DNA from: Leptospira sp.
GTDB taxonomy: Bacteria; Spirochaetota; Leptospiria; Leptospirales; Leptospiraceae
Direction: 5' to 3'
Length of the DNA stretch: 25,145 bases
NCBI GenBank assembly: GCA_034439575.1
Contig: JAWXAQ010000026.1
Span: forward strand, 1 to 25,145
The first letter of the stretch is position 1; every line of letters begins with the position of its first letter. The position numbers and the translations under genes were made by a program. This document shows, piece by piece, positions 1-25,145 of the stretch. Under the pieces are notes generated by a model that did no database searches, was not told the DNA's origin, and was given only the letters and a program-made list of their open reading frames with translations.

Positions 1-2353
1 TGCCCGAAGTTTCCTCATTTGAAGTATTTTTATCAATTGGGCTCACTGACCATTTGAAAGTTTTTCTATCTAGGACTTCTAATTTACTAAATTTATATTC
101 TGCTTTAGTGGTAGTAGTGTTAAAAATTTCTTTTTTACCATCGCTTAACGTTAATTTGTATTGTTTGATTCCAGGAATAGGACTCCATCGGAATTGAATC
201 TCATTTAACTTTGATATGTTGATTGATTGTCCTTCAATTGGTGAAATGAGTGTAACGATCCTACTCACGGGAATATCTACCACTTTTTCTGCAACTTCTG
301 GTAAAATTTGAAATCTGGAAATCGTCTCCGAACTTCTTGCGCCACCTTCACCAAGCCCGACAACTATCCATTCATAATTTCCAGAACTTAACATTTGATC
401 TTTTTCTATCGTATACTCATTTGTTGTTAATGTTTTATTCAAAATTTCTTTAAATTTATCATCTTCTTTGATTAAGATTTTAAACTCATAATTTGGTGTA
501 TTTCCCTTACTCCACTGGAATTTAATCGAGTTTACATTTGACGGCAAACTCGTGTTTGGTTTTGGAGAATATAACTTCAGACTTTCAGGAGTATAACGAA
601 TGCTAAATGAATTGACAGAGGATGTAAGATAAGGTTCCCCTGCCGCAGAATTTAAAGACACTCGCCAATAATAAGATCCAGCATTTATCTCTTTTAGAAT
701 GTATCTATTGTTTGCGACGGGTACATTTTTTATTACTTTCTGAAAGTTCTGATCTTCAGAAATTTGTAATGAGTATTTCCCATTAATAGGAAGTTTTTCC
801 CATGAAAACAATATACCTTTACTCGTGACTTCAGTGGCTGGTATATTGGCAGATACTTCAGGTGAAAAAGTTTTTAATGAACTTATGTCTTTAACATCAA
901 AAATCGAAACATTTGAAAAATCTGTTTCTTTTCCATCAGAAGATTTTCCAGAGACTCGCCAGTAATACGTTCCAGAATTTAATTTTTCTTTAAGTTCAAA
1001 AAAATTTGAAGTCACATTTTTTTTCACTATTATAGAATCAAAACGAGGGTTAGTTGCTAATTGAAATTCATAAGCATTCAATGAAGTTTCGTTTGACCAA
1101 TTGAACAATATTCCTTTTTTCTCAATCAAAATAGAATATGTAACTGATTTTAAACCTGGATTGAAAAGTTTGGGTGGTTTTGCTTTTTCTGGATCAACCA
1201 CTTCAAAACTTTGATTTCCTGAAAATACGTAAGCCGATCCCCCAGAGCCAGTTGGTAAATTTGCACCCACTCGCCAAAAATACTTACCTTTGTTAATTGG
1301 CAGTGAAACATAATTAACGGTCGAAACGGAAGACTGAACATTCGCCGCAAATTCTGGATCCGGTGAAATATCTAATTTATAATTTGATGCGAGGTCACTT
1401 TTTGTCCAAGAAAAGCTGATGTAAGCTGTCGATCCAGGTACTGCCGTTTTGAACCCGTTAGATGGTGAAATCTGATTGACAGGACGATTTTGTAAAATCG
1501 TAAATTTTCGAATCGGGCTCGACTCTTTCCCAGATAGAACTCTCCAGTAATATGACCCATCAGCCAAAGAGACGGATACTTGTTTATCGGATGTTTTTTT
1601 GGAAGATATAATTTTCTTAAAATCGCTAGTATGCGATATTTCTAAATTAATATTCGGTAAGGATGCATCTTTCGTGTATTCAAAGTTAACCGCTATACTC
1701 TTTTCCTTGGAAAAAAACCTAGCATTGTCTTGTGGGCTCACAAGTTTCAAATCAACTTTTTTGATTTCCACCTTTCCGGAATCGGCACCGAAGGATGCCT
1801 TTTGGTCGGCACCGATTTTTTGTGCTTCTTTGCCAGAGGAAGATATTTCTGCGAAACCTTTTTCGACTGTCACGCTCAAATCTTTGTTTTCAGTTTTGGA
1901 AAGTTTGACATCTCCATTTCCGACGGAAATAGAATTATCACCTGACTTGATACTCAGGGAGGATGCACCACTGGCACCTTCATTTTTAGCAGACACTGCT
2001 CCATAAGCAAAATCGATACTAGTTTTATCTTCATCTAGGTTGAGAAGAATCATACTGTTTTCGCTTAGATTGATTTTGGTTCCGTCATTTAACGTAATCT
2101 CGGCGTCAGCCTCAGTTGCAGTGCGAATGGAATCTTTGTTATGTAATGGAAAATTTTGTTCTAAATCTTCCCAAACAACATGACTCGCATATTTTCTTTG
2201 AACCGTCCTTTGTTTAAAAGTGATCGAACCAATCACTTTTTCACCTTCGACTTCTATTCTCTTATTAATATCATAATAGAGCAAAGAAGATAAAAGTATC
2301 AAAACGATTACTTGAGCAAATATCCAAATCTTTTCACTGAGACTATAGATCAT
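1..2353 (-). CDS. FecR-domain membrane-anchored protein with tandem FN3/Ig-like repeats (partial, runs off window start)
   Basis: Not in the ORF track because no stop codon lies in the window. ATG at 2353, 5 bp after the cyclase stop. My translation: MIYSLSEKIWIFAQVIVLILLSSLLYYD (TM helix), then the FecR-like segment VIGSITFKQRTVQRK...VVWEDL...NKDSIRTATEADAEITLNDGTKINLSENSMI. Roughly 95-aa repeats follow, ending in GSYYWRVL, GKYFWRVG, GTYYWRVS, GSYYWRVS, GNYEWIVV and KTFKWSVS. The same frame is open at positions 2-60; I translated most, not all, of the interval. Confidence 0.88.
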   Translation of the reverse strand, partial: MIYSLSEKIWIFAQVIVLILLSSLLYYDINKRIEVEGEKVIGSITFKQRTVQRKYASHVVWEDLEQNFPLHNKDSIRTATEADAEITLNDGTKINLSENSMILLNLDEDKTSIDFAYGAVSAKNEGASGASSLSIKSGDNSISVGNGDVKLSKTENKDLSVTVEKGFAEISSSGKEAQKIGADQKASFGADSGKVEIKKVDLKLVSPQDNARFFSKEKSIAVNFEYTKDASLPNINLEISHTSDFKKIISSKKTSDKQVSVSLADGSYYWRVLSGKESSPIRKFTILQNRPVNQISPSNGFKTAVPGSTAYISFSWTKSDLASNYKLDISPDPEFAANVQSSVSTVNYVSLPINKGKYFWRVGANLPTGSGGSAYVFSGNQSFEVVDPEKAKPPKLFNPGLKSVTYSILIEKKGILFNWSNETSLNAYEFQLATNPRFDSIIVKKNVTSNFFELKEKLNSGTYYWRVSGKSSDGKETDFSNVSIFDVKDISSLKTFSPEVSANIPATEVTSKGILFSWEKLPINGKYSLQISEDQNFQKVIKNVPVANNRYILKEINAGSYYWRVSLNSAAGEPYLTSSVNSFSIRYTPESLKLYSPKPNTSLPSNVNSIKFQWSKGNTPNYEFKILIKEDDKFKEILNKTLTTNEYTIEKDQMLSSGNYEWIVVGLGEGGARSSETISRFQILPEVAEKVVDIPVSRIVTLISPIEGQSINISKLNEIQFRWSPIPGIKQYKLTLSDGKKEIFNTTTTKAEYKFSKLEVLDRKTFKWSVSPIDKNTSNEETSG

Positions 2354-2358
2354 ATAAA

Positions 2359-4356
2359 CTACTTATGTGTTCTTGTAAATACTCCATCCCAATCTGCATC
2401 AGGAGGAGAGACCTTATACTCTTCACAACGTTCAATCAACATCAAAGCGGCTTTGTCTTTTCCAAATTTTGATGCTTTGATTTTGTTTGCTTCATTTAAA
2501 GTAGCAATCGCTTTCGAAAAGTTTTTCTTTAAATATAGATCAAAGCCCTTCTCATAAGCTTCCGCACTTTCTTTTAAAATAGAATCTAAATCGGAATGAG
2601 CGGCAATTAATTCAAAAAGTTTAACAGGTTCGTTTTTTCCTTTAACACGTACTAAATCAAGTTTTCGCGTAAAAAGTTCATGATCCACTTTTTCTTTAGT
2701 CGATTCACTGATAAGAATATTGACTCCGTAATCTTTTCCAGCGGCTTCTAAACGTGCTGCCAAGTTAACAGTATCGCCCATCATAGTATAGGAAGCGAGT
2801 GCATCGGTTCCCATAAAACCAACCTTAGCTGGTCCAGTATTTAGGCCAATACGAGCATCCATTTCTCGAGCTTCTTGGGTATAAAGCTGGTTAGTTGTCC
2901 AATATTCGCGTAAATCTTTTAATTTGCGTACCATTGCAATGGACGCGCGAGCTGCTTTCAACGGATGATCTTTCACATCTACCGGAGCATTGAAAATACC
3001 TACGATCGCATCCCCTATATATTTATCCAAAACGCCATCATATTCCTTAAGGATAATGGTCATGGCTGACAAATATTCATTTAAAAGGGCCGCCAAATCC
3101 TGTGACTTTAATTGTTCGCTGATAGTTGAAAAGCCAGCGACATCGGAGAAAAAAGCTGTGATTGGTTTTTCACTACCACGTTTTAATGCGGCCATATCAA
3201 TCATGGCTTCTTGTACCACAACAGGATCGATCATGGAACCAAGAATGCTTTTTACTTTTTCTCTTTCTTCAAGTCCGTGCGCCATGCCGAGGAAGGAATT
3301 TGTCAAAACACCAACCTCATCAGAAGTTGTGGGTCTAATTTGTACATGAAAATCACCACCTTCAATTTGCTTGGTTGCCGACACCAAACGAATAATAGGA
3401 GATGAAATCGTTCTGGAAAAAAAGAAAACGATGATAACGGAAATATTTAAAATGATAAGTAGAATATAAACGTTTCTTCTTTGAATATTATATACCTCAA
3501 CAAATGCATCATCTTCTTTAACAGTTGATACAATGCCAAGACCACCAAGTCCCATTTTTTTGTAAGAGCCTAAGTGAAAGAATCCATCTCGTTCATACCT
3601 CTTTTGACCATTATCCGTTTTACTCTCTAGTAAACTTTTAACAATAGGTATATCAATCATGTTCTTTGATGCAAGAACTACATCTCTATCTGGATGGGCT
3701 AATAAATCAGCCCTTTCATTGATAAGATAAGTTGTGGTAATACCTGCAGACTGGAACGCTTTTAAGAAGTTACTGGCATCCATATAGAGTAAGATCAATT
3801 TCTTTTGACCTGGATTACCGTAGGGAATACTAATACCTAAACATGGACTCAAACAAATAGAGCTTACATTGAGTACAACTGTCGCGCCTGACTCAGATCT
3901 TGTAAAGTCAGCCCCAAATACATCATTCATTTGAGTTAGGGTATCAGCACTTAAATTGTTTTCTGAAAGAAACTTCTCATTTACGATTTTATTCTTAATT
4001 AACAGTTGCTCGCCTTTAGCTTCCGCAATCGCCATGTAAACAAAGTCTTCATTATTTTTGAAAAACAAATCTACGAAAAGTGCAGTTTGTTCTTTCTTTA
4101 AGGATTGGTCCAAAATAATGGCCATATTGTTAATTTTATAAGCTATCGAATAAAATTCATCTTCTACTTTTTGCCCAATAACATCCGCTAGCTGTAAGTT
4201 ATTTTCTTGGATTCTTTTTTCAGAATCGTCCTTAAAATAACGCGATGCCAAAAAAATCATCGCAGATAAACCAGAAATAATAATAAAGGAAATGATGCTG
4301 ATTAGCTTAATTCGGATGGTCATCCGAGATGGCTTAAATTCAGTCTGCTCGTTCAT
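2359..4356 (-). CDS. Adenylate/guanylate cyclase domain protein (TM-Cache-like-TM-HAMP-class III cyclase-TPR-like tail)
   Basis: Two TM helices, a HAMP domain (SSPIIRLV...SDEVGVL) and catalytic motifs FFSDVAGFS, DKYIGDAIV and YTMMGDTVNLAARLE. C-terminal DWDGV tail. I prefer ATG 4356 (AGAGG upstream) to the track's TTG at 4425. Confidence 0.93.
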   Translation of the reverse strand: MNEQTEFKPSRMTIRIKLISIISFIIISGLSAMIFLASRYFKDDSEKRIQENNLQLADVIGQKVEDEFYSIAYKINNMAIILDQSLKKEQTALFVDLFFKNNEDFVYMAIAEAKGEQLLIKNKIVNEKFLSENNLSADTLTQMNDVFGADFTRSESGATVVLNVSSICLSPCLGISIPYGNPGQKKLILLYMDASNFLKAFQSAGITTTYLINERADLLAHPDRDVVLASKNMIDIPIVKSLLESKTDNGQKRYERDGFFHLGSYKKMGLGGLGIVSTVKEDDAFVEVYNIQRRNVYILLIILNISVIIVFFFSRTISSPIIRLVSATKQIEGGDFHVQIRPTTSDEVGVLTNSFLGMAHGLEEREKVKSILGSMIDPVVVQEAMIDMAALKRGSEKPITAFFSDVAGFSTISEQLKSQDLAALLNEYLSAMTIILKEYDGVLDKYIGDAIVGIFNAPVDVKDHPLKAARASIAMVRKLKDLREYWTTNQLYTQEAREMDARIGLNTGPAKVGFMGTDALASYTMMGDTVNLAARLEAAGKDYGVNILISESTKEKVDHELFTRKLDLVRVKGKNEPVKLFELIAAHSDLDSILKESAEAYEKGFDLYLKKNFSKAIATLNEANKIKASKFGKDKAALMLIERCEEYKVSPPDADWDGVFTRTHK

Positions 4357-4658
4357 TGATGCCTCTTTTAAGTTCACACAACCATCACTTTCATACAAGT
4401 TCTTTGATTGTTCAATGTGAGACAAAGTTTACTGACTAGCAAGACAACGCCAACACAATTAAATTTTATACAAGGCCAGATTTAAAAGACTAGCCTCCCA
4501 TTTATCTAAATTGTCTATGAAAAATCCAGTCTTTTCAAATTCTGTAAGTCGAATTATGACGTATTGGCCTAAAAATATAAAATGAATCTGGAGGTATTTT
4601 TAGAATCAAACCAGAAATTGGACAAATGAATCTCGTTCAAAGGAAATTCCAAAATAAA

Positions 4659-5042
4659 TCATTTATAATAAATTTTTATAATTTTGGATTCCCAAAGTGA
4701 AAGCGTAAGGATAATGGATGCATCCACCATAAAGAAAATATTTCCAAATACCGTCGCTTGTTTGAAATAATAAATAAACAAACAGATACATAATAATCCA
4801 TAACTAGCATTAGCAGATACCAATCCATATAGGAAATATTTTTTTGTTACATTCAACAAGGCTAAGGTAATTGAATACAAAGAGAACACTAAACCAATCA
4901 TGGATAAAAGCAAAAACAGATCCAAAGGTAAGTTAAACCAATTGGTAAACACATTTCGAAATAAAAAATTTACTAGAGCGGAAAGAAGTGCCCCTGCCGC
5001 ATCTATCCATAATAAAGTCCGAAGCGATGGAATAAATTTCAA
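4659..5042 (-). CDS. Small hypothetical integral membrane protein (~4 TM)
   Basis: Hydrophobic ORF (LLWIDAAGALLS...). The probable start is TTG at 5042, 1 bp after the upstream stop with GGGG before it, which removes the overlap shown in the ORF track. Confidence 0.72.
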   Translation of the reverse strand: MKFIPSLRTLLWIDAAGALLSALVNFLFRNVFTNWFNLPLDLFLLLSMIGLVFSLYSITLALLNVTKKYFLYGLVSANASYGLLCICLFIYYFKQATVFGNIFFMVDASIILTLSLWESKIIKIYYK

Positions 5043-5043
5043 A

Positions 5044-5727
5044 TTATATAACCCCAAATAAATAATAAAGATAGATTCCCTTGAAGGAAAAATAAACAAA
5101 AAAAACAGAAATCATAATCATCATAAACTCTGCCGTGAGTCCCGTCCCAAGAAAACACCAAGCAAAAAGTATAGATAAAGAAGCAATCAAACTGATAAAA
5201 CATGATACCCATGCTTTATCAATGGATTTGCTAATGGCAATAAACAAAAGTGAGGCGGAAATCAACCCCCATTTCAACCAAGTAGCAAGATATAAATTTT
5301 TCAAATGGTCAGCTGTGTTCATTCCCATTTGTAGAGCAAATAATATCTCGTCTAAAATTTTGTTTTCATATAAATCACTCGGTATTATGCTAAGTGCCAA
5401 GGCCATTCCTGGTAACAAAAATTTTCTACCTTTAGGAAGATCTCCAGCTAACAAGAAAAAAATAAGTCCCGCATAGATAAAAGGGAAAAGCATATCTAAC
5501 TTTTGACCAGCCAACATTTTTTCTCTATTTTTACTTTCAATCTCTCCATTGCCCGTCAAAAAACTCAGTTCATCTGTCGATTGTGCAAGCTCCAAAGCAA
5601 TAACAGGTGTGTGGTAACCATTTTTCAGATTTGCCTCGGCAGGATAAACTAAAAGCATGATACATGAAAAAATCAAAGTCAATAAAGCAAAAATTGCCGT
5701 AAGTGAGTATGTATATTTTTGTTCCAT
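5044..5727 (-). CDS. Hypothetical integral membrane protein
   Basis: 227 aa with several TM helices and motifs PVIALELA, SDLYEN and LKWGL. AGGAG upstream of the ATG. Confidence 0.8.
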   Translation of the reverse strand: MEQKYTYSLTAIFALLTLIFSCIMLLVYPAEANLKNGYHTPVIALELAQSTDELSFLTGNGEIESKNREKMLAGQKLDMLFPFIYAGLIFFLLAGDLPKGRKFLLPGMALALSIIPSDLYENKILDEILFALQMGMNTADHLKNLYLATWLKWGLISASLLFIAISKSIDKAWVSCFISLIASLSILFAWCFLGTGLTAEFMMIMISVFFVYFSFKGIYLYYLFGVI

Positions 5728-5894
5728 GGATCGCTATGGCTCCTAAATTTAATCAGAGGGTATAGAATCTTTAAAATACTTTCGATTCAATAGCAAACAA
5801 AATTTTTATAAATGATAAGGATTCAAAGAAATCAAAAAATCATAGCCAAACAAATAGAAACAAACAATCTGAGAAATTACCAGGAAACACAAAT

Positions 5895-6476
5895 ATGTAT
5901 AAAAAAATAATCTCACTTCTTACGATAGGTTTTCTCTTTGCCTATTGCTCGACATCACCTACAAAAAGTCGAGTTTCAGAGCTCGATTCTATCGAAATTA
6001 AAGGAAAAAGTGTCTTCACAATTTCCATACCTCACTTAACAGAAGCAAGCGAAGTCGGAGCATTTACTTCTGGATTAACACTTGTCACTGGATCCATGAA
6101 AGTTCTTCCAACAGTGCCAGAGGATATCAAAGCAAAAACCAAAGAGTTGGTAGACTCAACTCTTACAGAATCAAATTCAACTGTAGAAACTATAATCACA
6201 GTCGCAAATAAATTAGGAAAGTTTGATTACTTATTACTCGTGACTTCCGAAGAAGCGGATATTGCTACAGTTATTTTCGGAATTCCTATTTCTTCACAAA
6301 AAGGTATGCTAGTAAAAACAAAGTTATATGATGCCTCTGTCAAAGCATTTGTTTCACAAGCTTCTGTTCCGAGCATAACAGCGATTCCTGCAGGGATCCC
6401 AGATGCTGATAAAGCGAAATTGGCTATCATAAGTGATGCGGCAAGAAAAGGTGTAACCACCCTAATCAAAAAATAA
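5895..6476 (+). CDS. Hypothetical lipoprotein
   Basis: Basic N-terminus, hydrophobic core and spirochaete-type lipobox FLFAY-C. AGGA upstream. Confidence 0.8.
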   Translation: MYKKIISLLTIGFLFAYCSTSPTKSRVSELDSIEIKGKSVFTISIPHLTEASEVGAFTSGLTLVTGSMKVLPTVPEDIKAKTKELVDSTLTESNSTVETIITVANKLGKFDYLLLVTSEEADIATVIFGIPISSQKGMLVKTKLYDASVKAFVSQASVPSITAIPAGIPDADKAKLAIISDAARKGVTTLIKK

Positions 6477-6489
6477 AATTTAGAAAATA

Positions 6490-6533
6490 TCTTGCGAAGG
6501 GAAAAATTAATTTTAATTCTTCGCAAGAATTTT
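6490..6533 (+). terminator. Probable intrinsic terminator
   Basis: Perfect 10-bp inverted repeat TCTTGCGAAG (6490-6499)/CTTCGCAAGA (6519-6528), 13 bp after the lipoprotein stop, followed by ATTTT. Confidence 0.55.
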
Positions 6534-6595
6534 ATAGATTTGGTTTTACAAATAGGAAATCAGAATGTTAATCAACAAAATATCGGTATATAATT

Positions 6596-6970
6596 TTGAA
6601 AATATTTTCTAAAGTCCTACTTATCATTTTCGCAGCTTTGTTTTTTTTATCTGCAGCCCTTCAATACAATGACCCTGACCCCATACATTGGATCTTTCTT
6701 TATGGTTTAGCAGCCGTCTTATGTTCAATGGCTGTCTTCGGTAAATTCAATCAAAATCTAGTTTATATTTGTATAGGAGCGACCATCTTACAGGTGCTTA
6801 TCGTAACAGAAGGTACCATTTTATGGTATCTCAGAGGAATGGAAAATATACTTTCCACTCCCATGGCAAAAGATAAACCCTATATCGAGGAAGTGAGGGA
6901 ATTTTTTGGCTCACTGATTGTTTTATTTGCCAATTTGTATTTATTGTATTTCCACAGAAATAAAAAATAA
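6596..6970 (+). CDS. Transmembrane 220 (TMEM220) family protein
   Basis: Family motifs LQYNDPDP..W...Y and EEVREFFG. TTG start. Confidence 0.85.
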   Translation: MKIFSKVLLIIFAALFFLSAALQYNDPDPIHWIFLYGLAAVLCSMAVFGKFNQNLVYICIGATILQVLIVTEGTILWYLRGMENILSTPMAKDKPYIEEVREFFGSLIVLFANLYLLYFHRNKK

Positions 6971-6985
6971 ATACAAATGATAACT

Positions 6986-7576
6986 TTACTTAAACAATGC
7001 GAGTAAATCGGAAAAAGCTTCTCTCTTTATATCTTTGGGCATCAAAAATTGAATTTGTGTCATAGTTTCATAATTGCCATAAATTTCTATGGCAAGCGGT
7101 GGTACAATACCACTTTGGTTTAAGACCTTATCCATTTGTGGATAAACTTTCATTGGCCCGATCATAAATGACATTTTATTTTTAAAAGGGAAAGTAGCAT
7201 GTAGCGCTTTGTTAGCTGGGACTTTGAATGTTTTGAAATTTTCATACACTTTTGCTAGTTTATCTTTTGGCACTAATTTCAAATCACAAGCTAACACAGA
7301 TCTTAGTTCATCTTCTGGTGTTCCTGGAGGATCAAAATACAGTGAGAGCATGAGACACTTTTCACCAATTTTTTCTTTCCATTCTTTATCAAATTTATCC
7401 CAACTCTCCCCTATCTTTTGGTAGCTTCCTTTATGTAAATAAATCGCTATCTCAGTCGAAGAGAAATCCACTTCGTCAACAGCGATCGATTGGAAACCAC
7501 CTAAGTAAGCATAAAAACTTACAATCAATATTCCGATTGCAACAATTGTTATCCCAAAACGTTTTAATATTTTCAT
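6986..7576 (-). CDS. GyrI-like small-molecule-binding domain protein with N-terminal membrane anchor
   Basis: N-terminal TM (YAYLGGF), HKGSYQKIG, YFDPP...LRS, FMIGPMKVYP, IEIY. Confidence 0.78.
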   Translation of the reverse strand: MKILKRFGITIVAIGILIVSFYAYLGGFQSIAVDEVDFSSTEIAIYLHKGSYQKIGESWDKFDKEWKEKIGEKCLMLSLYFDPPGTPEDELRSVLACDLKLVPKDKLAKVYENFKTFKVPANKALHATFPFKNKMSFMIGPMKVYPQMDKVLNQSGIVPPLAIEIYGNYETMTQIQFLMPKDIKREAFSDLLALFK

Positions 7577-7669
7577 ACTATTTATCTATTTGATTCCTTT
7601 AATTTGATTCTAAATTCTTTTGTTTTCAATGATACAAAAAACATGATTTCATTTTGTTAAAATCTTTTT

Positions 7670-8623
7670 TTACTTTTTGGGAAGACAATATTTTTTTTTC
7701 CAATTTAGAGTTTTAGAACTCCAGAGGTGATCATAACGCAAACTTTTGGGACCAGGCATTTCTGTCGTATTTGCGAATGCGAAATACTTTAAAACTAGTT
7801 TGCCCTTTATATCTTGATCACAAAATAGACTCCGATGCCAACGAAGTGATAGATTATGTTTTCCTTTTTGCAAAACACTTGTTATTTGAGAGTTTCCGAT
7901 AGGAAGACCAGAGGCAGTATATAAGCTACCTGAAAAATAATAAGTTCCAGTTTTCGCTACTTCGACTTCAAAATTGAGTGCCATATCATTCTTAAGTAAT
8001 TTTTCTTTGAAACTTTTTGGCAAAAGAGAAATATTTAAACTACCATAATTGATAGAATTACTGGCAATAAGATTAAGAGTTTCTTCATTGTATAAAATTT
8101 GGATTTGATAATTGTATGGATCTTTTTGTAAAAGTGCCGTGTCAAAGGAAGCAGTATAAATAAAATCATTGGCAATATCATAACTGCCACCGGTATCAAA
8201 CATTTCAATCCTTTGCAATTCTTTCAACTTACCATTGTTTGTCTCATTTATAGAAACATACAATGGATTCACTTTATTTTTGATCCCTCGAGTATTGATT
8301 ATATAGGCATGGTAGATAATTTTTTCACCGGGATAATAATTATTTTTTTCTGGGTAATGTACAAGCACCGATCCATCAATAAGCGGAGTATTGATTTCCT
8401 CTTTTTTGTAGACTATGGAATGATTTTTTAATGGGTCGGCATATTCTCCATCGATGAAAGGGATTTTTGTGCAATAATCAAACGACTGTTTACTATCAGA
8501 ATTTTTTAGATGTTCATCAGCCCTTGGCATCAAGGGCTCTTCGGAAAATATGCTGTTTAGGTGGGAAAGGCCGAAACAAATCAAAAAAATAAATAAAAAA
8601 TGAATTCGATTCATTCTTTTCAA
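7670..8623 (-). CDS. Secreted beta-rich protein, paralogue of 8629-9768 (choice-of-anchor-X-like loop, Ig-like C-terminus)
   Basis: Signal-peptide-like N-terminus. Colinear motifs shared with the neighbour: VHYPEKNNYYPGE, MFDTGGSYDIANDFIYTASF, GTYYFSGSLYTASGLPIG, EMPGP. Start is TTG 8623 or ATG 8614. Confidence 0.8.
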   Translation of the reverse strand: MKRMNRIHFLFIFLICFGLSHLNSIFSEEPLMPRADEHLKNSDSKQSFDYCTKIPFIDGEYADPLKNHSIVYKKEEINTPLIDGSVLVHYPEKNNYYPGEKIIYHAYIINTRGIKNKVNPLYVSINETNNGKLKELQRIEMFDTGGSYDIANDFIYTASFDTALLQKDPYNYQIQILYNEETLNLIASNSINYGSLNISLLPKSFKEKLLKNDMALNFEVEVAKTGTYYFSGSLYTASGLPIGNSQITSVLQKGKHNLSLRWHRSLFCDQDIKGKLVLKYFAFANTTEMPGPKSLRYDHLWSSKTLNWKKKYCLPKK

Positions 8624-8628
8624 AATAT

Positions 8629-9768
8629 TTATTTTTGTTTTTCTAATTCTTTTTCTAAAGCATCCGCCTTTTCACTGTAAAACGGATCATTAAAAGGCTC
8701 ACAAGTAAATTCTTTCACATTGTAAGGGCCAGTCTCATATACATTTTCCAATCTTTGCCCTCTAGGCCCTGGCATTTCTGAAACATTGGCGATTAAAAAA
8801 TACCGCATTTGATATGGCCCATTTTCACCCACGTCACATAATAGTTTCCCATACCATTTCAATTCAATATTTTGAACCCCAGGCTGTAAGGTTTGTCTAG
8901 ACTGTGCGCGACCAATTGGACTTCCAGATGAAGTATATAAACTCGCTTGAAAATGATAAGTTCCTGCTTTTTCAATTTTTACGGATTGTGTGATGATTAA
9001 ATCTATTCCAGAAGATTTATCTCCAAAACCAAAGGGGGGCCCTGAGCCAAGTGTTCCAAAGTTGAATGAATTTGTAGTTACTAATTCTTTTTTTGGTTCA
9101 TCATATTTTAATATGATCATATAATTATGAGGCACATCTTTGAAACCAGAAGTGGAAAATGTTGCTGTATAAATTAAATCGCCATCAGTATCATACTTTC
9201 CACCATTATCTTTCATCGTTTGCACAGATAAAATTTTACCATTGATCCCACCACTTTCGCTCAATGTCGCAGTAAGTTTGGAACTTGGTTTAATTTTGTT
9301 TCCAGCACCATCAACTAAATAGGCATGTATAACAACTGTTTCATTTGGTTGGTAATTGTTTTTTTCTAAATAATGAACCATAAAAGGTCCAGCAGGGAAA
9401 TTTGGATTGTTCACTTTTGCCGGATAAATGGTTGTTTCGTTTTTGATTGAATCATTCGGAACACCATTGATCACGGGAATCGGATCAGAATACTCTGGAT
9501 ACTGGGCAAGTCTTCTGTATTCGCTGATCGTATGTTTCAATGTGTGCTTGGGATCAAGTCTTGTGTCACCATTGGAAAGAATTTCTGGTTCGGATTCATC
9601 ACGTTGCAATGAGAATCCATCCCACATAGAGTTTGAATCCGTTTTTGAATTTGAATTTTTTTCTACCGTTTCGGTTTCGGAAGAAGATTCAGAAAAACTA
9701 AAATAAAGAATTCCGATTAGGATGAATAAACCAGCACCGATAAGGGCATACTTTTGTTTCGCAGTCAT
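8629..9768 (-). CDS. Membrane-anchored beta-rich protein (choice-of-anchor-X-like loop, Ig-like C-terminus)
   Basis: N-terminal TM and Ser/Glu/Thr-rich linker, then VHYLEKNNYQPNE, MKDNGGKYDTDGDLIYTATF, GTYHFQASLYTSSGSPIG, EMPGP. Confidence 0.82.
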   Translation of the reverse strand: MTAKQKYALIGAGLFILIGILYFSFSESSSETETVEKNSNSKTDSNSMWDGFSLQRDESEPEILSNGDTRLDPKHTLKHTISEYRRLAQYPEYSDPIPVINGVPNDSIKNETTIYPAKVNNPNFPAGPFMVHYLEKNNYQPNETVVIHAYLVDGAGNKIKPSSKLTATLSESGGINGKILSVQTMKDNGGKYDTDGDLIYTATFSTSGFKDVPHNYMIILKYDEPKKELVTTNSFNFGTLGSGPPFGFGDKSSGIDLIITQSVKIEKAGTYHFQASLYTSSGSPIGRAQSRQTLQPGVQNIELKWYGKLLCDVGENGPYQMRYFLIANVSEMPGPRGQRLENVYETGPYNVKEFTCEPFNDPFYSEKADALEKELEKQK

Positions 9769-9814
9769 GTAAGGTTCCGTCTTTGGAAAAAGTTTTTAGA
9801 AAATACTGGGGATG

Positions 9815-9863
9815 AAATAAATAAACCTATAATCTTTCCATAAGTTCAAGAAAGATTATAGGT
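9815..9863 (-). terminator. Intrinsic terminator or mRNA-stabilising hairpin inside the hydrolase operon
   Basis: Perfect 14-bp stem ACCTATAATCTTTC (9825-9838)/GAAAGATTATAGGT (9850-9863) with an 11-nt loop. It is followed on the minus strand by TTATTTATTT and lies 17 bp after the hydrolase stop. Confidence 0.75.
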
Positions 9864-9880
9864 GGTAAGAGAAAAATATT

Positions 9881-10900
9881 TTAGTTACAAGAAGCGTCGC
9901 CAGATGGCTTGTATGCCCAAACGCAACGGATTAGCTCAGCTGTGCTCATGCTATTTCTTACGTTCGAACCAGCTGAAGTAGAACCCCAAATGCCATTGCC
10001 AAGAGACTTTCTAACATCTCTGTCTGAATCATCACGTCCATTGCTATGATCTTCATCACTTTGGTCACCATTATAAAAACCTGATGTTTCTTGTTTCGCA
10101 GAACAGATATTCGTTGTGCTATATGATGCGGAAGGATTGCCCGCACATGCAAGAGAGCTACCATATTGAATCACGCCATCATCTTCACCAGTTAGGCAAG
10201 AACTAGATGCCATCGCTTCGTATCCAGCGATCACGTATGTTGCCGCCTTAGGTCCGTTTGCATAAGTATCAACTGTTTGAGATGCCGAAGTTTGTAAAGA
10301 GGCAGTTCCTGCATCACATGAAGCCACAAAATAAGCTACCGTATTGCAAAACCAGCTAGCTCCACCACAAACCGCATTTGCCGATTCTGCACCTCTATGT
10401 GCTCCTTGAACCGCAGCAACTGTGCTTACTTTCAAACCAATGTTATAAAAATTGGCACCTTTGTAATTATAATAAGGATCAGTTGATCTAGAATTTCCCA
10501 TAATAAAATCCATGACCGCATTTCCCATGCTATGTGGAACGACTACGAAATTGGTTTCTCCAACGCAGTTTTTTCCACCACCGTCATTGCCACCATTGAG
10601 AACAGTATTGATTTTTCCTGCGACTTCTACAGATGCATCCCAATAAGGAACTAGTGAATTCCAGTTAATGACCGCATATTTATTGTTTGCTGATATCGTG
10701 GCTACCATATCCGAAGTAACAGAACCTAGCCAATTTTTATATTTCCAGTAGTCGCGAGCTTGTGTATAAGTTTGATTTGAATCACGATGACCGTGAACGA
10801 AAATAAAGCAGGTTGCTTCTGCTTCGGTTGTAAATACACCCATTGTTAGGGTAGCGAAAAGGATGCTTAAACCCAGATTCTTCATTTTTAAAATTTTCAT
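9881..10900 (-). CDS. Secreted Cys-rich alpha/beta hydrolase (lipase/esterase-like)
   Basis: Strong RBS AGGAGAG and Sec signal ending AEA. Oxyanion motif FVHG, nucleophile elbow VVPHSMG, candidate Asp in EDDGVI, candidate His in EDHS. Ten Cys in the mature chain. Confidence 0.85.
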   Translation of the reverse strand: MKILKMKNLGLSILFATLTMGVFTTEAEATCFIFVHGHRDSNQTYTQARDYWKYKNWLGSVTSDMVATISANNKYAVINWNSLVPYWDASVEVAGKINTVLNGGNDGGGKNCVGETNFVVVPHSMGNAVMDFIMGNSRSTDPYYNYKGANFYNIGLKVSTVAAVQGAHRGAESANAVCGGASWFCNTVAYFVASCDAGTASLQTSASQTVDTYANGPKAATYVIAGYEAMASSSCLTGEDDGVIQYGSSLACAGNPSASYSTTNICSAKQETSGFYNGDQSDEDHSNGRDDSDRDVRKSLGNGIWGSTSAGSNVRNSMSTAELIRCVWAYKPSGDASCN

Positions 10901-10921
10901 ATTTCTCTCCTATTTACGATG

Positions 10922-10972
10922 CAAGGGAAGGTTGGCACTTTGACATATTTATGCCAATTGAGTGAACCCTTG
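10922..10972 (-). promoter_or_regulatory. Nested inverted repeat in the hydrolase leader
   Basis: CAAGGG (10922-10927)/CCCTTG (10967-10972) enclosing TTGGCA (10932-10937)/TGCCAA (10952-10957), ending 10 nt before the RBS. Confidence 0.4.
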
Positions 10973-11141
10973 ACCACCTTTTCGCAATATAAGTCAAATA
11001 TGAGGCAATTATTGTTTTGAACGCAAGCTTTTTTTTGAATCTGGTTCACGGAATAGTATTTTTTTTCGGGTTCTCCCTCAAATTCTCCAAATTTTGATTC
11101 TGGTTGCCAATTTTGGGTTTAGAAAGATAGAATACGGATCA

Positions 11142-11918
11142 ATGAAACAGACTTTTCCACTCTCACTCTTCGCCATTTTATTATGGATACAAAGTTTTTT
11201 GATCCTAAGCTATCTCGGCTATGTTCATACCTCTGTGGAAAACGTCCCGGACTTCGTTTATTTGTTATTTTTACCGATCTTACAAATGATTTTCGGGATT
11301 TGGGCATGGAAAGGAAGTGCAAGCCCTGTTTTTTCCAAAGTCTTTTGTATCATTCGCATTCCATTTTTAATTTATGTATCAGGGCAATACATAGTTTCCC
11401 TCTATCCTTCCTCGATCATTCACTTTAGTTTGCGGAGTATTTTGATTTTCGCAAGTATCATAGAAATTACGATATTCATTTTAACCTTAACAAACATTAG
11501 AAAAACTTGGTGGAAAGAAACCAATGTGTTTCCTCCTAAAAAAAGAATTTGGACTTTTGAAGAAAAGAACCGTCTGTTATTTGGAACTTATATTATTTCG
11601 CTCGGATTATTTTTGTTAGTTTGTCCAAATTGTTTATTAACTTATTTATTTATGCCAGAAGTTTATCAAATTCAGATCACAAACATTGTCGCGATGCAAT
11701 TGGTCATACTTGGAATTTATAATCTAATCGCAAGTTTTCATGGTATCAAAGCTTTGATTGATGCAGGCATTCATGGTGGTATTTTTACAAGTATCGTTTT
11801 TGTTATCCTCGTGTCTTTCGGATACCTTCATCCCATTACACTTCTGATACCTATGATTGATATTATGAGCATACTATTTACTATCATTAAAAGATTCAAA
11901 AATAATGAATCGATTTAG
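11142..11918 (+). CDS. Hypothetical polytopic membrane protein
   Basis: About 8 hydrophobic segments. ATG 11142 preferred to TTG 11094. Confidence 0.75.
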   Translation: MKQTFPLSLFAILLWIQSFLILSYLGYVHTSVENVPDFVYLLFLPILQMIFGIWAWKGSASPVFSKVFCIIRIPFLIYVSGQYIVSLYPSSIIHFSLRSILIFASIIEITIFILTLTNIRKTWWKETNVFPPKKRIWTFEEKNRLLFGTYIISLGLFLLVCPNCLLTYLFMPEVYQIQITNIVAMQLVILGIYNLIASFHGIKALIDAGIHGGIFTSIVFVILVSFGYLHPITLLIPMIDIMSILFTIIKRFKNNESI

Positions 11919-12021
11919 AAATATATCTAATAATAGATGAGTAACGCCAAATTTAGATTTACTATATTGATAATAAATTTATGCAATTGAATCACTTAAT
12001 TAAACTTCAATCACGCTAGAT

Positions 12022-12684
12022 TTAATTTGTATCCTTACATAATATCCCGGAAGTGACAATGTTTAAAATTTTTTTAGCTTCCAATTCATCGTCTAACATA
12101 GAATGGGGAGCTAATACAAATCTAAAAATAAGATAAGAAAGATGAATGCCAAAGGATGTGCGCACATAATTGGGAACATCAATATCGTTTCGGATTTCTC
12201 CTATTTTTTGAAAGTGTTCAACAGCCATAATAGCAGGAAGGTACAATTTTTCTTTCCATACCTTTCCAAAAAAAGTACCAAATTCTTTGTTTTGTAAAAG
12301 AGCCGAAACAAGGATGCGAATCTTATGAGGATTTTCTTTGGCAACTTTGACGCGATCATGAAAAATATACAAAAACCAATCCGAAAATTTTGCCTCCCGA
12401 GCCTCTAACATAGTTTTTAATTGAATCATCTGAGTTTGGAAGGCAAAATCATAAACAATTCCAGAAAGAATTCTCAAATACAATTCGTTCTTAGAAGCAA
12501 AATATCTAAATAATGTCCGTTCGGTGACACCTGCTTTCTGTGCGAGTTCTTTTGTAGTGGTTAAATCAAATCCCTTTTCACCAAATACTTTTTCCGCCGC
12601 TCGCAAGATATCCCTCTCTTTCTCGGAACTAGGGTTTGCGAATTTTTGGTATTCTTTTTCTAGAAATTTTTCGGTAAATCGCAT
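12022..12684 (-). CDS. TetR/AcrR family transcriptional regulator
   Basis: N-terminal HTH ILRAAEKVFGEKGFDLTTTKELAQKAGVTERTLFRYFASKNEL. Confidence 0.95.
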   Translation of the reverse strand: MRFTEKFLEKEYQKFANPSSEKERDILRAAEKVFGEKGFDLTTTKELAQKAGVTERTLFRYFASKNELYLRILSGIVYDFAFQTQMIQLKTMLEAREAKFSDWFLYIFHDRVKVAKENPHKIRILVSALLQNKEFGTFFGKVWKEKLYLPAIMAVEHFQKIGEIRNDIDVPNYVRTSFGIHLSYLIFRFVLAPHSMLDDELEAKKILNIVTSGILCKDTN

Positions 12685-12761
12685 ATTTGTAAAATCATTT
12701 CATCCAAAGTTCTTTCGAAAGCAAGCGAAATGATAAAAAAAATGGTTCAGAATGAAAAAAA

Positions 12762-12818
12762 GTATAGTGCTTACTTTACCTCCAAATTTCCTTGGTATAG
12801 TGAACGCTATACCAAGGA
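12762..12818. promoter_or_regulatory. Two TetR-type operator palindromes
   Basis: Perfect 12-bp arms TCCTTGGTATAG (12789-12800)/CTATACCAAGGA (12807-12818), with core GTATAGTG-AA-CGCTATAC (12795-12812). A second imperfect copy GTATAGTG-CT-TACTTTAC lies at 12762-12779, 33 bp earlier. Both sit between the divergent TetR and hydrolase genes. Confidence 0.75.
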
Positions 12819-12828
12819 TAGAAACAAA

Positions 12829-13488
12829 ATGAAATCTGTGAACACCAAATTACGCACCATTCTTCCCATTGTTTGGAATAAAAAACCCGTCTCATCCGCC
12901 GAATCGGGAATGGAAATTCTAAATGATGGACGCATATCCTATTGGATCAAACACCAACACTTAACAAATATTACTCCTAAAATGTTAGCATGGTGGTTTC
13001 AGAATTTAGAGGGTGATATCGAACACCAGGGCCAAATTTTCAATAGATACCATGTGTGGCATCCTGAAGACCATGTTCATAATTCTTATGTCAAAAGGCG
13101 AAATGACGGATCAGTGGGACCGGGTGCGATTATCCGAATTGTAGAATATTTTGGAAGAAATCTCAAATACCAAGTCAATGTCGAAACAGATATTGAAAAA
13201 TTGGATGAAACTGGATTTATCCATAACCCACGTTATTTGGGAATTTTACCAATTGCTCGAATGGAGTATGTTTTCGAAGCGAAAGGGAATGGCACACAGT
13301 ACAACAACCGTCTTATTATTGGTTGGAGACACTGGTCTTGGAAAATTTTTCGCCCTCTCATTGTAAAATTCTTTTTTGATTCAAAACATGGGGAAGCTTG
13401 GATCAAACATAATATTGAAGAAGTGGGACAATTTGAAGATTTTTTGCCTGCATTGTATTTTAAGGAAAATAAAAACACATCGAAATAA
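12829..13488 (+). CDS. DAPG hydrolase (PhlG/PhiG-like) family protein
   Basis: Motifs TPKMLAWWF, YHVWHPEDH, VEYFG and HNIEE...FLPALY, typical of PhlG-like Bet v1-fold Zn hydrolases. ATG 12829 has AAGGA upstream and is preferred to 12730. Confidence 0.8.
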   Translation: MKSVNTKLRTILPIVWNKKPVSSAESGMEILNDGRISYWIKHQHLTNITPKMLAWWFQNLEGDIEHQGQIFNRYHVWHPEDHVHNSYVKRRNDGSVGPGAIIRIVEYFGRNLKYQVNVETDIEKLDETGFIHNPRYLGILPIARMEYVFEAKGNGTQYNNRLIIGWRHWSWKIFRPLIVKFFFDSKHGEAWIKHNIEEVGQFEDFLPALYFKENKNTSK

Positions 13489-13510
13489 TCGATAACGAAT
13501 GTATGCAGAT

Positions 13511-14338
13511 TTAGGGATTGGGATTTATGAATGTATCGATCGATTCTTCTGTCTTTTTCACTACCTGAAAATCAATGGATTCAGGATAAAAAGAACCAGA
13601 ATAACCCATTCGAATCTTATACAAACCAGTGCCATACGATTCTTTGGGAACAAAAGATAGGGTAAAACGATTTTCTTCCATCCGGATAGGATCGACCTTT
13701 GCCACTCCTGTATAAAAGGATCCATTCGGCATTTTGTAATGGGCACTACGATTTTTAAGTTCTATAAAAATTGTTAGTTTGTCTCGCGGCTTAGTCCCTA
13801 GGTATTGAAATTCTAAATCCAGTTTTTCATCAAAAGAATAAGCGCCCTTTTTCTTTGAAGTCAGTTCTGATGTAAGGGTGCCAAAATTTTGAGTGCCATA
13901 GAACCTTCCTTTTGATTCAACTATCCCAACTCCCAAATGAGAATAGGCTCCTGACAAAATATTTTTTCTATGCCCAGGGGATTTCATCCAAGCAGTCATT
14001 AAATTTGTGGCGACTGCCTCTTCCGTTTTACCAAAGTTATATGCTATGTTTTCTCCCACACCACCAAGTACATCCGGGTGGTATTTTTGCATACGACCTC
14101 CAGGACCTAATCCTTCATTGTCTTTATGCGAAAAAAAATTAAATTTGATCATATTTGCAGAGTGAATCCTGGCAATACTTTCAAGAGAGGAATTTGGAAG
14201 ATAAGCAGGTAATGACCGACTGGTTCTTTCCTTATTTGTTTGATCAAAGATTAATTTTTCAATGCGTGCCAGATCTAAAGCTGAAACTGCACTAACGAAT
14301 ATTAAATTAGAAATTAGTAATAAACTAAATTTTTTCAT
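13511..14338 (-). CDS. Secreted CAP (SCP/PR-1) domain protein with C-terminal extension
   Basis: Signal peptide; TNKER...ARIHSANM..FFSH, GENIA, WMKSPGHRKNIL, HLGVG..TQNF. Confidence 0.92.
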   Translation of the reverse strand: MKKFSLLLISNLIFVSAVSALDLARIEKLIFDQTNKERTSRSLPAYLPNSSLESIARIHSANMIKFNFFSHKDNEGLGPGGRMQKYHPDVLGGVGENIAYNFGKTEEAVATNLMTAWMKSPGHRKNILSGAYSHLGVGIVESKGRFYGTQNFGTLTSELTSKKKGAYSFDEKLDLEFQYLGTKPRDKLTIFIELKNRSAHYKMPNGSFYTGVAKVDPIRMEENRFTLSFVPKESYGTGLYKIRMGYSGSFYPESIDFQVVKKTEESIDTFINPNP

Positions 14339-14347
14339 AAATATATT

Positions 14348-14911
14348 TCAAAACACCCATTCTGATTTTATACTCAATTCTTTGAGTATAAAACTTTCTA
14401 AAATTTCGCCGTCTCTTTTTTTCCACTCGGTATGATTTGAATTGAACCAAACACTCATTTGCGATATTTTTGGCTCAAGTATCCAATATTCTTTCACACC
14501 ATTCATTAGATAACGATCTGCCTTTGTCCCCAAGTCACGTTTGCGAGTAAATTCACTTAACACTTCACAAACGAGATCAGGAACTCCATGAATGTGGCCT
14601 TTGACAATAGAAAGATTTTGATTTAATATAAGAGTGATATCAGGACGGATTACATCCCCCGCATCAGGAAGAAAAACGTCCACCTTTGTGACCACTTTAC
14701 CGATTTTGTGATTACTTAAATAATTTCCCAGAATGCGAATCAATTTTGATTGGCAAAGTCCATGATCAAAGTTGCCACTTGGGCTCACAACTAACACTCC
14801 ATCAACCATATCGTATTTAAATCCGTCATCAGGGAGGCTTAAATACTCTTCCCTTGTGACTTTCCACCCGCTGTATTTGGGAGTCTCTTTTGTGAGAAGT
14901 AAATCAGACAT
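14348..14911 (-). CDS. Uma2 (DUF820) family PD-(D/E)xK-like endonuclease
   Basis: YDMVDGVLVVSPS...H, IRPDI, VPDLVCEVLS, D...K...Y...GVKEYWI. Confidence 0.92.
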   Translation of the reverse strand: MSDLLLTKETPKYSGWKVTREEYLSLPDDGFKYDMVDGVLVVSPSGNFDHGLCQSKLIRILGNYLSNHKIGKVVTKVDVFLPDAGDVIRPDITLILNQNLSIVKGHIHGVPDLVCEVLSEFTRKRDLGTKADRYLMNGVKEYWILEPKISQMSVWFNSNHTEWKKRDGEILESFILKELSIKSEWVF

Positions 14912-14986
14912 GGTCTTAGTTTAAACTATATGTGTAAGGTTTGTCAAATCGTAAGTGGTCCTTAAAAATAATCCCGCTTATTCGAT

Positions 14987-15100
14987 GCGCCCTTGATCCG
15001 CAGGGCGAAGGTCCGAACATTTGCAAAGCAAATGGAAGGACGGAAGCGTAAGCGGACCCCAAAGGAGCAAGAAATGGCGCCCTAATTCCTTCTTGTTTCC
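14987..15100. repeat. GC-rich structured intergenic element (REP/MITE-like repeat or ilvC leader)
   Basis: Bracketed by the 7-bp direct repeat GCGCCCT (14987-14993, 15077-15083). Nested stems TCCGC/GCGGA, GTCC/GGAC and CATTTGC/GCAAATG, an alternative stem CGCCCT/AGGGCG, and a distal stem GGAGCAAGAA/TTCTTGTTTCC. Confidence 0.55.
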
Positions 15101-15148
15101 CCTGCCCTTTGCAAAAAAAATGGACAAATCAGTTAAATCATCCACTAG

Positions 15149-16165
<1,017 letters not shown>

Positions 16166-16196
16166 TAGTTAGAAGCCAAGAAAAGGAACAAAAAAA

Positions 16197-17516
16197 ATGA
16201 AAGTAACACAAAAGATCGTTCTCTCAAGCCCAGCAAGAACTCCGTTTGCACAAATCGGTAAAGCCTTAGCTGGATACGCAGGCCACCACTTAGGTAAACT
16301 AGTAGGTGATGAAGTGATGAAACGCAGTGGTTTAAAACCAACTGATATAGACGGAGTTATTGTAGGAGAAGGATTTGCTAATGCACCTAACTCTGCTCGT
16401 GTGATCGCAAACCTTATGGGTCTACCACTTGACATCCCTTGCCTTACAGTTGCTAACAACTGTGTGTCGGGACTAGAAGCAGTGGCAGAAGCGACTCGTC
16501 GCATTATGCTTGGTGAAGGAAAAGTTTTCCTTGTGATCGGTGAAGAATCACAAACATCAATGCCTTTCGTTGTTAAAAACGCACGTCTCAATAAAAAAAC
16601 AAATAGTTTAGAAGCACTTTTAAAAGTTCTCCCGAACGAACTACCAGAAGGTGTGGAAGTTCGTGATACTTTGGAAGATGGACTTGGTGATGGGGAAACA
16701 AGTTACGGGATGCAAGTGACAGCTGAAATCCTTGCACAAAACTATGCGATCCCTCGTGAAACACAGGACAAAGTAGCTTACGAATCTTTCAAAAGAGCGT
16801 TTGAAGCGACTGGCGAAGGTCGTTACAAACCGTACATTATGCCTGTGAAAGACGATGAGGGCAATATGTTAGAAGCTGACGAAGCAGTTCTGTTACGCGA
16901 AGGACTTGTAAAAAATCCTACTCGTATGGGCCGTGCTATGTTAATGTTTGATAACCCTGGAATCAAATTTGATGCTTGGAAAGCTAAGTATGGTAAAGAT
17001 TTGAAAAAATCACATGGCCCTACTGTTTCTATTTTTAATGCAAGCCCTCGTTCTGATGGAGCGGCTGGTATCATCGTAGCTTCGGAAGAAGCGGCGAAAA
17101 AACTGGGTCTCAAAGCAGAAGCTTATGTGACAGGTTTCAAAATGAAAGGCGTTGATCCAAACCTTATGGGCCTTGGACAAGCTGAAGCCACTCTTGGACT
17201 CCTCGAAGAAGTAGGCGATAAAATCGAAAATATGGATGTGATCGAAATTCACGAAGCCTTTGCCGCAACTGCTGTTGCCGCTTTGGAAGAAATTAAAATC
17301 AGAACTGGTTTTGATTGGGAAAAGAATTTTGATGCTAAAAAAATCAATCCGAATGGTGGATCAATCGCCATAGGACACCCCTTTGGTGCGACAGGCGTAA
17401 GACTTCTTCACAATGCGATTATGGATTTCCATGAAAACAAAGATGCTAAGAAAGTTTTAGTAACAGCTTGTGCACATGGTGGAATCGCAGGATCGATGAT
17501 CGTAGAAAGAGCATAA
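16197..17516 (+). CDS. Thiolase (acetyl-CoA C-acyltransferase)
   Basis: ARTPF, catalytic Cys in NNCVSG, NASPRSDGAA, EIHEAFA, GHPFGATG, CAHGG. Confidence 0.95.
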   Translation: MKVTQKIVLSSPARTPFAQIGKALAGYAGHHLGKLVGDEVMKRSGLKPTDIDGVIVGEGFANAPNSARVIANLMGLPLDIPCLTVANNCVSGLEAVAEATRRIMLGEGKVFLVIGEESQTSMPFVVKNARLNKKTNSLEALLKVLPNELPEGVEVRDTLEDGLGDGETSYGMQVTAEILAQNYAIPRETQDKVAYESFKRAFEATGEGRYKPYIMPVKDDEGNMLEADEAVLLREGLVKNPTRMGRAMLMFDNPGIKFDAWKAKYGKDLKKSHGPTVSIFNASPRSDGAAGIIVASEEAAKKLGLKAEAYVTGFKMKGVDPNLMGLGQAEATLGLLEEVGDKIENMDVIEIHEAFAATAVAALEEIKIRTGFDWEKNFDAKKINPNGGSIAIGHPFGATGVRLLHNAIMDFHENKDAKKVLVTACAHGGIAGSMIVERA

Positions 17517-17577
17517 AAGTTTCTTTTAGGAGATGTGTCGCCTCGCACACGTAAAGCGACACACTACTTAAAACGAC

Positions 17578-17608
17578 AACCCGAGGGATTTATCCTTCGG
17601 GTTTTTTT
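17578..17608 (+). terminator. Rho-independent terminator of ilvC-thiolase
   Basis: Stem AACCCGAGGGA/TCCTTCGGGTT (one G-U pair) with a T7 tract. Preceded by another 8-bp stem TGTGTCGC (17534-17541)/GCGACACA (17556-17563). Confidence 0.88.
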
Positions 17609-17639
17609 ATGTGAAAATCAATTATTTGTTTTGGATGAA

Positions 17640-18227
17640 TTATTGTTTATAATGGTTAGCTTTTATATTTAGGGAAGCAAGCTTCACAGTCTCTTCTATT
17701 CTTTTCTTTCGAGTCTCTTCTCTTTTCGCATTCATTATCCATTCTAAAATTCCACGCTTAGATGAACGTGAAAAGTTTTCCCAATTTTTATAGGCAGTTT
17801 TATTTTTTAAGAATAAATCATTTAGTTCATTTGGAATTGTTAGATTTTCGACTCCATCTAAGGCATCCCATGTCCCACTTTGTTTTGCCAATTCTATCAT
17901 CTCATAACCTGAACTATGCATTAAACCTTTTTCAATGAGTCTAGAAACTTTTTCTTTGTTTACTTTACTCCAATTGCTTTTTGGATTTCTTTTAGAAAAA
18001 AACTGATAATAACTTTCCTCATCACGTTTGTTAGGTTTGCTATCGATCCATCCGAAACATAATGCCTCATCAACAGCTTCTGGATAATATACGCTAGGAA
18101 TTTTGCTATTTTTTTTGTAAATGATTAACCAAACAGACTTTTCAGATTTGTGATTCTTTTTTAACCATTTACGCCAAGCTTCTCTCGTCTCGGCATAAAA
18201 GGTTGGTATTCCATTGTATATTTCCAT
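17640..18227 (-). CDS. YdeI/OmpD-associated (OmdA) family protein
   Basis: WRKWL..NH, EAVDEALCFGWIDS, SNWSKVNK, AKREETRKKRI. ATG 18227 is the likely start (track gives TTG 18251). Confidence 0.92.
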   Translation of the reverse strand: MEIYNGIPTFYAETREAWRKWLKKNHKSEKSVWLIIYKKNSKIPSVYYPEAVDEALCFGWIDSKPNKRDEESYYQFFSKRNPKSNWSKVNKEKVSRLIEKGLMHSSGYEMIELAKQSGTWDALDGVENLTIPNELNDLFLKNKTAYKNWENFSRSSKRGILEWIMNAKREETRKKRIEETVKLASLNIKANHYKQ

Positions 18228-18335
18228 AATCAGTTCGATGTGGGTAATCAATTATATTATTCTATATTCAGATACCCATTTGGATTCTAATAATTTAATA
18301 TCCGATTGATATTAAGTTACGTTACTATTTATGCT

Positions 18336-18983
18336 CTATTTTTTTTTAACAATTATGTGAGTTGCATTTGGAGAGGATACATATGACTCCACAATGTAAC
18401 CTAATTCACTAAAATTCATATCTGTAAATAAATTCTCACCTGATCCGAGTAATACGGGAGATTGAGCTATGTGCAATTCGTCGATCATGCCTTTTTTTAG
18501 ATATTGTTTGATTGTTGCCGTGCCCCCACCTAACCGAACATCTTTTCCATTTGCTGCTTTCCGAGCCTTGTCCCATGCGCTTTCAATCCCATCGGTTATA
18601 AAATGAAAGACTGTCCCACCTTCCATAACGATAGACTCACGAGGATGATGAGTCAAAACGAAAACAGGAGTGTGGTAAGGAGGGTTTGGACCCCACCAAC
18701 CCTTCCATTCATCATTAGTCCAGGGCCCACGAATAGGGCCAAACATATGTCGTCCTAGAATCCAAGCACCAATGTTTTCAAAGCCTTTCTCTGCAAAATC
18801 ATTATCAATCCCTTCCTCTCCACCAGTCCCGTCACCATGCATGGCGCGAAAAGACTTTGTATCAAAGACCCATCGATGTAAATCCATACCACCAATGCCC
18901 ATAGGTTGTTCCAGGCTTTGGCTCGGGCCTGCGCCGAATCCATCAAGAGAGATCGAAAAACATTTTACTACGAGCTTTGACAT
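18336..18983 (-). CDS. Dihydrofolate reductase-like (RibD C-terminal domain) protein
   Basis: SISLDGF, GAWILGR.MF, PPYHTPVFVLTH, VRLGGG, DELHIA..PVLLGSG. Confidence 0.92.
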   Translation of the reverse strand: MSKLVVKCFSISLDGFGAGPSQSLEQPMGIGGMDLHRWVFDTKSFRAMHGDGTGGEEGIDNDFAEKGFENIGAWILGRHMFGPIRGPWTNDEWKGWWGPNPPYHTPVFVLTHHPRESIVMEGGTVFHFITDGIESAWDKARKAANGKDVRLGGGTATIKQYLKKGMIDELHIAQSPVLLGSGENLFTDMNFSELGYIVESYVSSPNATHIIVKKK

Positions 18984-19230
18984 AAATTGTATTTTATAAA
19001 TTTCATATTGATTGAGGCAAGTATGAATTTTGTTGTTTGGAGTATTGGAAAACTAATATTAAATATTGTCAAAAAATGAACCACAAGGAACAAAATTTAA
19101 ATCCAAATTGCACAAAGCTTGTAAAAAAACGATTTGAAAATTTAATATGATTCTTTGAAATCTAATAGTAAACTATGATTGTACTTAATTAAGTAAACTT
19201 TCCTTATCATCTAAGTCATATAATATAACA

Positions 19231-19767
19231 ATGAAAATTCTAGCAATCTCTGGTTCTATCGGAACTAAATCTAGTAACCAACTGATCCTTCAAAATCTTT
19301 TGCGCCTAACACCAAATGATATCACCTTTGAGATTTTTAACAGCATAGACAAATTTCCTTTTTTTGACCCGGCATTAGATTCTGAAGGATCTGTCCCTCC
19401 AATCTATGTTAAAGAACTTCGAGATAAAATAATCGTATCGGATGCTGTAATGATTGCAACGCCAGAGTATGCACACGGAATTCCAGGAGTTCTAAAAAAC
19501 GCATTGGATTGGTTAGTGAGTACACCATGCCTAGTTAATAAATCAGTAGGTTTGATTTTCGGCTCGAGTTCTGAAAGTGTTTATGCCGAATCTTCCCTGA
19601 AAGAAATTTTAAAGACAATGTCTGCCAATATACTAGAAAAAGCAGTATTGAAAATTTCCGGCATCAAAGGCAAATTTGATGCCAACGGGAAAATAAATAA
19701 TACAGATTTAGAAAATCAACTTCTTGTTATACTGGAAGCATTAAAGAATCAAGAAATTTCAAAATAA
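19231..19767 (+). CDS. NADPH-dependent FMN reductase
   Basis: ILAISGS...SSN, IATPEYAHGIPGVLKNALDW. Confidence 0.93.
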   Translation: MKILAISGSIGTKSSNQLILQNLLRLTPNDITFEIFNSIDKFPFFDPALDSEGSVPPIYVKELRDKIIVSDAVMIATPEYAHGIPGVLKNALDWLVSTPCLVNKSVGLIFGSSSESVYAESSLKEILKTMSANILEKAVLKISGIKGKFDANGKINNTDLENQLLVILEALKNQEISK

Positions 19768-19788
19768 CATGCGTATATTCGATTTTAC

Positions 19789-20205
19789 TCAATTAGCCTC
19801 TACATATTCCTTAAAACTATTAAGTATGGATTGCCAACCACCAATTTGCATATCCTTTGGATTTTCATTTTCGGCGTCGAATTTTACGATCACTTCCGTC
19901 TTATTTTCTAAATTCGTGAAAGTAACTATGGCTTTCCTACCGTCACCCATAGTATATACCAATTTCTCTTTAACCAAAACTTCATCGTAAAATGCGATAA
20001 AATCAAATCCGAAACTCCCGTCCCTAGCTTCCATTCGAGCAAAGTATTTGCCACCGGGTCTTAAATCGTTTTCCGCATTCGGACAATGCCAAGAAGGATC
20101 AGCAAAATTCCATTTAGTTATATGCTCCGGACTTGTATAATAGTCCCAAACTTTTTTAACATCAGCCGAAACTATACATTTGACTTCTAATTGTTCATTT
20201 TTCAT
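19789..20205 (-). CDS. SRPBCC (AHSA1-like) family protein
   Basis: VWDYYTSPEHITKWNFA...WHCP..ENDLRPGG, MEARDGSFGFDF, GWQSIL. ATG 20205. Confidence 0.93.
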   Translation of the reverse strand: MKNEQLEVKCIVSADVKKVWDYYTSPEHITKWNFADPSWHCPNAENDLRPGGKYFARMEARDGSFGFDFIAFYDEVLVKEKLVYTMGDGRKAIVTFTNLENKTEVIVKFDAENENPKDMQIGGWQSILNSFKEYVEAN

Positions 20206-20259
20206 GAGAATATACAAAGCTTTACAATTCTAATGTCTAGCATTTAAAGATTAATTATA

Positions 20260-20550
20260 TTACTCAAAAGTAATTGTGGGGTTATTAGAAGTATTTTTGC
20301 ACTTATGGGTTTTGTCTGAAAAAAGACAATAGGACAATAAGTCATTCAATTTGAATCCTAGCTTTTCTGTCGAAGAAGACGTAATTAATCCCATGATAGG
20401 ACCATAACAAATAGTTTTTGTATTTTCTTTATAAGCATTATCGTGGCAAACTTCCTTTTTAGTCGTAGCTTCATCACGACGGTTACTTTTCCTGAAATTA
20501 TTCTTAAGAGAATAATTAAATAAAATAAATTCAATTAATAAGTAACATTG
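20260..20550 (-). pseudogene. Decayed small Cys-rich lipoprotein-like gene
   Basis: 96-codon open frame with no in-frame start at its 5' end (an out-of-frame ATG lies at 20548): ...LLIEFILFNYS...KKEVCHDNAYKENTKTICYG...LLSYCLFSDKTHKCKNTSNNPTITFE*. ILFNY may be a mutated ILFNC lipobox. Confidence 0.45.
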
Positions 20551-20567
20551 CTTATCAGTTAATTAAA

Positions 20568-20596
20568 TTGACAGGTAGTATAATGCTAGTTATCTT
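20568..20596 (+). promoter_or_regulatory. Sigma70-type promoter
   Basis: TTGACA (20568-20573)-N17-TATCTT (20591-20596). The predicted +1 falls at about ATG 20603. Confidence 0.55.
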
Positions 20597-20602
20597 TCAA
20601 TA

Positions 20603-20956
20603 ATGAGATTGCCCCATATAAATATTAAATTTATTTATACGATGATTTCTCTAACTATTCTATTTTTTGCTTGTGAAATTGATTTTGAAAGGAATTGATG
20701 CCAAGAAAAATTAGATAGAGCGCAAAGAAATAATACATTATCTGATCCATTTTTAATGAATCAATTTATTTGTTATAAGCGCAAACAAAGAGAGTCAGAA
20801 ACACTTGAAGATTATAATTCATACCTTGAAAACTATTTAAAGACATGTTCCGATTCAGCAAATCTTCAAATTCTAAATTTCTATCTTGAATTGCAAAAGG
20901 CAGAAAAATGCAAAAAAATAAATCGTCTCAAGCCTACGATTCATGAACCTACCTAA
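20603..20956 (+). pseudogene. Small Cys-rich lipoprotein interrupted by one in-frame TGA
   Basis: MRLPHINIKFIYTMISLTILFFA-C-EIDFERN*CQEKLDRAQ... continues in frame into the track's 66-aa ORF at 20756. TGA at 20696-20698. Confidence 0.75.
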
Positions 20957-21006
20957 TAAAATAAAATTGTATCGCTAAATTACCGTTATATCAAATAATA
21001 AATATA

Positions 21007-21189
21007 CTATATCCTATTTTCCAATTCAAGAGACTGATTTTTTGCAAGGTCTAATTCGTTACTTGTTCCAAATATTCCATACTTACTTAATAAAATTGAG
21101 GCTATAATAAGATCATTTGGAACAATTGAGAATCCTTTTGATCCTAAATGGAAACAAATTTCAGAATAGATATCGGATTCAACTTCATT
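21007..21189 (-). pseudogene. vapC: 3' remnant of a VapC (PIN domain) toxin gene
   Basis: My translation NEVESDIYSEICFHLGSKGFSIVPNDLIIASILLSKYGIFGTSNELDLAKNQSLELENRI* matches the VapC C-terminal pattern Y..I...L..KG..IGPND..IA...L......T.N...F......ENW with decay. The 5' half is absent. Confidence 0.75.
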
Positions 21190-21351
21190 CGATTAGGCTA
21201 CACGACCCTGTCCATAACTGAGTCTGTATCGCAGGTCTTAGCGTCGGCGCGTCTTCATGCAGAGCAAGAAGCGGGACGGAGGACAATGTGCCTTTAGGCC
21301 GAGCGAGGGCCGGGGTCCCCGAGCGTAGCGTGTCAGCCGTTGTTATACGCC
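21190..21351 (-). mobile_element. attC-like recombination site (integron gene-cassette type)
   Basis: On the minus strand, the R''-like box GGCGTATAAC contains the upstream gene's TAA. L''-like GGCTGACACG (21338-21329) pairs with L'-like CGTGTAGCC (21204-21196) with one unpaired base. The interior is GC-rich. The R' end has lost its GTT at the junction with the vapC remnant. Confidence 0.7.
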
Positions 21352-22215
21352 GTGGCGTTCCTGAATAGTATTCAATATATAAGATATCCATGGACCATTT
21401 TTTGATTTGCCATCAAAGGAAATGTATCCATTAGATTTGTAAGAATAATCAACTCCCCACATTCCGTTCTCATTCTTTTTTTTGTTGATGTAGTCTATTG
21501 AATCTTGGACTCTTGAGTCTTTTCCATACTTAGTATTTGTAAGAAACCAGAGCAATTCAAGAATTGTAATGTTGTAATTTTCTGGAAAGTATAAATCTAA
21601 AATATGGGGAGAGATAGGATTCTGATTAGTTAATCTTTTATATAGATGATGCTGAAGAATATAATCAATTCCCTTATCAATTGTAAATTGTATGCTATCA
21701 TCAAATTTGAATTTGTTATATTCATGTAGAGCGAGAATCGATTTTGTCAAGCCGATATAACAAGGAGTTGATTTGAGGCAACCGCCATGCTTAAGAATTT
21801 CTTTTTCATTCCAAATTGATTTGTGGAATCTCTCAAAAGATTGGTATTTTAGAATCCACATAATTCCATTTTTGACAATCGGATTTGAATGAAGACCTAA
21901 TTTGCAAAATGCTTTTATTAAGATAGCGTTATAGCACGGTAATAAATTTTCCTTTTTTCCAGTGTATGAAAAACCTTCAGACGTTCCAAGATTATTCAAG
22001 ATTAATTCTATTAAATTTTTTGTGTAAGGTAACCGTGATGAATACGGGATTTCACTAAGAGCAATTATTCTCCAAATTAGGAAGAAAAGGTTATCATTGA
22101 TTTCAAGTGTTAATTTTTGAACTAATTTGGATTGATAAAGTAATGAATCTATTTCAGTTTCTGAAATATTTATTCCTTTATCATGTTTTATTCTTAATTC
22201 TAAGGCTGTATCCAT
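21343..22215 (-). CDS. Cassette-borne hypothetical protein, terpene-cyclase/prenyltransferase-like alpha-alpha barrel
   Basis: LLPCYNA..IKAFCKLG, GIMWILKYQ, HGGCLKSTPCYIG, GIDYILQHHLY, FPENY...ILELL, NGMW, GKSKNGPWIS. Start is ATG 22215 or TTG 22224. The fold assignment is from motif memory only. Confidence 0.75.
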   Translation of the reverse strand: MDTALELRIKHDKGINISETEIDSLLYQSKLVQKLTLEINDNLFFLIWRIIALSEIPYSSRLPYTKNLIELILNNLGTSEGFSYTGKKENLLPCYNAILIKAFCKLGLHSNPIVKNGIMWILKYQSFERFHKSIWNEKEILKHGGCLKSTPCYIGLTKSILALHEYNKFKFDDSIQFTIDKGIDYILQHHLYKRLTNQNPISPHILDLYFPENYNITILELLWFLTNTKYGKDSRVQDSIDYINKKKNENGMWGVDYSYKSNGYISFDGKSKNGPWISYILNTIQERHGV

Positions 22216-22243
22216 TTTGTTCAATCAAAATTAAAGGTTAAAA

Positions 22244-22280
22244 CGTTATGGCGTATAACGAGTTTACTATTGTTATGTGT
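22244..22280 (-). mobile_element. Cassette 5' boundary (R'-like core site) with collapsed upstream att remnant
   Basis: Minus strand ACACATAAC-AATAGTAAACTC-G|TTATACGCCAT. GTTATACGCC (22259-22250) is exactly complementary to the GGCGTATAAC box at the gene's 3' end. Confidence 0.65.
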
Positions 22281-22823
22281 ATAAATACTCTCAGCAGGCG
22301 TTTTATAGAACACCAATAAATTCTCTCAAATGAGTTTTTATCGCCTTCCAATAAAATCCGAACAGTAATCCAAAATATTACATCATACGTTTTACAGATA
22401 TTATACAATATTTTAGAAATTTATTTATAAGAAAAATATGTTTTCAATATTTTTTAGCATAATCTATATGCTATTAATTTTTTAATTCAGATATCTTTCT
22501 GCAAAGTGGATATAAAACAATTCCCTACGTCAGGTTATTGGCTCTCGACAAATGTTCAAAAGATATTTCAAATTATTTTCGTTATTTAAAATAATTAGCA
22601 AACATGGATATATTTCAATTCCAGCACATTCATTGAATGATTCAGAAGATTGCCAAATTGAATATTTCAAGGCTCGACACCGATGCTTGTCTTACCTTAT
22701 CCACAATTTCAAAATAAAAAAATATAGATTTAATTCAAAAAGAATACGAATTAAAACATTGCCAATAATTTTCATTTAGTTCATATTTATCTTTAGAAAT
22801 ATTGCATTAAGGATAATCGTTAC

Positions 22824-23198
22824 ATGTCAGACAAAATTAAAAGAATATCTTATTGGTTTTTTACCTTATGGCTTTGTTTAGGAATGGTATCAACCGCCAT
22901 TGTGCAATTATTAAACCAAAAAGAAGAAATAGAAATGATAACTCGTTTAGGATATCCAATTTACTTTCTAACTTTACTTGGCATATGGAAATTGCTTGGA
23001 GTCTTGGCTGTCCTAATTCCAAAATTTTTATTACTTAAGGAATGGGCATATGCCGGATTCTTTTTCGCAATGACCGGAGCTGCTTATTCACATATAGCAA
23101 ATAAAAATCCTATAAATGATATTTTTCCATCTCTACTTCTTCTTACTTTAACAATTCTGTCTTGGTTCTTGCGTCCGAAGGAAAGAAAAATAGTATAA
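22824..23198 (+). CDS. DoxX-like family membrane protein
   Basis: YWFFT, LGYPIYF..LLGIWKLLG, LKEWAYAGFFFAMTGAAYSH, SWFLRP. AAGGA RBS. Confidence 0.92.
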   Translation: MSDKIKRISYWFFTLWLCLGMVSTAIVQLLNQKEEIEMITRLGYPIYFLTLLGIWKLLGVLAVLIPKFLLLKEWAYAGFFFAMTGAAYSHIANKNPINDIFPSLLLLTLTILSWFLRPKERKIV

Positions 23199-23239
23199 GT
23201 TTTCATACATTATAAAAATAAATATTTTGGTCTAAAAAA

Positions 23240-24931
23240 TCATTTATTATGTTGTATGCTTTGTAACATTTTGCGAAGAGCATCAAATGATAACGGTTTG
23301 GTGATGACATCATTCATTCCAGATTTTAAACAAGCCTCGATATCTTCTGCCATAGCAGAGGCAGTCAAAGCCACTATCGGAATATTGGCAACATTTGAAG
23401 GCAGTTTTCGAATTTGTCTTGTTGCCTCAAAACCATCCATTACAGGCATATGACAATCCATAAGTACTAAATCAAAATATTCGGATTGCACTACCTCGAG
23501 TGCCTCTTTGCCATTCGATCTAGATTCCACTTTGCATCCACATCGTTTGAGCATTCCAAGTGCTACGAATAAATTGACATCGTTATCCTCAACTAACAAC
23601 ACTTTTTTGGGATTATTGGTCTCAGGCTTTTCAATACTATTTTTTTTATTTACTAACTCGGTATTAATCGGAGTAAATTCAAAATCGAAACTAAAAATAC
23701 TTCCGTTTCCTTCGTTGGAACGAAGAGATAATTTTCCACCCATGAGTGCCACTAATCTTTGTGATATGGCGAGGCCCAAGCCGCTTCCGCCGTATCTTCT
23801 AGTGAAAGAAACATCAGCCTGCTCAAACGGAAAAAAAATTCGCTCTCTCACTTCTTCTGAAATACCGATTCCAGTATCTATGATTTGAATTTGAATTTTT
23901 TCGTTCAATTTTTGAGCTTTTAGAGTGACATATCCATTAGGTGTAAACTTAACTGCATTTCCTATCAGGTTTGTAATGATTTGTTTGAGACGCAATGGAT
24001 CCGCCAAACATACGTCAGGTACAGTTGATTCAATTTCAGCCGATAGAGTAATCTGTTTTTGATCTGCCGTTGGCTTCAATAGTGCAATCACATCTTCAAT
24101 AATGTCTTTTATACTAATCGGTAAGCTCTCTAATGTTAATTTCATACTTTCTAATCGTGTGAGATCTAGAATATTATTAATTAAAACTAACATCTGTGAA
24201 CCGCTCCGATGAACAAGTGCCAACTGATTTCTAATTTCATCAGGAACTGAACCTGATAAAATTAATTCTGTTATACCTATTACACCATTCATTGGAGTTC
24301 TTAATTCATGTGACATGTTTGCGAGAAATAATGTCCGAGCATTTGCTGCTTGTTCAGCTTGACTCATTGCTTCCATACGAAGTGCATTAAATACAGCAGT
24401 TATAATAAAAATCGCAATCATGAAAGAGACGCCTCTTTCAAAGGAAAGAATTTCTGAGACAGGAACTCTTTCAAATGGTGAATACGATTCTAAAAGATAC
24501 ATACCAATTCCCAATAAAAAAGAATATCCGATACCAAATAGTCCATGACGAAAACCACCATATAACAAACGCAAGATTGGAAATATGGTTAGCCACACAG
24601 CCAATGGCCAATCAATTCGATCTTGCATAGCTCGACATAATAAGAAATGAATTCCGGTCGATATTTCTAGAATCACAAAACAAATGGATGTTTCGAGACC
24701 TAATCTAAAGGCTATTAACAAAATAAGTATAAAAATGCCGAATCCAAAAGTTACAAACCCAGATGGATCACCTAACATCAATATCAAAGGGATTCCAGTT
24801 GCAAACGCCGTGACACTTGCTATAACTAGGACTGCAGCCACCAATCTTGCCTGAAATAAATTCCTATTTTTAGTATAAACCCGATGATTTAAGAGCCTTC
24901 CAAGAAGAGATTCTAGTAAAGAGGCTTTCAT
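23240..24931 (-). CDS. Hybrid sensor histidine kinase/response regulator with polytopic membrane input domain
   Basis: About 6 TM helices, HisKA FLANMSHELRTPMNG, HATPase NAVKFT/DTGIG/GGSGLGL, REC LLVEDN...VLMDCHMP...KP. Confidence 0.96.
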   Translation of the reverse strand: MKASLLESLLGRLLNHRVYTKNRNLFQARLVAAVLVIASVTAFATGIPLILMLGDPSGFVTFGFGIFILILLIAFRLGLETSICFVILEISTGIHFLLCRAMQDRIDWPLAVWLTIFPILRLLYGGFRHGLFGIGYSFLLGIGMYLLESYSPFERVPVSEILSFERGVSFMIAIFIITAVFNALRMEAMSQAEQAANARTLFLANMSHELRTPMNGVIGITELILSGSVPDEIRNQLALVHRSGSQMLVLINNILDLTRLESMKLTLESLPISIKDIIEDVIALLKPTADQKQITLSAEIESTVPDVCLADPLRLKQIITNLIGNAVKFTPNGYVTLKAQKLNEKIQIQIIDTGIGISEEVRERIFFPFEQADVSFTRRYGGSGLGLAISQRLVALMGGKLSLRSNEGNGSIFSFDFEFTPINTELVNKKNSIEKPETNNPKKVLLVEDNDVNLFVALGMLKRCGCKVESRSNGKEALEVVQSEYFDLVLMDCHMPVMDGFEATRQIRKLPSNVANIPIVALTASAMAEDIEACLKSGMNDVITKPLSFDALRKMLQSIQHNK

Positions 24932-25145
24932 ATTAAGTAGAATAGCATATTAGATTAAAAAGTCGTGTAATTTAAATAAAAACTTATGTAATCCTTGATA
25001 AACTTTAAAATATTTTTTTATCTATGTATAAGTAATTATGATCATGCCTATCCCCCCTCAAGACTATACAAATAAATAATCAATAAAAACAATACTGAAA
25101 AGTAATAAAAAATACCTAAAAACTATTCTTTTTGAAGTGATTCAA

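Follow-up and report, generated by a model that had tools for sequence, protein, structure and literature searches.

A Leptospira gene followed by an attC-like site as a putative cassette of a new integron variant

Introduction

The defining component of an integron is the integrase IntI together with an additional domain, by which the extrahelical bases of the folded attC site are read. What is to be made of a gene with the layout of an integron cassette in a genome that has no canonical intI? The question is raised by a locus in Leptospira sp. (assembly GCA_034439575.1, contig JAWXAQ010000026.1), of which a stretch of 25,145 nt, here called the window, was analysed. According to the abstract of a 2013 paper (PMC3607928), Treponema is the only spirochaete clade with integrons. 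For Leptospira, no paper was found that describes integrons, attC sites or arrays of cassettes; the supplements of IntegronFinder surveys may list them. A preliminary description of the window had proposed an integrase-less cassette of a dispersed, lineage-specific system moved by a recombinase encoded elsewhere. The comparisons reported here support the cassette reading by the copy number of the element, the co-variation of its boxes and the distribution of the cargo, and they indicate that the cassette in the window is genuine and belongs to a new variant of integron. The best explanation, and a highly probable one, is that 21190-22259 on the minus strand is one cassette of an integron-like site-specific recombination system that extends across the Leptospiraceae.

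The window locus

The open reading frame with its bracketing complementary boxes is present as first described, except that it lies on the minus strand and the description has to be read in that orientation. On the plus strand GGCGTATAAC is found at 22250-22259 and GTTATACGCC at 21342-21351, so that in the orientation of the gene GTTATACGCC ends 34 nt upstream of the ATG and GGCGTATAAC includes the TAA stop (21343-21345). The GC-rich element of about 160 nt past the stop (21190-21351) is equally evident, with a GC content of 0.545 for 21200-21399 as compared with 0.22-0.33 for its flanks, and its outer arms, GGCT-G-ACACG and CGTGT-AGCC, do pair with a single extra base. The 5′ boundary was said to leave no room for a promoter, and a consensus scan of the window gave no promoter-like match on the minus strand from 22259 to 22215, the 34-nt leader included. 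The features are collected in Table 1.

Table 1. Features of the putative cassette and of the adjoining remnant in the window
Feature	Position	Strand	Remarks
5′ cassette boundary, cassette-borne half of the recombination core	22242..22259	-	reads GTTATACGCCATAACGTT; 15/18 reverse complement of own R″ flank
Cargo open reading frame	21343..22215	-	290 aa + stop; ATG at 22215; a TTG start extends it to 22224
R″ core GTATAAC (TAA stop inside) and cassette-specific flank	21342..21359	-	
L″ arm, GGCTGACACG, one unpaired base	21329..21338	-	helix 1
Central branched conserved part of the attC-like site	21205..21328	-	helices 2-8
L′ arm, CGTGTAGCC	21196..21204	-	
R′ remnant	21190..21195	-	TAATCG; family TAGTTCG
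vapC/PIN toxin gene, 3′ part	21007..21189	-	remnant of the next cassette; truncated at the attC junction
Degenerate R″-like box GATATAAC	20985..20992	-	after the vapC remnant; aligns with ..GCATAAC box of a cassette in genome G003

The 3′ junction of the site is non-canonical, since the sequence beyond the R′ remnant is not TTAT... The vapC remnant that adjoins it aligns to full-length copies from four genomes with a mean column identity of 74%, and the copy in G003 is a cassette within an array. In the alignment with this cassette the site body is missing after the degenerate R″-like box. The locus thus reads as a decayed two-cassette relic, composed of an intact cassette and a truncated vapC cassette. 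The genes that flank the cassette region are separated in relatives, where they occupy distinct contigs or replicons, and the closest genome of the genus reaches about 77% DNA identity at most over these flanks.

The cargo is predicted to be an (alpha/alpha)6-barrel protein from an AF2 model with a pLDDT of 94. It belongs to no Pfam or NCBIfam family, and its best Foldseek matches in the PDB are generic alpha/alpha toroids, all with E>1e-3 (at least 2e-3). Homologues occur in two of the 40 other genomes of the genus. The two differ in context and in replicon, and remnants of R boxes stand at their ends. The cargo is therefore neither syntenic nor genus-wide, and its context differs each time.

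A repeat family in the Leptospiraceae

The element is multi-copy and linked to gene ends, as the first reading of the locus supposed. Four strong copies are found in the window genome, each behind a gene end, and two of these stand in tandem after antitoxin-PIN pairs. A covariance model of the element (R1) has hits in 39 of the 40 other Leptospira genomes; within the family, six of the 14 genera are represented (five besides Leptospira), with more than a thousand matches in the relatives. By their database names, the carriers include saprophytic species in wide laboratory use.

The complete genome G007 has 109 hits, of which 107 lie on the same strand inside 124 kb at a spacing of about 1 kb. 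In the genus the system consists mainly of huge tandem arrays and not, as proposed, of dispersed copies. Array cassettes measure 662-4421 nt and carry about one gene each, and in 32 of 32 cassettes the longest open reading frame is co-oriented with its own site. The cargo of the arrays includes MazF, BrnT, Fic, HEPN, SIR2, TIR, HNH and a restriction-modification enzyme, a set that is typical for chromosomal integrons.

Cassette-specific boundary boxes

Co-variation of the boxes was measured in 32 consecutive pairs of array cassettes from three genomes, with the boxes anchored by their position in the model. The R′ tail of one site matches the reverse complement of the R″ of the next site at a mean of 15.41 of 18 positions, against 9.92/18 within the same site (n=36) and 10.08/18 with other sites (n=1228, maximum 16). 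When the count is confined to positions 8-18, the means are 8.56 of 11 for the next site, 3.92 for the own site and 4.05 for others. A match of at least 14/18 is seen in 29 of the 32. Positions 1-4 never vary in these pairs, while positions 5-18 follow the next site. The start of a cassette thus matches its own R″, which places the crossover boundary inside R′. Position 11 is mismatched in 32 of 32 array cassettes, and in 31 of them the mismatch is A versus G.

The window cassette obeys the same rule. Its inverted match reaches 15/18, the next best within 3.5 kb upstream being 10/18, and it carries the same A-versus-G asymmetry at position 11. All six cassettes tested outside the main arrays (that of the window, three others of the window genome and two lone cassettes of G007) score 14-16/18. 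The boxes therefore co-vary cassette by cassette, within the arrays and beyond them. The extension of the match to 15/18, the obedience of other cassettes to the same rule and the multi-copy nature of the element argue that the 10-bp inverted pair first noticed in the window did not arise by chance.

The same figures bear on whether the GC-rich element could be a miniature transposable element, bounded by terminal inverted repeats and inserting behind genes. Such an element would be multi-copy, with inverted outer arms, and would be dispersed as the copies of the window genome are. However, the two ends of a site match only at the shared core (9.92/18 is the level of unrelated sites), and the specific match spans the gene and not the element. 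The 107 array copies of G007 all lie on one strand at a spacing of about 1 kb, and no target duplications were seen. A transposable element is barely conceivable in the face of the match across the gene, the same-strand arrays and the missing duplications, and was rejected.

Sequence and fold of the attC-like site

Sites of the family are 160-175 nt long and consist, in this order, of the R″ box, the L″ arm, a conserved branched body, the L′ arm and the R′ box. All 47 sites of the alignment carry TAAC, and 45 of them have GTTA. The boxes had been said to deviate from the strict GTTRRRY/RYYYAAC consensus, and indeed only 5 of the 47 R″ cores fit RYYYAAC, the commonest forms being GCATAAC (20) and GTATAAC (16). 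The cores nevertheless end in AAC and start with GTT in an inverted-repeat R″-L″...L′-R′ layout, and the L arms pair with compensatory changes.

A consensus fold of the site copies was obtained by RNAalifold and assessed on 47 sites from four genomes. Across these sites 95.2% of cells are paired, as compared with 77.5% in shuffles (0 of 500 shuffles reach the observed value) and 28-48% in slid controls, counts that favour structure because the alignment was fitted to the model. Compensatory change is seen in 30 of 43 pairs, and helix 1 has 94.7% of its cells paired with compensatory change in 6 of 9 pairs. G.U cells number only 13 among about 1860 paired. The unpaired base of the L arm is present in four of four copies of the window genome, but the G016/G035 type has a 9-bp L stem that lacks it. 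The fixed A.C/G.T asymmetry in the R stem may take the role of strand-marking extrahelical bases.

Folding energies were computed with ViennaRNA and DNA parameters. For the computed circular junction the bottom strand folds at -37.2 kcal/mol (z -3.1) and the top strand at -31.8 kcal/mol (z -2.3), so that the bottom strand is the more stable by 5.4 kcal/mol. In its chromosomal form, the site of the window is no more stable than shuffles that keep its mononucleotide composition (z +0.1 and +0.4).

A conserved fold in a GC-rich sequence that always lies 3′ of genes would also be expected of a structured RNA or a REP-like intergenic repeat, a 3′ stabiliser or terminator spread by duplication and flanked by boxes that are accidental. 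That the window genome has no recombinase of the array-linked family described below fits the same idea. An RNA role, however, cannot produce cassette-specific co-variation of 18 nt across an open reading frame, and G.U pairs are almost absent. An Rfam scan of the whole window at gathering thresholds returned 0 matches, no terminator-like T run was found, and the arrays start at a defined first boundary next to a gene for a recombinase. The RNA or REP reading, rejected on the co-variation, the scarcity of G.U, the empty Rfam scan and the recombinase adjacency, is most improbable.

A candidate recombinase

In four genomes (G016, G035, G020 and G026) the first cassette is immediately preceded, on its own strand, by a gene for an IntI-like tyrosine recombinase. 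This gene follows nadB and reads in the cassette direction. One copy is present in 40 of the 40 other genomes of the genus, and none in the window genome. The closest solved relative of the enzyme is VchIntIA (2a3v), with E-values of 5.8e-40 by sequence and 1.7e-15 by fold. The catalytic R-K-H-R-H-Y residues are kept. In the region of the IntI-specific insertion VchIntIA has 62 residues and the candidate 31, and only a 4-residue helix is formed there in the AF2 model. Its N-terminus carries a HARP-like domain of about 78 aa. The enzyme scores below the curated cut-offs for integron integrases (189.7 versus 265 for TIGR02249; 210.7 versus 220 for NF040815). In contrast, a XerA/IntI-like recombinase encoded at the head of a small array of contig C11 reaches 231.3 with NF040815, above the cut-off of 220.

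The boundary box of the first cassette, where an attI site would be expected, lies about 120-155 nt after the recombinase stop in G016 and about 75 nt after it in G035. In these two genomes, the ones examined for this feature, the junction is purine-rich (..GGA|GTTAT), unlike the attC junction ..TTCG|TTAT. The array of G007 has no integron integrase nearby. The candidate recombinase is 1.84 Mb away in this genome, so the link between enzyme and arrays rests on adjacency in the four genomes.

That no intI lies in the window was correctly noted, and the same applies to the window genome, in which no canonical intI was found and the best TIGR02249 match scores 84 bits against a cut-off of 265. 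In five relatives no match to TIGR02249 exceeds the cut-off. The nearest tyrosine recombinases of the window genome are on other contigs, and none of the array-linked family was found there. The proposal of a recombinase encoded elsewhere gains a candidate, array-linked and present in all 40 other genomes, but one that lacks the full IntI insertion and is absent here.

The window genome is apparently derived from a metagenome, and its arrays are probably under-represented. In run X4, the depth of the attC bin is 225 as against 14 in the flanks, with at least six different continuations. Four of 22 candidate public runs, all in the form of contigs, in which rare forms do not show, contained neither a circle joint nor an empty site. 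The small number of copies, and perhaps the missing recombinase too, may partly reflect binning, because the genome appears to be metagenome-derived. The term integrase-less thus holds for the genome as assembled and is weakened as a statement on the organism.

Relation to known systems

Xer/dif modules are bounded by two-arm Xer binding sites of about 28 bp in inverted orientation. The Leptospira cassettes could be duplex modules of this type, with an Xer-like recombinase exchanging the double-stranded 18-bp boxes and the body serving as an insulator, terminator or RNA element. They share with Xer/dif modules the inverted core boxes (18 nt) that bound genes, their recombinases score almost as high on Xer models as on those for integron integrases and lack the IntI insertion, and two homologues of the cargo gene retain boxes without the GC-rich body. 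However, duplex recognition leaves the fixed A-versus-G at position 11 (31/32) unexplained, an asymmetry that improves the pairing of one strand, and the compensatory changes in 30 of 43 pairs with so few G.U cells suit folded DNA. The body would belong to the folded site, since it is located in every case between R″ and R′. Neither a two-arm site of 28 bp resembling dif nor a second arm or central region of the dif type was identified here, and the boxes belong instead to a long folded element with a body of about 150 nt. Duplex modules are accordingly an unlikely description of the family, and an integron-like system is the preferred one.

The closest parallel to such an integron-like system is found in the sedentary chromosomal integrons, for which the Vibrio superintegron serves as the example (see also Cury et al. 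2016, PMC4889954). Both have at least 100 co-oriented, mostly single-gene cassettes, species-typical and highly similar sites with inverse cores (..AAC/GTT..), a cassette boundary within the 3′ core, toxin-antitoxin and defence cargo, and a recombinase closest to VchIntIA. In contrast to these integrons, the Leptospira recombinase lacks about half of the IntI insertion, scores below the curated cut-offs and carries the HARP-like N-terminus of about 78 aa. The sites, at 160-175 nt, have a conserved branched fold instead of a variable middle, the R stem is about 18 bp long and cassette-specific with a fixed wobble or mismatch, and the recombinase can be 1.84 Mb from the array. The Treponema integrons of the abstract cited above share with the Leptospira system a spirochaete host and a recombinase gene reading in the cassette direction, and they are set apart by the description of their enzymes as true integron integrases. 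Clusters of attC sites lacking integrase (CALIN) and single attC sites are categories defined by IntegronFinder (PMC4889954). The window resembles them by layout (an attC-like site and a cassette, with no integron integrase in window or genome), formal membership requiring a match to the IntegronFinder attC model, and so does the G007 array with no integron integrase nearby; the Leptospira sites are longer than the classical attC range. With archaeal XerA-like integron integrases the likeness lies in the scores that both recombinases reach on NF040815, a model named 'XerA / integron integrase': the nadB-linked enzyme has 210.7 and that of C11 has 231.3.

Proposed mechanism

A cassette would extend between the crossover points of two successive sites (..TAGTTCG|TTAT..), and each would comprise a co-oriented open reading frame with an attC-like site of 160-175 nt at its 3′ end. 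In the free circle, pairing between the first 18 nt or so of the cassette and the sequence that flanks its own R″ box would close a long stem, in which the bottom strand has a G.T wobble and the top strand an A.C mismatch. The comparisons, from which all of the evidence comes, establish the repeat family with its arrays, the co-varying boundaries, the conserved pairing and the position of the recombinase next to arrays in four genomes. From these we infer that a tyrosine recombinase acts on the bottom strand in its folded form, as it does in integrons, and the identity of the acting enzyme and present-day mobility are likewise inferred. The candidate enzyme is the nadB-linked IntI-like recombinase with its HARP-like N-terminal domain and without the full IntI insertion. 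The window would then hold a stranded, decaying cassette pair in a genome without that recombinase gene, and its cassette could be moved only by a recombinase acting in trans, for example the XerA/IntI-like gene on contig C11.

The chances are about even that the system represents an unrecognised class of chromosomal integron. Its recombinase would be a relative of IntI that lacks most of the signature domain and carries a HARP-like (fork- or junction-binding) domain, and its attC would be a multi-branch site of 160-175 nt with a cassette-specific R stem of 18 bp. A G.T/A.C asymmetry, instead of extrahelical bases, would select the strand. The arrays would exceed 100 cassettes and be rich in toxin-antitoxin and anti-phage genes, and the integrase could be megabases away.

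Implications

A whole bacterial family has arrays with integron architecture, of up to 107 cassettes in 124 kb, associated with a recombinase that lacks the full IntI-specific domain. For annotation, this would explain hundreds of 'intergenic GC-rich repeats' and 'recombinase XerC' genes. If the system is active, it widens the definition of the integron, offers another way of recognising strand and site, and reveals in Leptospira a large and still unexplored stock of cassettes for defence and toxin-antitoxin functions. Should it prove to be an unrecognised integron class, it would be a natural system for the evolution of the integron from Xer-type recombination.

Sites and their fold

The GC-rich element that follows the window cargo gene is one of four strong copies in its own genome (G000), and three of these stand behind gene pairs: one 3' of a hicA/hicB-like pair on contig C36, and a tandem couple on C15 that each follow an antitoxin-PIN pair of their own. 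C21, C13, C2 and C11 carry further copies, which are weaker, diverged or truncated. Outside G000, 39 of 40 genus genomes have matches to R1, a covariance model built from the four copies, as do 6 of the family's 14 genera, with per-genome counts that are mostly lower bounds. The multi-copy, lineage-specific cassette system expected in the preliminary description is supported. The complete genome G007 holds 109 matches, 107 of them on the same strand at a spacing of ~1 kb, and the arrays of genomes G016 and G035 span 55-65 kb. Among named saprophytic Leptospira, many species carry the family according to public records, and Rfam gives zero matches across the whole window.

When 47 sites from four genomes are aligned to R1, standard pairs account for 95.2% of the cells, a level attained by 0 of 500 shuffles (77.5%); both partners change in 30 of 43 pairs, and sliding the partner by 1-3 columns lowers pairing to 28-48%; these counts come from an alignment fitted to the model, which biases them in favour of the structure. 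Just 13 G.U pairs were counted manually among the paired cells, a scarcity that would be more in keeping with folded DNA than with folded RNA.

GC content is 0.545 in the stretch 3' of the window ORF stop vs 0.22-0.33 in the surrounding DNA, and the outer arms pair, with one extra base, as first described. The window site measures about 160 nt from R'' (the core box at the stop codon) to the crossover and array sites are ~10 nt longer; all exceed classical attC sites in length, as originally noted. Its chromosomal form folds no better than mononucleotide shuffles (z +0.1, +0.4); for the computed circular junction of the cassette, the bottom strand reaches -37.2 kcal/mol (z -3.1) and the top strand -31.8 kcal/mol (z -2.3).

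Coordinates of cassette-related features in the window and at other loci
Feature	Position	Strand	Remark
Cargo ORF	21343..22224 from TTG, ATG at 22215	minus	ORF call
Upstream box GTTATACGCC	22250-22259	+ coordinates	end 34 nt 5' of ATG, gene orientation
Downstream box GGCGTATAAC	21342-21351	+ coordinates	includes TAA stop of ORF, gene orientation
Outer arms GGCT-G-ACACG / CGTGT-AGCC	21329-21338 / 21196-21204		paired, one extra base
..ACATAAC-AA-TAGTAAACTCG	22260-22285	minus orientation	directly upstream of cassette boundary; read by eye
vapC/PIN gene 3' remnant	21007-21189		adjoins 3' side of window site; truncated at ..GCCTAATCG/AATGAAG junction
Degenerate R''-like box	20985-20992		after vapC remnant
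Main G007 array	C1:2286645-2410651	same strand
Array-linked recombinases P0001/P0002	L056:1186-2277, L055:1267-2370
First ORF after G035 recombinase	L055 2598-3539
C11 recombinase and cassettes	C11:40691-47218 (L070 4692-11219)	same strand
C11 short sites	about L070 8128-8200 and 8757-8830
Second repeat family at C11	L070 5602-5750, 6541-6833, 8822-9056, 10312-10602
Box remnants GTTATGCG.. and ..GCATAAC	L084 (G021:C12) ~1480-1500; L085 (G007:C2) ~1503-1521, ~2410-2425		at cargo homologues

Cassette boundaries

Every site closes with a conserved ..GCCTAGTTCG, and TTAT.. comes next. Eighteen nucleotides, counted from the terminal G, were compared with the reverse-complemented 18-nt stretch whose last bases are the R'' AAC, using 32 consecutive site pairs from the arrays of G016, G035 and G007. 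The tail of one site and the R'' flank of the next share a mean of 15.41/18 positions (at least 14 in 29 of 32 pairs) and 8.56/11 over positions 8-18. Against its own site's R'' flank the tail scores 9.92/18 and 3.92/11 (n=36), and against the flanks of all other sites 10.08/18, with a maximum of 16, and 4.05/11 (n=1228). Since the consecutive pairs lie far above these controls, every gene is bracketed by its own inverted 18-nt boxes. Such a pattern is what would result if circular units, running from TTAT.. through the ORF to the final G of the site, entered and left through exchange at one constant position of the 3' core. Position 11 is mismatched in 32/32 pairs, with A vs G in 31, so that the coding strand has an A.C mismatch where the opposite strand has a G.T wobble. 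Across the 47 sites its partner C is invariant (47/47) and A is found in 42.

The window cassette scores 15/18 and 8/11 (positions 8-18), again with A vs G at position 11, the best competing match to its box within 3.5 kb upstream being 10/18. The three remaining G000 cassettes and two lone G007 cassettes score 14-16/18, and the co-variation of flanking boxes foreseen earlier is therefore found. The complementary boxes around the window ORF are present as originally reported; the strand had to be corrected, the ORF lying on the minus strand. A consensus scan of the window gave no promoter-like match between upstream box and cargo start codon. Directly upstream of the cassette, 22260-22285 looks like an R''-like box fused almost directly to an R'-like end, and may be the collapsed site of a former upstream cassette.

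Cassette contents

The longest ORF is co-directional with its own site in 32/32 array cassettes. Cargo recognized by Pfam comprises MazF/PemK, BrnT, Fic, HEPN, SIR2-like (two), TIR and HNH nuclease (two) proteins, as well as an M78 peptidase with HTH, a restriction-modification enzyme of the Eco57I/MmeI type, a GNAT acetyltransferase and a transposase of the IS481 family; for 14 of the 32, no Pfam family reaches E<=1e-5. The first ORF after the G035 recombinase looks, by its sequence motifs, like a defence-associated reverse transcriptase.

The 290-aa window cargo protein matches no Pfam or NCBIfam family. It has 287 homologues across distant phyla, a few with PF13243, the closest being from L. 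wolbachii (69% identity). Its AF2 model (pLDDT 94) weakly resembles alpha/alpha toroids (GH76, complement thioester domains, terpene cyclases), all at E>=2e-3. Two of the 40 other genus genomes encode it (G021 and G007), on different replicons, which speaks against vertical inheritance in synteny. Both homologues retain R-box remnants at their ends without the GC-rich body; they are cassettes whose site was lost or reduced to its cores, and the gene is accessory and has moved.

The array-linked recombinase

No protein in the own genome or five relatives exceeds the integron-integrase cut-off (TIGR02249). A tyrosine recombinase of 363-376 aa lies downstream of nadB in G016, G035 and G007. The first site follows 1-2 kb 3' of it on the same strand in G016, G035, G020 and G026. 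The first boundary box stands ~120-155 nt (G016) or ~75 nt (G035) after the recombinase stop, is preceded by a purine-rich ..GGA/GTTAT junction, and agrees with the R'' flank of the first site in 17/18 and 16/18 positions, respectively. In G007 the gene is 1.84 Mb away from the array, whose start has no recombinase gene beside it.

Scores of the enzyme fall below both cut-offs, at 210.7 vs 220 for NF040815 'XerA / integron integrase' and 189.7 vs 265 for TIGR02249. Among solved structures, the Vibrio integron integrase 2a3v stands closest to it (sequence E 5.8e-40; fold E 1.7e-15, 32% identity). The alignment is interrupted at the IntI special insertion, with 31 residues vs 62 in 2a3v, and the predicted model has just a 4-residue helix there; catalytic residues are kept across 40 homologues. 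The N-terminal domain (about 70-78 residues) is a confidently predicted beta-beta-alpha repeat, with Pfam HARP scores of 27.3 and 21.7 bits in the two proteins (cut-off 25). The HARP domain is familiar from annealing helicases, and a HARP-like domain on an integrase-like enzyme is unusual. Public records name such proteins 'recombinase XerC' or 'tyrosine-type recombinase', and a protein identical to that of G016 is recorded for Leptospira sp. 'Mane'.

A decayed locus in a genome lacking the recombinase

Each of the 40 other genus genomes (40/40) has one homologue of this recombinase at E<=1e-40, and G000 has none at that threshold, its best match being 33% identical. Here nadB lies within a 335-kb contig with a convergent gene directly after it, so a contig break does not account for the absence. 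In G003 the vapC/PIN gene beside the window site forms an entire array cassette, and three more of the aligned genomes also have the gene. Because the vapC cassette is cut at the site junction and followed by a degenerate R''-like box, the window locus is a decayed two-cassette remnant, hence the non-canonical 3' junction of its site. With R' damaged, present-day mobility of the window cassette is doubtful.

Contig C11 encodes a paralogous, XerA/integron-integrase-like recombinase, P0242 (NF040815 231.3, above the cut-off of 220), followed by toxin-antitoxin (antitoxin-PIN) cassettes up to the contig end. Its two short sites of ~65 nt carry the family core and keep the boundary rule (18/20, A vs G at position 11, read manually). 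Eighteen of 40 genus genomes encode homologues with 51-59% identity, and P0242 could act in trans on the window cassette. A second GC-rich repeat family of ~100-290 nt, with long inverted ends ..CAAACCTCGTTCCCATC ... GATGGAAACAAGGTTTG.., begins directly after the C11 recombinase stop; some 25 copies are dispersed in G000, also on C35, C8, C30, C33, C22, C17, C7 and C28.

The public runs containing window DNA are metagenomes. In run X4, depth is 225 over the site bin (21252-21372) vs 14 in the flanks, ~16x, and at least 6 different sequences continue from 21346-21354 in the R'' box. The community therefore has more cassettes with near-identical sites than this genome, and arrays of this organism may have been missed by binning.

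Mechanism and relation to integrons

Each unit has a conserved 3' folded element, a fixed exchange point and its own inverted boxes, the ORFs are co-oriented, and in four genomes an IntI-like recombinase is adjacent. The units would be excised as circles, and inserted, by a tyrosine recombinase whose substrate would be the bottom strand in folded form. Strand choice would draw on the position-11 asymmetry, alongside or replacing an unpaired L-arm base, and the N-terminal domain may help to read branched DNA.

The Leptospira system is built like a sedentary chromosomal integron and has the integron features that concern sites, boundaries and arrays. For extrahelical bases the picture is mixed, an unpaired L-arm base being present in all four G000 copies and absent from the G016/G035 site type. 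It departs from the integron definition in lacking the full IntI insertion (31 vs 62 residues), and the strict core consensus RYYYAAC occurs in 5 of 47 sites, in line with the deviation from GTTRRRY/RYYYAAC noted earlier. Treponema integrons, as portrayed in one report (PMC4889954), have integrase and cassettes read the same way, and the Leptospira recombinase is likewise co-directional with its cassettes. A 2013 abstract gives Treponema as the sole spirochaete clade with integrons (PMC3607928). Literature searches yielded no description of integron-type arrays in Leptospira; survey supplements might list them as integrase-less clusters. In a family-level search, R1 matches in two other large genera, g25 and g26, were weaker (E 1e-8 to 1e-27) and numerous in each genome, with 20/22 and 23/24 genomes having them, so related sites may exist well beyond the saprophyte-like genus.
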